Assembly: GCA_964430565.1 (NCBI GenBank)
Contig: CAYSFD010000057.1
Span: forward strand, 23,218 to 87,217
Reading direction: 5' to 3'
Length of the DNA: 64,000 nucleotides
From: an uncultured Enterobacteriaceae bacterium
GTDB taxonomy: Bacteria; Pseudomonadota; Gammaproteobacteria; Burkholderiales; SG8-39
The notes under the pieces: model-generated
Databases searched by the model: none
What the model saw: the letters and a program-made list of their open reading frames with translations, nothing else
Told to the model about the DNA's origin: nothing
Program-made: the position numbers and the translations under genes
In this document: positions 1-64,000 of the stretch, one piece after another
Numbering within the stretch: position 1 is the stretch's first letter
Layout: each line of letters begins with the position of its first letter

Positions 1-1
1 G

Positions 2-154
2 ACCCAGTTCCTGTTTATCAGTCACAACAAGATCACGATGGAAATGGCGCATCAGCTGATCGGGGTGACCATGCAGGAGCAAGGCGTATCGCGTGTCGTG
101 GCTGTTGATATCGAGGAGGCGCTGAAACTGCGGGAAGAACCCGCCGCCGCTTGA
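2..154 (+). CDS. smc: C-terminal end of chromosome segregation protein SMC (5' part outside window)
   Basis: Frame 2 reads [43 protein letters not shown], the conserved SMC C-terminal ATPase tail. Stop TGA is at 152-154. Followed by zipA-ligA, as is common in beta/gamma-proteobacteria. Confidence 0.8.
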
Positions 155-156
155 AA

Positions 157-4090
<3,934 letters not shown>

Positions 4091-4126
4091 TGCGCCGCCG
4101 GCCGGGGACGCATATACTTCGCGCGC

Positions 4127-4672
4127 ATGAAACCCGACGAGGCCTGGGAGATCCTGGAGCGCGCGGATCTATTGTGCAGCGAGGCCGAAGTGCGCGCCGC
4201 AATCGTACGCGTTGCGTCGGAGATTACCGCGAGCCTGAAAGACCGCTTTCCGCTTGTTCTCGCGGTGATGGGGGGCTCGATTTGCTTCGCCGGTCAGCTC
4301 CTGCCGCAGCTGCGTTTCCCGCTCGAATTCGACACTATCCAGGCGTCGCGCTACGGCAAAGCCACCTCGGGCGGCAAGATCGTGTGGGCGGTGGAGCCCG
4401 GCGAGAACGTCAGAGGACGCAACGTGCTCGTGCTCGATGACATTCTTGACGGCGGGGTAACGCTCGCTGCGATCCGAGATCGCGTGCGTTCGCTGGGCGC
4501 GGCGGCGTTCTTCAGCGCCGTGCTTACCGACAAGGACATCGGCCGCTCGAAACCGATCGCTCCGGATTTCGTCGGTCTGAAGCTGCCGAACCGGTATGTG
4601 TTTGGCTGCGGGATGGACGTATCCGGAGCCTGGCGCAACCTTCCGGCGATCTACGCTGTAAAGGGCTCCTGA
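4127..4672 (+). CDS. hpt: Hypoxanthine-guanine phosphoribosyltransferase family protein
   Basis: 181 aa. PRPP-binding motif VLVLDDILDGGVTL. Size and layout are typical of type I PRTases. Confidence 0.8.
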   Translation: MKPDEAWEILERADLLCSEAEVRAAIVRVASEITASLKDRFPLVLAVMGGSICFAGQLLPQLRFPLEFDTIQASRYGKATSGGKIVWAVEPGENVRGRNVLVLDDILDGGVTLAAIRDRVRSLGAAAFFSAVLTDKDIGRSKPIAPDFVGLKLPNRYVFGCGMDVSGAWRNLPAIYAVKGS

Positions 4673-4678
4673 GCACGC

Positions 4679-5410
4679 ATGCTTGCAATTATCGGCGGCA
4701 CCGGGCTGACACAGCTCGCCAATCTGGACGTTTCGGGGCGCCAGGTCGTGCGCACGCCTTACGGCGAGCCCTCCGGGCCTCTCACCTTCGGAGCGATTCA
4801 CGGCGTTCCGGTCGTGTTCCTCGCGCGGCACGGGTACGGTCACACGATTCCGCCGCACCAGGTGAACTACCGCGCGAATCTCTGGGCCCTCAAGGAGCAG
4901 GGGGCGGGCGAAATCGTGTCGGTCGTGTCGGTCGGGGGCATTCGCGCAGACCTCGGCCCGGGAACGATCGTCGTCCCGCACCAGATCATCGACTACACCT
5001 GGGGCCGGAAGAGCACGTTCTTCGAGAACGAGGCGCCGGTCAAGCATATTGACTTCACCGAACCGTACACTGCAGCGCTGAGAAGGAGGCTGCTCTCGGC
5101 CGCCAAGGCCTGCGGCGAGGCCGCGGTCGATGGCGCCGTCTACGCGGCGACCCAGGGGCCGCGGCTGGAGACGGCTGCAGAAATAGACCGGCTGGAGCGC
5201 GAAGGCGCCGACATCGTCGGCATGACGGGGATGCCCGAGGCGGCGCTGGCACGTGAGATCGATCTGGAATACGCGGCGATCGCAGTCATCGTGAATCACG
5301 CTGCCGGGCGAGGGGCCAGCGCTCGTGGCGTATCGTTAGGGCAGATCGAAGAGGTGTTGAAGGACGTAGTGGGTCGAGTGCGAAAGATTATTGAGGCCTT
5401 TGTGGCGTGA
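4679..5410 (+). CDS. S-methyl-5'-thioadenosine / S-methyl-5'-thioinosine phosphorylase (MtnP/PNP family)
   Basis: 243 aa. N-terminus [10 protein letters not shown], plus FLARHG and GMTGMPEA motifs of MTAP-type nucleoside phosphorylases. Confidence 0.85.
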
Positions 5411-5937
5411 TTCGCGAAGTCCTGAAAATGGGTGACCCGCGGTTGCTCGAGAGGTCGCGACCGATCGATGCGTTCGGGGCAGGGGCGCTGCGCGACCTTA
5501 TCGCCGACATGCGCGACACCATGGCGCACCTGAATGGGGCAGGGCTCGCTGCCCCCCAGATCGGTGTGCCCTTGCGGGTAGTGATTTTCGGGGTCACGCA
5601 AAACCCGCGCTATCCCGATGCCGAGGAAGTCCCGGATACGGTGTTGATCAATCCGGTCATCACGCCTATCGGCGAGGAGATCGAAGAAGCCTGGGAAGGC
5701 TGCCTTTCGGTACCGGGTATGAGAGGCGTGGTGCCGCGTTTTGTGCGAGTGCGCTATCAGGGGTTTGACGAATCGGGCCAGGCGATCGATAGAAGCGTCC
5801 AGGGATTCCACGCACGCGTGGTGCAGCACGAATGCGACCATCTGGACGGCATCCTGTATCCCATGCGCATCCGCGATATGTCCAAGTTCGGCTTCGTGGA
5901 AGTCCTGTTTCCCGATCAGGAGTTGATCGACGAATAG
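5407..5937 (+). CDS. def: Peptide deformylase
   Basis: 176 aa. The three Def motifs are present: [28 protein letters not shown] start overlaps the upstream stop. Confidence 0.93.
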
Positions 5938-5967
5938 ATGCCGGACTGAGGCCCGGGCGGAACCTTC

Positions 5968-8553
5968 CTACGCTTGCAACGCTTTGAGCAGGTCGGTTTC
6001 GAGCTGCAATACCGTTTTTGGATTGGCGAGCGCGGCGCCGGACACGACGAACACATCCTCCGCGCGCTCGCCGAGCGTCACGATCTTGGCGGTGTGCAAA
6101 TCGACGTGATAGTTGCCGAGCACGCGAGCGATCGCATAGAGGAGGCCGGGCCGGTCGCCTGCGGTGATCGAAAGGGAATGGTACTGCCCTTTTTCATCCG
6201 GGACGATACGCACCTCGGGTGCGATGGGAAAGTGCTTTACGCGGCGCGATACTCGCCCTTGGAAAGGCTGCGGCAGGGGAACCTGATTCGCCAGCCAGTC
6301 TGCCAACTCCTTTTCGATTTCAGCGATCATGTCGCGCGGATGCGCGACGCTGCCGACGTCCATGACCTGGAATGTGTCGAGTGCATAGCCGTGCCGGGTC
6401 GTGTAGATCTTGGCGTCAACGATGCTGAAACCGATCGACCCGAAGTAGCCGCAGATGCGTGCGAAGAGTTCGCGCTGATCGGTGACGTAAATCATGACCT
6501 GCAGCCCTTCGCCCACGGGCGAAAGGCGCGCTTTGACTACCGGTTTGTCCGGGCTTGGCCGGTAATGCAGTAAGCGCGTTTGCCAAGCGATTTCCTGGGC
6601 GTCGTGGCGCAGGAAGTAAGGCACGTCGAAATGGCGCCATAGCACATCCTGCACCGTGTCCGACAGCCCGTACAGCCGCAACAGGCGCTTCGCTTCGTCT
6701 TGCTTGCGCTGGATGTACTGATCAGCCTCAAACTTTCCGCCCTTCAGTACATACTGCGTGGCGCGAAACAGGTCCTCGAGAAGCTTGCCTTTCCAGGCGT
6801 TCCACACCTTGGGGCTCGTTCCGCGGATGTCCGCGACGGTGAGCAGGTAAAGGGCGACCAGCCGCCGCTCCGTGCCCGCAATGTCGGCGAAGCGGCGCAC
6901 GACCATTGGATCGGACAGGTCCTGTTTCTGGGCGACCGACGACATGGTCAGATGGTGTTCCACCAGAAACTCGACGAGTTGGGCGTCCTCGGTCGATAGA
7001 TCGTGCTGGCGGCAGAAGCGCCGGGCTTCGAGCTTGCCCAGTTGCGAGTGATCGCCCCCGCGGCCCTTGGCAATGTCGTGAAAGATCGCGGCAATATAGA
7101 GCAGCCAGTGCCGATCGAGCCCTGCGATAAGCCGGCTGCACAGCGGATACTCGTGCGCAAACTCGAGCATGGTGAAGCGGCGCAGGTTGCGCACCACGGT
7201 GAGGATGTGCTGGTCCACGGTATAGACGTGGAAAAGATCGTGCTGCATCTGGCCGACGATGCGGCGGAATGCGGGCAGGTATCGTCCCAGGATGCCGTAT
7301 TGGTTCATGCGACGTAGTTCGTGCACGATGCCGCGTGGCTGCTGCAGGAGCGACAAAAAGGTCGCCCGATTGTGCGGATTGCGCCGAAAGGCCGCGTCAA
7401 TGCGCTCGCGCGCACGCCACAGCGCGCGCAGCGTCTGAGCCGTCATGCCTTTCAACTCGGAGTGCTCCTGCATGACGAGAAAACTCTGGAGAATCGCGGA
7501 GGGATCGCGCTCGAAAAGATCCGGCGGACGCGCCTCGAGCAATTCGCCTACGCGGCCAAACTTTTCATTGATTGCTACGGTGTCGGAATTCTTCACCGGA
7601 AATATCTCGGTGCCCAGGTTCTGGAGCAATATGGTGCTCAGCTGTGTCACCGCCTTTGCCGTGCGGAAATACGCCTGCATCAGCTGCTCGCCGGCACGGC
7701 GGTGCGCGGTGGCGGAATAACCGAGTTCGCGCGCGAGGCTCTCCTGATAGTCGAACAGCAATCGGTCCTCTCGCCGCGCTGCGGCGTAGTGCAAGCGCAC
7801 GCGCAAGTTTTGAAGCAGCGTGTAATGCCGCCGTGCCTGGCGTGCTTCCTCCCGGGTAATCAAGCCGCGACGCGCCAATTCCGCCCAGGAATCACCGAGG
7901 TTGCAGGCGCGGCTGATCCACAGAATGACCTGCAAGTCCCGCAGACCGCCTGGAGCTTCCTTGAGGTTGGGCTCGAGGTTGTAAGGGCTATCCTGAAACT
8001 TCGTATGGCGCTGCTCCTGCTCCAGACGCTTGGCTTTGAAAAATATCTGGTGGTCAAGACATTCCCGCCGCGCGCGAATGAAACGGGCAAAGAGTCCGCG
8101 GTTTCCGGTGAGCAGTCTCGCTTCAAGGAGGCTGGTCATTACGGTGACATCCTTGGTCGCTTCCTCGACGCACTGGGCGACCGTGCGCACGCTGTGGCTC
8201 AGTTCAAGCCCGGTATCCCAGAGCCTTCCGACGAGGTCCTCGATCGTCGAGACGAGGCTGGCGGAAGGCGGTTCCTGAAGGAGCACCAGGACATCGATGT
8301 CGGAATGCGGATAGAGCTCGCCGCGCCCGTAGCCGCCGACCGCGAGCAGCGCGAGGGAAGCGGGTAGCCGCAGCCGGCGCCACATCTCTCTGAGGACCCG
8401 GTCGACCAATCTGCGGTGCTCGCGCAACACCAGCGCGCCATCGGCGCTCCTTTGGAATTTGGCCTGAAGCGCCGCGCGTTCGGTCTGTACGTCCGCCTTG
8501 AGTCGGGCAAGCGCCGGTCCGGAGTCCGGGAGCGTTGCGGGGGAAGACAACAT
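5968..8553 (-). CDS. glnD: [Protein-PII] uridylyltransferase / uridylyl-removing enzyme GlnD
   Basis: 861 aa. Nucleotidyltransferase motif GGYGRGELYPHSDIDVLVL, an HD domain (FHDIAKG), and two C-terminal ACT-like domains. Confidence 0.94.
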   Translation of the reverse strand: MLSSPATLPDSGPALARLKADVQTERAALQAKFQRSADGALVLREHRRLVDRVLREMWRRLRLPASLALLAVGGYGRGELYPHSDIDVLVLLQEPPSASLVSTIEDLVGRLWDTGLELSHSVRTVAQCVEEATKDVTVMTSLLEARLLTGNRGLFARFIRARRECLDHQIFFKAKRLEQEQRHTKFQDSPYNLEPNLKEAPGGLRDLQVILWISRACNLGDSWAELARRGLITREEARQARRHYTLLQNLRVRLHYAAARREDRLLFDYQESLARELGYSATAHRRAGEQLMQAYFRTAKAVTQLSTILLQNLGTEIFPVKNSDTVAINEKFGRVGELLEARPPDLFERDPSAILQSFLVMQEHSELKGMTAQTLRALWRARERIDAAFRRNPHNRATFLSLLQQPRGIVHELRRMNQYGILGRYLPAFRRIVGQMQHDLFHVYTVDQHILTVVRNLRRFTMLEFAHEYPLCSRLIAGLDRHWLLYIAAIFHDIAKGRGGDHSQLGKLEARRFCRQHDLSTEDAQLVEFLVEHHLTMSSVAQKQDLSDPMVVRRFADIAGTERRLVALYLLTVADIRGTSPKVWNAWKGKLLEDLFRATQYVLKGGKFEADQYIQRKQDEAKRLLRLYGLSDTVQDVLWRHFDVPYFLRHDAQEIAWQTRLLHYRPSPDKPVVKARLSPVGEGLQVMIYVTDQRELFARICGYFGSIGFSIVDAKIYTTRHGYALDTFQVMDVGSVAHPRDMIAEIEKELADWLANQVPLPQPFQGRVSRRVKHFPIAPEVRIVPDEKGQYHSLSITAGDRPGLLYAIARVLGNYHVDLHTAKIVTLGERAEDVFVVSGAALANPKTVLQLETDLLKALQA

Positions 8554-8557
8554 GAGG

Positions 8558-9352
8558 CTAGTGGTTTGGCGGAGCGGGTGTGCCCGCGGAAACCGTCAAG
8601 ACCTCATAGCCGCTCCCGGTGACCAGCACCGTGTGCTCCCATTGCGCCGAGAGGCTGTGGTCCTTGGTGACGATGGTCCAACCGTCAGCAAGTTCCCGTA
8701 TCGCGGGTTTGCCGGCGTTGATCATGGGTTCGATCGTGAAAATCATGCCGGGCTGGAGACGCATGCCGGTTCCCGGTCGCCCGTAGTGGAGGACCTGGGG
8801 CTCTTCGTGGAACTTGCGACCGATTCCGTGGCCGCAGAACTCCCGCACGACGCTGTAGCCATGGCCTTCGGCATGCTCTTGTATCGCAGCGCCGACATCA
8901 CCGAGAAAAGCCCCGGGACGCACCGTCTTGATGCCCAGCCACATGCACTCGTAGGTGGTTTCGCACAGCCGCCTGGCCTGGATCGAAGGTTCGCCAATGT
9001 AAAACATGCGGCTGGAGTCGCCATGAAACCCGTCCTTGATCACGGTGACGTCGATATTGAGGATATCGCCGGCTTTCAGCACGCGCTCGCCCGGAATGCC
9101 GTGACAAACTTGGTGGTTGACCGAGGTGCAGATCGAATTGGGAAAGGGTTTGTAGCCGGGCGGCGCATAATCCAGGGGGGCCGGGATCGCTTTCTGCTCG
9201 TTGACGATGAAGTCATGGCAGAGGCGATCCAGTTCACCGGTGCTGATGCCGGGCCTGACGCGCAGGGCGATGAAGTCAAGCGCTTCCCCGGCGAGTTGCC
9301 CGGCAACGCGCATTCTCTCGATTTCCTCAGTGGTCTTCAGGTATATCGGCAT
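8558..9352 (-). CDS. map: Type I methionyl aminopeptidase
   Basis: 264 aa. Conserved MAP type I metal-ligand context (VCHGIP, DILNIDVT, CGHGIG, FTIEPM, WEHT). Confidence 0.94.
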   Translation of the reverse strand: MPIYLKTTEEIERMRVAGQLAGEALDFIALRVRPGISTGELDRLCHDFIVNEQKAIPAPLDYAPPGYKPFPNSICTSVNHQVCHGIPGERVLKAGDILNIDVTVIKDGFHGDSSRMFYIGEPSIQARRLCETTYECMWLGIKTVRPGAFLGDVGAAIQEHAEGHGYSVVREFCGHGIGRKFHEEPQVLHYGRPGTGMRLQPGMIFTIEPMINAGKPAIRELADGWTIVTKDHSLSAQWEHTVLVTGSGYEVLTVSAGTPAPPNH

Positions 9353-9463
9353 TGCCTAGAAAAAAAGTGCGAAGGATAAATCATGCACTGTGAAGGAGCA
9401 AACCTCAGACGCGACGAGCGGGCGCAATGGGTTCGAGTAATGCTCTGTTTGCACAGGAAAAAC

Positions 9464-9493
9464 TTGCGCCGATTTCAACGCACGTGCTATTAT
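9464..9493 (+). promoter_or_regulatory. Putative sigma70-type promoter of rpsB-tsf
   Basis: TTGCGC (9464-9469), 18-nt spacer, TATTAT (9488-9493). Lies about 130 nt upstream of the rpsB ATG in the AT-richer map/rpsB divergent spacer. By-eye match only. Confidence 0.45.
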
Positions 9494-9623
9494 TTTAAGG
9501 CTAGTCGAGCTTTGGGCTCGGCTAAATTTTAGCCGCTCCGCCGTTAGGGTGCCCGCGACCGTCAACTTCAGCGGGTCATTTGGCCGGACGGCTCCAAGAT
9601 CAACCCTAACCGGAGTCACCACC

Positions 9624-10376
9624 ATGTCGACCACGATGCGTCAAATGCTCGAAGCGGGCGTGCATTTCGGCCACCAGACCCGCTACTGGAATCCGAAGAT
9701 GGCGCCCTTCATCTTCGGCCACCGCAACAAGATTCACATCATCAACCTGGAAAAAACCATGGTGATGTATCAAGAGGCGATGAAATTCGTTCGCAAGCTC
9801 GCCTCGAACAAGGGCACCCTCCTGTTTGTCGGGACCAAGCGCCAGGCGCGCGAAATCGTCCGGGAGGAGGCCGAACGGTGCGCGGCTCCTTTCGTCGATC
9901 ATCGCTGGCTGGGCGGCATGCTCACCAACTTCAAGACGGTGCGCCAATCGATCAAGCGGCTCAAGGAAATGGAGACGATGATCCAGGACGGCAGTATGGA
10001 GAAGTTGCCGAAAAAAGAGGCGTTGCGGATCCAGCGCGAGCTCGCCAAGCTCACGCGCAGCCTCGGGGGCATCAAAGAGCTGGACCGCCGGCCCGACGCC
10101 CTCTTCATTATCGATGTCGGCTACCAGAAAGGGGCGGTTGCCGAAGCGAAGAAACTCGGTATTCCCGTCATCGGCGTGGTCGATACCAATCACTCGCCGG
10201 AGGGGATTGCCTACGTGATCCCGGGTAACGACGATTCCAGCCGCGCGATCCGTCTGTATGCTCGTGGAATCGCCGACTCGATCCTGGAGGGCCGCAACCA
10301 GGTCGTGCAGGAGATCGTCGGTGCGACCTCGGACGAATTCGTCGAGGTCGAAGAGTCCGGAGCGCGAGCGCAGTGA
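9624..10376 (+). CDS. rpsB: 30S ribosomal protein S2
   Basis: ORF 9549..10376. Conserved N-terminus [26 protein letters not shown] starts at ATG 9624, preceded by GGAG at 9612-9615. Confidence 0.95.
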
Positions 10377-10391
10377 TTGAAGATTCCGGCG

Positions 10392-10422
10392 AAAAAAGAG
10401 GGGCTGCATGCCCCTTTTTTTT
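10392..10422 (+). terminator. Rho-independent terminator/attenuator hairpin between rpsB and tsf
   Basis: AAAAAAGAGGGGC-TGCAT-GCCCCTTTTTTTT: a GC stem, 5-nt loop and 8-T run. The A-tract upstream makes it potentially bidirectional. Confidence 0.6.
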
Positions 10423-10449
10423 GAAGTCCTTTCCGGTAAAGTTTCAGCA

Positions 10450-11340
10450 ATGACAGAAATCAACGCAAGCATGGTCCGGGAGCTGCGCGACAAGACCGAT
10501 GCGCCGATGATGGAGTGCAAAAAGGCGCTCGTCGAGGCTGGCGGCGACTCCGGCAAGGCCGAAGAGCTCCTGCGAATCAGACTGGGCAACAAGGCGTCCA
10601 AGGCTGCGACGCGCACGGCAGCCGAGGGCGTGGTTGCGGTTTACGTCGCGCCTGACGGGAAAACAGGCGCAATCGTGGAAGTCAACTGCGAAACCGATTT
10701 CGTGGCTAAGAACGAAGAGTTTTTGAAGTTCTCGGCAGCGCTGGCCGATCTCGTGACAAAAGAAAATCCCACCGACGTTGCGGCCCTGGCTTCTTTGCCG
10801 CTCGGCGCTTCCTCGGTCGAAGAGACGCGCAAGGCATTGGTAGGGCGCATCGGTGAAAACATGTCGATCCGCCGGTTCGCGCGCCTTGACGCCAAAGGTC
10901 GGATCGTTCACTACGTTCACGGCGGTGCAAAGATTGGGGCGCTCTTGGACATCTCCGGCGGGGACGACACATTTGCGCGCGATCTGGCGATGCATGTCTC
11001 CTGGGCAAAGCCGATTGCGTTGTCCAAGGATCAGGTGCCAGCCGAACTGATCAAGAAGGAACGCGACATTGCGGCTGCGACTGCGGCCAATTCGGGTAAG
11101 CCCGCCAATATCGTCGAGAAAATGGTGGAAGGCGGTGTCCAGAAATTCCTCAAGCAAGTGACGCTCCTGGGACAAGGCTTCGTTCGAGATGAGAAACAGA
11201 GCGTCGAGGCGGTGTTAAAGGCAAAAGGCGCGTCGGTATCTCGATTCGTTCTTTACGTCGTCGGCGAGGGCATCGACAAGAAATCGGGAGACTTCGCAGC
11301 CGAAGTGATGGCGCAGGTGAGCGCGGCCCAGAAAGCTTGA
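10450..11340 (+). CDS. tsf: Translation elongation factor Ts
   Basis: ORF 10408..11340. Conserved N-terminus [27 protein letters not shown] begins at ATG 10450. Confidence 0.94.
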
Positions 11341-11360
11341 CCGGAGAAGGACCAACCCGA

Positions 11361-12086
11361 ATGGCCGAAACCGCAAAATACAAACGAATCCTTCTCAAGC
11401 TAAGCGGGGAAGCGCTGATGGGAGAGGATTCCTTCGGCATCAATCGCGCCACCATAGAGCGCATCGTCGGCGAGATCGCCCAGGTCTCGGCGCTCGGTCT
11501 GGAGATTGCCGTCGTCATCGGCGGCGGAAACATATTCCGCGGGGTGGCGCCGGGCGCAGCGGGAATGGACCGCGCCACGGCCGACTACATCGGAATGCTC
11601 GCCACCATCATGAACGCCCTGGCGCTCCAGGATGCGATGCGGCAGGCGGGCTTGAACGCGCGAGTGCAATCGGCGCTCAATATCGAGCAGGTAGTGGAAC
11701 CCTACATCCGCAACAAGGCGATCCGCTATCTCGAGGAAGGCAAGATAGTCATTTTCGCCGCGGGAACGGGCAACCCATTCTTCACGACCGATACCGCGGC
11801 GGCGCTGCGCGGCACGGAAATCGGGGCGGAAATGGTGCTCAAAGCGACCAAGGTTGACGGTGTTTACACCGCCGATCCCAAGCTGCAGCCAGACGCCAAG
11901 CGTTATGACAAGTTGAGCTTTGACGAGGCCATGATCAAGAACCTGCGGGTCATGGATGCCACGGCCTTCGCTTTGTGCCGCGACCAGAGGCTCCCGATAA
12001 CCGTGTTCAGCATACTGAAAGCCGGGGCGATGAAGCGGGTCATCACCGGAGAGAACGAAGGCACGCTCGTCTACGTCAGCGCTTGA
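11361..12086 (+). CDS. pyrH: UMP kinase
   Basis: ORF 11337..12086. ATG 11361 is preceded by GGAGAAGG. Motifs [13 protein letters not shown] and [10 protein letters not shown]. Confidence 0.94.
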
Positions 12087-12108
12087 GCCTGCAAGGATGG
12101 AGCCAATC

Positions 12109-12672
12109 ATGAATACCATCGCCGACGTCAAGAAAACCACCGAACAGAAGATGACCAAGTCGCTCGATGCGCTCAAGGCCGATCTGGGCAAGGTGCGCAC
12201 CGGCCGGGCGCACGCGGGGCTTCTCGACCATGTCATGGTGGATTACTACGGCAGCCCGACGCCGATTCCCAAGATCGCCAACGTAAGCGTGCTCGACGCC
12301 CGCAGCCTCGGTGTATCTCCCTGGGAGAAAAAGATGCTCGGAGCGATCGAGAAGGCCATCCGGGATTCCAATCTTGGCCTGAATCCTGCGTCGCAGGGAG
12401 ACATGGTCCGAGTACCGATGCCTGCGCTTACCGAGGAACGTCGGCACGACTTGATCAAGATAATCAAGCACGATGGCGAAAATGCCAAAGTTGCGGTGCG
12501 TAATCAGCGCCGCGACGCCATCCATGCGCTGAAGGAGCTGCTAAAGGGCAAGACCGTATCCGAGGACGAGGAACGGCGGGCGCAGGAAGATGTCCAGAAA
12601 CTCACCGACCGGTACGTCGCCGACATCGACAAGATGATCGCAGGAAAGGAAACCGAGCTGATGGCTGTTTGA
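12109..12672 (+). CDS. frr: Ribosome recycling factor
   Basis: ORF 12097..12672. ATG 12109 follows AGGATGGAG. Typical RRF length and sequence ([15 protein letters not shown]). Confidence 0.93.
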
Positions 12673-12694
12673 TCCAGCATCGCTGCGAACTCAC

Positions 12695-13480
12695 ATGAAA
12701 GCTTTCACCAGTTCAACGCGCGAGATCCCGCAGGTTGGGGACGTTCCGAGGCATATTGCGATGATCATGGACGGCAATGGACGCTGGGCCAAAAAGCGCT
12801 ATCTGCCTCGCGTGGCCGGTCACAAACAAGGCGCCGAAACGGTGCGCCGCGTCACGCGTGCGTGCACCGAGCGTGGGGTCGAATTCCTGACCCTGTTTGC
12901 CTTCAGTTCGGAGAATTGGCGCCGGCCGGCCGAGGAGGTATCGACGCTGCGTCAGCTGTTCGTGGGCGCCCTGGAGCAGGAGGCCGAGCGTTTGCACCAG
13001 AACGAGGTGCGCCTGAAAATCATCGGCGATATCAGGCCGTTCGGAGCGCGTGTGGTCGAACTCGCACGCCGTGCCCAGGAGTTGACCTCGGCCAACCGGG
13101 GACTTACGCTCACTATCGCAGCCAACTATGGCGGGCGCTGGGACCTCATGCGGGCTCTCGCGACGCTCGTGCGCAGCGGGCCTATGCCGGAGGCGGGATT
13201 CACCGAGGAGCAGCTCGCTCCTCATCTTGCGCTCAATTACGCCCCGGAGCCCGATTTGTTCATTCGCACGGGCGGGGAACAACGTATCAGCAATTTCCTG
13301 CTTTGGCAGCTCGCTTACACCGAGCTGTATTTCACGCCAACGCTGTGGCCCGACTTCGACGCCAAGCAGCTCGATGTGGCGATTGCCTGGTATCAACAGC
13401 GCGAGCGCCGCTTCGGGCGGACGAGCGAGCAGCTGGAGACGGTCAACCGCGACGCGAACGGCCGGCGGAGGATCGCGTAA
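12695..13480 (+). CDS. uppS: Undecaprenyl diphosphate synthase (di-trans,poly-cis-decaprenylcistransferase)
   Basis: 261 aa. Motifs [13 protein letters not shown] and [23 protein letters not shown]. Confidence 0.94.
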
Positions 13481-13517
13481 GGATTCCCGTCGCGGACGGG
13501 CGAGAGCGCGGGCGGTC

Positions 13518-14336
13518 ATGCTGAAAACCCGGGTGCTCACAGCGGTCGTCTTGCTGGCGGTGCTTGTCTCGGCCTTGTTCCTCTTGCCCAGCAGCGGCTG
13601 GATCGTTTTTTGCGCGCTGTTTCTCGCTATCGCCGCCTGGGAATGGGGAGCACTGGCGGCGCTCGCCGCAGTCAGTCGCTCAATTTACGCAGCATTCCTG
13701 GTTGGGCTTTTCGTCTTGCCGAGGTACCTTGAGATCGCCTGGGAGAACGGCTTGCATGCGCCGGCCTGGGTCTACCACGCCGCCGCTTTATTCTGGGTCA
13801 TCCTCGTTCCGCTGTGGATCTGGAGGCGACCCCATATCGACGGCGGCGTTTTACTGCTTGGAGTCGGGGCGGTGGTGTTGATCCCGGCCGCCGCCGCTCT
13901 GGTCGATCTGCGCAGCGTCGCCCCATCCCTGTTGTTAGCCGTCCTGGCCACGGTCTGGATCTCCGATACGGTGGCGTATCTGATCGGCAGGCGCTTTGGA
14001 AAGCACAAGCTTGCTCCAACTATCAGCCCCGGAAAGACCTGGGAAGGCGTTGCCGGAGCGCTGACGGCAGTGGCTTTGTATGCGCTCGCCTGGGCGAGTT
14101 TGGGCGGCTCGGCATGGATGACTGCCTGGCCTAGCGGGGCGCGGGAATGGATACTCCCGGTTCTGCTTGGGCTGGCGGTGGCCGGAATGATTGGCGATCT
14201 GTTCGAATCTCTGATAAAACGCCAGGCAGGAGTCAAGGACAGCGGAACATTCCTGCCCGGCCATGGGGGCCTGCTCGATCGCATCGATGCACCCGTGGCA
14301 GTGCTTCCTCTTGCGGTGCTTGCGTTCGTGAGATGA
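13518..14336 (+). CDS. cdsA: Phosphatidate cytidylyltransferase
   Basis: In-frame part of ORF 13128..14336. ATG 13518 gives [15 protein letters not shown], a polytopic membrane protein. Signature [17 protein letters not shown]...[10 protein letters not shown]. Confidence 0.9.
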
Positions 14337-15532
14337 CCAAGATTCAGAATGTCGCAATACTCGGCGCGACCGGCTCAATAGGTTCGAGCACGCTGGATGT
14401 AATTGCGCGCCACCCATCGCGCTTCCGCGTCGTGGCGCTGACAGCCAATCGGCAGGTCGACGAGCTGGCGGAGCTATGCCGGCGGCACCGGCCCGAGTAC
14501 GCTTGCGTGGCGGAGGCCGGATGCGCGTCCGTGCTGCGCGAACGCCTGGCCGGAGTCGGAGTGGACTGCAAGATTCTCGCCGGGGAAGCGGGGCTCGTGG
14601 AGGCCGTTTCGCTGCCCGAAGTGGACTGCGTCATGGCGGCGATCGTCGGTGCGGCCGGACTGCGGGCGACGCTCGCCGCAGCAAAGGCTGGCAAGAAGCT
14701 CCTGCTCGCGAACAAGGAAGCGCTCGTCGTTGCGGGCCGGGTGTTCATGGAGGCGGTGCGTTCGAGCGGCGCGATGCTGCTCCCAATCGACAGCGAGCAC
14801 AACGCCATCTTTCAGTGCCTGCCACCTTTCGCTTCGGGAGAGCTTGCAGCCAAAGGCATCCGCAGAATTCTGCTTACCGGCTCGGGCGGGCCGTTCAGGG
14901 CGCGCGCACGCGCGGACCTGCACCGCGTAACTCCCGAGGAGGCCTGCGCTCACCCGAACTGGGTCATGGGGCGCAAGATCTCTGTCGATTCTGCCACCAT
15001 GATGAACAAGGGTCTCGAGATCATTGAGGCGCACTGGCTGTTTGGCGCGAGCCCCGAGCAGATCCAGGTTGTCGTCCACCCGCAGAGCGTGGTGCACTCG
15101 ATGGTCGAGTACGTAGACGGTTCAGTGATTGCGCAACTTGGACACCCCGATATGCGCACGCCGATCGCTCAGGCGCTCGCCTACCCCGAGCGAATCGAGG
15201 CGGGCGTCCCCTCGCTCGATCCCTTCCGAATCGGGGCCCTCAGTTTCGAGCGGCCCGATTTCGAGCGTTTTCCGGCGCTGAGCCTCGCCTACACGGCGCT
15301 CAGGAGCGGTGGGGCCGCGCCCGCCGCGCTCAACGCAGCGAATGAAGTCGCGGTAGCGGCCTTTCTTGAAGGCCGCCTGCCTTTCCTGCATATCACGACG
15401 GTGATCGAGGAGACGCTGGCGAGCGCGTCGGCAAAGTCGCTCGCCACGCTGGAGGACGTGCTTGCGGCGGACGCGAACGCCCGCGGGCGAGCGAAGCAGG
15501 TCGTCGCGCGATTCAACTCCAACGCCGCATGA
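14333..15532 (+). CDS. dxr: 1-deoxy-D-xylulose-5-phosphate reductoisomerase
   Basis: In-frame part of ORF 14147..15532. ATG 14333 (ATGA overlap with the cdsA stop) gives [23 protein letters not shown], an NADPH-binding N-terminus. Confidence 0.94.
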
Positions 15533-16893
15533 ATTTCGCGATCACCGTAGCTGCTTTCGTGGTTGCGCTCGGCGTGCTGATCGTAGTCCATGAATACGGC
15601 CACTATTTGATTGCGCGTTTGTGCGGAGTCAAGGTGCTGCGATTCTCGATCGGTTTCGGCAGACCGCTATGGAAAATACGGCGCGGCCGGGACCAGACCG
15701 AGTGGGTGATCGCCGCTCTGCCGCTAGGCGGCTACGTGAAAATGCTCGATGAACACGAAGGACCGGTTGCGCCCGAGGACGTGCACCGGGCTTTCAATCG
15801 CCAGAACGTCTGGCGGCGCATCGCGATCGTCATCGCAGGGCCTGTGGCGAACTTCCTCCTGGCGATTGCGCTCTACTGGGCGCTTTTCCTGGGCGGCGTC
15901 CAGGAAGCGAAGCCGGTTCTGGCGGCGCCGGGTCCGGGAACCGTGGCGGAGGCGAGCGGGCTTGCACGCGGCGAGACCGTTCTGAAAATCAATGGCGAGC
16001 CGGTGGCCAGTTGGCAGCAGGCGCGCTGGCGGCTGCTGCAGCTCGCGGTGGAGAAGCAGCCGGCGCGACTCGAGGTCATCAACGAAAAAAGCCAGCTCAC
16101 TTGGCGCACCTTGGACCTGTCGCGTTTCGAACTCGATGGACTCGAAGGGGATCCGCTCGCGCGCTTGGGGCTGCGGCTGTACCGGCCCGACGTGGCGCCG
16201 ATCATCGGCAAGGTCGTGTCGGGAAGTGTGGCGGAGGCCGCAGGATTGCGCGCGGGAGATCGCGTCATTTCGATCGACGGCAGCGACGTTCGAGTCTGGG
16301 AGGACGTCGTTTCGGCAGTTCGGGCCCGACCGGGAGAACTCGTGCGCCTGCTTGTCCTGCGGGACGGTGCAAGGACCGAGATCGGGCTGCGGCCGGAGAC
16401 GGTGCAGCAAAGCGGCGAGCGCTTCGGGCGCATTGGAGCGGCGCCATATGTCGATCCTGAGGCGATCAAGGAGTTTGTAACTACCGTACGCTACGCCCCA
16501 TCGACCGCGCTCGCGATGGCGTTCGAGCGAACCTGGGAAATGTCGGCGTTCAGCCTGAGGATGCTCGGCAAGATGATGATCGGCGAGATTTCCTGGAAGA
16601 ACTTGAGCGGTCCGGTCACTATCGCCGATTACGCGGGACAAACCGCTCAGATCGGCCTGGGCGCTTATGCCGCATTCCTTGCGCTCATCAGCATCAGTCT
16701 GGGCGTACTCAACCTACTGCCGATTCCGTTATTGGACGGCGGACACTTGCTGTATTATGTCGTCGAGATTTTCAAGGGTAGCCCGGTTTCCGAGCGAACG
16801 ATGGAACTGGGACAGCGCCTGGGATTGACCGTGCTCCTGTTTCTGATGGCGTTCGCTCTCTACAACGATTTCAACCGCCTGTTGGCGGGTTAA
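15529..16893 (+). CDS. rseP: RIP zinc metalloprotease RseP
   Basis: 454 aa. HEYGHY (HExxH) lies in the first TM region, followed by PDZ domains and a C-terminal [11 protein letters not shown] motif. ATGA overlap with dxr. Confidence 0.93.
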
Positions 16894-16916
16894 GAATTCC
16901 CTCGGTAAAAAACGCG

Positions 16917-19178
16917 TTGCGAGCCGCGATCCTCATGCTCGTGCTCGCCGGGCCGACATGGGCGTTCGATCCCTTTGTCGTGCGGGATATTCGCGTGGAA
17001 GGCATCCAGCGCATCGAAGCGGGAACCGTCTTCAATTATCTTCCCGTCAAGGTCGGCGATACCTTGACCGACGCAAAAGCGGCGGGGGCGATCCGCAGTT
17101 TGTTCGCGACAGGTTTCTTCCGGGACGTGAGGCTGGAAGTCCAGGGAGGCGTGCTGATCGTGACTCTCGAAGAACGTCCGGCAATTGCCTCGATTGATTT
17201 CGCCGGGATGAAGGAATTTGAGAAGGACAAGGTCAAGCAGGGATTGCGTGACGTCGGGTTCCAGGAGGGCCGCATCTTCGATCGGGCGTTGCTCGATCAG
17301 GCAGAGCAGGAACTCAAGCGGCAATACCTGACGCGCGGTCTTTATAGCGTAGAGGTCACGACGACGGTGACGCCGCTCGATCGAAATCGAGTCGCGATCA
17401 ATTTCAGCTTCAACGAAGGCGAAGCCGCCAAGATCAAGAGGATCAACATCGTCGGAAACCAGGCGTTGCCGGAGGACGAATTGCTCGACGCGGTCCAATT
17501 GCGCAGCCCTGGCTTTTCTACCTGGTTCAGCAAGAACGATCAATATTCCAGGCAGAAACTGCAGGCCGATCTCGAATCGCTACGCTCGTATTACCTGAAT
17601 AGAGGTTATCTGGAATTCAACATCGACTCCACTCAAGTTTCGATTACGCCCGACCGCCGCGATATCTACATCACCGTGAACGTCACCGAGGGCGAGAAAT
17701 ATGAAGTGGCCGACGTGAAACTCGAGGGAGAGTTGCTGGTTTCCGAGAACGAGCTTCGTTCGCTGATCACGATCAAGTCGGGCGAGACGTTTTCCAGGGA
17801 AAGGCTGACCGACTCAACCAAAGCGATTACCGAAAGGCTGGGGCGCGAAGGCTATGCCTTTGCGAATGTCAACGCTAATCCCGATATCGACAAGGAAAAG
17901 CGCAAGGTCAGCTTCACGTTTCTGATCGATCCGGGACGACGCGTCTATGTCAGGCGAATCAATATCGTCGGCAACACGCGCACCCGTGACGAGGTCATCC
18001 GTCGCGAGATGCGCCAGCTCGAAGGCAGTTTTTTCGACAGCCAGAAGCTGCAGCTCTCAAAGCAACGGATCGACAAGACGGGCTTCTTCAGCGAGGTGGA
18101 AGTCGAGACCCCGGCGGTACCCGGAACGACAGATCAGGTCGACGTGACGATCCGGGTCAAGGAGAAGCCTACCGGGGCAATTATGCTCGGCCTGGGCTTC
18201 TCCAGCGTCGATAAACTTGTCATCCAGGCCTCGATCCAACAGAGCAATTTTTTCGGCACCGGCAACACGATGGGCCTGCAGGTTGCGACCGGAACGGTCA
18301 ACAAGGTTGCCTCGTTTTCCTTCACCAATCCCTACTATACGGTGGACGGAGTCAGCCGCGGTTTTGATGTGTACCGGCGCGACGTAAATGGAAACAGCCT
18401 GGGAATCAACTACGGGACCAGTACTATCGGCGGAGCGGTGCGCTTCGGCGTCCCCTATACCGAGAGCGAGACCTTGTTCTTCGGTCTGGGCGTCGAGAAG
18501 GTCAACCTCCTCCTCAACCCCTTCAGCCCGAAACGCTATCTGGAGTTTCAAAGCGAATTCGGCGATACGTACACTGCGCTGATCGGCACCGTCGGCTGGG
18601 TACGCGATACGCGCGACAGCGCAATCTGGCCGACGAAAGGCCACGTCGAGCGCGCCACTCTGGAGGTCGCGACACCGCCCGCCGAGCTTGAATATTGGAA
18701 GTATTCCTACTCGCATCAGTACTTCCGCCCCTACACGCGCACACTCACGCTTGTACTGAGCGGGGTGCTCGACTCGGCCAACGGGTATCACGGAAAACCG
18801 TTGCCGTTTTTCAAGAACTACTATTCCGGCGGTATCGGCAGCGTGCGCGGATACCAAACCGCATCGTTGGGGCCGCGGGACGCCGACGGGTCCCAACTGG
18901 GCGGCAACCGCAAGGTGAACGGATCGACGGAGATGCTGTTTCCGGTGCCCGGGGCCGCGCTGGACCGATCGATGCGGCTCGGCGCTTTCGTCGACGCCGG
19001 GCAAGTGTACGGCTCGGACGAAAAGCTGTATCTCTCACACCTGCGCGCGTCGGCGGGATTGAGCTTTGCCTGGAATTCGCCCGTCGGACCCATGAAATTC
19101 AGTTACGCGAGGGCCTTGAACGAAAAACCGGGAGACCGCCTCCAGCCGTTCCAGTTTACGCTGGGTCAGGTCTTTTGA
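16917..19178 (+). CDS. bamA: Outer membrane protein assembly factor BamA
   Basis: 753 aa. Signal peptide, POTRA repeats (FVVRDIRVEGIQRIE..., IKRINIVGNQ..., VRRINIVGNTRTRDEVIRRE), and a C-terminal beta-barrel ending in F. TTG start at 16917 is uncertain. Confidence 0.92.
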   Translation: MRAAILMLVLAGPTWAFDPFVVRDIRVEGIQRIEAGTVFNYLPVKVGDTLTDAKAAGAIRSLFATGFFRDVRLEVQGGVLIVTLEERPAIASIDFAGMKEFEKDKVKQGLRDVGFQEGRIFDRALLDQAEQELKRQYLTRGLYSVEVTTTVTPLDRNRVAINFSFNEGEAAKIKRINIVGNQALPEDELLDAVQLRSPGFSTWFSKNDQYSRQKLQADLESLRSYYLNRGYLEFNIDSTQVSITPDRRDIYITVNVTEGEKYEVADVKLEGELLVSENELRSLITIKSGETFSRERLTDSTKAITERLGREGYAFANVNANPDIDKEKRKVSFTFLIDPGRRVYVRRINIVGNTRTRDEVIRREMRQLEGSFFDSQKLQLSKQRIDKTGFFSEVEVETPAVPGTTDQVDVTIRVKEKPTGAIMLGLGFSSVDKLVIQASIQQSNFFGTGNTMGLQVATGTVNKVASFSFTNPYYTVDGVSRGFDVYRRDVNGNSLGINYGTSTIGGAVRFGVPYTESETLFFGLGVEKVNLLLNPFSPKRYLEFQSEFGDTYTALIGTVGWVRDTRDSAIWPTKGHVERATLEVATPPAELEYWKYSYSHQYFRPYTRTLTLVLSGVLDSANGYHGKPLPFFKNYYSGGIGSVRGYQTASLGPRDADGSQLGGNRKVNGSTEMLFPVPGAALDRSMRLGAFVDAGQVYGSDEKLYLSHLRASAGLSFAWNSPVGPMKFSYARALNEKPGDRLQPFQFTLGQVF

Positions 19179-19212
19179 CGACTCGGTATAATCCGGCATT
19201 TGAAGGAAGGCT

Positions 19213-19746
19213 ATGGGCACGAGAACACAGAAATGGAAATCGCCTGGTCGGTGGGTATTCGCGGCGCTGGTCGGAGCCGCCAGTCCGGTTCTGGCCCAAT
19301 CGCATATCGGATTTGTCAGCTTGGAGCGAGTTCTGCGCGAGGCACCGGCTGCACAACGGGCTCAGAAGAAGATCGAGCTGGAGTTCTCCAAACGCGACCA
19401 GGAATTGGCGAGAATGGCCGAACAGCTCAAGAAATCACAGGAAAACCTCGAACGAAACGTGGTAACGATGTCTGAGTCCGAGCGCCAAAGAATCGAAAGG
19501 GAATTCGGCGACCTCAATCGGGAATTCCAGCGCAAGCAACGGCAGTTCCGGGAAGACCTGACTCAACGGCGTAATGAGGAACTCGGCGCGGTGATCGAGC
19601 GCGCGAACCGGGCCGTGAAACAGATCGCCGAGACCGAAAAGCTCGACGTCGTGCTTCAAAACGAACAGGTCGTCTGGGCGAGCCCCCGCATCGATATCAC
19701 TGACAAGGTCATCAAGGCGCTTGAGGATACGCGCGCGGGAAAGTAA
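19213..19746 (+). CDS. skp: OmpH/Skp family periplasmic chaperone
   Basis: 177 aa. Signal peptide (VFAALVGAASPVLAQ), charged coiled-coil body, and canonical position between bamA and lpxD. Confidence 0.88.
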   Translation: MGTRTQKWKSPGRWVFAALVGAASPVLAQSHIGFVSLERVLREAPAAQRAQKKIELEFSKRDQELARMAEQLKKSQENLERNVVTMSESERQRIEREFGDLNREFQRKQRQFREDLTQRRNEELGAVIERANRAVKQIAETEKLDVVLQNEQVVWASPRIDITDKVIKALEDTRAGK

Positions 19747-19853
19747 TCCGCGCCTATCTGCATGACGAAAGGAAACAAGATCATCGTTCTTGGTGCCCTG
19801 CACGATTTCGCAACAATGGCGCGCTCGGCTCCGGAGCGAGCGGAAATCCTCCC

Positions 19854-20906
19854 GTGACGCAATCCAATTCGCGTACCTACCGCATCGGCGAAATCGTGAC
19901 GCGGCTCGGCGGGGAGCTGGTCGGCGACCCCGACGCCGAGATTCGACGCATCGCCACGCTGGAAAGCGCCGGCCCGGGCGACCTATCCTTCCTGACGCAT
20001 TCCCGATATCGGCCGAATTTGCAGCACACCCGCGCCTCGGCCGTGATTCTCGCGCGCGAGGAGCGGGACGCGACGACCTTGCCCAGGATCTTGTGCGACG
20101 ATCCTTACGTCTACTACGCCCGAGCCGCGCGACTGCTCTCCAGCGAAGATCGCCCTGTTCCGGGGGTGCATCCTAAGGCCGTCGTCGAGGCCGACGCTCA
20201 AATCGCGGCCTCCGCGACGGTGGGACCCGGCTGCTATATCGGATCGCGTGCGAAGCTGGACGAGCGCGTCGTCATCGGGGCCGCTTGCACGATCGGCGCA
20301 CACGTGCGGGTCGGAGAGGACAGCCGCCTGTATCCCTCTGTCACCGTCTATCCAGGCTGCGTGATCGGAAAGCGCGCGCTAATTCACTCCGGCGTAGTGA
20401 TCGGGGCCGACGGCTTTGGCATGGCGCCCGAGGCGGGGCGCTGGATCAAGATCCCTCAAACGGGGAGAGCGATCATCGGCGATGATGTGGAGATTGGAGC
20501 CAACACCACCATCGATCGAGGCGCGCTCGATGACACGATCATCGAGGACGGCGTCAAGCTCGATAACCAGATTCAGATCGGCCACAACGTTCGGGTCGGA
20601 GCGCATACGATAATGGCCGGCTGCGTGGCTGTGGCCGGCAGCACGCGCATCGGCCGGCACTGCGCTATCGGCGGCGCGGCGCGTATTATCGGTCACGTGG
20701 ATATCGCCGATCATGTCACCATCGCCGCTGCAACGGTGGTGCTGAGGCCCATCCCCAAGGCAGGCGTTTATGCAGGTGTCCTGCCTTCGGCGCCGGGCCG
20801 AGAATGGGCCAAGACGGTAGCGCACCTGCGCGGCCTCGATGGGCTCGTGAAGCGCGTTCGCGAGCTGGAAAAAACGCTCTCCAAATCCGGAAAGAAAAAG
20901 AGGTAA
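19854..20906 (+). CDS. lpxD: UDP-3-O-(3-hydroxyacyl)glucosamine N-acyltransferase
   Basis: 350 aa. Left-handed beta-helix hexapeptide repeats. Sits in the lpxD-fabZ-lpxA-lpxB order. Confidence 0.93.
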
Positions 20907-20910
20907 GCGA

Positions 20911-21345
20911 ATGGAAATCCAGGAGATCCTCGAACACCTCCCGCACCGCTATCCCATGCTTCTCGTGGACCGGGTGCTCGAGATCGAGCCGGGAAAGCGA
21001 ATCCTCGCGCTCAAGAACGTCAGCATCAACGAGCATTTTTTTGCCGGCCATTTCCCGCATTATCCGGTCATGCCGGGGGTCCTCATCATCGAGGCGCTCG
21101 CCCAGGCGGCGGCGATATTGGCCTTCAAAACACGAGGGCAGAAACCCGACGACAAGTCCGTCTACTACTTCGTCGGAATAGATGAAGCCCGCTTCAAGCG
21201 ACCGGTCGTTCCCGGAGACCAGCTCCTGCTGGAGGTTCTCAAGGAGCGGGAAGCACGAGGTCTTGGTAAATTCTCCGCTCGGGCGCTTGTCGGCGGGACG
21301 CTCGCCGCCGAAGCGAAGCTGCTCTGCACTCTGCGGACGATATGA
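20911..21345 (+). CDS. fabZ: 3-hydroxyacyl-ACP dehydratase FabZ
   Basis: 144 aa. Motif [19 protein letters not shown]. Confidence 0.94.
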
Positions 21346-22112
21346 TTCACCCTACCGCGATCGTGTATCCCGGGGCGAAGCTTGCCCCGAACGTGTCCGT
21401 GGGCCCGTACTCGATCATCGGCGAGCACGTCGAGATCGGGGAGGGGACCTCGATCGGGTCTCACGTTGTGATCGAAGGCCGGACCCGTATCGGCTCGCAA
21501 AACCGCATCTCCGCGTTCAGCGCGCTCGGCGGCCCGCCCCAAGACAGGAAATACGAGGGGGAGGAAACCGCACTTGAAATCGGCGACCGCAATACCATCC
21601 GGGAGCACTGCACCTTCAGTTGCGGCACCGCACAGGACGCGGGCGTCACGCGTATCGGAAGCGACAACTGGATCATGGCTTACGTGCATATCGCACATGA
21701 TTGCCAGGTCGGCAACCATGCGATCTTCGCCAACGTCGCGACGCTTGCCGGGCACGTCCATGTCGGGGACTACGCCATCCTGGGTGGCTTGACGGGAGCG
21801 CATCAGTTCGTCTCGATCGGCGCGCATTCGATCACCGGCGGCGGCACGGTGCTGCTTCAAGATCTGCCTCCGTATGTCATGGCGGCAGGCAACTCGGCGA
21901 GGCCATTCGGAATCAACAGCGAGGGGCTGAAACGGTGCGGCTTCAGCACCGAAAAAATCGCGACACTCAAGAAAGCCTACAAGACCCTCTACCGGTCGGG
22001 GCTCGCACTGAAGGACGCGCGCAAGAGAATCGCCACGCAGGTCAAGTCTTGTCCGGAGCTGCAGGTGTTGGTCGAATTCCTGGACAGCTCGCGGCGGGGC
22101 ATCATCCGCTAG
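21342..22112 (+). CDS. lpxA: Acyl-ACP--UDP-N-acetylglucosamine O-acyltransferase
   Basis: 256 aa. Hexapeptide repeats. ATGA overlap with fabZ. Confidence 0.94.
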
Positions 22113-22114
22113 CC

Positions 22115-23263
22115 GTGGGCAGCATCGTCGTGGGCATGGTGGCCGGGGAGGCCTCCGGGGATTTTCTCGGAGCTCATCTAATCGCCGCGCTGCGCAAACG
22201 CGTTCCCAATTTGCATTTTGTCGGCATTGGCGGCCCGAAAATGGAGGCGGAGGGTCTCGATGCCTGGTTCCCGATGGAAAAGCTCGCGGTACGCGGCTAT
22301 GTCGAGGTGCTCCGGCATTTTCCAGAAATCTTCGCGATTCGCCTGAAGCTCGCACGGCGGCTTGCCGAAGTCCGGCCGAGACTTTTCATCGGCATCGATG
22401 CCCCTGATTTCAATCTCTCGCTCGAGCGCAAGCTCAAACGCGAAGGCATTCCGACCGTCCACTACGTGAGTCCGTCGCTCTGGGCCTGGCGCGGCGGGCG
22501 CATGTCCGCGATCGCCGCGTCGGTCAACAAGATGCTGGTGCTGTTCCCGTTCGAAGAGCCGCTGTACCGCAAGGCGGGGGTGCCGGTCGCCTACGTCGGC
22601 CATCCCCTTGCGGATGCGACTTCGGAACTCGACGGTACCGAAGCGGCAAGAGAGCAGTTGCGGCTGCCCGCCGCACGCAAGGTCATCGCCCTGTTGCCCG
22701 GGAGCCGGCAGTCGGAAGTCCGATACATGGCATCGACTTTCGTGCACACCGCCAAGCTGATCGCGGTGCGGCAGCCTGGGGTGCACTTCCTCGTGCCTTT
22801 GGTGACCCGCGAGACTCGCGCCATTTTCGAGGAAGCGATGTACGCCGCCGATGCGGGGGAATTGCCGCTCAGCATTCTGTTCGGCCACGCGCGGGAGGCG
22901 ATCGCGGCTTGCCACGTCGCGCTCGTGGCAAGCGGGACCGCAACGCTTGAGACTGCGCTCGCCCGCAAACCGATGGTGATCACCTACAAAGTGCCCGAAC
23001 TTACTTATCGGCTGATGTCGAGGATGGCGTACCTGCCCTGGATCGGTCTGCCCAACATCATCGCCGGCGAGTTCATCGTACCGGAGATTTTGCAGCACGA
23101 TGCGACGCCCGAAAACCTCGCCCAAGCGGTGCTGAATTCGCTCAATGACCCTACGGTGAACCGTCGCCTTCCGGAACGCCTCGAGCAGATACGGCAGCTT
23201 CTCCGCCGGGACACGGCGTCCCGCGTTACGGAGGCGTTGCTGCCATGGCTGCAAGCCGCCTGA
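22115..23263 (+). CDS. lpxB: Lipid-A-disaccharide synthase
   Basis: In-frame part of ORF 21701..23263. GTG 22115 (alternative ATG 22136) gives ...[18 protein letters not shown], the LpxB N-terminal signature. Confidence 0.9.
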
Positions 23264-23829
23264 TCTGCGGCGTGGACGAAGCGGGCCGCGGTCCGCTCGC
23301 CGGTCCAGTCTTCGCTGCGGCTGTGATATTCGTCCCGGGAAAGAGGATGCCTGCGGGCATCGCCGATTCGAAAGTCATGAGCGCGAACAAGCGCGAGCGG
23401 GTCGCTGCCGTAATCAAGCAAAGAGCGCTCGCCTGGTCGGTCGCCTGGGCAAGCGTCGAAGAGATCGACCGCATGAATATCCTTCAGGCGAGCCTGCTCG
23501 CCATGCAGCGCGCGGTGCAATCGTTGTCGATTGCGCCTGATGAGGTCTTGCTCGACGGTCTGCACTGCCCCGCGCTTTCGATTCCGGCGCGCGCGATCGT
23601 GGACGGCGACGCTAAAGTCAAGGTCATTGCCGCCGCATCCATTCTTGCCAAGACGGAACGCGACGCTGAAATGTGCCGGCTCCATCAGCGATTTCCCCAG
23701 TATCGCTTTGACGAGCACAAGGGATACCCGACTCCCGAGCACCTTGAGGCGCTACGCCGGCACGGCGTGTGCGAAGTCTATCGCCGCAGTTTCGGCCCGG
23801 TACGGGAGCTTCTCGAGCGCCGTGGTTGA
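23245..23829 (+). CDS. rnhB: Ribonuclease HII
   Basis: 194 aa. Catalytic N-terminus [15 protein letters not shown]. Confidence 0.93.
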
Positions 23830-24788
23830 GGGGATGGGCGCGGCTTGAGTTCAGCGAGCAGCTTTCTCAGACCTTCCTGTTCTGCGCCGGGTCGAAACAG
23901 AGGGCTTCGGGCTGTAAGGAGGCGCCTGAGGCGGGCGTGATATGCCGGATCGCGTAGCGCGCGTCGAATCTGGTGCGCGAGACCGCGCTCATCGGCGAGC
24001 CGGTAGTAGCCGGGGTAGCCGCGGCCGAGCATGCCGATGTTCCCGGAGACCCTGGAGGCGATCACCGGCGTCCCGGCGGCTGCGGCCTCGCAGATGACGT
24101 TGGCGCCACCTTCCATGCGCGAACTCACCACGAGCGCGTGGCTGCGCGCGAGCCGGCGCAGCGCCTCCGCATGCGGCACGTTGCCCAACCAGCGATAGCG
24201 CGGGTCGGCGCGCATCAGCTGCCGGGCCGTGCGCGCCATGTCCGGAGACAGCGCCTCGCCGAGATGAACGACTTCGAGCTCGGGAAGGTCGCGAAGATGG
24301 GCGAGGGCAAGCGCGGCACGGAAGGGGTCCTTCTCTTCCCGAAGGTGTCCCATTACCGCGACTCGAAAGTGGCTCGAAGGCGGTTCGACGGAGGCACGGA
24401 CCTGCGCCGACTGGTGGATCACTCGGGTCTTGCGCCGCAATCGCGCGGAAAGCTCGAGCTTGCCCATGTCCTGCAAGACGACGAGCCGGTCGGCGAGCTC
24501 AAGCGAAGCCCGCGCATCCCGGTCTGTACGGATATCCCGGTAGAGATCCGTGCCCGTGAGCACCACAACCAGAGGTAAAGCGGGAAACCGTTGGCGAAAT
24601 TGAACGATAGCGTTGTGGCTGCGTCGCGCGTGCAACGCGATCATGGCGTCGGCCGCCCGCCCGTTCCAGCGAACCGAAACCTGCACGTTGTGTCCGAGCG
24701 CGCGCAGCATCCCGGCCCAGCGCACCGCAGTATGCCGGTTGCCGCTTCGCGAGCGTGCACCGGCCGGGGTGATCAACGCAATTTTCAT
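23778..24788 (-). CDS. senB: GT-B glycosyltransferase resembling selenoneine-pathway selenosugar synthase SenB
   Basis: ORF 23778..24941. The internal ATG at 24788 gives [36 protein letters not shown]-terminal GT1-like [20 protein letters not shown]. Divergently paired with an EgtB-like gene. The family call is from memory of the SenB/EgtB-like gene pairing, not from a search. Confidence 0.6.
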
Positions 24789-24807
24789 GTTATGTTTGGG
24801 CTGCTCT

Positions 24808-26103
24808 ATGGTATTCGACTCCGTGCATCCCGCACCCGACACGCTGTCGTGGCAGCTGCAAAGCGCGAGGCGGCGTACCCGCGCCCTTACGCAGGATCTC
24901 AAGGGTGCGCAATTGTTCGGCCAAAAACTTGCGATCGTCAACCCGGTGCTGTGGGAACTGGGACACGTCGCCTGGTTCCAGGAACGCTGGTGCTTGAGAC
25001 TGCGCCCCGACGAGTCGCTTTCCGAGAGCTTGCTTGGCGGCGCAGACGCGCTCTACGACTCCGCGGCGGTGGCACACGACAAACGCTGGGACCTGCCGCT
25101 GCCGAGCCTCACGGCGACGCTCGCCTTCCAAGATCGCGTTCTGGAAAGAGTGCTCGCACGGATCGAGCGCGAGCCCGACAACGAGTGGTTTCTCTATTTT
25201 GTGCGGTTGGCGCTGTTCCATGAGGACATGCACGCGGAGGCGTTTCACTATACGCGCCAGACGCTCGGTTATGCAGACCCCCTTGCCCCCGAAAGTTCAG
25301 GGAAGCAAGGAAATGAGAATGGGCTTCAAGGCGAGGTGGAAATGCCGGGTGGGACGTTTCTTTTCGGCGCCCCGCGCAATGCGGGCTTCCATTTCGACAA
25401 CGAAAAATGGGCGCACCACATCGAAGTCCAGCCCTTCCGCATAGCGCGGGCGCCGGTGACCAACAAGCAGTACCGCGAGTTCGTGCGCGAGGGCGGGTAC
25501 CGGCGTCGCGACTGGTGGTCTGGCGAGGGGTGGCTTTGGCGGGAGCAGGCGCAGGCCGACGCGCCGCGTTACTGGGTCGAGAAGGGGGGCGCATGGATGG
25601 AACGCCGCTTCGCCGATTGGGTGGGCCTCGAGAACGATCTCCCGGTCATGCACGTCAACTGGCATGAGGCAAGCGCCTATTGCCGGTACGCGGGGAGGCG
25701 CCTGCCGAGCGAAGCGGAATGGGAATTCGCTGCATCGCTTTCCGGCAACGGGGGCAAGCGGCGCTATCCCTGGGACGACGCCGTCGCCGACGGCACGCGC
25801 GCTAACCTGGATGGGAGCGGCCGCGCGCCGGTGAGTGGATTCGCAGGAGGAGACAGTTTCAGTGGCTGCCGCCAGATGCTCGGCAATGTCTGGGAGTGGA
25901 CCTCGAGCTCATTCGGGCCCTATCCGGGTTTCGTGCGCGATCCCTACCGGGAATATTCCGAGCCGTGGTTCGGGACCCATAAAGTATTGCGTGGCGGGAG
26001 CTTCGCGACGCCGGCGCGGCTCGTCCACAATACCTGGCGAAATTTTTACACTCCGGATCGCGGCGATGTCTTCGCGGGGTTCCGCACCTGCGCGATCGAG
26101 TGA
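24808..26103 (+). CDS. senA: DinB-like + FGE-sulfatase-fold nonheme-iron enzyme (EgtB/SenA-like sulfoxide/selenoxide synthase)
   Basis: In-frame part of ORF 24613..26103, ATG 24808 (alternative 24787). DinB-type metal ligands WELGHVAWF and FHEDMHAE. C-terminal FGE domain (HVNWHEASAYCRYAGRRLPSEAEWEFAA, GNVWEWT, VLRGGSF). Confidence 0.6.
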   Translation: MVFDSVHPAPDTLSWQLQSARRRTRALTQDLKGAQLFGQKLAIVNPVLWELGHVAWFQERWCLRLRPDESLSESLLGGADALYDSAAVAHDKRWDLPLPSLTATLAFQDRVLERVLARIEREPDNEWFLYFVRLALFHEDMHAEAFHYTRQTLGYADPLAPESSGKQGNENGLQGEVEMPGGTFLFGAPRNAGFHFDNEKWAHHIEVQPFRIARAPVTNKQYREFVREGGYRRRDWWSGEGWLWREQAQADAPRYWVEKGGAWMERRFADWVGLENDLPVMHVNWHEASAYCRYAGRRLPSEAEWEFAASLSGNGGKRRYPWDDAVADGTRANLDGSGRAPVSGFAGGDSFSGCRQMLGNVWEWTSSSFGPYPGFVRDPYREYSEPWFGTHKVLRGGSFATPARLVHNTWRNFYTPDRGDVFAGFRTCAIE

Positions 26104-26882
26104 AAACAATCCAGTCGCGCGACAACCCGCAGGTCAAAGCTCTGACCAAGCTTGCCGGCTCGTCACGCGAGCGCCGCAGAACGGGCACCACGCTTCTGGA
26201 GGGAGAGCACCTCGTGCGCGCGTATCGTGACAGTGGCGGCGTGGCCGAGACGATTGTGGCGAGCGAGAGTGCCTTCGCCAGACCGGAGATACGAACATTC
26301 GTTGAAACCTCGCCAGCGCATGCGCGGCTCGTGCTTGCCGACGCGCTTCTGGAGCGCATTTCCCAACTCGTCAGCGCGGCGGGTGTCGCAGCTGTTGTCC
26401 GAACACCGCAGCCTGGTCCCGTGCCGCAGACGCTGCCGAGCTGCCTGCTGCTGGAGAGCATTCAGGATCCTGGAAATCTGGGATCGATTCTGAGAACTGC
26501 GGTGGCGGCGGGAATCCGGCACGTCTTCCTGATCGGGGGCTCGGTGTTCGCCTGGGCGCCGAAAGTCATCCGCGCCGGCATGGGCGCGCACTTCTCGCTT
26601 TCAATCTTCGAGGATGTCGATGTGAGCGAGTTCAGGCGCGCGTTTCGCGGCACCGTCGTCGCGATGGAACCGCACGCGGCGGCGTCGCTCTACGACCTCG
26701 ACCTGAGAGGACCGGTCGCGTGGACATTCGGCAACGAAGGCGCCGGACTGTCGGAGAGCATCGGACGGCTTGCCAGCCATCGCGTGCGCATTCCGATGCC
26801 CGGAGCAGCAGAATCGCTCAACGTCGCCGCGGCGGCTGCAATCTGCCTCTTTGAGCAGATACGGCAGAAAAGCAGGAGTTAG
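26100..26882 (+). CDS. TrmH/SpoU family RNA 2'-O-methyltransferase
   Basis: 260 aa. SpoU C-terminal motifs (QDPGNLGSILRTA, FGNEGAGLS, IPMPGAAESLNVAAAAAI). GTG start overlaps the upstream stop (GTGA). Confidence 0.85.
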   Translation: MKTIQSRDNPQVKALTKLAGSSRERRRTGTTLLEGEHLVRAYRDSGGVAETIVASESAFARPEIRTFVETSPAHARLVLADALLERISQLVSAAGVAAVVRTPQPGPVPQTLPSCLLLESIQDPGNLGSILRTAVAAGIRHVFLIGGSVFAWAPKVIRAGMGAHFSLSIFEDVDVSEFRRAFRGTVVAMEPHAAASLYDLDLRGPVAWTFGNEGAGLSESIGRLASHRVRIPMPGAAESLNVAAAAAICLFEQIRQKSRS

Positions 26883-26888
26883 AAGCTT

Positions 26889-27734
26889 CTAGTACACCCG
26901 CCGCTCGAGCTTGAATTCCTGAAGTATCGTCGTGGCGATTTCCTCGATCGACTTCGTCGTGGAGTTCGCCCAGCGTATGCCTTCGCGCTGCATCAGTTTC
27001 TCGGCCTGCTGCACCTCGTGGCGGCAGTTCTGCAAGTCGGCGTACTTACTGTTGGGCCGGCGCTCATTGCGAATCTCCCGCAACCTCTCCGGAGCGATCG
27101 ACAAGCCGTACAGCTTGTCGCGGTAATCCTCGAGCACTTTGGGCAAGCTCAAGCGGTCGAAGTCCTCCGGGATGAGCGGGTAGTTCGCCGCACGAATGCC
27201 GAACTGAAGCGAAAGGTAGAGGCTGGTCGGCGTCTTTCCGCTCCGTGACACTCCCACCAGAATCACGTCCGCCTTCGCCAGATCCCTGGACGATGCGCCG
27301 TCGTCATGGGCGAGGGCGAAGTTGATGGCTTCGATGCGATGGCTGTACCCCTTCTCGTCCCGCGCGCTGTGGGAGCGGCCGATGGTGTGCGAGGATTTCT
27401 GTCCGAGTTCTCCCTCCAGCGGGTCGAGAAATACCTCGAAAAAATCCAGCACGAAGGCCTCGGACTTGCGCACCAGGTCGCGCACATCGCTGTTGACGAA
27501 AGTCGTGAATACGACGGGGCGGTCGCTGCCGGATTTGGAGGCTTCGTTGATCTGGGCCACGCACTCTTCAGCCTTGGCCGCGGAATCGGTGAAGGGGACG
27601 GTGACGTGGTGGAATTCGATTCCTTCAAACTGAGTCAACAGGCTGTGTCCGAGCATTTCCACGGTGATGCCGGTGCCGTCGGACACGAAGAAAACGGTTC
27701 GGTGACGGACGGGTAGGGACGAGCGTTCGGGCAT
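26889..27734 (-). CDS. ppsR: Phosphoenolpyruvate synthase regulatory protein (pyruvate, water dikinase kinase/phosphorylase)
   Basis: ORF 26889..27752, ATG 27734 gives [25 protein letters not shown]-loop [11 protein letters not shown]. Divergent from ppsA. Confidence 0.92.
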
Positions 27735-27737
27735 GAT

Positions 27738-27752
27738 TTGTGCTGCGCACAA
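27738..27752. promoter_or_regulatory. Perfect inverted repeat in the ppsR/ppsA divergent control region (candidate operator)
   Basis: TTGTGC-TGC-GCACAA read directly, 3 nt from the ppsR start codon, within the 83-nt spacer. Confidence 0.35.
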
Positions 27753-27817
27753 GAAGTGTCACCGGTAAAATAGCGGTTTCGCCGCAATCCTTCAACAAGA
27801 ACGAAAGACCTGCCCCC

Positions 27818-30223
27818 ATGACAAGTCGCAAATGCGTCGTACCGTTCGACCAGCTCAGGATGAGCGACGTCGAGCAGGTGGGCGGCAAAAACGCATCGCT
27901 CGGCGAGATGATCAGCCAGTTATCCAGGAAAGGCATTCGCGTCCCGAACGGCTTTGCGACGAGCGCTGAAGCTTATCGCGAATTCCTCGCCCAAGCAGGT
28001 CTCGACAAGCGCATTGCAGGGCGCCTGCAAAAACTCGATACGGACGATGTGGAGGCCCTTGCGCACTGCGGCTCAGAGATCCGGGGCTGGATCGAGGCAA
28101 CGTCGTTGCCGAAACAACTCGATAGCGAAATCGCTTCGGCGTACCGGGAGTTGACCGGAGGCGATGACGGCGTATCGGTTGCGGTGCGCTCCAGCGCAAC
28201 GGCGGAGGATCTCCCCGATGCGTCCTTTGCCGGCCAGCAGGAGACCTTTCTCAATATCCGCGGCCTGGACAACGTCAGGACCGCGCTTAGGCACGTATTC
28301 GCGTCGCTTTATAACGACCGGGCGATTTCCTATCGCGTCCACAAGGGCTTTGATCATTCGGCCGTGGCGCTGTCGGCCGGGGTGCAGCGCATGGCGCGCA
28401 GCGACCTCGGCGCAAGCGGGGTGATGTTCACGTTGGACACCGAATCGGGTTTCCAGGATGTGGTCTTCATCACCGCTTCCTGGGGGCTGGGAGAAATGAT
28501 AGTGCAAGGCGCGGTGAACCCGGACGAGTTCTACGTCCACAAGCCGATGCTGCGTGCCGGCAAGTTCCCGGTGATCCACCGCGGCCTCGGGTCGAAGCTC
28601 CAGAAGATGGTTTTCACGGACAACGGATCGGCGAAGCAATCGGTGGAAACGGTAGAGGTTTCCGAAGCCGACCGCAACCGTTTCTGCCTTAGCGACGCAG
28701 ACGTCGTCGAACTTGCGCGTTTCGCGCTGCAGATCGAGGAGCACTACCAGCGGCCCATGGATATCGAATGGGCGAAGGACGGCTCGGACGGAAAGCTCTA
28801 CATCCTGCAGGCAAGACCGGAAACGGTGAAATCGCGCAAATCCACGGAGAGCCAGGAACGCTACCGGCTCAAGCAAAAATCGGAGGTGCTCGTCTCGGGC
28901 CGCGCCATCGGTCATAAAATCGGGGTGGGCACCGTACGCGTGGTCAAGGATCCTTCAGAAATGGGACGCATCAAGCCCGGTGAAATCATCGTTACCGACA
29001 TGACCGACCCCAACTGGGAGCCGGTGATGAAGCGCGCGGCAGCGATCGTCACCAACCGCGGCGGGCGCACCTGTCATGCCGCCATCATCGCGCGCGAGTT
29101 GGGTGTCCCTGCTGTTGTGGGTTGCGGCAACGCGACCGCCGTGCTCAAGGACGGCGAGGCCTGCACGGTGTCCTGCGCGGAAGGCGACACGGGGAACATC
29201 TACCGTGGCATTCTTGAGATCGAGGTCACCTCGCAGGAACGCGGCGAGATGCCCAAGTGCCCGGTGAAGATCACCATGAACATCGGCAATCCCCAGCTGG
29301 CATTCGATTTTCAGGCGCTGCCGAACTGGGGTGTGGGACTCGCCCGACTGGAGTTTGTCATCAACAACATGATCGGCGTGCACCCTAAGGCGGTGATCGA
29401 GTATCCGGATGTGCCCGAAAAGCTCAAACGCGAGGTCGAGCAGGCGGCGCGCGGCTACGCCGATCCGCGCGCGTTCTTCGTGGAGAAACTCACCGAGGGC
29501 ATCGCCACTATCGCCGCCGCGTTCTGGCCGAAACCGGTTATCGTGCGGCTGTCTGATTTCAAGTCGAACGAGTACAAGAAGTTAATCGGAGGGGCTCGCT
29601 ACGAACCCGACGAAGAAAATCCGATGCTCGGCTTTCGCGGCGCCTCGCGCTATATCGCCGAATCGTTCCGCGACTGCTTCGAAATGGAATGCCGGGCGAT
29701 GCGCCGGGTGAGGGAGGACCTCGGCCTTACCAATGTGGAGATCATGGTGCCGTTCGTGCGCACGCTGAAGGAATGCCGCCAGGTGATCGAGCTGCTTGCG
29801 GCGAACCGCCTGAAGCGGGGCGAGAACGGCTTGCGCCTCATCATGATGTGCGAAGTGCCTTCGAACGCCGTGCTGGCCGACCAGTTTCTCGAATACTTCG
29901 ACGGCTTTTCGATCGGCTCGAACGACCTCACACAGCTCACGCTCGGGCTGGATCGCGACTCGGGATTGGTTGCCGACTCATTCGACGAGCGCGATCCCGC
30001 GGTCAAGGCGATGCTGCGTCTGGCAATCCAGGCCTGCCGCAAGGCGGGCAAGTACGTAGGCATCTGCGGGCAGGGGCCTTCGGATCATCTGGACTTCGCC
30101 AAGTGGCTCGTGCACGAAGGCATCGAGAGCCTTTCGCTCAACCCCGACACGGTGGTGGACACCTGGCTGCAGCTCGCCCGAGAAGCCGACGCAGAGGTTA
30201 AGGCAAAAGTCGCGATGACTTGA
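27818..30223 (+). CDS. ppsA: Phosphoenolpyruvate synthase (pyruvate, water dikinase)
   Basis: In-frame part of ORF 27740..30223. ATG 27818 gives [31 protein letters not shown]. Phosphohistidine motif [14 protein letters not shown]. Confidence 0.95.
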
Positions 30224-30670
30224 TCAGCCGCGCGTTCGAAGCAAGCGCTGTTTCTCCCGGCTCCACTCTTTCTCCTTCTCTGCGGCGCGCTTGTCGTGCT
30301 GCTTCTTGCCCTTGCCGAGGCCGATATTGATCTTCACGCGCCCGCGCACGTAGTGCAGGTCGAGGGGAACGAGGGTGTAGCCCGCACGATCGACTTTGCC
30401 GATGAGACGTTGAATTTCCTCCGCGTGGAGCAGGAGTTTGCGCGTGCGTACGGGATCGGGCTGGACGTGCGTGGATGCGGCGGAGAGCGCGCTGATGTGA
30501 GCTCCGATGAGGAAGATCTCTTCATTGCGCACGATCACATAGGCTTCCTTCAGCTGAGCGCGCCCGGCGCGGATCGCCTTGACTTCCCAGCCTTCAAGAG
30601 CGATGCCCGCCTCGTAGCGCTCCTCGATGAAATAGTCGTGCGATGCCTTGCGGTTCTCGACGATACTCAC
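30224..30670 (-). CDS. smpB: SsrA-binding protein SmpB
   Basis: 148 aa. N-terminus [23 protein letters not shown] is typical of SmpB. Confidence 0.94.
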
Positions 30671-30711
30671 GGTCGCGTATTTCTTCCGATGGAATTTTGC
30701 ATTTTACAACG

Positions 30712-31149
30712 ATGATCCATGTAGACCGTTCGGCATTGGTCGGCTACAGCGCGCAGGCTATGTACGCGCTGGCCGATGACATCGAATCCTATCCCCAGTT
30801 CCTGCCCTGGTGCGACGGCGCGCAGTACGTTACGCGCGAGCCTGGCCGGACGGTGGCGACGCTGCACATCAACTTTCACGGCCTGAAGAACCAGTTCACG
30901 ACGGAGAACGTCCACCAGCCCGGAAGGCGAATCGATATGAAACTCGTCTCCGGGCCGTTCCGCAGCCTTCAAGGCAGCTGGTCGTTTACCGATCTTGGGA
31001 AAGACGCCAGCAAGGTCGAGTTCAGCCTGCGCTACGAGTTCGCAAGCCCGCTGCTCGAGGCGGCGGTCGGACCGGTATTCCGGAGCATCACCGAAACGTT
31101 CGTCGATGCCTTCGTGCGCCGCGCCGACGAGAAGTTCGGCCGCAAATGA
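30712..31149 (+). CDS. ratA: SRPBCC-fold RatA/Coq10-like (ubiquinone-binding) protein
   Basis: In-frame part of ORF 30643..31149, ATG 30712. Conserved smpB-ratA-rnfH neighbourhood. Motif YPQFLPWC. Confidence 0.85.
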
Positions 31150-31430
31150 GTGCCCTTCGGATCGAGGTCGTCTACGCTCTGCCCGAGCGTCAGCTGCTGC
31201 GCCGCGTCTCCTTGCCTGAGGGAAGCACCGTCGAGGCCGCGGTCTGCGCGAGCGGCCTGCCGGCGGAATTTCCGGAAATCGACCCGCTGCGCACTGGAAT
31301 CTACGGAAAAACCGTTTCGAAAGACACGATATTGCGCGACCGGGACCGTGTCGAACTCTATCGGCCGCTCAAGGCTGACCCGAAGGAAATCAGGCGTGCG
31401 CGCGCGGCGAAAAGGCGCGCCAAGAAATAA
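31146..31430 (+). CDS. rnfH: RnfH family ubiquitin-like protein
   Basis: ATG 31146 (ATGA overlap with ratA), 94 aa, [16 protein letters not shown]...DRVELYRPL. Confidence 0.85.
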
Positions 31431-31433
31431 GCG

Positions 31434-31931
31434 TCAGTTGCAGGCTTGGGAGACGTCGGCGCGCGCCCTGGTTTTCTCCTGCTCGATCTGCGCGTCCTCG
31501 AGGTAGTAGCGCTCGCCTTGCGGGCTGATGCGCGTTATCCGACCACCGATCTCGTAATTCGCCAGGCGCTCCCTGGCGGCACGGCAGTTCTGATCCTTGC
31601 GCTGCGCCTCCGCGGATTTTTCGCCGGATTCTCTTGCAGCCTTTTCCTGATCCTGTTGGCGCTTACGGAAATCCTGTTCCTGGTCCGCCGTCGTCTTAGG
31701 GCCGGTTTTCTTGGTGGCATCGGCCTTGTCCGCCGATCCGGCGGTGGGAGTCGCGGCCGGCGCCGCAGAAGGCCTGTCCACGCGGCGGGTCACGGTCCCC
31801 GATTTCGTGTCCGGTGGACAGGGAGTCTGCGAATAAATGATTTTTCCTGCGGCGTCGATGCACTTATAGACCTGCGCGTTCGCGCTCGCGAGACTCAGGG
31901 ATGCAAAAACAAAGACCGCAATTCGAATCAT
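31434..31931 (-). CDS. DUF4124 domain-containing secreted protein
   Basis: ORF 31434..31991. ATG 31931 gives signal peptide MIRIAVFVFASLSLASANA, then the DUF4124-like VYKCIDAAGKIIYSQTPCP. Charged low-complexity C-terminus. An alternative start at 31967 is possible. Confidence 0.75.
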   Translation of the reverse strand: MIRIAVFVFASLSLASANAQVYKCIDAAGKIIYSQTPCPPDTKSGTVTRRVDRPSAAPAATPTAGSADKADATKKTGPKTTADQEQDFRKRQQDQEKAARESGEKSAEAQRKDQNCRAARERLANYEIGGRITRISPQGERYYLEDAQIEQEKTRARADVSQACN

Positions 31932-32002
31932 GACGATACTTCGCAGGAAACGGATCAGGCGCACCATAGCGAGTTTCAGTCCGCCGGTCAATCGCAGGAT
32001 AA

Positions 32003-36028
<4,026 letters not shown>

Positions 36029-36150
36029 TCCCGCGGGCGCCCGTGCAGGGTTTCACCCCCTGAGAAATCAGACACTTGACCTTCCGCGCGCAATCTATCC
36101 AGGACTACTTATCCATACAGCACAACAAATGGAGAACCTCATCCGATAAT

Positions 36151-37155
36151 ATGGACGCCTCGACCCAACGTTCGAAAATCATGACCAGACCACTGTTGAT
36201 TTTGCTGTTCGCACTCGTAACCATTCTTGCCGCGACGGAGTCGACGTTGGCGCAGGTTTTTCCGGACCGCCCGGTGCGCATCATCGTCGGCTATCCGCCC
36301 GGCGGCGGCACCGACCTCGTCGCGCGCCTCGTTCAGCAACCGTTGTCGCAGCGTTGGGGCCAGCCGGTGGTGATAGACAACCGGCCCGGCGCGAGCGCCA
36401 TCATCGCGGCAGAAGCTGTGGCGAAGGCGAAGCCGGACGGCTACACGCTGCTGATGGCCTACGCCACGGAGGTGGCGGTCAATCCGGTGACGGTGAAGAA
36501 GCTGCCCTACGATCCGGTGCGCGATTTCACGCCCATCATGCAGCTGGCCGGCGCGCCGCTGGTGCTTGCCGTGCATCCTGCGCTGGCGGCGAAGGACGTA
36601 CGCGAGCTGGTCGCGCTCGCCAAGGCGAAGCCCGGCACGCTGTCGTATTCGTCCTCAGGGAGCGGCAGCGTGCACCATTTCGCCGGCGAGCTGTTCAAGC
36701 TGCAGACCGGGGCAGACATCCTGCACGTCCCCTACAAGGGCTCCGGGCCGGCCACCGCTGACGCCGTGGCGGGGCACGTGCAGGTCACCTACGCCTCGGT
36801 GGCCTCGGTGCTGCGCTTCGTGCAGGCCGGGCGCCTGCGCGCGCTCGCAGTGACCTCGAAGAACCGGTCACCGCAGATGCCGGAGGTGCCGAGCATGGTC
36901 GAAGCCGGCCTCGCTGATTTCGAGCTGACGAGCTGGTACGGCCTGCTCGCGCCCGCCGGCACGGCGCCCGCCATCGTCGCGAAAATTCACGCCGACGTAG
37001 CGGGCGTTCTTGCAAGCGCGGAGATCCAGAAGAGTTTCGCCACCCAGGGGCTCGACATGGCCGGAGGAACGCCGCAGGCCTTCGGCGCCTTCATCCGCGA
37101 CGAGGCCGCGAAGTTCGCGCGTATCGCGAAGGCCGGCAATATAGCCGCAGAGTGA
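36151..37155 (+). CDS. Bug family tripartite tricarboxylate transporter substrate-binding protein (TctC-like)
   Basis: ORF 36076..37155. Signal peptide LLILLFALVTILAATESTLAQ followed by FPDRPVRIIVGYPPGGGTD, typical of Bug/TctC proteins. The start is 36151 or 36181. No tctA/tctB adjacent. Confidence 0.85.
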   Translation: MDASTQRSKIMTRPLLILLFALVTILAATESTLAQVFPDRPVRIIVGYPPGGGTDLVARLVQQPLSQRWGQPVVIDNRPGASAIIAAEAVAKAKPDGYTLLMAYATEVAVNPVTVKKLPYDPVRDFTPIMQLAGAPLVLAVHPALAAKDVRELVALAKAKPGTLSYSSSGSGSVHHFAGELFKLQTGADILHVPYKGSGPATADAVAGHVQVTYASVASVLRFVQAGRLRALAVTSKNRSPQMPEVPSMVEAGLADFELTSWYGLLAPAGTAPAIVAKIHADVAGVLASAEIQKSFATQGLDMAGGTPQAFGAFIRDEAAKFARIAKAGNIAAE

Positions 37156-37177
37156 TTTTCCCGGGCTGCGGGAAGCG

Positions 37178-37237
37178 ATGAAGACGCTCGCGCTGCCTTC
37201 GGGCGAGCGGGTCCCGGCGTTCGGCCTGGAAGGGAAT
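37178..37237 (+). pseudogene. Probable 5' stub of an aldo/keto reductase gene
   Basis: A 19-codon ORF, MKTLALPSGERVPAFGLEGN-stop. It resembles the conserved AKR N-terminus (MxTxxLPSGExVPAxGxGTW) but stops where the GxGTW motif should be. Confidence 0.35.
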
Positions 37238-37309
37238 TGAGGGAGTGGTTACGGCAGCAGAGTGCGGCTCGGTTGTGGCAAGGATGGCTGAGCTCATCAG
37301 TTTGCGCAT

Positions 37310-37570
37310 GTGACGACGCCTAACCCTCGTATATGGACTCCCCGGGCCCATGGCGCTTTCTCCAGATATTTGACGGGATGGGGTGCCGCCATAGTCCTGG
37401 TCCTGTTCTTCCCGACGAACATCTACTCTGCGATCAACTACATCCCGATGGGCGGGCACGAGTGGGGCCCCGTATATCGTCTGGCCCGCGCTCCGCTGCA
37501 GGTCATCATCGTGTTCTGGGTTTACTGGTTCACCATCAGGCGATTCACAATCCCTCCGCACGCTTCCTGA
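37310..37570 (+). CDS. Small hypothetical membrane protein, possibly the 3' remnant of a larger gene
   Basis: 86-aa ORF with a GTG start. Two hydrophobic segments (GWGAAIVLVLFFPTNIY and LQVIIVFWVYWF). Same frame as the AKR stub, separated from it by two stops. No family recognised with confidence. Confidence 0.35.
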   Translation: MTTPNPRIWTPRAHGAFSRYLTGWGAAIVLVLFFPTNIYSAINYIPMGGHEWGPVYRLARAPLQVIIVFWVYWFTIRRFTIPPHAS

Positions 37571-37676
37571 TTTTGCGAGAGAATTCCGAACTCGCAAGGG
37601 AGCGCTATTGCGCCCCCGCTTGAACAGCCCATCAGACACCCCTGACATTCCGACAAATGTGACCGACTCTTCTGTT

Positions 37677-38273
37677 ATGAGCGTCCCGATGATCTTTCTC
37701 GTGCGACCCGGTGAGACGACTTGGACCCGGGAAGGACGACAACAGGGGCACCTTGACTCGCCATTGACGTCCAAGGGCATCGCGCAGGCGCGAGCCGCTG
37801 GACAGGCGCTGCGGAAAGTGCTCCCCGAGGGCCAGCACGTTTGTCTCGAGACCAGTCCCATCGGTCGGGCACGGCAGACTGCAGCCCTCCTGTGCGCCGA
37901 GTTGGTGCTTGACGTGAACGCCCTCGTGGTCACGCCGCTCTTGATCGAGCATCACCTGGGCGCCTGGCAGGGTCTCACGAACGCCCAGATCGACAAGCAG
38001 TATCCGGGGGCCCGGCGGGCGCGCGAGGAGAACAAGTGGAACTACGCGGTGCCGGGCGGCGAGAGCTATGCGCTCGCTTATAAGCGCGCCCAGCAATGGC
38101 TGGCGCAGAAACGTCACGCCCCGGTGACGGTGGCCGTGACGCACGAAATGTGCAGCCGTGCCCTTCAAGGGGCCTATGCCGGGCTTACGCCTGCGGAAAC
38201 GCTGGTTCGCACTCATCATCAGGGTCGCATCTACTGGCTACACGATGCTCAGATAGAGGAGATTCCGTGCTGA
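37677..38273 (+). CDS. Histidine phosphatase (phosphoglycerate mutase-like) family protein with a substituted catalytic His
   Basis: In-frame part of ORF 37608..38273. The family layout is present (LVRPGETTWTREGRQQGHLDSPLT, later VAVTHEMCSRAL), but the RHGE motif reads RPGE. Confidence 0.75.
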   Translation: MSVPMIFLVRPGETTWTREGRQQGHLDSPLTSKGIAQARAAGQALRKVLPEGQHVCLETSPIGRARQTAALLCAELVLDVNALVVTPLLIEHHLGAWQGLTNAQIDKQYPGARRAREENKWNYAVPGGESYALAYKRAQQWLAQKRHAPVTVAVTHEMCSRALQGAYAGLTPAETLVRTHHQGRIYWLHDAQIEEIPC

Positions 38274-38391
38274 ATGTGGAACGTCCCTGAGGTGCGGCTA
38301 AACGTCGCGCCACGCGGGCCAGTTGCAGACGCCCCGGTGTTGGCGCTACAGTTGTCCCACACGGACTAACCACGCCAAGTCAGAATAAGCC

Positions 38392-40356
38392 ATGAATAGA
38401 TCCGAAGGACCGCGTGAACTTTCCGTGCAGCCCGGCTCGCGGTCCGGTTCCCTATCGTCACCTGAACGAATCGGCAAATACGAGATTCAGGCCGTGCTTG
38501 GACGGGGCGCGATGGGCGTCGTCTACAAGGGCTACGACCGCGGCATCGCGCGCAGCGTGGCGATCAAGGCGATCGAGAAGTCCTCCCTCGGCGCGAGCGA
38601 ACTCAGGCACGTCATTCAGCGGTTCCGGCACGAGGCGCAGGCCGTAGGGCGGCTCGTGCACCCGCGTATCGTGCAGATCTACGACTACGGCGAGGACGGC
38701 GATACCGCCTACATCGTGATGGAGCTCGTCAACGGCAAGACGCTGCACGAGCACCTGTCGCAGAAAGTTAAGTACGAAATTCGCGAGGTTGGCGAGATCG
38801 TGCGGCAGCTTCTCGACGGCATCGGCCACGCGCACGCCGAAGGGGTCGTGCACCGCGACATCAAGCCTTCGAATGTTCTCCTGAACAGCGACGGCCGCAT
38901 CAAGATCAGCGACTTTGGCATCGCGCGCCTCGACTCCTCAAGCCTGACGCAGGTGGGGGATGTCCTCGGCACGCCGTATTACATGGCCCCCGAGCAGTTC
39001 CTCGGCGTCGAAGTCAACGCGCTGGCGGATATCTATTCAATCGGCGTGATTGCCTACGAACTCCTGACCGGCAGGAAACCGTTCGCCGGCAATGCCGCGA
39101 CCGTAATGCAGCAGGTCCTCAACGAGCCGTTTCCCGATCCGTCGCAGTTGAACCCGCGGTTGTCGCCGCTGATGGACCGGGTGCTGCACAAAGCGCTCGC
39201 CAAGAACCGCGACGAGCGGTTTCAGAGCGCCGGTGAGTTTTCCCAGGCGTTTCACTCGGCGATCGATGCGTCTCTCAGCGTGGGCGCGGTCGAGCCGGCG
39301 TCCGCAGGACCCGGTGCTGCGGCGCTGCTCAGTGCGGCGCGGCTCCTCAGCATCCAGCCCGCGACCGTGGCGGCGCCGTCGAGCGAACTCGAGTTGCAGG
39401 CCGCGACAGGCGATAGTGCGATCAGCCTTGACACAAGCGTGAGGAAAGCCCGAATGCTCGTGATCGACGACGAGGAGCGCATACTGACTGCGCTGAAGTC
39501 GCGGTTCCGCAGCCGCTACCACGTGTTTACCACCGCGGACGGCAACAAGGCGCTCGAATTCATGCGCAAATATCCCATGCACGTGATCGTCAGCGACCAG
39601 CGCATGCCAGTGATGGCCGGGGTGGAGTTGCTGCGCCAGTCGCGAGAGATTTCGCCGCGCAGTGTGCGGATACTGCTGACCGGGTACTCCGACCTCGCCG
39701 CGATGGTGGGCTCGATCAACGACGGCGAGGTGTATCGCTTTGTCAGCAAACCTTGGGACAACGATGAGCTGCAAACTATCGTCGCCGAGGCAGTCACGAT
39801 CGCGCTCGAGCTTGCCGACACCAAGACGGCGGCGGTCGAGCTGCCGCAGCGCATGGAGGCCGGTGTCCTCGTGATCGCCAAGAATGAGGAAATCTTCAGG
39901 GTTGTGCGCGAGCTGATCGGCGAACTTTGCCCGGTCGTCTATGCCGCGGACGTCGACGCCGCGCTCGGCGCGATGGAAAAACAGGAAATCGCGGTTCTGA
40001 TCTCCGATTTCGAAGCCGGGGACGAGCAGTTGAGCGCGATGCTGAGGCTGTTGAAGCAGGAGAACCCGCAGATACTCACCATACTTGTCACAGCGGCGTC
40101 GGACTCCGAGCTTGTGATCGAGCTCATCAACCAGGTGCAGATTTTCCGTTTTCTCAACAAACCGGTGAACGTGGGACTGCTGAAGCGCCATATGCACGCC
40201 GCGCTGCAGCGTTATCTGACTTTCAAGCAGACGCCGCAGCTCACCCGCGAGCACTCCGTGCAGCCTTCGGAGGAGATACGCGAATCCGTGGTGGGCCAGC
40301 GCATCCTCGACAGCGCGAGGACCTTGCGCGAAAGGTGGTTCGCCGACAACCCCTGA
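38392..40356 (+). CDS. Hanks-type Ser/Thr protein kinase fused to two C-terminal response-regulator receiver domains
   Basis: 654 aa. Kinase motifs GRGAMGVVYKG, VAIKAI, HRDIKPSNVLL, DFGIA, GTPYYMAPEQ. REC1 has VIDDEE...VIVSDQRMP...ILLTGY...FVSKPW. REC2 has VIAKNEE...VLISDFEAG...ILVTAAS...FLNKPV. Confidence 0.88.
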   Translation: MNRSEGPRELSVQPGSRSGSLSSPERIGKYEIQAVLGRGAMGVVYKGYDRGIARSVAIKAIEKSSLGASELRHVIQRFRHEAQAVGRLVHPRIVQIYDYGEDGDTAYIVMELVNGKTLHEHLSQKVKYEIREVGEIVRQLLDGIGHAHAEGVVHRDIKPSNVLLNSDGRIKISDFGIARLDSSSLTQVGDVLGTPYYMAPEQFLGVEVNALADIYSIGVIAYELLTGRKPFAGNAATVMQQVLNEPFPDPSQLNPRLSPLMDRVLHKALAKNRDERFQSAGEFSQAFHSAIDASLSVGAVEPASAGPGAAALLSAARLLSIQPATVAAPSSELELQAATGDSAISLDTSVRKARMLVIDDEERILTALKSRFRSRYHVFTTADGNKALEFMRKYPMHVIVSDQRMPVMAGVELLRQSREISPRSVRILLTGYSDLAAMVGSINDGEVYRFVSKPWDNDELQTIVAEAVTIALELADTKTAAVELPQRMEAGVLVIAKNEEIFRVVRELIGELCPVVYAADVDAALGAMEKQEIAVLISDFEAGDEQLSAMLRLLKQENPQILTILVTAASDSELVIELINQVQIFRFLNKPVNVGLLKRHMHAALQRYLTFKQTPQLTREHSVQPSEEIRESVVGQRILDSARTLRERWFADNP

Positions 40357-40412
40357 GCGTCGCGGCGGCGACGGAAAAACCTGGCGCGAACGACCGTAAC
40401 GTGCGCTGGCGC

Positions 40413-41885
40413 TCAACGCGCCTCAAGCACGCGGATACGGGTATTGCCGACCCAGTCCACGAGCGGGATGAGTTCCGCGAGGCTCTCGCCGCGCACCAGC
40501 GCGATGTGCGTCGCATCCGCCTGGGCCTGGTTGAAAGTGGGGTCGACCGCGCGCCAGGATCCGTCCACCAGGCTTTCGGCCCAGGTGTGGTAGAGAAATC
40601 CACCGTGCTCGGCCGAGTACACCAGACCGTTCACCACGCGCGTGGGCACGCCGAGCGCACGCATCAGCGCGGTGTAGAGGTAGGCGTGGCCCTGGCACTC
40701 GGCGCGCCTTGAATCCAGCACGTCGAGCGCCGAAAACACATCGACCGGTTCCTTGCGGATATTTTGTTCGAGCCATGCGAGCACCGTGCCGATTTTCTCT
40801 GGTATGGTCTCGCTGCCGGCGGTGATCGTCCGCGCGAGCGCCCGGATCATGGGATCGTGGCTCTGCACCGTGGCCGATGGACGCAAATCGGTGTCCGAGG
40901 AGCCGAGGGAGAGCGCCGCTGCCCGCGTGACGTCGATCTCGCAAACGACATCGCCGTCAGCGGTGCGGCAGCTCTGCCTTTCATCCGACAGAGGAGGGCG
41001 GTTCAAACTGATTCGGAGGAACCGTGCCTCGCGCGGATCGGAAAGTGGAAGCGGAGCCTTGATCAAGCTCCACTGCACCAGCACATCGTCCTTGTTCAGC
41101 GCGGCGCTCGCCAGATAGCTTTTCGCCGTCTGCTCTTCCTCGAGCGCCGAGATGATCACTCCGTTCAGCCCCAGCTCGAACACGGGTCGGCCGCGTGCGT
41201 CGATCCAGGTGGTGCTCGTCAGCCCGAGCAGGTCAGTTCGTACTTTGAACGCCGCGTCCGGAAAAAGCTCGCTCGTTTCGTAGGCCTCGATGCGCTGCGA
41301 GGCCTGGTTGAGGCCTTGAGTTTCCCCGGTGAACACGAGCCACCGGAATTCTCTGCCAACCCTCAAGCCTTGCAGCACCGGCAGCAAGCTCAGGGCGCCG
41401 GAAGGGTAGAGCGGCTCGCTCAACCGTTCCTCTTTTTTCTCGGGCACGCGTTTGGCGCTCGTCACCTGGTAAAGAAGCCGGCCGTCGCGCACTTCGCCTG
41501 AGACCTTCTGCTCACTGTCGTCGAGCCCATAGTGGTAATCGAAGCGCACCAGCCTTGCGTTCTCATCGACCGTATCGAGCGAGCGCACGAGCACACGTTT
41601 TTCCAGGCCGAGAAACCGGAACAGGATTACGGCTTCGCCGTGTATTTCGTAGAGTCCTTGCTGAGCAGCAGGCGTCACGCGCGAATGCGTAAAGCCGATC
41701 TTGGCGCCGTTGAAAACGATCCCGGTCCAGTGCTCGGGCTGCGGAAGGGCGGCGAGCGTATAGCGAGGCGGAGGAAGCGGAGGCTCTCCCGCATCGCGAA
41801 AATAGCGGCTGGCGCAGCCCGGGAGAAGGACCAGCAGCGCGGCGCAGGCTGCGAGCATTCGGATCGTTGCCGTCAGCGGCTTCAT
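40413..41885 (-). CDS. Transglutaminase-core domain lipoprotein
   Basis: 490 aa. Lipobox LLPGC after a signal peptide. C-terminal transglutaminase-like Cys/His context (ECQGHAYLYTALMRALGVPTR...FLYHTWAE...AVDPT). Confidence 0.8.
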   Translation of the reverse strand: MKPLTATIRMLAACAALLVLLPGCASRYFRDAGEPPLPPPRYTLAALPQPEHWTGIVFNGAKIGFTHSRVTPAAQQGLYEIHGEAVILFRFLGLEKRVLVRSLDTVDENARLVRFDYHYGLDDSEQKVSGEVRDGRLLYQVTSAKRVPEKKEERLSEPLYPSGALSLLPVLQGLRVGREFRWLVFTGETQGLNQASQRIEAYETSELFPDAAFKVRTDLLGLTSTTWIDARGRPVFELGLNGVIISALEEEQTAKSYLASAALNKDDVLVQWSLIKAPLPLSDPREARFLRISLNRPPLSDERQSCRTADGDVVCEIDVTRAAALSLGSSDTDLRPSATVQSHDPMIRALARTITAGSETIPEKIGTVLAWLEQNIRKEPVDVFSALDVLDSRRAECQGHAYLYTALMRALGVPTRVVNGLVYSAEHGGFLYHTWAESLVDGSWRAVDPTFNQAQADATHIALVRGESLAELIPLVDWVGNTRIRVLEAR

Positions 41886-42925
41886 CGCTTGAACAGTTGG
41901 CGGATCTTGCGGGCGTTCGGCTGTTTGACGACGCCCTTCTCGGTGAAGAGCGCGCTTACCAGCCCGGCCGACGTGATGTCGAACGCGGGATTGGCGACCG
42001 CGACGCCTTCGGGGGCCCAGCGTATGCCCGCATAGCCCGTGACTTCGGATGCGCTGCGCTCCTCGATCGGAATCGCCTTGCCATTCGCCGTTTTAAGGTC
42101 GATCGTGGAGAGCGGCGCAGCGACGTAGAACGGGATGCGATGGCGCTGCGCCAGGACCGCAAGAGGGTAGGTACCGATCTTGTTGGCGACGTCGCCGTTC
42201 ACGGCGATGCGGTCGGCGCCGACGATCACGATGTCCACCTTCCCCTGACTCATGAGGTGGCCGGCCATGTTGTCGGTGATGAGCGTGACAGGAATCTTTT
42301 CCTGAATCAGCTCCCAGGCGGTGAGGCGCGCACCCTGCAGGTAGGGCCGGGTTTCGGTGGCAATCACCGAGATGCGCTTGCCGGCGTCGCGCGCCGAGCG
42401 CACCACCCCGAGCGCGGTGCCGTGGCCCGCGGTGGCAAGCGCGCCGGTGTTGCAGTGGGTGAGGATGCGTGCGCCGTCGGGCACGTGCTTCATGCCGACG
42501 CGGCCGATGGCGCGGTTGGTCTCGACATCGGCGGCGAAGATCGCCACCGCGGCCTCTCCGAGCTTTTCCGCCGCGGATTTGGGATCGTCTCGATGCCTGG
42601 TGAGCGCCGAACGCATGTGTTCCAGCGCCCAGAAGAGGTTCACCGCGGTCGGCCGGCTTGCGGCAAGCGCCTTGAACGCCGCTTCCATTGCGGCGTGGAA
42701 CTCGCGGGGACGAAGGTTCTGCTGCCGGCGCGCTTCCAAAGCGATCCCGAAAGCGGCGGCGCAGCCAATTGCAGGTGCGCCGCGCACCACCATGGAACGA
42801 ATCGCCTCTGCCACTTTGGCGGCGTTTGTGCAGCGCACGTACTCGAAGCGGGAAGGCAGGAGACGCTGGTCGATCAGTTCGAGGCGTCCCTCCCGCCAGC
42901 GCAGGGCTTCGACGTTGTCAGGCAT
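41882..42925 (-). CDS. mtnA: S-methyl-5-thioribose-1-phosphate isomerase
   Basis: ORF 41882..42979. ATG 42925 gives MPDNVEALRWREGRLELIDQRLLP. eIF-2B-family body (VVRGAPAIG, THCNTGALAT, VIVGADRIA). Confidence 0.9.
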   Translation of the reverse strand: MPDNVEALRWREGRLELIDQRLLPSRFEYVRCTNAAKVAEAIRSMVVRGAPAIGCAAAFGIALEARRQQNLRPREFHAAMEAAFKALAASRPTAVNLFWALEHMRSALTRHRDDPKSAAEKLGEAAVAIFAADVETNRAIGRVGMKHVPDGARILTHCNTGALATAGHGTALGVVRSARDAGKRISVIATETRPYLQGARLTAWELIQEKIPVTLITDNMAGHLMSQGKVDIVIVGADRIAVNGDVANKIGTYPLAVLAQRHRIPFYVAAPLSTIDLKTANGKAIPIEERSASEVTGYAGIRWAPEGVAVANPAFDITSAGLVSALFTEKGVVKQPNARKIRQLFKR

Positions 42926-42935
42926 AGCACCGGTC

Positions 42936-43030
42936 ATTCCCGCGAAAACGAGCGAATGCGAGTTTCGAGGAACGGCCAAGCGGGAATCCAGCGACTTTGG
43001 AAGCCATTGGATCCCCGCCTACGCGGGGAT
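42936..43030. repeat. REP-type intergenic palindromic element(s)
   Basis: Arms ATTCCCGC (42936-43) and GCGGGAAT (42980-87), plus a tight hairpin ATCCCCGC-CTAC-GCGGGGAT (43011-43030). Spurious ORFs here read WIPAYAGMT and RGND, the hallmark of a widespread proteobacterial REP family. Confidence 0.5.
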
Positions 43031-43041
43031 GACCGTTCCGG

Positions 43042-45012
43042 TCAGATGACGCGTTCATTGCCGCCGTCCACCGGCACTTGCGCGCCGGTGGTCTTGGAGA
43101 AAAGCGGGCCGCACATCTCCGCGGCAAGCTCTGCGACGTCGCGGCTGCCCACCTCGGTCTTGAGCACGTTGTTGGTCTTGTACGCCTCGACGGTCATCCC
43201 GTATTGCCTGGCGCGCTGCGCGAGCACTTCCTCGGTCCACAGGCCGGTGTCGAAAACAGCGTTGGGGTGCACGCTGTTGACACGTATGCGGTCGGCGCCC
43301 CACTCGAGCGCGGCGATGCGCGCGAGCTGGTTGAGCGCAGCCTTGGAAGCGGAGTAGGCGGCGGCGCCGGGGCCGGGTGCGGGAACGTTCTTCGAGCCGA
43401 TCACCACGACCCGCCCGCCGCGCGGGGCGAGTTTCAGGAACGGGTGGCAGGCGCGCATCAGAATGAGGTTCGCGTCGAGATTCACCGTCATTGACTTGCG
43501 CCACTCCTCGGCGGGAAGCTCCGCGATCCTGTGGCTCGCCGGAAAGATGCCCGCGTTCAAGACGACCATGTCCATGCCGCCGAAAGCGAGCACGGCCCGC
43601 TCCAATGCCGAGTGCACCTGGGATTCGTCCGTCACATCGCAGCGCACGCCGAGGAAATCAGGCCGAGCGTGCAGCGACTCGATGCCGGAGGCGAGATCGA
43701 GCCCGACAACAGCGGCGCCGCGGGCGAGGAAAGCACCCACCGTCGCCTTGCCTATGCCCGAGGCGGCGCCGGTAACGAGCGCAACTTCCCCTGAGAACAC
43801 TGCAGGCTTCCCGCCTTTCCTGAGCTTCGCCTGCTCGAGGTCCCAGTACTCAACGTCGAAGATGTCTTTGGAGGGCAGGGCCTGGAATCCGCCGAGCGCC
43901 TCGGCGCGCAGGATAACGTCGATGGTGTGATCGTAGATCTCGGCGACAATCGCCGCCTCCTTTGCCGTCCGTCCCGCCGCCGCGAGTCCGAAGGCCGGAT
44001 CGAGCACGACGCGCGGCGCGGGGTCGAGGATGGTCTTCGGCTCTTTTGCCTTGGGAGCGTGCTCGTCAAAGTAGCTTCTGTAGTTCTGGGTATAGCGGGT
44101 GACATCGGTTCCGAGCATCGGCGTGCGCTTGGTGCGGATGACGTGATCGGGCGTCGCGGGGCCCTGCTGCGAGAAGCGTGCGAGCTGCGGATGATGGGCG
44201 AAGCCGAGTGTGCGCTCGTTCGTCACGGTACGCAGGATCATGGGAGCGCCGGCGATGTCGCAGAGCCGCCGGCGCAGCTCGGCCTGCGGCGCGGCGTGCG
44301 GTTTTGCTGCGGAGGAAGACTTCAGGGCTACGGACCAGGCTCGCTTCGAATCGAGATATTCCTCCGCGAGCGTCACCAGCTCGATCATGCGCTCATAGGA
44401 CTCGCGCGCGCTATCGCCAAACGAAAAAATCCCGTGATTGAGGAGGACCATCCCGACTGTTTCAGGCGTGCCCTGGCGCTTGAACTCCTTGGCGCAGTAC
44501 TGGGCCAGGTCAAAGCCGGGTATGAGATAGGGTATGACCACGCAGCGTTTTCCGTAGATATCGCGAATGCGCTTCTCGCCGTCCTTGGTGTTGGTAACGG
44601 AAAGCACCGCGTCGGCATGAGTGTGGTCCACGAACTTCTGCGGCATGAGCCCGTGCAGGATCGTCTCGATGGAAGGCGTGGGGGCCGTCGCCTTGAGCAT
44701 GTGCGTGACGAGCTGGTTAACCATCTCGGGGTCCGAAAGCGAAGGCAGCTCGGCGAGGCGCAGAACGTGGGAAAGACGTACCGGCGAGAAACCCTGCGGC
44801 TCGATCGTCTCTAGGTCCCAGCCACTGCCTTTGACGTAGAGGATCGGCTCTTCTTCGCCGAAAATATTCTTCTCGAGGATCTTGACTGAGGTGTTGCCGC
44901 CTCCGTGGAGTACCAGCGACTTGTCGCGGCCGAGCAGCCGCGAGGTGTAGACGCGCAGGCCGAGGTCGCCCTGGAATTGTTTCGCTTCCTCGTCGTTCCA
45001 GAGGCTTCGCAT
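43042..45012 (-). CDS. Bifunctional class II aldolase/adducin-domain + short-chain dehydrogenase protein
   Basis: 656 aa. N-terminal aldolase-type region (LVLHGGGNTSVK, VDHTHAD). C-terminal SDR (TGAASGIGKAT, NAGI, YSASKAAL). Confidence 0.88.
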   Translation of the reverse strand: MRSLWNDEEAKQFQGDLGLRVYTSRLLGRDKSLVLHGGGNTSVKILEKNIFGEEEPILYVKGSGWDLETIEPQGFSPVRLSHVLRLAELPSLSDPEMVNQLVTHMLKATAPTPSIETILHGLMPQKFVDHTHADAVLSVTNTKDGEKRIRDIYGKRCVVIPYLIPGFDLAQYCAKEFKRQGTPETVGMVLLNHGIFSFGDSARESYERMIELVTLAEEYLDSKRAWSVALKSSSAAKPHAAPQAELRRRLCDIAGAPMILRTVTNERTLGFAHHPQLARFSQQGPATPDHVIRTKRTPMLGTDVTRYTQNYRSYFDEHAPKAKEPKTILDPAPRVVLDPAFGLAAAGRTAKEAAIVAEIYDHTIDVILRAEALGGFQALPSKDIFDVEYWDLEQAKLRKGGKPAVFSGEVALVTGAASGIGKATVGAFLARGAAVVGLDLASGIESLHARPDFLGVRCDVTDESQVHSALERAVLAFGGMDMVVLNAGIFPASHRIAELPAEEWRKSMTVNLDANLILMRACHPFLKLAPRGGRVVVIGSKNVPAPGPGAAAYSASKAALNQLARIAALEWGADRIRVNSVHPNAVFDTGLWTEEVLAQRARQYGMTVEAYKTNNVLKTEVGSRDVAELAAEMCGPLFSKTTGAQVPVDGGNERVI

Positions 45013-45035
45013 AACACCAATTATACTGGTCGTCG

Positions 45036-45479
45036 ATGGGGGAAACTTTCATGATCACCATCCTCCCGTGGGATAAAGCATTGCCGCTTGCGCGCCCGGT
45101 GCGCGAGAAGGTATTCATCGAAGAACAGAACGTTCCGCGCGAGCTTGAATGGGACGAGTGGGATGAGCGCTGCGAGCACGCGGTCGCTTGCGATTCGGAC
45201 GGCCGTGCGATCGGAACGGCAAGACTAGCGCCCGACGGCCGGCTCGGCCGGATGGCGGTCCTTCGCGAATACCGCGGGCGGGGCGCGGGGGCGGCGCTGC
45301 TCGAAGCCCTGCTCGTGCGGGCGCACGAGATGTCCCTAACCCGCATCACGCTGCATGCACAGATCCACGCAGCGGGGTTCTACCGGCGCTTCGGTTTCAG
45401 CGGGCGTGGAGGAGAGTTCCTGGAGGCCGGGATCCCGCACTTCGAGATGACGCTCGAGCTTTCCCGGGCGCCAAGGTGA
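45036..45479 (+). CDS. GNAT family N-acetyltransferase
   Basis: 147 aa. Acetyl-CoA binding motif RGRGAGAALLEAL. The start is 45036 or 45051. Confidence 0.82.
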   Translation: MGETFMITILPWDKALPLARPVREKVFIEEQNVPRELEWDEWDERCEHAVACDSDGRAIGTARLAPDGRLGRMAVLREYRGRGAGAALLEALLVRAHEMSLTRITLHAQIHAAGFYRRFGFSGRGGEFLEAGIPHFEMTLELSRAPR

Positions 45480-46230
45480 GGCGATAGCCGACCGTGGCGC
45501 TCACGCTGCCGTCCTCGCGGTAGCTGCGTTCGTGGAATTCGATTTTGCCGTCCGCGCCTAAGCACAACACTGTGGAGCACCGGGTCCCGTACCCGCTGAC
45601 TGCAGGAATCCGGATGGCCGAGAGCCTTTCCTCCAGATCCGGGCTCACTCCCGTGCTGGGAAGCTCGCCGTCGGGGGCACGCTCGGTGTCGTCGAGGAGC
45701 GCAAACGCCGCTTTGGCGTCGAAGGGCCGCTCGAGCTGTGCGGCGAACTTTGTCTTTCCCTTCTCGACCTTGGGCCAGGGCGTATCGAGCAGGTGGTTCG
45801 ACAGGCCGTGCACGCCCGGCTCGACGCGCGCCGCATGGCCACCGCGGTTCGACAGGAAGTACATCGATCTGGCGTCTCCAACCAGCAAGCCGAAGCCGTT
45901 GTACTGTGTGCCGCGCTTTTCGACTTCCTGTACGTACGCCCGTGGAGCGGCCTTTCCGGTCAGAAATTCGCTCACCAGCGCGCCGCGCGAAGGGGAGCCT
46001 GTTTTCTTGTCCGCCGGGTTGCGGTAGTTCGTCAGCGCGGCGAATCGCCCACCCAATGTGATGCCGAGCCAGGTGCCGCCTGCTTCGAGATCGCGTCCCG
46101 CGAGGACGCCGGGATGGTCCTCCCAGAACCCGGCCGGCGCAGCCGGCCGCAGGAAATACTCGTCACGATTCGCAGCGACGATCAGCCGATAACGGGCATG
46201 TGTCCGCCAGGCGAGCACGATCAGGCACAT
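45397..46230 (-). CDS. NRDE family protein (TANGO2-like)
   Basis: ORF 45397..46281. ATG 46230 gives MCLIVLAWR...LIVAANRDEYF, containing the eponymous NRDE motif. Confidence 0.85.
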   Translation of the reverse strand: MCLIVLAWRTHARYRLIVAANRDEYFLRPAAPAGFWEDHPGVLAGRDLEAGGTWLGITLGGRFAALTNYRNPADKKTGSPSRGALVSEFLTGKAAPRAYVQEVEKRGTQYNGFGLLVGDARSMYFLSNRGGHAARVEPGVHGLSNHLLDTPWPKVEKGKTKFAAQLERPFDAKAAFALLDDTERAPDGELPSTGVSPDLEERLSAIRIPAVSGYGTRCSTVLCLGADGKIEFHERSYREDGSVSATVGYRLTLAPGKARASSRSAGSRPPGTLLHAR

Positions 46231-46234
46231 GGCT

Positions 46235-46519
46235 CTAGAAACCGCGGAAGATTTCCTGCCTGCGCGAAGAGCCGGGGACAAGCAGCGCCGCCAGACCGTG
46301 GTGCTTCACCAACTCCGCGAGTTCCGCTTCAAAACGCACCGGGTCTGCCACGTTCTCGTAGATCTCCATCCAGGTCGTCTCGTCGTCGCGACGCCGCAAC
46401 AGCCGTCCGCCGATACCGGTAATGCTCGTGAGCTGGCGCTGGAGAGCGCCCACCGCCGCACGCGCGCGCTTGGCGTTCTCGGCCGGAACGCGATAGTAGA
46501 CGTAGTAGGCCAGCTTCAC
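46235..46519 (-). CDS. DUF4936 family protein
   Basis: 94 aa, MKLAYYVYYRVPAENA...TWMEIYE. GTGA overlap with the ygfZ stop. Confidence 0.75.
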   Translation of the reverse strand: MKLAYYVYYRVPAENAKRARAAVGALQRQLTSITGIGGRLLRRRDDETTWMEIYENVADPVRFEAELAELVKHHGLAALLVPGSSRRQEIFRGF

Positions 46520-47496
46520 GCGACGGCGTAGGGCAGGGGAGAGAAGCGCAGCACGGGTCCGGTCAAGGATTTCAGATGCACGGTGGAGCCGTCGCGGCTT
46601 GCAGTTTGCACGACTGCAAGCAGATCGTGTCCTCCGTCGGGCGAAGCCTCGGCGTTGACGACCACTCCGCTTGCCTGATCGCCCAAATCTTCGCTGTACA
46701 GATCGTCGCCGGCGGCCGCCGGAGCGGCAACATTTGCGAGGAACATTCGGCGCTTGAGCTTGCCCAGATGCTGGGTACGCGCGATCACCTCCTGCCCGGG
46801 GTAGCAGCCCTTGTCGAAACTCACGCCGCCGATCAGTTCGAAGTTCGCCATCTGCGGAACAAGCCGGTCCTGGGTCGATGCGCTGATCAGAGGCACGCCG
46901 TTGCGGATGTCGAGCCAGCGCCAGGCGCGCGCATCCACGGATTGGAGAAGGCCCGCCAGCCTTCGTTGAAGCGCCGAAGCGGTCGATGGCGCCGATGCGA
47001 GAACAAACCTGCCGTCCTTCAGTCTGATCACCGTACCGATGCTGGACTGCCGGAAGACCTCATTCGGCATTTTCGGCAGCTCGGAAAACAGGCCGCGAAG
47101 CGCGCCCTCCGCCTGCGGGCCTGCCGCGCCCGCCAGCACGATCGTATCCGACGCCTCCGATACTTTCACCTTGGAGCGCAGCACGAATTTCGAGATATTC
47201 CCTTGCACGGCGGCGGCGATATCGCGCGACAGCGCCATGAAGAACCCGACCTCTTCCCGCCAAAGCAGGAAGTTCGCAAGCATCCTGCCCTTGGGCGAAC
47301 AGTAGGCGCCGTACACGCTCGATAGCAAACCGACCTTCGCCACATCGCAGCTCAACTGCCCCTGCAAGAAGGACTCCGCGCCCTCGCCGCTGAATTGGAG
47401 AACTCCAAGATGGCCAAGCAAGGCGAAAATGCTGCCTGACCGCGCCGCAACGAGATCAGAATCGACGATCGCAGAAAGCGGAAACGGCAAGCTCAC
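46516..47496 (-). CDS. ygfZ: Folate-binding Fe/S-cluster-related protein YgfZ
   Basis: 326 aa. Signature KGCYPGQE near the C-terminal third. Confidence 0.88.
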   Translation of the reverse strand: MSLPFPLSAIVDSDLVAARSGSIFALLGHLGVLQFSGEGAESFLQGQLSCDVAKVGLLSSVYGAYCSPKGRMLANFLLWREEVGFFMALSRDIAAAVQGNISKFVLRSKVKVSEASDTIVLAGAAGPQAEGALRGLFSELPKMPNEVFRQSSIGTVIRLKDGRFVLASAPSTASALQRRLAGLLQSVDARAWRWLDIRNGVPLISASTQDRLVPQMANFELIGGVSFDKGCYPGQEVIARTQHLGKLKRRMFLANVAAPAAAGDDLYSEDLGDQASGVVVNAEASPDGGHDLLAVVQTASRDGSTVHLKSLTGPVLRFSPLPYAVA

Positions 47497-47517
47497 TGGC
47501 TATATCCCCCGAATTGC

Positions 47518-47597
47518 CGCGAGTTGAGCGGCTAGACCGCTCCAACTCGCGGAGTTAAACCGGCAGCCGAGCTTCACGCTCGGCTGTCCGCTTTAAC
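47518..47597. other. Two strong hairpins in the ygfZ/mltG divergent spacer
   Basis: Hairpin 1 is CGCGAGTTGAGCGG-CTAGA-CCGCTCCAACTCGCG (47518-47551, one bulge). Hairpin 2 is GTTAAA/CCGG/CAGCCGAGC-TTCAC-GCTCGGCTG/TCCGC/TTTAAC (47554-47597). Confidence 0.5.
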
Positions 47598-47632
47598 AGT
47601 TATTATACGAGCGTAGTCAATCACCCCCCGAC

Positions 47633-48661
47633 ATGCGCACCTCTTTGCTGTTTCGACTGAAAATATCGCTCTTGCTGGCCGCCGCGGCGGCACTCGGATT
47701 CTGCGCCTGGATGCTCGCGTTTGCTCTCTCACCGGTCGAACTTGCTTCGCCCGCTGTGGAATTCTCAATCCGCCCAGGCAGCACGCTGCGCGGGGCAACG
47801 CGCCAGATCATCGCAGCGGGCGTGCCTGTTCCGGACTGGAAGTTCAACCTGCTCGCGCGAGCCTACGGAGCGAGCGCTAGTCTCAAGGCGGGGAGCTATC
47901 AGGTCTCGGCGGGGGTGACGCCGATGCTCTTGATTCGCAAGGTGACGCGCGGCGAATATGCTCAGACCGAGATCCTGTTCGTCGAGGGGTGGACTTTTCG
48001 CCAGATGCGGGACGCCATGGATGCGCATCCCGACCTGAAACACGATTCGGCCAAGCTCTCCGATGCGGAGGTGATGGCGAGGCTCGGGGCCGCAGACGTG
48101 TTTCCGGAGGGAATGTTCTTTCCCGACACCTACGTGTTCGCCAAAGGCTCGAGCGACATCGCGGTGCTCGCGCACGCTTACGGCGCCATGCAAAAACAGC
48201 TCCAGAGGGCCTGGGCGCAGCGCGCACCTGAAGTTCCCATGGCGGATCCGTACCAGGCGCTGATTCTTGCGTCGATCGTGGAGAAGGAAACGGGCCGTGA
48301 AAGCGACCGAGCTCTGATCGCCGGCGTTTTCGCCAATCGCCTGCGTCTCGGGATGAAGCTGCAGACCGATCCGACCGTGATCTACGGATTGGGCGAGAAA
48401 TTCGACGGCAACCTGCGCAAGAGAGATCTCGTTACCGACACGCCTTTCAACACCTATACGCGGCTCGGTTTGCCCCCGCATCCGATCGCGATGCCGGGAC
48501 TCGCCTCGATAGACACGGTAATGCACCCGGCAACGACCGATGCCTTGTACTTCGTGTCGCGAGGCGATGGCACGAGCGAATTCTCGCGCACGCTCATCGA
48601 GCACAATCGCGCGGTCGCCAAGTACCAGATGCCCGGCGCACGCAGGCGCTCGAAACCATGA
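47633..48661 (+). CDS. mltG: Endolytic murein transglycosylase MltG (YceG family)
   Basis: 342 aa. N-terminal TM anchor and YceG-like body ([20 protein letters not shown]). Confidence 0.9.
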
Positions 48662-49266
48662 GCCGGGGCAAGTTCATTACTCTGGAAGGTATCGATGGCG
48701 CCGGCAAGAGCACGCATATCGCCGGCATCGCAGATTTCCTGCGCGGACGCGGCAAGGACATCGTGGTCACGCGCGAGCCCGGCGGCACGCCGCTCGGCGA
48801 GAAACTGCGCTCGCTACTCCTTTCGCAGCCGATGCACATCGAGACCGAGACTCTGTTGATGTTTGCCGCACGCCGAGAGCACATCGCGCAGGTCATCACA
48901 CCGGCGCTTGCCGCGGGCCGCTGGGTGCTCTCGGACCGCTTTACCGATGCCACCTACGCCTACCAGGGCGCGGGCAGGGGAATGGCGGCAGACAAGATCG
49001 GTGCGCTCGAACGCTGGGTTCAGGAAGGCCTTCAGCCGGACCTCACTCTGGTTTTCGACGTTCCGGTGGAAACTGCACAGCGCCGATTGACAAAAGGACC
49101 GGCGGATCGCTTCGAGCGCGAAGGGCCTGAATTTTTCGAGCGGATTCGCGCCGGGTATCTCGAGCGCGCTGCGGCGGACCGATCCCGAGTCCGCGTAATC
49201 GACAGCAGAAAACCGCTCGATGAAGTCAAGAAAGAAGTTGAGAAGATTATTTCCAATATTTGTTGA
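48658..49266 (+). CDS. tmk: dTMP (thymidylate) kinase
   Basis: 202 aa. P-loop [15 protein letters not shown] overlap with mltG. Confidence 0.94.
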
Positions 49267-49271
49267 TTGAT

Positions 49272-50264
49272 ATGTTCGCTTGGCAGGAGTCTGCTTGGAA
49301 AGCCTGGGGCCACATGCGGGGGCGGCTGCCTCACGCGGTCCTGATCCAGGCCGCTGAGGGCTTGGGGGAATTTGAATTTACGCATGGGGTCGCGCAGTCG
49401 CTCCTCTGCGAAAAACCGGCTCCCGACGGCCGCGCCTGCGGTGCCTGCCCGGCGTGCCTCTGGTTTTCCCAAGGCAACCATCCGGACTTCAGGCTGCTCG
49501 TGCCGGAGAGCCTGGCACCGGAGTCGCGCGAGGAGGGCACTGGGCCCGCAAAGAAGGAAAAGCGCAGCGAGCAGATCCGCATTGAGCAGGTCCGGGAGCT
49601 CGCCGATTTCCTTTCGGTAGGAACGCATCGCGCTGGCCTGCGCGTGATCCTCGTCTATCCGGCCGAAGCGATGAACGCCAATACGCAAAACGCCCTGCTC
49701 AAGAGCCTGGAGGAGCCGCCGCCCGCGACAGTGTTTCTCCTGGCCACGACGCGGCCGGATGCCTTGCTCGCCACCGTGCGCAGCCGCTGTCTGAAATTCA
49801 CGCTGCCGTTCCCAGAGGCCGCTGAGGTTCTGCGCTGGCTCAAGGAGGAGGGCGTCAGGCAGCCCGAGGCGGCGCTGGCGGGCGCGGGAGGGGCGCCGCT
49901 GGCCGCCCTCAAGGCTGCGGAAACCGAAGCCGATCGGTTGCGTTTCATAGAAGGCCTGCAGACTCCTGGATTCGACCCGATCGCCTTGGCCGAAACCGTA
50001 CAGCGGGTACCCCTGTGGGACCTGGTCGGGTGGCTGCAGCGCTGGAGCTACGATCTGCTCCTTGCGCGGGTCGCAGGACGGATTCGATATCACGGGGATC
50101 GTGAAAGGGTGATCGCCGAGACCTCGAGTCGTTGCGACGCCGTCGCAATCGCGGGCTACCTTCGGCAGCTGGCGGGCGCTCGGGCGCTCGCCCGGCACCC
50201 GCTCAACGCGAAACTATTCGTCGAAGATCTGCTTCTCGGTTATCAGCGCCTGATCAGATCATGA
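49272..50264 (+). CDS. holB: DNA polymerase III subunit delta'
   Basis: ORF 49260..50264, ATG 49272 gives MFAWQESAWKAW. Zinc-module-like CGACPAC. Position tmk-holB-tatD. Confidence 0.88.
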   Translation: MFAWQESAWKAWGHMRGRLPHAVLIQAAEGLGEFEFTHGVAQSLLCEKPAPDGRACGACPACLWFSQGNHPDFRLLVPESLAPESREEGTGPAKKEKRSEQIRIEQVRELADFLSVGTHRAGLRVILVYPAEAMNANTQNALLKSLEEPPPATVFLLATTRPDALLATVRSRCLKFTLPFPEAAEVLRWLKEEGVRQPEAALAGAGGAPLAALKAAETEADRLRFIEGLQTPGFDPIALAETVQRVPLWDLVGWLQRWSYDLLLARVAGRIRYHGDRERVIAETSSRCDAVAIAGYLRQLAGARALARHPLNAKLFVEDLLLGYQRLIRS

Positions 50265-51070
50265 ATGCCGTATTGCCCGGGGTCCAAGCCTTTCCCGGGC
50301 TGGTCGATTCGCACTGCCATCTCGATTTTCCCGATTTCGACGGGAAAATGGCCGAGGTGCGCGAGGAAATGCGCGCGAACGGCGTGACCCACGCGCTGTG
50401 CATCAGCGTGAATCTCGGGGATTTTCCCAAGGTGCTGAAGCTCGCTGAAACGCACGATAATTTTTTCGCGACCGTCGGCGTGCATCCAGACCATGAGGAA
50501 CGATCCGCTGTGGACTCCGCGCGGCTCGTAGAGCTTGCGCAGCACCCACGCGTACTCGCAATCGGCGAGACGGGCCTGGACTACTACCGGGTGAGCGGCG
50601 ATCTCGAGTGGCAGCGCGAGCGCTTCCGAGCCCATATCCGTGCTGCACGCAGCTGCGGCAAGCCCCTCGTCATCCATACCCGCGAAGCGGCGGCGGACAC
50701 GCTGCGTATCATGCGCGAAGAGGGCGCGGCCGAAGTAGGGGGCGTGATGCACTGCTTCACCGAAACGCGGGAAGTCGCTGAAGCAGCGGTTGATCTGGGG
50801 TTTCACATCTCGTTCTCGGGCATCGTGACCTTCAAGAACGCCGCACTTCTGAAGGAGGTGGCGCGGAAGGTGCCTCTGGAGCGTTTACTGGTGGAAACCG
50901 ATTCGCCCTACCTCGCTCCCGTCCCTCACAGGGGCAAGACCAACCGGCCCGCCCTCGTTCGGCACGTGGCAGAGGAGGTCGCCCGCCTCCGTGAAATGCC
51001 GTTGGATGTACTGGCGGCGGCAACAACAGGCAATTTCTTTGGTCTCTTCAAGGCGGCAAAGCGGAGTTAG
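50261..51070 (+). CDS. TatD family metal-dependent hydrolase
   Basis: In-frame part of ORF 50132..51070. ATG 50261 (ATGA overlap with holB). Motifs DSHCHLD, VGVHP, ETDSPYL. Confidence 0.9.
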   Translation: MNAVLPGVQAFPGLVDSHCHLDFPDFDGKMAEVREEMRANGVTHALCISVNLGDFPKVLKLAETHDNFFATVGVHPDHEERSAVDSARLVELAQHPRVLAIGETGLDYYRVSGDLEWQRERFRAHIRAARSCGKPLVIHTREAAADTLRIMREEGAAEVGGVMHCFTETREVAEAAVDLGFHISFSGIVTFKNAALLKEVARKVPLERLLVETDSPYLAPVPHRGKTNRPALVRHVAEEVARLREMPLDVLAAATTGNFFGLFKAAKRS

Positions 51071-51172
51071 AAGTTACCTGAGGCAGAGGTGATAACGTCA
51101 TATTTCCACAGAGAAGGTCCTTGCGTAAGGTGTCGTATAAGTTATTTGACATAATACACATATGCAACAATA

Positions 51173-51187
51173 CGCCTGTGTCAGGCG
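51173..51187 (-). terminator. Weak putative terminator hairpin after the TPR gene
   Basis: CGCCTG-TGT-CAGGCG lies immediately 3' of the minus-strand stop at 51190. It is followed on the minus strand by a U-rich but interrupted tract. The stem is short. Confidence 0.35.
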
Positions 51188-51189
51188 AG

Positions 51190-51735
51190 CTACTTCTTCG
51201 CAGATGGAGATCGCCCTCTGAGTGCTTCAGCCAGCTTCGGGTCGAGTTTTTCCAACTGATCCAGGGCCGCCTTAGCCTCTTCGAGCTCCCCAATCCTGAT
51301 AGAAACGGCGCCCAGTTCAAACCAGCCACGAGCGAACTCGGGCTCAAGGCGCACGGCCTCGCGGTACCCCTTCATTGCCTGGTCCAGCCGACCCGCATCC
51401 CGGTAGGCTTCGCCGAGCAGGAAAAAGGTGATGTGGGAGCTGCGGCCGACGGTGCTGGCTCGCTCCAGGGTCTGCGCGGCGCGGCCCGGTTGCTTGGCAA
51501 GCCGCTGAGACTCCCCGAGCAGGTTCCAGGCGCCGATGTCCTCGGGATTGCGCTGGGTGACGGGCGAAAGCATCAAGATGGCCTGCGCATAGTCGCCCCT
51601 GCGCAGCCATGCGTAACCGGCTATGACCCCCCAGTCAGAATTTGCCGGGTCGCTCCGCTGCCGCTCTTCGGCATAGCGGACCAGTCCGGCCCAGTCCCGC
51701 TTGCGGTTCAGGTCGGCAATTCGCTCCCGATCCAC
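51190..51735 (-). CDS. Tetratricopeptide repeat protein (probable lipoprotein; true start likely upstream of 51735)
   Basis: 181-aa ORF from GTG 51735 with TPR-like repeats ([66 protein letters not shown]). The same frame stays open upstream and encodes a lipoprotein signal (see findings). Confidence 0.75.
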
Positions 51736-51871
51736 AAAAATATCTCCACGCCCGACGAGGGCGACCGCAGGGAGCGGATCGATCGGAGGTCCAAGCTCCT
51801 CCGGCTGGCTGGCGCATCCGGAAAGCGAAATACAAGCCGCGAAGGCCGCGATGAGCGTCCTGGAGCGGAGG

Positions 51872-52063
51872 TCAGACTTTGTTCTGATAGACGTAGGCTT
51901 GCTGCTTGACCTTCGATTCCCCGGCGCGCTTCAGTGCGTCGGGGTCGAGTTTCTTGTCCCACCACAGGGCCCGCCCTCTTTTCTGCTCCTGGACGATGTG
52001 CGGCTTTTCCTGGAGCAGCTCGCGGATCATGCGGGTGAGGTCGGATTCGTAGGGTTGCGCCAT
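51872..52063 (-). CDS. DUF3460 family small protein
   Basis: In-frame part of ORF 51872..52243. ATG 52063 gives a 63-aa protein, [42 protein letters not shown].., resembling DUF3460 proteins of betaproteobacteria. Confidence 0.7.
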
Positions 52064-52133
52064 GGTCGAAAAATCCAGTCTGGTGCGAATTATACGCTCG
52101 CGCGGACCGTTGGGCGCCTGAGGGCAAGCCTTC

Positions 52134-52167
52134 TTGCCAAACGGGCATGGACTGTATATAAATACAG
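52134..52167 (+). promoter_or_regulatory. lexA promoter with overlapping SOS (LexA) box
   Basis: TTGCCA (52134-39), 17-nt spacer, TATAAA (52157-62). Canonical LexA box CTGTATATAAATACAG (CTGT-N8-ACAG) at 52152-52167. GGAGG RBS at 52172-76. Confidence 0.8.
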
Positions 52168-52180
52168 ACATGGAGGCCCC

Positions 52181-52780
52181 ATGACCGAAGAGCTTACCCC
52201 CACGCAACAGAAAATTCTCAACTTTGTCCGCAAGACCATCCAAAAGACCGGTTTTCCGCCCACCCGCACGGAAATCTCCGAGGCATTCGGCTACAGCTCA
52301 GCCAATGCCGCCCAGGAGCATCTGCGCACTCTGGAGAGAAAAGGCGCGATCGAGCTGACCCCGAGCGCCTCGCGCGGCATCCGCCTTTCCGATGGCTTGG
52401 GACTGCCGTTGATCGGCCGCGTCGCCGCAGGCAGCCCCATCCTCGCAGAAGAGCATATCGAGCGGCGCTGCCAGGTCGATCCCGCCCTGTTCCAGCCGCG
52501 CGCCGACTACTTGCTGAAAGTCCGCGGCATGAGCATGCGCGATGCCGGAATTCTCGATGGCGATCTGCTCGCAGTGCACCGCACACGCGAGGCGCGCTCG
52601 GGCCAGATCGTGGTGGCACGGGTGCATGACGAGGTCACGGTAAAGCGCCTGCGCCGCCGCGGCAACGCGGTCGAATTGCTTCCGGAGAATCCCGAGTTCA
52701 AGACTATCGTCGTGGATCTGCGCGAAGATGATTTCGCCATCGAAGGTCTCGGCGTCGGTGTGATCCGCCAGCCTCTTTGA
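52181..52780 (+). CDS. lexA: LexA repressor
   Basis: In-frame part of ORF 51701..52780, ATG 52181. Winged-helix N-terminus ([30 protein letters not shown]), Ala-Gly cleavage site (RVAAGSPI), Ser/Lys dyad (GMSM...VTVKRL). Confidence 0.94.
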
Positions 52781-52807
52781 CGCTTGCTTTTTCGCAGACT
52801 GCTATCC

Positions 52808-53527
52808 ATGGCGGGCAGGCCTTTCTCTTTCGCCGCTCTGCTCGAGCGCCCCGACATCTGGCGCGGCGGCAGTTTGAGTCGGGCCGGCACGCCGACGGTT
52901 CCAAGCGAATTTCCCCGACTTGACGCCGAGCTTCCGGGCAGCGGCTGGCCTGCCGGCGCGCTGACCGAGATCCTGCCCGCGCACGAAGGCATCGGCGAGA
53001 TGCGCCTGCTCGGCCCCGCGCTCGCTGCGCTATCGAATCGGGGGCTGTGGCTCGCCTGGATCGCCCCGCCCCATCTTCCCTACGCGCCGGCGCTCGCCGT
53101 GGCGGGAATTGATATCGGCAAGATTGTCATCGTGCGCACCGCCTCCGCGAAAGAAACGCTCTGGGCAACCGAACAGGTGCTCGCCTCGAACGCCTGCGGT
53201 GCGGTGCTCACTTGGCCGCGGTCGGTGAAGTACGCCGATTTGCGGCGGCTGCAAATCGCCGCCGAAGGCGGCCGGGCGCCGGCCTTCCTGTTCCGCTCCC
53301 CGGAGGCTGTCGGCGAGTCCTCCCCTGCTCCTCTCCGGATTGCACTCAGCACCGCGGCCGGTGGCCTTGAGGTACGCATTCTCAAGCGCCGCGGCGCCCC
53401 CCTCGCCCGCCCCATCCTGCTGCCGGCGATGCCACCTGCCGTGCGCGGTAAAAACCATTATGTGGATCGCTATTCGACTGCCGCAACTGCCGCTCGAGAT
53501 TTTCCTCCGCGGCTCGTCCACGCCTGA
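52808..53527 (+). CDS. imuA: Translesion DNA synthesis-associated protein ImuA (SulA/RecA-like)
   Basis: ORF 52784..53527, ATG 52808. ALLERPDIWRGG...GWPAGALTEIL is typical of ImuA. Position upstream of imuB-dnaE2. Confidence 0.85.
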   Translation: MAGRPFSFAALLERPDIWRGGSLSRAGTPTVPSEFPRLDAELPGSGWPAGALTEILPAHEGIGEMRLLGPALAALSNRGLWLAWIAPPHLPYAPALAVAGIDIGKIVIVRTASAKETLWATEQVLASNACGAVLTWPRSVKYADLRRLQIAAEGGRAPAFLFRSPEAVGESSPAPLRIALSTAAGGLEVRILKRRGAPLARPILLPAMPPAVRGKNHYVDRYSTAATAARDFPPRLVHA

Positions 53528-54881
53528 GCCCTTCGCTGTCGAAGAGCGGCACCGCGTTTTCGCCTGCGACCGCAAGGCACTCGCGCGCGGCGTTCGCGCC
53601 GGCATGGCCGTTTCGGCGGCGCTCGCCTTAGCGCCCCGGCTGAGCGTTGCGCCGCGCGATCCTGCGGCGGAAACCGAGGCTTTGCTCGGCGTGGCCGGCT
53701 GGGCGGCGCAGTTTACGCCCGGCGTGGCGCTTGAGTTTCCCGATTGCGTATTGCTCGAAGTCTCGGGGAGCTTGAAGCTCTTCGGCGGCCTGGAGCCGCT
53801 CCTTGAACGCCTGCGCCGAGGGCTTAAGGAAATGGGGTGGAGCACGACGCTCGCCGTCGCTCCCACGCCGCGTGCGGCTTTCTGGCTTGCCCTCGCCGGA
53901 AAAGGGGAATTCATCGGCTCGACGGCCGAGATTGAGCCGGCCCTCGCCTCATTGCCCGTCGAGATCTTTTGCCGCAACGACGAAACACGGGCAGCGCTCG
54001 GGGCGATTGGCGTCCGCACGCTGGGCGAGCTGCGCGCGCTGCCGCGCGATGGCGTGGCGCGGCGCTTCGGACCGGGGCTGCTCGACGAGATCGATCGCGG
54101 GCTCGGGTGTCTTCCCGATCCGCGGATTTTTTTCGTTCCACCAACGCGGTTCAGAGCAGCGATCGAACTTCCAGCGGAAGTCACCCAGGCCGAGGCGCTG
54201 CTCTTCGCCGCGAGGCGGCTGATCGTGCAACTCGCCGGGTTTCTCGCCGCGCGCTCGAGCGGCGTGCAGCGCTTTGTCCTCCGGCTCGGACATCGCGACA
54301 GGGCTGCTACCGAAATCACTATCGGCCTGGTCGCACCCTCCCGCGATGCCGAACACTTCACGGTGCTGCTGCGCGAGCGGCTTTCCGGTCTCGCAATCGC
54401 CGAACCGGTACGCGAGGTCATTTTGCAAGCCGATGACCTGGTACCGCTTTCCGGCCGCAACCTTGGGTTGCTGATCGAGCAAGGCAAACCGCCCGGCCGA
54501 TGGGAATCACTGGTCGAACGGCTGCGCGCACGGCTCGGCGGCGCGGCGGTGTGCGGCATTGCCGGCCGAGCCGAGCATCGGCCGGAGCGCGCCGGCGTGG
54601 TTGCCGATCTTGAAGCAAAGCAAATGCAGATGGATTTCGGCGAGCGTCCCTTCTGGCTGCTCGATCGTCCACGGCCGCTTGCGGAAATCGACGCCGTGCC
54701 GCATCACGACGGGCGGCTTGAGCTGCTCGTCGGCCCGGAGCGCATCGAGTCGGGATGGTGGGACGGGGACGATGTCGCCCGTGACTACTTCGTCGCCCGC
54801 ATGCAGAACGAAGCGCTCGTGTGGATCTATCGCGAGCGCCGCGGCGAAGGGGGATGGTATTTGCACGGTGTATTCGCGTGA
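53460..54881 (+). CDS. imuB: Y-family polymerase-like protein ImuB
   Basis: In-frame part of ORF 53340..54881. ATG 53460 gives MWIAIRLPQLPLEIF, typical of ImuB. 68-nt overlap with imuA. Confidence 0.87.
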   Translation: MWIAIRLPQLPLEIFLRGSSTPEPFAVEERHRVFACDRKALARGVRAGMAVSAALALAPRLSVAPRDPAAETEALLGVAGWAAQFTPGVALEFPDCVLLEVSGSLKLFGGLEPLLERLRRGLKEMGWSTTLAVAPTPRAAFWLALAGKGEFIGSTAEIEPALASLPVEIFCRNDETRAALGAIGVRTLGELRALPRDGVARRFGPGLLDEIDRGLGCLPDPRIFFVPPTRFRAAIELPAEVTQAEALLFAARRLIVQLAGFLAARSSGVQRFVLRLGHRDRAATEITIGLVAPSRDAEHFTVLLRERLSGLAIAEPVREVILQADDLVPLSGRNLGLLIEQGKPPGRWESLVERLRARLGGAAVCGIAGRAEHRPERAGVVADLEAKQMQMDFGERPFWLLDRPRPLAEIDAVPHHDGRLELLVGPERIESGWWDGDDVARDYFVARMQNEALVWIYRERRGEGGWYLHGVFA

Positions 54882-57800
54882 CATCGACCGCCCTACCCGC
54901 CTACGCCGAGCTGCATTGCCTGAGTAATTTCACCTTCCTGCGCGGCGCCTCGCACCCGGAAGAGTTGGTGCAGCGCGCCGCCGCGCTCGGTTATTCGGCC
55001 CTTGCGCTGACCGACGAATGTTCGCTCGCCGGTGTCGTGCGCGCGCACGTCGCGGCGAAGGATGTCGGCTTGCACCTCGTCATCGGCTCGGAAGTGCAGT
55101 TGAAGGACGGGCCGAAGCTCGTGCTGCTCGCGACCGACCGCGGCGGTTACGGCCATCTCTCGGAGCTCATCACCCGCGGGCGGCGCAGAAGTAAGAAAGG
55201 CAGTTATTCCCTCGGCTGGGAAGATTTCGATAGCGGGTTGCCGGGGTGTCTGGTGCTGCTCGCATTCCCTCACCCCTACCCTCTCCCGGAGGGAGAGGGG
55301 GAAAAACAAGCGCGCTCGATCGCCGAGCGCTTTCCCGGCCGTGCCTGGATCGCGGTGGAGCTGCTGCGCGGGCCCAACGACCGGGCGCGGCTCGCCGAGT
55401 TGCGCGAGCTAAGCAGGCGCTGCAGCCTGCCGCTGGTCGCCTCGGGCGATGTGCACATGCACCTGCGCTCGCGTCGGCCGTTGCAGGATACGCTGACCGC
55501 GATTCGCCTTCGCACGCCGGTGCACGCCTGCGGTCACGCGCTCCACCCCAACGCCGAGCGGCATCTGCGACTGCGCATGCGCCTGGCGCAGATTTATCCG
55601 GCCGAGTTGCTTGTCGAAACCGTGCGCATCGCCGAGCGCTGCCGTTTTTCTTTGGAAGAGCTGCGCTACGAGTATCCCGAAGAGCTCGTTCCTCCGGGCG
55701 AAACTCCGGCGAGCTGGCTGCGCAAGTTGACCGAAGAGGGATTGCAGCGACGCTTTCCCGCAGGCGCATCGCAGAAAATCCGCGATCTCATCGAGCGCGA
55801 GCTCTCGCTCATCGCCGAGCTTCGTTACGAGCCGTTTTTCCTGACGGTCCACGATATCGTACGCTACGCCCGCAGCCAGAGCATTCTCTGCCAAGGGCGC
55901 GGCTCGGCGGCCAATTCCGCCGTCTGCTACGCGCTGGGCATCACCGAGGTCAATCCGGCCAAGCAGGAGCTCTTGTTCGAACGCTTCATCTCGAAGGAGC
56001 GCAACGAACCGCCTGATATCGACGTCGATTTCGAGCACCAGCGGCGCGAGGAAGTCATCCAGTACATCTACCGCAAATACGGCCGCGAGCGCGCCGCACT
56101 GGCAGCCACGCTCATCACTTACCAGCCCAAGAGCGCGCTGCGCGACACAGGCAAGGCGCTGGGGCTCGATTTGCAGCAGGTCGATCGCATCGCCAAATCG
56201 ATCGCCTGGTGGGACGACCGCAGGGAGCTTGCCACTCGCCTGCGCGATGCGGGCTTCGATCCCGCGAGCCCGGTCATGCGGCGCCTCATGGCGCTTGCCT
56301 CCTCCTTGCTCGGTTTTCCGCGCCATCTGTCGCAGCATGTCGGCGGGTTTGTCATATCGCGAGGGGCCCTCGCGCGCTTGGTGCCGATCGAGAACGCCGC
56401 GATGCCCGAGCGCAGCATCATCCAGTGGGACAAGGACGATCTGGAAAACCTGGGTCTGCTCAAAGTCGATGTCCTGGCGCTCGGCATGCTCTCCACCATC
56501 CGACGCGGACTGGACTTCGTCAACGAGTTGCGCGGCAGCGCGATCACCATGGATAGCCTGCTGCGCGAGGAAGACCCCGCGGTCTACGAGATGATGCGGC
56601 ACGCCGACACCGTCGGAGTGTTCCAGATCGAGTCGCGCGCCCAGATGTCGATGCTGCCGCGGCTGAAGCCGGAGCATTTTTACGATCTCGTGATCGAGAT
56701 CGCGATCGTGCGGCCCGGACCGATCCAGGGGGACATGGTGCACCCTTATCTGCGGCGGCGCGCTGGCAAGGAGCCGATCGATTATCCCAACGACGCGGTG
56801 AGAAAAGTTCTCGAGCGTACTTGCGGAGTGCCGATTTTCCAGGAACAGGTGATGCAGCTCGCGGTGGTGGCGGCGGATTTTACCCCCGGCGAGGCCGACC
56901 AACTGCGCCGTGCGATGGCCGCCTGGCGCCGCAAGGGAGGGCTGGAGCCCTTCCACAAAAAACTCATGGACGGCATGCGCAAGAACGGCATCTCTACAGA
57001 ATTCGCCGAGCGCATCTACCGTCAGATCCTCGGCTTCGGCGAATACGGTTTCCCCGAGTCGCATTCGGTTAGCTTCGCCCTGCTCGCCTACGTGTCCGCC
57101 TGGCTCAAGCGCCACGAGCCGGCGGCGTTTCTCGCGGCGCTCCTGAACAGCCAGCCGATGGGTTTCTACACGCCCTCGCAACTGGTGCAGGATGCGCGCC
57201 GCCACGGAGTCGAGGTGCGGCCTGTAGACGCGTGCTCGAGCGAATGGGAGTGCATTCTGGAAAACACCACCCCGCCCTCCGCTGGCGCTTCGGGCACCCC
57301 TCCTTACCAAGGAGGGGAAGGTCTATTCCTCTCCTCCTCGAGGAGGGGTGGCAGCGAAGCTGCCAGGGGGGTGCAGCCCGCCGTGCGCCTCGGTTTCTGT
57401 TTGGTGCAGGGCTTGTCGCAAGCGGGCGCCGAGCGCGTTGTCGCCGCGCGAAAGATCCTATCGTTTGGCAGCGTTGAGGATCTCGCCCGGCGCGCTGAAC
57501 TGAACCGGCGCGACCTGAAGTGCCTGGCGGCTGCCGGAGCGCTCGAGGCGCTCTCAGGCCACCGTCGCGACGCCTACTGGCAGGTCGCCGGAATCGAAAT
57601 CGGCGCGCCCGTCCTGCGCGGCGCACCGGTGGCGGAGACTCCGCCCGTACTTCGCGCGCCAACCGAGGGAGAGAATCTCGTCGCCGACTACGCCAGCACT
57701 GGCCTCACGCTCGGGCGCCATCCTCTCGCGCTGCTGCGCCCGCGCCTTGCACGCATGCGCTTTGTCGCCGCAGAGGAGATCCGGGGGCTGCCAAGCGGCA

Positions 57801-58081
57801 GCGCGGTCCGGGCGGCGGGAATCGTCACCGGCCGTCAGCGCCCGGGCACGGCATCCGGAACGGTATTCGTGACGTTGGAGGATGAAACTGGTTGCATCAA
57901 TGTTATTGTCTGGCGCGATCTCACCGAATGCCAGCGCCGCGAGTTGCTCGGCGCGCGCCTGATGGGCGTCGAAGGAGTGCTTGAACGCGAAGGCGAAGTA
58001 ATCCATCTTGTGGCGAAGCGGCTGACGGACCACAGCGCCCTCTTGGGACAGATCGTCACGCAGTCGCGAGATTTTCACTAA
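54878..58081 (+). CDS. dnaE2: Error-prone DNA polymerase DnaE2 (ImuC)
   Basis: In-frame part of ORF 54821..58081. GTG 54878 (GTGA overlap with imuB) gives VTSTALPAYAELHCLSNFTFLRGAS (PHP domain). The Pol III alpha core follows. Confidence 0.93.
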   Translation: MTSTALPAYAELHCLSNFTFLRGASHPEELVQRAAALGYSALALTDECSLAGVVRAHVAAKDVGLHLVIGSEVQLKDGPKLVLLATDRGGYGHLSELITRGRRRSKKGSYSLGWEDFDSGLPGCLVLLAFPHPYPLPEGEGEKQARSIAERFPGRAWIAVELLRGPNDRARLAELRELSRRCSLPLVASGDVHMHLRSRRPLQDTLTAIRLRTPVHACGHALHPNAERHLRLRMRLAQIYPAELLVETVRIAERCRFSLEELRYEYPEELVPPGETPASWLRKLTEEGLQRRFPAGASQKIRDLIERELSLIAELRYEPFFLTVHDIVRYARSQSILCQGRGSAANSAVCYALGITEVNPAKQELLFERFISKERNEPPDIDVDFEHQRREEVIQYIYRKYGRERAALAATLITYQPKSALRDTGKALGLDLQQVDRIAKSIAWWDDRRELATRLRDAGFDPASPVMRRLMALASSLLGFPRHLSQHVGGFVISRGALARLVPIENAAMPERSIIQWDKDDLENLGLLKVDVLALGMLSTIRRGLDFVNELRGSAITMDSLLREEDPAVYEMMRHADTVGVFQIESRAQMSMLPRLKPEHFYDLVIEIAIVRPGPIQGDMVHPYLRRRAGKEPIDYPNDAVRKVLERTCGVPIFQEQVMQLAVVAADFTPGEADQLRRAMAAWRRKGGLEPFHKKLMDGMRKNGISTEFAERIYRQILGFGEYGFPESHSVSFALLAYVSAWLKRHEPAAFLAALLNSQPMGFYTPSQLVQDARRHGVEVRPVDACSSEWECILENTTPPSAGASGTPPYQGGEGLFLSSSRRGGSEAARGVQPAVRLGFCLVQGLSQAGAERVVAARKILSFGSVEDLARRAELNRRDLKCLAAAGALEALSGHRRDAYWQVAGIEIGAPVLRGAPVAETPPVLRAPTEGENLVADYASTGLTLGRHPLALLRPRLARMRFVAAEEIRGLPSGSAVRAAGIVTGRQRPGTASGTVFVTLEDETGCINVIVWRDLTECQRRELLGARLMGVEGVLEREGEVIHLVAKRLTDHSALLGQIVTQSRDFH
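55279..55299. repeat. Perfect 9-bp-stem hairpin inside the dnaE2 coding sequence (REP-like insert)
   Basis: CCCTCTCCC-GGA-GGGAGAGGG, translated in frame as part of PHPYPLPEGEGEK. Confidence 0.55.
57297..57364. repeat. Cluster of three hairpins inside the dnaE2 coding sequence (REP/MITE-like insert)
   Basis: CCCCTCCTT-ACC-AAGGAGGGG (57297-57317), palindrome CCTCCTCGAGGAGG (57333-57346), GGCAGC-GAA-GCTGCC (57350-57364). Translated in frame as the low-complexity stretch TPPYQGGEGLFLSSSRRGGSEAARG. Confidence 0.55.
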
Positions 58082-58283
58082 GGGGGCGCAGAGAAATCCC
58101 GGGTGGGCGGCAGCGGGTTCGAGCTTGCACCTTGTTTACGGGCGAGGACTTGGCAGCTGTAAGGCCCATGAGCGGGACGGAAAACCGCGATAGGATGCCA
58201 AACCCATCAAGACTATATAGAATCGCCTCCTGCATTCTCCCTCTGTTTATTGCAGCTTGCTAAAGCCCCGCTAGGACTCTGAA

Positions 58284-59159
58284 TTGGAAACATTCCTCGC
58301 ATCGATCGTGAGCGTCGCCTTCCACGGCTCGGCGCTTGGGATGATCCTCTACGTGATCTCGGTGGGTCTATCGGTGACGATGGGCCTGATGGGGTTCGCC
58401 AATCTCGCCCACGGGGTGTTCGCCATGGCCGGGGGCTACATTCTTACCACCGCGATCTCGCGGTTTGGGGTGCCTTTCCCGCTCGCACTCGTCCTCGCGT
58501 TTGTGTTCGTCGCCGCCGGCAGCGTTCTCCTCGAGCGCCTTCTGTATTCGAGGCTTTACGCTGCAAGCGACCTGGAGCAGGTGCTGTTTACCATCGGCTT
58601 GATCTTCATTTCCGTCGCAGTGGCGCGTTTCATCTATGGAACGCTTCAACACCCGGTTACGCTGCCCGAATATCTGAAAGGCCAGTTCCCGCTGCTTGGC
58701 CGCGATTTCCCAACTTACCGGGTTTTCATCATCGTTTTCAGCGCGGCGATGGTGGCGCTGTTGTGGTTCGGTGTGGAGCGCACGCGCTGGGGCGCGATGG
58801 TGCGCGCGGCGGTGGACAACCGCGCGATGGCTCAATCGGTGGGCATTAACACGAAACGTCTGTTCACCCTCACCTTCGCGCTCGGCAGCGGACTGGCGGG
58901 GCTCGGCGGCGGGCTCGGAGCGGAGATCATCGCCATCCAACCGACCTATCCGTTCGAGAACCTCGTGTACTTCCTAGTCGTCGTGGCCGTCGGCGGGTTG
59001 GGCAGCCTGCGCGGACCGTTCGTCGCGGCGCTCCTGATCGGTATCGCCGACACCGCCTGCAAGTACTGGCTGCCGCAGTACGGCGCTTTCCCCATTTACG
59101 TGGCCACTATCGGCATCCTGCTGTGGCGGCCTGCGGGTCTGTTCGGGCGGCACGCATGA
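58284..59159 (+). CDS. livH: Branched-chain amino acid ABC transporter permease (LivH-type)
   Basis: 291 aa, polytopic. GLSVTMGLMGFANLAHG is typical of LivH. TTG start. Confidence 0.88.
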   Translation: METFLASIVSVAFHGSALGMILYVISVGLSVTMGLMGFANLAHGVFAMAGGYILTTAISRFGVPFPLALVLAFVFVAAGSVLLERLLYSRLYAASDLEQVLFTIGLIFISVAVARFIYGTLQHPVTLPEYLKGQFPLLGRDFPTYRVFIIVFSAAMVALLWFGVERTRWGAMVRAAVDNRAMAQSVGINTKRLFTLTFALGSGLAGLGGGLGAEIIAIQPTYPFENLVYFLVVVAVGGLGSLRGPFVAALLIGIADTACKYWLPQYGAFPIYVATIGILLWRPAGLFGRHA

Positions 59160-60133
59160 GCACCCACGCCGGAGGCTACAGCGCCGATCCCCGCATCCGC
59201 CCGATCGAATGGCTGCCGTGGATCCTCGCGATCGCAGCCTTCTTTGCGCTGCCCGAGTATCTTTCTCTCGGGGCGCGCATCCTGATCTTCATCCTGTACG
59301 CACTGTCGCTCGATCTGATTGTCGGCTACGCGGGAATCATTACGCTTGGCCATAGCGCCTACTTCGGTTTTGGCGCCTACGTCGCCGGAATTCTCGCGGC
59401 GAAAGCGGGGGTCACCGATCCGATGGTGCAGCTTGCCGCCGCAGCGGCCGCCGGCGCGCTCCTGGGCATCACGACCGGAGCCATCATCCTGCGCACGAAG
59501 GCGCTCACGCTGCTCATGCTCACGCTGGCGATCACGTCGGTTCTTTACGAGATCGCCAATAAGGCGACCAACCTCACCGGCGGGGCGGACGGCCTTTCCG
59601 GCGTCGTTGTGGCATCGGTTCTTGGCTTGTTCAAGTTCGATATCTTCGGAAAAACCGCCTATCTCTACTGCCTCGTGGTGCTGTTCCTTGGGTGGTGGTT
59701 CGTGAGGAGGATGATTTATTCGCCGTTCGGGACATCGCTCAGGGGACTGCGGGAGAACAATCTGCGCATGCATGCGATCGGCGCGCCGGTCTACTGGCGC
59801 CTGGTCCTCGTCTACACGCTCTCCGCCACGATCGCCGGCGTCGCCGGAGGCCTCATCACTCAGACCAATCAGTTCGTTGGGTTGAACGTGCTCTCCTTCG
59901 AATCCGCCGGCGAGCTGCTGGTGATGCTCATCCTCGGCGGCGTCGGCCGCATCTATGGCGCCTTCGTCGGCCCGGTCGTATTTTTGATAGCACAGGATCT
60001 TCTCGCCAAGCAGTTTCCAGAATACTGGTATTTCGGTATCGGTGTGATGCTGGTGCTGGTGGTCATGTTCGCCCGAGGCGGAATTCTTGGAATTCTAGAT
60101 GGGATTTTCACCAGGCTGCGGAGGAAGGCATGA
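59156..60133 (+). CDS. livM: Branched-chain amino acid ABC transporter permease (LivM-type)
   Basis: In-frame part of ORF 59123..60133. ATG 59156 (ATGA overlap). LDLIVGYAGIITLGHSAYFGFGAY. Confidence 0.88.
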   Translation: MSTHAGGYSADPRIRPIEWLPWILAIAAFFALPEYLSLGARILIFILYALSLDLIVGYAGIITLGHSAYFGFGAYVAGILAAKAGVTDPMVQLAAAAAAGALLGITTGAIILRTKALTLLMLTLAITSVLYEIANKATNLTGGADGLSGVVVASVLGLFKFDIFGKTAYLYCLVVLFLGWWFVRRMIYSPFGTSLRGLRENNLRMHAIGAPVYWRLVLVYTLSATIAGVAGGLITQTNQFVGLNVLSFESAGELLVMLILGGVGRIYGAFVGPVVFLIAQDLLAKQFPEYWYFGIGVMLVLVVMFARGGILGILDGIFTRLRRKA

Positions 60134-60894
60134 GCGCGCCGCAAAATATCGCGTTGGAGACGCGCGGCCTGTGCAAGAAGTTCGGCGCGCTTACGGTGGC
60201 CGATGACATCAATTTCCGGCTGGAGGCAGGCGCACGCCATGCCCTCATCGGCCCAAACGGTGCGGGCAAGACCACGTTTATCAACATGCTCACCGGCGTC
60301 CTCCTGCCCTCCTCGGGGCATATCGTCCTGGGTGGGGAAGACATTACCCAGGTTGCGCAGGCCTCGCGTGTGAAGCGCGGTCTCGGCCGCACCTTTCAGA
60401 TCAATGCGCTTTTCCGCGGGCTCTCCGTTCTCGACAACGTGGCGCTCGCCGTGGCCGAGCGCCGCGGTGTTGCACGCCACACGTGGCGCTCCGCAAGCTC
60501 CTACACGGACGTGCGCGACGAGAGTCTGGGGCTGCTCGCCACACTCGGGCTCGCCGAGGATGCAAGCCAACGCATCCTCGATCTCCCCTACGGCAAGCAG
60601 CGCCTCGTGGAGATCGCGATCGCCTTGGGACTGAAACCCAGCGTGCTATTGCTCGACGAGCCGGCGGCGGGAGTGCCCTCGGTCGAGTCACACAGGATCC
60701 TGCAGGTGCTTGACAATCTGCCCAAGCACATCGCCATCCTGATCATCGAGCACGACATGGACCTCGTGTTCCGCTTCGCGCATCGCATTACCGTCCTCGT
60801 GCAAGGCCAGATACTAGTCGAGGGGCCGCCGGAGGAGATTTCCAAGGACCGGCGCGTGCATCAGGTCTATCTCGGAGAGCAGCGCCATGCCTAG
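60130..60894 (+). CDS. livG: Branched-chain amino acid ABC transporter ATP-binding protein (LivG-type)
   Basis: In-frame part of ORF 59692..60894. ATG 60130 (ATGA overlap). Walker A GPNGAGKTT, signature YGKQRLVEIA, Walker B LLLDEPAAG. Confidence 0.9.
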   Translation: MSAPQNIALETRGLCKKFGALTVADDINFRLEAGARHALIGPNGAGKTTFINMLTGVLLPSSGHIVLGGEDITQVAQASRVKRGLGRTFQINALFRGLSVLDNVALAVAERRGVARHTWRSASSYTDVRDESLGLLATLGLAEDASQRILDLPYGKQRLVEIAIALGLKPSVLLLDEPAAGVPSVESHRILQVLDNLPKHIAILIIEHDMDLVFRFAHRITVLVQGQILVEGPPEEISKDRRVHQVYLGEQRHA

Positions 60895-61585
60895 TGCACT
60901 CTGCCTGCGCGACGTGCGGGCCGGCTACGGTGAGACGGTGATTCTGGAGGACATCGCGCTCGATCTACCCGAGCGCGGCGCGCTCGCAGTGCTCGGCCGA
61001 AACGGAGTCGGCAAAACCACGCTTCTTTCAACGGTGATGGGCCATACGACATTCCACGCCGGCAGCATCGAGTATCAGGGCAAACCCATCGCGGGATTGC
61101 CGGTCTATGAGCGCTGCCGTCTGGGCATCGGCCTGGTCCCACAGGCGCGGGAAATCTTCCCTTCGCTCACGGTTGAAGAGAATCTCACTGTCGCGGCGCG
61201 CCCTGGCCGCTGGACCCTCGGGCGGGTCTATGAGCTCTTCCCGAAGCTCGCCGAACGGTGCGGGCATTGGGGCAACCAGATCTCAGGCGGCGAACAGCAG
61301 ATGCTCGCGATCGGCCGGGCGCTGATGGGAAACCCGACGCTGTTGCTCATGGACGAGCCGCTCGAGGGGCTCGCACCTATTGTCATCGAGGTTCTGCTTG
61401 AAGCCATGCAGCGACTGATCCGCGAGGATTCCCTCGCGATCGTGCTGGTCGAGCAGCATGCCAAGCTCGCGCTCCAGGTGACGCAAAACGCGCTAGTGCT
61501 GAACCGCGGCCGCATCGCCTACAGCGGCCCGAGCGCCGATCTGCTCGCCAATCCGGAACGCCTCACCAGCCTTGTGGTCGCCTGA
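60887..61585 (+). CDS. livF: Branched-chain amino acid ABC transporter ATP-binding protein (LivF-type)
   Basis: 232 aa. Walker A GRNGVGKTT, signature SGGEQQMLAI, Walker B LLMDEPLEG. Confidence 0.9.
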   Translation: MPSALCLRDVRAGYGETVILEDIALDLPERGALAVLGRNGVGKTTLLSTVMGHTTFHAGSIEYQGKPIAGLPVYERCRLGIGLVPQAREIFPSLTVEENLTVAARPGRWTLGRVYELFPKLAERCGHWGNQISGGEQQMLAIGRALMGNPTLLLMDEPLEGLAPIVIEVLLEAMQRLIREDSLAIVLVEQHAKLALQVTQNALVLNRGRIAYSGPSADLLANPERLTSLVVA

Positions 61586-61597
61586 TCGCCGACCCGC

Positions 61598-62338
61598 ATG
61601 CTGGTTGCCCTTCTTCCAGCCCTTGTCCTGCTTGCCGTGACGCACGCCGAACCCGCAATTGCGCAGGACCGGTATGCGGCTGCGCGCGCACGCATGGTGG
61701 CGGAAATCGCGGCCATGGCGCGCGAAACCGCAACGGAAACCGGGCGGCCGAGATTCGGCGATTCAGTCATGACGGCAATGGGAAAAGTGCCGCGCCACAG
61801 GTTCGTGCCTTTGGCGCAGGAACTTTTCGCCTACGAGAATCGCCCGCTGCCTATCGGCGAAAACCAGACGATCTCCCAGCCCTATATCGTTGCGCTGATG
61901 ACCGATCTGCTCGATCTGAAGCCCACAGACACCGTACTGGAGGTGGGCACGGGGTCGGGTTACCAGGCGGCTGTGCTCGCCGAACTGGTCGCCAAGGTCT
62001 ACACCATCGAAATCGTTGAGCCTCTCGCAAAGCGGGCGACACGGCTCCTCGCTCAACTCGGCTACGGCAACGTCGAGGTGCGCGTCGGTGACGGCTACAA
62101 CGGCTGGGCCGCAGTCGCGCCCTTCGATTCGATCATCGTCACTGCGGCGCCGGCGGAAGTCCCCCAACCGCTGATCGATCAGCTCAGGCCCGGCGGCCGA
62201 ATGGTGATCCCGGTAGGCGGATCCCGCGACGTGCAGCAGCTCCTGCTTGTCGAAAAGCAGCCGGACGGCACCGCAACGACCAAGCGTACCCTGACGGTGA
62301 GGTTCGTACCCCTCACCCGACACCCTGCGGCAAAATAG
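61598..62338 (+). CDS. pcm: Protein-L-isoaspartate O-methyltransferase with an N-terminal signal-like extension
   Basis: 246 aa. SAM motif VLEVGTGSGYQAAVLA, plus VPRHRFVP and ENRPLPIGENQTISQPY. The N-terminus MLVALLPALVLLAVTHAEPAIAQ is signal-peptide-like. Confidence 0.88.
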   Translation: MLVALLPALVLLAVTHAEPAIAQDRYAAARARMVAEIAAMARETATETGRPRFGDSVMTAMGKVPRHRFVPLAQELFAYENRPLPIGENQTISQPYIVALMTDLLDLKPTDTVLEVGTGSGYQAAVLAELVAKVYTIEIVEPLAKRATRLLAQLGYGNVEVRVGDGYNGWAAVAPFDSIIVTAAPAEVPQPLIDQLRPGGRMVIPVGGSRDVQQLLLVEKQPDGTATTKRTLTVRFVPLTRHPAAK

Positions 62339-62405
62339 AGGCAAGACGCCTGCCGCCGAGCGGCAACTTCTGCAACTACGCGCGCTCGTGGCAAAATAGT
62401 CGACT

Positions 62406-62687
62406 ATGAGAGACTACTGGCTGAGCAAGCTTTTCTTCGATCTTCAGAACTCTGCGCCGCTTGGCGAAGAATACTGCGGAAATCCCAAGAAGATCCTCGA
62501 CCGCTATCCTTTAGAGCCCGAGGTGCGTGCTGCGCTCCAGCGCGACGACGTCGCATTCCTCGCGCAACGGGTTAACCCCTACCTTCTGCGCTTCTATTTC
62601 TTGGTGGTCGGTATGTCCGAGGCGGAATTCATAGGCAAGGTGAGGACCGCTGGGGCTGACGCCGCGGCGAGATCGAGCCATGGCTAA
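62406..62687 (+). CDS. LigA-like small subunit of a class III extradiol dioxygenase
   Basis: 93 aa. Resembles the protocatechuate 4,5-dioxygenase alpha-subunit fold family by size and by its position directly upstream of, and overlapping, a LigB-type gene. Confidence 0.6.
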   Translation: MRDYWLSKLFFDLQNSAPLGEEYCGNPKKILDRYPLEPEVRAALQRDDVAFLAQRVNPYLLRFYFLVVGMSEAEFIGKVRTAGADAAARSSHG

Positions 62688-63516
62688 GTTGGTCGGTGTG
62701 TTCGCATCGAGCCACGCGCCGCTCATTATTCGCGGCTGGAAGGACGTCAGCCCGAGCCGTCAGCAAAACCTGACGCGCTCCCTGACCGAACTCGGCCGAC
62801 GCATCAAGGCCACCCGCCCCGACGTCTTGATCGAGATCGCGCCCGATCACTGGGTCAATTTCTTCATCGACAATTTGCCCAGCATCTGCGTCGGCATCGG
62901 TGAAGTGCACGATGGACCCGCCGAGCCGTGGATGAAAGACTGCCCTTACAAGAAGATCGCGGGGCATCCAAAGCTCGCGAACCACATCCTTCAAACCGCG
63001 ATCGAACTCGACTTCGAGCCTTCGGTGTCGCACCACTTGACGCTCGACCATGGCTTCTGCATTCCGCTGTGGAGAGGCGGGCTCGATCCCCTGCCCCCGA
63101 TCGTTCCGATCATCTTCAACGATCTCGAACCGCCTTATCCGAGCGTGCGGCGTTGCATGCAATGGGGAACGATGCTCGCCGAAGCGGTTCGGACTTACCC
63201 GGGGGACATGCGTGTCTCGATCCTCGCGACCGGCGGCCTGAGCCACTCGATCGGAGAGCCCACCATGGGCGAGGTCGATGAGCCTTTCGATCGCGAATGC
63301 ATCCGACACTTCGAGAAGGGCGACGAGCGGCCTTTGATCGACTTCCTCAACGAGCGCCTGCCGACAATCGGCAACGGCGCGGCCGAGATCCGCAACTGGG
63401 TCGCCGCCCATGGCGCCGCAGGCAAGAGCGGATTCGAGCTGATCGGCTACTGCAACTGCCCCGAGGTGTACGTCGGCTGTGGCTTTGCCTCGTGGAATCT
63501 AGGCGCCCGCGCCTGA
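62680..63516 (+). CDS. Class III extradiol ring-cleavage dioxygenase, LigB-type catalytic subunit
   Basis: 278 aa. N-terminus VGVFASSHAPL, plus internal PDHWVNFF and HSIGEPTMG contexts typical of LigB-family enzymes. Confidence 0.75.
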   Translation: MAKLVGVFASSHAPLIIRGWKDVSPSRQQNLTRSLTELGRRIKATRPDVLIEIAPDHWVNFFIDNLPSICVGIGEVHDGPAEPWMKDCPYKKIAGHPKLANHILQTAIELDFEPSVSHHLTLDHGFCIPLWRGGLDPLPPIVPIIFNDLEPPYPSVRRCMQWGTMLAEAVRTYPGDMRVSILATGGLSHSIGEPTMGEVDEPFDRECIRHFEKGDERPLIDFLNERLPTIGNGAAEIRNWVAAHGAAGKSGFELIGYCNCPEVYVGCGFASWNLGARA

Positions 63517-63527
63517 AAAGGCCTCGC

Positions 63528-64000
63528 TTGTTTCTCCAGACCACCATAGCAGGCAGCCTGCCCAAGCCGGCGTGGCTCGCCGAGCCGAAAAAGCTCTGGG
63601 CGCCCTGGCTCCTTGAAGGAGATCTCCTCGAGGAAGGCAAGCGCGACGCCATGCGCCTCGTGCTCGCCGACCAGGAAGCCGCAGACATCGATATCGTCAC
63701 AGACGGTGAGCAGACACGCAGGCATTTCGTTACGACTTTCATCGAGAGCTTAAAGGGCGTCGATTTCGAGCATAAGCGCACCGTGCGCATCCGCAATCGC
63801 TACGACGCGGACGTGCCGGTGGTGGTGGGACCCGTGGGGCGTGGCAAACCGGTGTTCGTCGAGGACGTTCGCTTCCTCCGAGGGCAGACGAAGCGCCCGA
63901 TCAAGCTCTCCCTCCCCGGTCCCATGACCATGGTGGACACGCTCTATGACAACCACTACCGCAGCCGCGAGAAGCTCGCGCGCGAGTTCGCCGCGATCCT
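63528..64000 (+). CDS. Cobalamin-independent methionine synthase (MetE C-terminal domain-like) family protein, 3' part outside window
   Basis: Open frame to the window end, reading LQTTIAGSLPKPAWLAEP...IVTDGEQTRRHF...LPGPMTM, typical of the MetE-like/methylcobamide-type methyltransferase fold. The start (TTG 63528 or GTG 63492) is uncertain. Confidence 0.7.
   Translation, partial: MFLQTTIAGSLPKPAWLAEPKKLWAPWLLEGDLLEEGKRDAMRLVLADQEAADIDIVTDGEQTRRHFVTTFIESLKGVDFEHKRTVRIRNRYDADVPVVVGPVGRGKPVFVEDVRFLRGQTKRPIKLSLPGPMTMVDTLYDNHYRSREKLAREFAAI

Follow-up and report, generated by a model that had tools for sequence, protein, structure and literature searches.

The published selenoneine pathway relies on two enzymes that form selenium-carbon bonds. 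SenB converts selenophosphate and a UDP-sugar (UDP-GlcNAc or UDP-Glc) into a 1-seleno-β-sugar. SenA, a three-His non-haem-iron enzyme, couples this selenosugar oxidatively to C2 of hercynine, and the resulting selenoxide loses its sugar spontaneously to give selenoneine. The window analysed here, a 64-kb stretch of DNA, carries genes for a SenB-like and a SenA-like protein back to back in a housekeeping block. The question raised by this locus is whether the pair belongs to the selenoneine pathway, with the genes for SelD (SenC) and EgtD lying elsewhere, or serves another chemistry.

Organisation of the locus

The features discussed below are as follows.

23245..23829, plus strand: rnhB (RNase HII), flanking housekeeping gene (NCBIfam NF000596, 265.9 bits)
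23778..24788, minus strand: senB, selenosugar synthase (Se-glycosyltransferase, GT-B fold), 336 aa (NCBIfam TIGR04348)
24789..24807, no strand: 19-bp spacer separating the divergent senB and senA start codons (sequence coordinates)
24808..26103, plus strand: senA, selenoneine synthase (non-haem-iron selenoxide synthase, DinB + FGE fold), 431 aa (NCBIfam NF041186)
24912..24941, minus strand: candidate sigma-70-like promoter match, TTGACG-18-AACAAT, inside the senA CDS (consensus 9/12)
26100..26882, plus strand: SpoU/TrmH-family RNA methyltransferase (Pfam SpoU_methylase and an MRM3-like substrate-binding domain)

senB reads from an ATG at 24788 to a stop at 23778, and its protein begins with [24 protein letters not shown]. 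senA starts with the ATG at 24808 and ends with the TGA at 26101-26103. If senA began instead at an alternative in-frame ATG (24787-24789), its start codon would share 2 bp with the complement of the senB ATG (24786-24788). At the outer ends of the pair, the 3' ends of rnhB and senB overlap by 52 bp (23778-23829), and the GTG start of the TrmH-family gene (26100-26102) overlaps the senA TGA as GTGA. The coordinates, strands, domains, 19-bp gap, overlapping alternative ATG and flanks given in a preliminary description of this DNA are all borne out at the sequence level. The SpoU/TrmH methyltransferase belongs to the genomic context and is no pathway enzyme. The surrounding housekeeping block reads lpxD-fabZ-lpxA-lpxB-rnhB, followed by the senB/senA pair and then by the TrmH-family gene.

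The GC3 of the sen genes matches that of the flanking genes. Since the HMM E-values of the two proteins are 6e-123 and 3e-153, chance ORFs are excluded. GC3-based gene picking favoured an antisense ORF (23973-24578) over senB, a conflict that HMM annotation resolved for senB. Spurious ORFs of this kind, which high-GC DNA typically shows on the antisense strand, also polluted a first ORF clustering of the loci compared below, and gene content was settled by HMM annotation of chosen ORFs and by tblastn with the resulting references. A 5.4-kb Logan metagenome contig from run SRR9952630 encodes SenB and LpxA proteins identical to those of the window, and an independent gene call on it gives both sen starts and the 19-bp gap as in the window. 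An exact-protein look-up of the window SenA matched no record.

Identity of SenB

The product of 23778-24788 scores 409.7 bits on NCBIfam TIGR04348 (cutoff 300), covering profile positions 1-309 of 310, while the next-best glycosyltransferase family model reaches at most 112.8 bits. The profile-HMM check proposed in the preliminary description thus places the glycosyltransferase with SenB. Pfam recognises the Glycos_transf_1 and Glyco_trans_1_4 domains, and the best solved-structure matches are SenB enzymes (214-220 bits). In the alignment, N17, T20, H53, R56, T78 and T80 of the window protein correspond to N20, T23, H58, R61, T83 and T85 of the characterised enzyme, and D81, R150, K153, E226 (in EGGANV) and E234 to D86, R155, K158, E231 and E239. 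The catalytic K158 equivalent, the EGGAxV motif and the E239 equivalent are therefore kept, together with the whole sugar triad (N20/T23/E231) and the whole selenophosphate pocket (N20/H58/R61/T83/T85/R155). The same pocket (N/H/R/T/T/R/K) and sugar triad recur unchanged in characterised SenB, in senC-linked loci and in senC-less loci. The C-terminal ~20 residues form a basic tail without conservation. As judged from these comparisons, the product is a true member of the SenB family and not merely SenB-like.

Identity of SenA

The protein encoded at 24808-26103 scores 510.7 bits on NCBIfam NF041186 (cutoff 420). It reaches 337.8 bits on the EgtB model TIGR03440, under the cutoff of 360, and 148.5 bits on the OvoA N-terminal model. 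For calibration, SenAs from complete clusters with senC and egtD score 467-523 on NF041186 (some at 467-469), and OvsA, the enzyme of ovoselenol synthesis, scores 422. The Pfam domains are DinB_2 (residues 16-127) and FGE-sulfatase (174-427). The metal-ligand contexts reported earlier, ELGH and HEDMH, do hold the three iron-ligand histidines, with H53 in WELGH and H138 and H142 in HEDMH. These histidines and Y380 align with H51, H134, H138 and the catalytic Tyr Y377 of EgtB.

The residues lining the substrates point to SenA. H90 and Y414 replace the thiol-binding R87 and D416 of EgtB and make up the selenosugar pocket, and the hercynine-binding Y/N/(F or Y) triad is present as Y383, N412 and F413. 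The published composite SenA motif is xNEH--HRHxHYYN(F/Y)(F/Y)R. We mapped N45, E50, H53, H90, R93, H138, M141, H142, Y380, Y383, N412, F413, Y414 and R418 onto it, and all 14 mapped positions fit (the motif has 17 positions, of which the first 'x' and two gap positions are unmapped). The resulting pattern, NEH..HR..HMH..YYNFYR, mismatches both OvsA (..YMQAYR) and type I EgtB.

By these measures the product is a true SenA family member rather than a SenA-like protein. Curated HMMs, alignments to solved structures and the residue tests settle the membership of both enzymes. The module that the preliminary description had called sen-like passes the curated equivalog thresholds for SenB and SenA and every active-site test, and the standard annotation of NCBI would assign both genes their correct names.

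The reference system is senABC of Variovorax paradoxus DSM 30034 (Kayrouz et al. 2022; 8k5i for SenA, 8jjq/8fbx for SenB), which has the same two enzyme families. Its SenA motif equals that of the window apart from one position, F to Y, that tolerates both residues, and its SenB shares the catalytic, sugar-binding and selenophosphate-pocket residues. phmmer scores against solved enzymes of this type are moderate, at ~273 bits for SenA and ~217-220 bits for SenB. The window SenA is a 431-aa long form with a ~49-residue segment (310-358) that is missing in V. paradoxus SenA and present in EgtB and OvsA. In addition, V. paradoxus has senC in its cluster, whereas the window pair stands between rnhB and the trmH-family gene with no senC in 64 kb.

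Partner genes

Homologues of SelD, EgtD and selenate-binding proteins were found nowhere in the 64 kb (tblastn with references from related sen loci; best E = 0.11). The preliminary description had noted that senC and egtD are not nearby, and their absence extends to the entire window. For SelD the best tblastn E value in the window is 0.33 and the GxGxK motif was not found. Homologues of selenate transporters are likewise missing from all 64 kb, and the window gave no hits, tRNA-Sec included, in scans for tRNAs and Rfam families. Annotation covered the window except for a few short ORFs, and the remaining genes either have housekeeping functions or have no connection with selenium or ergothioneine. 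The locus thus lacks the co-localisation of an egtB homologue, a tigr04348 gene and selD within 5 kb by which sen clusters were first defined. It is a two-gene senBA module, not a three-gene cassette, and the membership of both enzymes is unaffected by this.

Such a layout has ample company. Both partners lie within 5 kb for only 827 of 2,353 TIGR04348 genes, and a later census counts 1,514 SenA-type sequences. The missing egtD had been presented as noteworthy, a view that does not hold up: 17 of the 24 loci compared here also lack it, and according to the original sen paper egtD is not co-localised in most sen clusters, hercynine being said to be siphoned off the canonical egt pathway. A precedent for chromosomally separated yet functional pathway genes comes from the ovs system, as the ovs and senBC genes of Marinobacter vinifirmus are separated on the chromosome and the product is still made. 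A literature search for senC-less sen loci found no dedicated discussion of them.

Related loci and selection

A scan of genome contigs with SenA gave, among the matches listed, no genome identical to the window. The nearest relative among them is a contig of the MAG 'Betaproteobacteria bacterium BP_43' (L001; VBDM01000059), whose SenA and SenB are 75% and 78% identical to those of the window. It shares the order bamA-lpxD-fabZ-lpxA-lpxB-rnhB-senB/senA-trmH-ppsR-ppsA-smpB, the 19-bp spacer, the alternative ATG, the senA/trmH stop-start overlap and the 52-bp rnhB/senB overlap. It differs in being another species (neighbour genes 76-91% identical) and is known from a 13-kb contig. Among the matches listed, the order lpxB-rnhB-senB/senA-trmH is kept in L001, L002, L006, L014 and L031, representing four to five related betaproteobacterial MAGs, and senB/senA-trmH is visible on the 3.5-kb contig of L005; the TrmH-family gene follows senA in all six. 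None of these six loci has senC within ~10 kb, as far as the available flanks extend. The absence of senC over this distance across the whole synteny clade was counted against a split selenoneine pathway.

Long-form SenAs of the same clade do adjoin senC and egtD in other loci (L009, L012, L013 and L017), and senC in L003. At least five species, at 47-78% identity, keep both sen frames intact, and the sen identities track those of the neighbouring genes. dN/dS is 0.17 for senB and 0.13 for senA, within the 0.11-0.17 of the neighbours lpxA, lpxB and rnhB. Both sen genes are thus under purifying selection, like their housekeeping neighbours. One locus, L031, had the look of a decayed sen pair; we rejected this candidate, as every gene on its contig is frameshifted, which indicates a noisy assembly.

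A probable split selenoneine pathway and its alternatives

The senB-senA pair consists of ordinary, intact members of known enzymes, and partner genes lying outside the window are common for the pathway. The window most likely represents a split selenoneine pathway in an uncultured betaproteobacterial (Burkholderiales-like) lineage. The preliminary description had named this reading as one of two, and on the sequence evidence we would favour it too. We put at roughly 0.8 the probability that the pair supplies the two Se-C bond-forming steps of the known pathway, with unlinked SelD and EgtD providing the substrates. Since the pair stands alone between rnhB and the TrmH-family gene, selenophosphate would come from an unlinked SelD and hercynine, as in most sen organisms, from an unlinked EgtD. 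In the window SenB, Lys153, the K158 equivalent, would promote Se-P cleavage, and selenoneine is the product that we infer for the pair.

The locus extends the ~1,500 known SenA-carrying organisms by one uncultured betaproteobacterial lineage from soil or freshwater. Nothing here would surprise a specialist, and the value is modest. A clade with a stable, senC-less senBA pair in a housekeeping block nevertheless suggests that selenophosphate for the pathway can be taken from the cell's general pool, and that counts based on clusters, which ask for three genes within 5 kb, underestimate selenoneine producers.

The other reading of the preliminary description was a variant chemistry with a thio-sugar or other donor. 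Here SenB would work without selenophosphate and without SelD; its acceptor would be thiophosphate, sulfide or a different nucleophile, and the product of SenA would be a sulfur analogue or some other one. This would agree with the absence of senC from the window and from the available flanks of all loci of the same synteny, and with purifying selection on the pair despite that absence. However, Burkholderiales commonly have a stand-alone SelD that serves to make selenocysteine or selenouridine. SenB shares its selenophosphate pocket and catalytic Lys, residue for residue, with the characterised enzyme and with senC-linked homologues, and H90 and Y414 in the selenosugar pocket of SenA are canonical. 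In addition, thioglucose is described in the literature as a very poor SenA substrate that yields a dead-end sulfoxide instead of ergothioneine. With the SenB pocket, the sugar triad and the SenA motif all matching the characterised pattern exactly, the claim loses its footing, and we regard such a chemistry as unlikely. A Burkholderiales-like lineage without any SelD, in which senBA became fixed in the essential lpx-rnhB-trmH block and stays under strong purifying selection there while SenB uses another Se or S donor for a selenoneine- or ergothioneine-like product by an undescribed route, is quite unlikely.

The window SenA might instead be an OvsA, which selenylates C5 of free histidine in an ovoselenol-type module and does not need egtD, a gene that the window indeed lacks. 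OvsA of Halomonas utahensis and M. vinifirmus (8u41/8u42) shares the long form, the NEH/HR/HxH/Y scaffold and the selenosugar pocket with the window protein. Its entries are the top solved-structure matches, at 303.6 and 294.2 bits compared with 273 for V. paradoxus SenA, and a neighbour-joining tree places OvsA next to the clade of long-form SenAs to which the window protein belongs. That the top-scoring solved structure is an OvsA and not V. paradoxus SenA was also counted against the split selenoneine pathway. The lower V. paradoxus score, however, results from the ~49-residue segment that its short-form enzyme lacks, and on the SenA model the window protein stands at 510.7 against 422 for OvsA. 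Three discriminating residues decide the matter, and on them we rejected an OvsA identity: the window protein has Y383, N412 and F413 where OvsA has M401, Q430 and A431. According to the ovoselenol preprint, introducing this Y/N/F hercynine triad converts OvsA to SenA, and the top match, 8ux5, has Y/N/F in the three places altered to produce the published OvsA-YNF variant, an enzyme with SenA behaviour. In addition, the window annotation holds no OvsM-like N-pi-methyltransferase (OvoA-type), the adjacent methyltransferase being a SpoU/TrmH RNA enzyme, and reports of OvsA come almost exclusively from aquatic gammaproteobacteria, whereas the window host is a betaproteobacterium. An ovoselenol-type module is therefore very improbable. 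NF041186 itself barely separates OvsA (422 against a cutoff of 420), and ovoselenol enzymes may be mis-named SenA.

Equally improbable is a decaying, non-functional remnant of a three-gene sen cluster after loss of senC. In the common layout, as in L018, L029 and L021, senC lies directly downstream of senB, a place taken in the window by the 3' end of rnhB. Decay is at odds with the intact frames across species, with dN/dS values of 0.13-0.17 that equal those of lpxA, lpxB and rnhB, and with the retention of all catalytic residues; the frameshifts of L031 hit every gene on its contig and are assembly noise.

An ergothioneine EgtB beside an unrelated GT4 glycosyltransferase is scarcely credible: the TIGR03440 score is not far under its cutoff, and the type I EgtB of Mycolicibacterium thermoresistibile (4x8b) shares the DinB + FGE fold, three-His iron site and catalytic Tyr and has its hercynine-binding Y380 and N414 matched in the window SenA, but the SenA model scores far higher, S43, D48, R87, Q137, W415 and D416 of EgtB-I (motif xSDH--RRHQHYYNWDR) are N, E, H, M, F and Y in the window protein, the glycosyltransferase reaches 409.7 bits with the SenB model and no more than 112.8 with other GT models, and the EgtB-type loci of the same scan (L022, L024 and L026-L028) all lack senB, with egtD in four of the five.

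Spacer and promoters

The 19-bp spacer had been described as an unusual regulatory layout, which comparison with related loci contradicts. Start-to-start spacers in 16 divergent senB/senA loci range from ~10 to 130 bp, mostly below 55 bp, and in a few of these loci the starts may overlap. Short spacers also occur in isolate genomes (Massilia) that carry senC. A short divergent spacer is a trait of the family and no peculiarity of the window locus.

By eye, the 19-bp spacer contains no convincing -10/-35 pair, and reading the sequence revealed no clear Shine-Dalgarno on either side of it. A promoter scan of 4.3 kb returned two sites where shuffled sequence gave an expectation of 0.5, with no candidate for senA and one weak candidate for senB. 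The latter, at 24912-24941 on the minus strand and ~124 nt upstream of the senB ATG, is a consensus match only. senB would probably be transcribed from a promoter inside senA, and senA would probably share its transcript with the downstream trmH-family gene. Very short senB/senA spacers offer a compact model of overlap between promoters and coding sequence.

The senB–senA gene pair

The pair lies between rnhB and a methyltransferase gene in a window of 62.7% G+C.

Features of the sen locus (window coordinates)
23245-23829, rnhB, flanking and convergent with senB
23778-24788, minus strand, senB: ATG at 24788, stop at 23778, 336 aa, N-terminus [24 protein letters not shown]
24789-24807, 19-bp spacer between the start codons
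24808-26103, plus strand, senA: ATG at 24808, TGA at 26101-26103, 431 aa
26100-26882, SpoU/TrmH-family methyltransferase gene flanking senA; its GTG start shares bases with the senA stop (GTGA)

The preliminary description of the pair was accurate in both open reading frames, their starts, the 19-bp gap, the flanks and the domains, which are Pfam Glycos_transf_1 in SenB and DinB_2 plus FGE-sulfatase in SenA. If senA began at an alternative in-frame ATG (24787-24789), its start codon would overlap the complement of that of senB. Metagenome run SRR9952630 yields a 5.4-kb Logan contig that encodes identical SenB and LpxA proteins, and an independent gene call on it has the same two sen starts. 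At their 3' ends, rnhB and senB share 52 bp (23778-23829). The source of this overlap is a basic tail at the SenB C-terminus (residues ~315-336, ...[22 protein letters not shown]), which is not conserved and extends past the solved structures and the SenB model alike; by gene coordinates the overlap is the same in locus L001 (MAG 'Betaproteobacteria bacterium BP_43', contig VBDM01000059) and is missing in L002, another close relative. An antisense ORF inside senB (23973-24578, plus strand, 201 aa) was rejected as a high-GC artefact; at 0.76 its GC3 is higher than in many genuine genes, and a naive picker based on GC3 favoured it.

Identity of SenB and SenA

Both proteins pass the curated family cutoffs in profile comparison and their active-site residues fit, which bears out the earlier proposal of a sen-like module. 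SenB scores 409.7 bits against NCBIfam TIGR04348, 'selenoneine biosynthesis selenosugar synthase SenB' (cutoff 300), with 112.8 bits on the second-best family, and SenB enzymes head its solved-structure matches (214-220 bits). The residues found important by structure and mutagenesis in characterised SenB are all kept.

Functional residues of SenB (characterised enzyme; window protein)
Sugar triad: N20, T23, E231; N17, T20, E226
Sugar-binding motif: EGGAHV; EGGANV
UDP ribose contact: E239; E234
Selenophosphate pocket: N20, H58, R61, T83, T85, R155; N17, H53, R56, T78, T80, R150
Catalytic Lys for Se-P cleavage: K158; K153

SenA scores 510.7 bits on NCBIfam NF041186, 'selenoneine synthase SenA' (cutoff 420), and 337.8 bits on the EgtB model, under its cutoff of 360. 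The published composite motif has 17 positions, and 14 of them were mapped onto the window protein (N45 E50 H53 H90 R93 H138 M141 H142 Y380 Y383 N412 F413 Y414 R418). They match SenA (xNEH--HRHxHYYN(F/Y)(F/Y)R), unlike OvsA (...YMQAYR) and EgtB-I (xSDH--RRHQHYYNWDR). A SenA hallmark is replacement of the EgtB thiol-binding pair R87/D416 (Kayrouz et al. 2022), and the window SenA has His and Tyr at these places. Both genes thus belong to curated, experimentally characterised families, and standard annotation would name both correctly.

The preliminary description had also entertained a variant chemistry. A route independent of selenophosphate is unlikely: it has no residue-level support, as the SenB selenophosphate pocket and catalytic Lys and the SenA motif are all canonical; in addition, thioglucose is a poor, dead-end substrate of SenA. 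Ovoselenol chemistry is suggested by the solved-structure ranking of the window SenA, in which two OvsA entries (303.6 and 294.2 bits) stand above V. paradoxus SenA (273) and EgtB (250). OvsA selenylates C5 of free histidine and does not need EgtD; its M401, Q430 and A431 discriminate it from SenA, which has Y, N and F, and placing Y/N/F into OvsA yields a hercynine-using, C2-selenylating SenA (ovoselenol preprint). The top structure match, 8ux5, bears exactly these three substitutions, and the window SenA has Y383, N412 and F413 at the three sites. The lower score against V. paradoxus SenA arises because that protein lacks a ~49-residue segment (310-358 of the window SenA) that is present in EgtB and OvsA. 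Calibration of NF041186 gave 467-469 bits for SenAs from complete senC and egtD clusters, 523 for a Massilia SenA and 422.1 for OvsA (8u41, residues 28-468, with the sequence retyped from an alignment). The discriminating residues, this calibration and the absence of an OvsM from the annotated genes of the window contradict OvsA-type chemistry. Since OvsA lies so close to the cutoff of 420, automated annotation may call OvsA proteins 'selenoneine synthase SenA'. An EgtB beside a generic GT4 glycosyltransferase is at odds with both the family cutoffs and the motifs.

In a neighbour-joining tree, the short-form SenAs (Variovorax, Massilia) form a clade apart from a long-form clade that includes the window SenA, with OvsA beside the long forms. 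Among the matches listed, L001, L002, L005, L006 and L014 are the closest relatives and cluster with the window SenA. The long form (~412-434 aa; diverse phyla, among L001-L017) keeps the EgtB/OvsA-like segment, and the short form (~360-410 aa; V. paradoxus and Massilia, among L018-L029) is without it.

Sen loci in other genomes

A scan of species-representative genomes returned at least 80 loci, and 24 of those listed have both senA and senB. The pair is divergent in 16 of the 24, with estimated start-to-start spacers of ~10 to 130 bp, mostly below 55 bp; some start choices in L019, L021 and L025 make the two genes overlap. The spacer is 19 bp in L001, as in the window, and 33-41 bp in Massilia isolates with senC downstream of senB. 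The tight spacer, previously considered an unusual layout, is therefore a family trait. The missing egtD likewise loses its weight, as EgtD is co-localised in only 7/24 loci. SelD/SenC adjoins the pair in 13 loci and is absent from the examined flanks of the other 11; a selenate-binding protein occurs in five. Both a layout without senC and egtD and a tight divergent spacer are common among sen loci. In the original study, 827 of 2,353 TIGR04348 genes had both partners inside 5 kb, and hercynine was described as normally drawn from a separate egt pathway (Kayrouz et al. 2022); a later census counted 1,514 SenA-type sequences.

In L003 (582-2855), L012 (6702-9002) and L013 (3612-5864), SelD carries a fused pyridine nucleotide-disulfide oxidoreductase domain at its N-terminus (TIGR03169, 'Nterm_to_SelD'), which may give the pathway its own means of reducing selenium. 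Two MAG loci carry tandem senA paralogues (L010, 8566-9879 and 10001-11281; L015, 3772-5043 and 5090-6319). In the one L015 copy examined, Glu and Tyr replace the usual SenA Asn and His (motif EEHY...), and the L015 flanks contain no senB.

An old resident of a housekeeping block

The order lpxD-fabZ-lpxA-lpxB-rnhB-senB|senA-trmH(-ppsR-ppsA) is common to the closest relatives as far as their contigs reach; the short L005 contig shows senB|senA-trmH only, and the noisy contig L031 also has the full order. No senC lies in the flanks of L001, L002, L005, L006, L014 or L031. Between the window and L002, the sen proteins (SenB 55%, SenA 56% identity) parallel their housekeeping neighbours (rnhB 66%, lpxB 61%, trmH 52%). 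Against L001, senB has a dN/dS of 0.17 and senA one of 0.13; the values for lpxA, lpxB, rnhB, trmH and ppsR are 0.11-0.17. The sen genes and their neighbours have equal GC3. These sequence comparisons mark the pair as a long-standing resident of the block, inherited vertically and under functional constraint, rather than a recent insertion. A decayed relic is contradicted by purifying selection and the intact active sites. The trmH-family gene follows senA in six related loci; in Burkholderiales without sen genes it presumably follows rnhB directly, so that the pair would be an insertion into the rnhB-trmH junction. Frameshifts in L031 (CAWDIV010000015.1) were rejected as signs of pseudogenes: all genes of that contig, housekeeping and sen, are split over several frames, which indicates long-read assembly indel errors.

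Proposed pathway and regulation

The published selenoneine pathway is the best-supported reading of the pair, as judged from family and residue matches. SenB would join selenophosphate to a UDP-sugar and hydrolyse the Se-P bond, giving a 1-seleno-sugar; SenA, an Fe(II) three-His enzyme, would then make the C2-Se bond to hercynine, and the selenoxide would eliminate the sugar to leave selenoneine. The selenophosphate would be supplied by a SelD and the hercynine by an EgtD, both encoded by unlinked genes. Marinobacter vinifirmus, in which the ovs and senBC genes are chromosomally separated and ovoselenol is still made, provides an experimental precedent. The new element is a lineage keeping senBA alone inside an essential-gene block, which would be of interest only if its genomes lack selD.

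The 4-bp overlap of the senA stop and trmH start (GTGA, 26100-26103) is the same in L001 (7255-7258), suggesting senA-trmH co-transcription and translational coupling. A secondary-metabolite gene appears to be coupled in this way to a housekeeping RNA methyltransferase. A sigma-70-like match inside senA (24941-24912, minus strand) is a candidate senB promoter; the promoter scan found no candidate for senA. The coupling and the senB promoter are both weak suggestions.

Surroundings in the window

Gene order in the window
Upstream: galU, hpt, MTA/MTI phosphorylase, def, glnD, map, rpsB, dxr, rseP, bamA, lpxD, fabZ, lpxA, lpxB, rnhB
Middle: sen pair, trmH-family gene
Downstream, first part: ppsR, ppsA, smpB, ratA, guaB, guaA, TctC-family receptor, kinase
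Downstream, second part: mtnA, mltG, holB, tatD, lexA-imuB-dnaE2, liv-type ABC transporter

The names ppsR and ppsA come from matches in related loci. The annotated genes are mostly housekeeping, and none has a link to selenium or ergothioneine. By the usual betaproteobacterial order, the further ORFs that lie between rpsB and dxr, and one between bamA and lpxD, would be tsf-pyrH-frr-uppS-cdsA and skp. NCBIfam-confirmed references for SelD, EgtD and a putative selenate-binding protein, taken from related sen loci, had no tblastn match in the whole 64-kb window (best E-value 0.11). A SelD motif search of the 64 kb was negative, and tRNA gene and Rfam family scans of the window found none.

Two minus-strand ORFs have coding-like composition: 2100-3167 (355 aa), with no NCBIfam match at E <= 1e-20, and 37632-38219 (195 aa), with none in NCBIfam (E <= 1e-15) or Pfam (E <= 1e-6). 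An SOS mutagenesis cassette at 51701-58081 comprises lexA, an ImuB-like Y-family polymerase (53340-54881) and an error-prone DnaE2 (54821-58081); the longest lexA ORF has an N-terminal extension, and its true start may be further downstream. At 38392-40356, a 654-aa protein has a Hanks-type Ser/Thr kinase domain at its N-terminus and, in addition, a receiver domain of the response-regulator type (residues ~352-470).

Follow-up and report, generated by a model that had tools for sequence, protein, structure and literature searches.

Rickettsia palindromic elements (RPE) were reportedly described by Ogata et al. in 2000 and 2002, and RPE-1, with a size of about 100-150 bp, is not known outside Rickettsia. 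The RPE-1 elements are longer than REPs, and intragenic REPs of the GTAG/CGTC super-families have been reported by Di Nocera, De Gregorio and Rocco 2013 (BMC Genomics 14:522; PMC3733652). In the same study, REPs were reported inside dnaE2 of O. terrae (Oter_4053, residues 934-971) and inside dnaE2 of S. wittichii (Swit_1119, residues 166-246), and the dnaE gene of R. conorii (RC1211) carries a REP at residues 853-861 (PMC3733652). The intragenic REP dimers encode 20-40 residues, which were suggested to occupy linkers or loops (PMC3733652). Concerning the REPIN-RAYT systems, they are described as mostly vertically inherited and lineage-specific.

The locus described here lies in the dnaE2 gene of the window, that is, the whole 64-kb stretch of DNA that was analysed, and its features are displayed in Table 1. 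The whole in-frame insert of this table is very probably a passenger DNA element, namely a head-to-head (BIME/REPIN-like) dimer of a dispersed palindromic repeat of about 48 nt, carried in frame within a DnaE2 surface loop. REPs had previously been reported in dnaE2 and in other repair genes; therefore, this locus is a well-documented new example and not a new phenomenon.

Table 1. Position of the dnaE2 gene, of its two inserts and of their parts in the window.
Feature	Position	Strand	Basis or content
dnaE2 (imuC), error-prone DNA polymerase, host of the insert	54854..58081	+	Identity with P0001, ORF
Hairpin of the first in-frame insert, CCCTCTCCC-GGA-GGGAGAGGG	55279..55299	+	Peptide PHPYPLPEGEGEK
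Whole in-frame insert, head-to-head unit pair	57266..57373	+	108 nt, 36 codons, peptide TTPPSAGASGTPPYQGGEGLFLSSSRRGGSEAARGV
Left unit, variant Y, reverse orientation	57266..57319	-	Single-unit orthologues, profile HMM match
Outer end of the left unit, ACCACCCC	57266..57273		
Variant second segment of the left unit, GCCCTCCGCTGGCGCTTCGGGC	57274..57295		
Hairpin 1, CCCCTCCTT-ACC-AAGGAGGGG	57297..57317		
Head-to-head spacer GGTCTA, centre of the long palindrome	57320..57325	.	Fold, unit layout
Right unit, variant X, forward, 48 nt	57326..57373	+	Profile HMM match, single-unit orthologues, intergenic copies
Hairpin 1', CCTCTCCTCC-TC-GAGGAGGGG	57328..57348		One arm position decayed
Palindrome CCTCCTCGAGGAGG	57333..57346		
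Hairpin 2, GGCAGC-GAA-GCTGCC	57350..57364		Core GCGAAGC
Tail of the right unit, AGGGGGGTG	57365..57373		Consensus GGGGTGGT

The host ORF comprises 1086 codons (54821-58081) with a mechanical start at 54821, and the start shown in Table 1 was computed from the 1075-aa length of the NCBI protein P0001, which is 100% identical. The precomputed Pfam domains of P0001 are PHP, DNA_pol3_alpha, DNA_pol3_finger, HHH_6 and OB, and its close homologues are named 'error-prone DNA polymerase' in the source records. Moreover, lexA is followed in relatives by an unannotated ORF, then by an IMS-domain (imuB-like) gene and finally by dnaE2. Both the Pol III alpha-type domain set and the lexA/imuB-like/dnaE2 cassette expected for DnaE2/ImuC were found. 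The host protein can also be aligned to solved Pol III alpha structures.

A comparison of close DnaE2 proteins (n = 120) delimited the insert: the loop from WECTLE to AVRLGF has 0-5 residues in most of these proteins and about 36 in the protein studied here. By this comparison, the 36-codon stretch is an insertion relative to most close orthologues. It is flanked by residues that align with positions 818 and 834 of E. coli Pol III alpha, just ahead of the HhH motif. In the AlphaFold model, whose mean pLDDT of 57 is poor, the strands 801-805 and 841-845 have good confidence, and residues 806-839 show block-mean pLDDT values of 24-29 and no secondary structure. The insert, which forms the tip of a beta-hairpin on the protein surface, is thus modelled as a disordered loop, and these 36 residues are presumably translated and tolerated by the enzyme.

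Regarding its anatomy, the segment had been described in the earlier note as three consecutive hairpins. Hairpin 1, the palindrome and hairpin 2 are all present at the positions given there and in frame in the dnaE2 ORF, which does encode the peptide that was quoted. However, they belong to a pair of inverted repeat units of about 48 nt, arranged head to head, and are not three elements in a row. The left unit consists of ACCACCCC, the variant second segment, an A, hairpin 1 and AA; the right unit is made up of TT, hairpin 1', a T, hairpin 2 and the tail. The two ends of the insert form an imperfect inverted repeat, ACCACCCC / (A)GGGGGGTG, and the minimum-energy fold is a single long imperfect hairpin spanning both units instead of three separate ones. 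The folding energy of the region 57263-57380 was -36.9 kcal/mol as DNA (-23.2 in dinucleotide shuffles, z = -4.8) and -71.9 kcal/mol as RNA (-50.8 in shuffles, z = -5.2), and none of the 200 shuffles equalled it in either case. Furthermore, the 64-kb window contains 30 perfect hairpins with stems of at least 8 bp, of which only two have all-pyrimidine/all-purine arms, both of them within dnaE2; for the hairpin 21-mer, the shuffles gave 0 expected matches. GCGAAGC, the core of hairpin 2, is known as a DNA mini-hairpin of unusual stability (PMC13037366).

The DNA of the insert was compared in ten orthologues (L001-L007, L124, L125 and L126). L004 has an arrangement identical to that of the window. 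The left unit alone is found in L001/P0003, P0029 and P0045, and the right unit alone in L002/P0012, L005/P0040, P0041, P0044, P0048 and P0066. L006 carries the right unit plus a degenerate left unit, L125 keeps only the remnants ACCACCCCGGCAGCTGCG and GAGGGCGGGGTGGTG, L126 only the arm CCCCTCCTC, and the site is empty in L007 and L124. In L003, the insert aligns without gaps to the reverse-complemented insert of the window, with 95 identical bases, whereas the direct alignment needs many gaps, and the right half of this insert corresponds to the reverse complement of the left unit. The insert is open in frame both ways round (window and L003), and the two peptides are unrelated.

Since the contig is metagenome-derived and palindromes can provoke mis-assembly, a chimeric join, or the collapse of a repeat, during assembly or binning of the MAG has to be weighed, and the earlier note had itself named an assembly artefact as an outcome that would overturn its claim. 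This explanation is improbable in the extreme, given that L004, an independent ENA assembly, carries this pair at the corresponding site, that related states are present in at least nine other assemblies (ENA, JGI) and that the reading frame is unbroken throughout.

The series of alleles shows an element that evolved as DNA across lineages with 75-91% identity in protein. The changes shown at the site are inversion of the whole pair, with its terminal inverted repeats as the boundaries, loss of one or the other unit and internal deletions at short direct repeats. Replacement via recombination with an empty allele is probable as well. The orthologues (pair, inverted pair, either half, remnants and empty site) provide a direct view of the turnover of an intragenic repeat, which proceeds at this site without breaking the gene, and the spread in DnaE2 length among very close orthologues, 1021-1104 residues, largely reflects repeat gain, inversion and decay in two loops. 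No target-site duplication flanks the insert in any filled allele compared, so the term MITE used in the earlier note could not be maintained. There is no clean empty/filled pair capturing the insertion event, and the flanking codons of the empty alleles differ.

The units of the insert belong to a dispersed repeat family. Its consensus of about 48 nt is TT-CCCCTCCTT-NNN-AAGGAGGGG-T-GGCNGC-GAA-GCN'GCC-GGGGTGGT, in which a pyrimidine/purine hairpin is followed by a mini-hairpin of the GCGAAGC type and by a G-rich tail, which pairs with ACCACCCC of the inverted partner unit. In the sister genomes L001, L002 and L004, a unit is also located about 9 kb downstream of dnaE2, between convergent genes. 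A scan with a 20-base pattern revealed at least 124 copies of the unit in at least 116 loci of many genomes from several phyla, with at least 18 loci in one Betaproteobacteria MAG and at least 8-10 in each of several other genomes; the matches listed include Acidobacteriota, Phycisphaerae, Oscillospiraceae, Rickettsiales, Acidimicrobiia and the isolate Microvirga calopogonii. Outside the bases fixed by the pattern, the tail GGGGTGGT was present in 84 of the 124 copies listed, among which the left arm of hairpin 1 is also conserved. These copies occur as singletons, tail-to-tail dimers, head-to-head dimers and one 48-nt tandem array (L028), and the spacers of head-to-head pairs in other genomes are variable, of about 6-15 nt. 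The core of the unit is GC-rich even within AT-rich hosts.

A profile HMM was built from the 124 foreign copies, with no dnaE2 copy included. It matched the right unit at 57325-57373 on the plus strand (E = 6.4e-11) and the left unit at 57295-57320 on the minus strand (E = 8e-4). This recognition bears on a purely local origin, by which template switching, slippage or hairpin-primed synthesis would have produced the palindromes de novo in a permissive loop, independently of any mobile element. The loop is indeed hypervariable, its palindromic states differ among close relatives, and the clade with an LPSSQ(A/P) loop, which has only the arm CCCCTCCTC, could represent a pre-existing seed. Nevertheless, a local origin is highly improbable, because the 48-nt unit also occurs in unrelated settings, both between and within genes, and in other phyla, and because the unit of the window is recognised by a profile without any dnaE2 copy.

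The dispersed repeat presents several properties of the REP/BIME class. Each unit is a short imperfect palindrome of two hairpins that can form a stem-loop, the units occur as singletons, inverted dimers and clusters, and they are mainly extragenic, with Pfam domains on both sides of only five of the 124 copies listed, the intergenic class of most loci being assigned by the lack of a validated spanning ORF. Beyond the dnaE2 pair, no further unit was detected in the 64-kb window with exact or 3-mismatch patterns, blastn-short or the profile HMM, and for this reason the multi-copy status in the source genome is judged from its sister genomes. Ten repeat-bearing loci gave nothing in Rfam at gathering thresholds, and the insert region gave only chance-level matches (E >= 0.26); the family had no match in Rfam and no description of it was found in the literature searched, including by the hairpin 2 strings. 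Moreover, 2.9 million viral contigs contained no unit match, and PLSDB plasmids showed no blastn match to the tail-to-tail dimer, a result to which the low-complexity filter may have contributed. The proposal that a REP-type element was inserted as a loop is supported, as the insert is absent from most orthologues, intergenic in sister genomes, multi-copy elsewhere and matched by the profile of foreign copies.

The stems of the family are also informative. In hairpin 2, the stem position left free shows covariation, with Watson-Crick pairs in 118 of the 124 copies listed (54 T-A, 43 C-G, 20 G-C and one A-T) and G-T in only two. This almost pure Watson-Crick covariation points to palindromy at the DNA level. 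It speaks against a role as RNA, in which a stable structure in the imuB-dnaE2 mRNA would slow or attenuate translation or alter mRNA stability and be retained for this effect, and the peptide would be a by-product. Such a role could explain the strong RNA fold given above, the hairpin potential retained across lineages and in both orientations, the two sequestered Shine-Dalgarno-like AAGGAGG motifs and the arms of hairpin 1, which mimic an SD / anti-SD pair, and many REPs have been argued to act as RNA (PMC3733652). On the other hand, the insert is absent or fragmentary in many close orthologues and is therefore dispensable, one pair has already been lost from hairpin 1' of the window, and a terminator-type T-run is absent. 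An RNA-level element is thus considered unlikely.

Besides dnaE2, five more in-frame copies with Pfam domains on both sides were found in mfd, mutL, mutS2, an acyl-CoA synthetase gene and pepN, and the genic copies use several different reading frames of the unit. The other ORFs spanning a unit (31 in all) mostly had no Pfam support or one-sided domains and were discarded as spurious GC-rich ORFs or 5' extragenic copies. The genic copies may be biased to DNA-repair and mutagenesis genes (dnaE2, mfd, mutL and mutS2). The copies in mfd, mutL and mutS2 are independent cases that add to the published and unexplained preference of intragenic REPs for replication and repair genes, and such a bias, if true, would imply either that insertion is targeted or that a change in repair capacity is selected for. 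The view that chance does not account for palindromic inserts in an SOS polymerase gene agrees with these copies and with the intragenic REPs already reported (PMC3733652).

The repeated presence in repair genes (dnaE2, mfd, mutL, mutS2; PMC3733652) would also be expected if the loop had been co-opted, that is, if its 36 residues gave DnaE2 a new property, such as partner binding or a flexible tether near the HhH/beta-clamp-binding region. The insert is always in frame and the HhH DNA-binding motif adjoins it, which could favour this possibility. However, the in-frame state is a mere condition of gene survival, the two orientations give wholly different peptides, either half or almost everything can be lost, the unit is read in several frames within other genes and the segment is predicted to be disordered. 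In the orthologues compared, there was no protein-level conservation irrespective of the DNA palindrome. Co-option is hence very unlikely, and the peptide gives no sign of any activity, so that the insert looks tolerated and not co-opted. The DNA of the insert is conserved and the encoded peptide is not, and this is why the REP-type reading is supported and 'domesticated', the term of the earlier note, is not: the reverse-complemented lineage encodes a different peptide, halves or most of the insert are lost elsewhere and the insert is modelled as disordered. Concerning annotation, the low-complexity stretch of DnaE2 should be taken as selfish repeat DNA rather than as a lineage-specific functional domain.

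As a passenger element, the insert would persist owing to a length divisible by three, the lack of stop codons and its place in a permissive loop of an SOS gene that is rarely expressed. The units probably spread as single-stranded DNA hairpins, moved by a hairpin-specific enzyme of the RAYT/HUH type acting in trans, a mechanism that has been put forward for REPs and REPINs. RAYT genes are single-copy. In about 1 Mb around the repeat-bearing loci, no ORF matched a RAYT/IS200 motif regex, and tblastn with an approximate E. coli RayT query returned only noise. An all-versus-all clustering of 1780 ORFs from 116 loci revealed no recurring family adjacent to the units except common housekeeping types. 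A DUF559 endonuclease gene abuts units at two loci only, which are too few for an association. As regards the first insert of dnaE2, its membership in the 48-nt family, or in any dispersed family, was unsupported in the sequences compared, since its hairpin recurs only in dnaE2 of relatives and in two loose look-alikes elsewhere.

A further proposal, which is put forward tentatively and is somewhat doubtful, is that the 48-nt unit represents an undescribed REP-like super-family extending across phyla, with a core of about 33 nt around the ultra-stable GCGAAGC mini-hairpin. This core, GGAGGGG-T-GGCNGC-GAA-GCN'GCC-GGGGTGGT, is nearly invariant in Proteobacteria, Acidobacteriota, Planctomycetota, Firmicutes and Actinobacteria among the matches listed. 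The fact that it stays GC-rich even in AT-rich hosts suggests its recognition by a conserved, putative single-strand-DNA enzyme. If the cross-phylum conservation holds, the family would be a good handle on the mobilising enzyme outside Proteobacteria.

Compared with known systems, the insert is MITE-like in being small, non-autonomous and structured, with short terminal inverted repeats (ACCACCCC / GGGGTGGT). Unlike a MITE, it has no visible target-site duplication and no known parent IS, and the units occur singly and as both dimer types instead of as a fixed element bounded by TIRs. The dnaE2 insert also resembles the RPE, which are in-frame genic palindromes at surface positions compatible with protein function; the likeness is one of behaviour alone. 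The genic copies of the 48-nt family are a minority (five of the 124 listed, plus dnaE2). The alternation of the variants Y and X is similar to that of the Y and Z palindromic units of the E. coli BIMEs, which likewise alternate in orientation.

Regarding REPIN-RAYT (Bertels and Rainey 2011, PMC3116915), its arrangement of inverted units with a short spacer folding as one hairpin is found here, and its many copies per genome are shared by the 48-nt family in other genomes. REPIN-RAYT systems include a cognate RAYT gene flanked by repeats; a search of some 1 Mb of repeat-bearing loci detected no such gene. In contrast to the lineage specificity described for these systems, the 48-nt core is common to several phyla and GC-rich even in AT-rich hosts.

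Finally, the GTAG/CGTC REPs and the 48-nt family are both short palindromes that occur as singletons, both dimer types and clusters. They lie for the most part between genes, a minority being in frame within genes, and their genic hosts are notably replication and repair genes, dnaE2 included. The table of intragenic REPs in PMC3733652 has no peptide strings typical of the translations of the 48-nt family. The GTAG/CGTC REPs need an unpaired terminal tag, whereas the 48-nt consensus is without CGTC and its only GT(A/G)G-like motif, GTGG, overlaps the paired GG of hairpin 2. They have a single stem-loop of 20-40 nt, whereas the family described here has a 48-nt unit with two hairpins and, unlike them, occurs in several phyla with its core almost unchanged.

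All three hairpins that the earlier note had placed in dnaE2 were found at the positions it gave. They are in frame within an ORF (54821-58081) that encodes a protein with a 100% identical counterpart of 1075 residues at NCBI; this counterpart has the domain set of Pol III alpha, and close homologues are annotated at source as "error-prone DNA polymerase". Perfect hairpins with a stem of at least 8 bp number 30 in the 64-kb window, and the two with all-pyrimidine/all-purine arms are both inside dnaE2. Compared with 200 dinucleotide shuffles, none of which folds as well (0/200), the region 57263-57380 has a folding z-score of -4.8 as DNA and -5.2 as RNA; this amount of hairpin structure is well beyond chance expectation. 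The description as three consecutive hairpins is nevertheless incomplete, since the minimum-energy fold is one long hairpin centred on 57320-57325 and a repeat finder showed inverted arms of 25 nt at 57295-57319 and 57326-57350.

The loop DNA of the window and of the dnaE2 genes of ten relatives revealed that the insert is composed of two units of one repeat, whose forward form is (T)T-CCCCTCCTC-NNN-GAGGAGGGG-T-GGCNGC-GAA-GCNGCC-GGGGTGGT. GCGAAGC, the core of hairpin 2, is a classic extraordinarily stable DNA mini-hairpin (PMC13037366).

Coordinates and contents of the insert, of related dnaE2 loci (L001-L007, L124-L126) and of loci from the repeat scan (L010-L102)
Sequence	Positions	Feature
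Window	57297-57317	hairpin 1, CCCCTCCTT-ACC-AAGGAGGGG
Window	57333-57346	palindrome CCTCCTCGAGGAGG
Window	57350-57364	hairpin 2, GGCAGC-GAA-GCTGCC
Window	57266-57319	left unit, variant, reverse orientation: ACCACCCC, GCCCTCCGCTGGCGCTTCGGGC, A, hairpin 1, AA
Window	57320-57325	spacer between units, 6 nt
Window	57326-57373	right unit, forward
Window	55267-55305	first insert, peptide PHPYPLPEGEGEK, DNA CCCTCACCCC-T-A-CCCTCTCCC-GGA-GGGAGAGGG; hairpin 55279-55299
L004	1440-1520	extra insertion within first insert
L004		loop: pair identical in arrangement to window's
L001		loop: left unit alone
L002, L005		loop: right unit alone
L006		loop: right unit and decayed left unit
L007, L124		loop: empty
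L124	~2800-3100 (dnaE2 alignment columns 2400-2700)	identity drop
L010		mfd (UvrB_inter / MFD_D3), Burkholderiales
L053		mutL (DNA_mis_repair / MutL_C), Oscillospiraceae
L055		mutS2 (MutS_V / Smr), Acidobacteriota
L054		AMP-binding acyl-CoA synthetase, three units, Burkholiales MAG PRO12
L102		pepN, Burkholderiales
L021, L044, L053, L081		near-unchanged GC-rich core, AT-rich flanks, Oscillospiraceae
L056, L071-L073		near-unchanged GC-rich core, AT-rich flanks, Rickettsiales
L028	6005-6123	three units, perfect head-to-tail array, 48-nt period (multiple of three)
L014	2577-3160	DUF559 gene, Phycisphaerae MAG
L019	4255-4615	DUF559 gene, Oscillospiraceae MAG

The repeat is not confined to dnaE2. 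When the flanks of the relatives were scanned, an intergenic unit was found in L001, L002 and L004, some 9 kb downstream of dnaE2, between convergent Meth_synt_2 and xanthine-dehydrogenase-like genes, a position just past the end of the 64-kb window. Searching 185,579 species genomes for the pattern GGAGGGGTGGNNGCGAAGCNGCC gave at least 116 loci and at least 124 copies, with at least 18 loci in one Betaproteobacteria MAG and at least 8-10 in several other genomes. Among the matches listed, the hosts include Burkholderiales, Alphaproteobacteria (including the isolate Microvirga calopogonii), Rickettsiales, Acidobacteriota, Phycisphaerae, Oscillospiraceae and Acidimicrobiia. In these listed matches conservation extends beyond the search pattern: the left arm of hairpin 1 is retained, the tail is GGGGTGGT in 84/124 copies, and the free stem position of hairpin 2 covaries through all four Watson-Crick forms (118/124 copies), with a G-T pair in 2/124. 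Their units occur singly, as head-to-head dimers (the type of the dnaE2 pair in the window), as tail-to-tail dimers (a unit, 12-20 variable nt and ACCACCCC-GCCGCC-TNC-GGCGGC-A-CCCCTCCTC-NNNN-GAGGAGGGG) and in one tandem array, that of L028, which adjoins one more, inverted hairpin-1 copy. In the low-GC Oscillospiraceae and Rickettsiales the unit remains GC-rich within AT-rich flanks, which suggests sequence-specific constraint or recent transfer. Each low-GC genome has its own sub-variant, such as a shorter hairpin 1, CCCCTCC-TT(T)-GGAGGGG.

A profile HMM built from the 124 listed copies, none of them from dnaE2, matched the window at 57325-57373 (E = 6.4e-11) and in the hairpin-1 half of the left unit (E = 8e-4), with no further match in the 64 kb. 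The window segment is thus a copy of the dispersed repeat. No Rfam family matched ten repeat-bearing loci or the insert region, and six hairpin-2 strings had no occurrence in the searchable literature.

Concerning the orthologues, the 120 best DnaE2 homologues (74-100% identical) were aligned, and the loop from WECTLE to AVRLGF has 2 residues in many of them, 5-7 in many others and about 36 in the window protein. The longer loops are modular. The module TPPSAGASGTPPYQGGES is found by itself in homologues P0003, P0029 and P0045, PSSSRRGGSEAAGVVQP by itself in P0012, P0040, P0041, P0044, P0048 and P0066, and both combined in the window protein and P0002; the P0004 group carries TPAAALPPLLVEEGKNPSPPCKGGVPVAQAEGGVV, seemingly unrelated to the others. 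These states are scattered among lineages without the insert in a neighbour-joining tree with both loops masked, which is a rough guide only. The insert of L003 (P0004 group) is the reverse complement of the window insert, giving a gapless alignment with 95 identical bases, and direct alignment requires many gaps; the reverse-complemented insert is open in frame, with a peptide that differs from the window's. L125 corresponds to L003 minus an internal segment, deleted between short GCG repeats, and L126, representative of the large "LPSSQ(A/P)" clade, retains the arm CCCCTCCTC alone. Across most of dnaE2 the empty allele of L124 is nearest to L002 (94-99% identity). In 300-nt windows around the loop the figure falls to 88-89%, and L124 is there at least as similar to L007. 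Since identity turns L007-like there, the sequences suggest that the repeat was lost through a short recombination tract with an empty allele.

Regarding copies in other genes, a search for ORFs that span a unit and extend at least 80 codons beyond it in both directions gave 31 candidates, and in five of them, among the matches listed, a Pfam check found domains both before and after the unit. DNA-repair genes are three of these five (mfd, mutL and mutS2, in three phyla), a small and validation-dependent sample. Genic units fall in several different reading frames, the typical peptides encoded being PS.SRRGG.EAAGVV, SPP.QGGVAA..PGW, TTPAA..PPLL.EEG and HHPG.FAATPP, and selection on any particular unit peptide appears to be absent.

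Compared with most orthologues, the segment is an insertion; at this site it has undergone inversion, halving and deletion, and the REP-type in-frame loop insertion proposed in the earlier note is supported. As far as sequence comparison can tell, it is conserved and turned over as DNA and not as protein, so "domesticated" is not upheld, and neither is "MITE", because no target-site duplication was found at the insert in the window or in the filled alleles of relatives.

The alignment of the insert's flanks with the solved E. coli Pol III alpha breaks off after residue 818 and resumes at 834; therefore, the insert replaces the turn of the beta-hairpin preceding the HhH motif. An AlphaFold model based on an alignment of 46 sequences was poor overall (mean pLDDT 57, pTM 0.38). 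The 10-residue blocks that hold strands 801-805 and 841-845 have mean pLDDT 82-88, and residues 806-839 have block means of 24-29 without secondary structure. This prediction agrees with a disordered surface loop that the protein tolerates, although by itself it is weak evidence. The insert would be translated as such a loop and could be neutral or nearly neutral.

The first insert, a separate in-frame palindromic one earlier in the same gene, stands in place of PDGKHDAEH, found in most orthologues, and has a patchy distribution over the DnaE2 tree. In L004 it carries an extra in-frame palindromic insertion of about 75-90 nt flanked by CCCTCAC direct repeats. No dispersed copies of its hairpin were found in the sequence examined. 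Gene content directly downstream of dnaE2 differs between close relatives: an ORF of 180 residues, with faint TPR matches, follows in L001, L002, L003, L006, L124 and L125 and is missing in L004, L005, L007 and L126, with a TctABC cluster in its place in L007.

By analogy with REP/RAYT systems, and in view of the mini-hairpin core and the nearly pure Watson-Crick covariation, the family may move as single-stranded hairpin DNA by means of a trans-acting enzyme. A RAYT/IS200 motif regex and tblastn with an approximate E. coli RayT query found no transposase in about 1 Mb of loci, and no protein family recurred beside the units except common housekeeping types (1780 ORFs of the 116 listed loci clustered). 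There were no copies in 2.9 million viral contigs, nor in PLSDB plasmids by blastn with a tail-to-tail dimer query, where the low-complexity filter may have contributed. A DUF559 gene (Vsr-like endonuclease fold) abuts units at two of the 116 listed loci, that of L014 being flanked by two direct units; this could be a coincidence or a lead to a mobilising nuclease.

In-frame REPs in dnaE2 and repair genes have already been described: in the catalogue of GTAG- and CGTC-tagged REPs by Di Nocera et al. 2013 (PMC3733652), a minority lie in frame within genes, dimers encode 20-30 residues, and the inserts are proposed to occupy linkers or loops. Among their cases are two dnaE2 genes, that of Opitutus terrae (Oter_4053, residues 934-971) and that of Sphingomonas wittichii (Swit_1119, residues 166-246, at about the site of the first insert of the window gene), as well as the dnaE gene of Rickettsia conorii (RC1211, residues 853-861). 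The highest follow-up value lies in the orthologue series with same-site inversion and in the conservation of the unit across phyla. Unlike those REPs, the family described here lacks an unpaired GTAG or CGTC tag, and the peptide strings typical of its translations do not appear in their intragenic REP table. Replication and repair genes are over-represented among the REP hosts of that study (PMC3733652), an unexplained bias that the repair-gene hosts found here echo.
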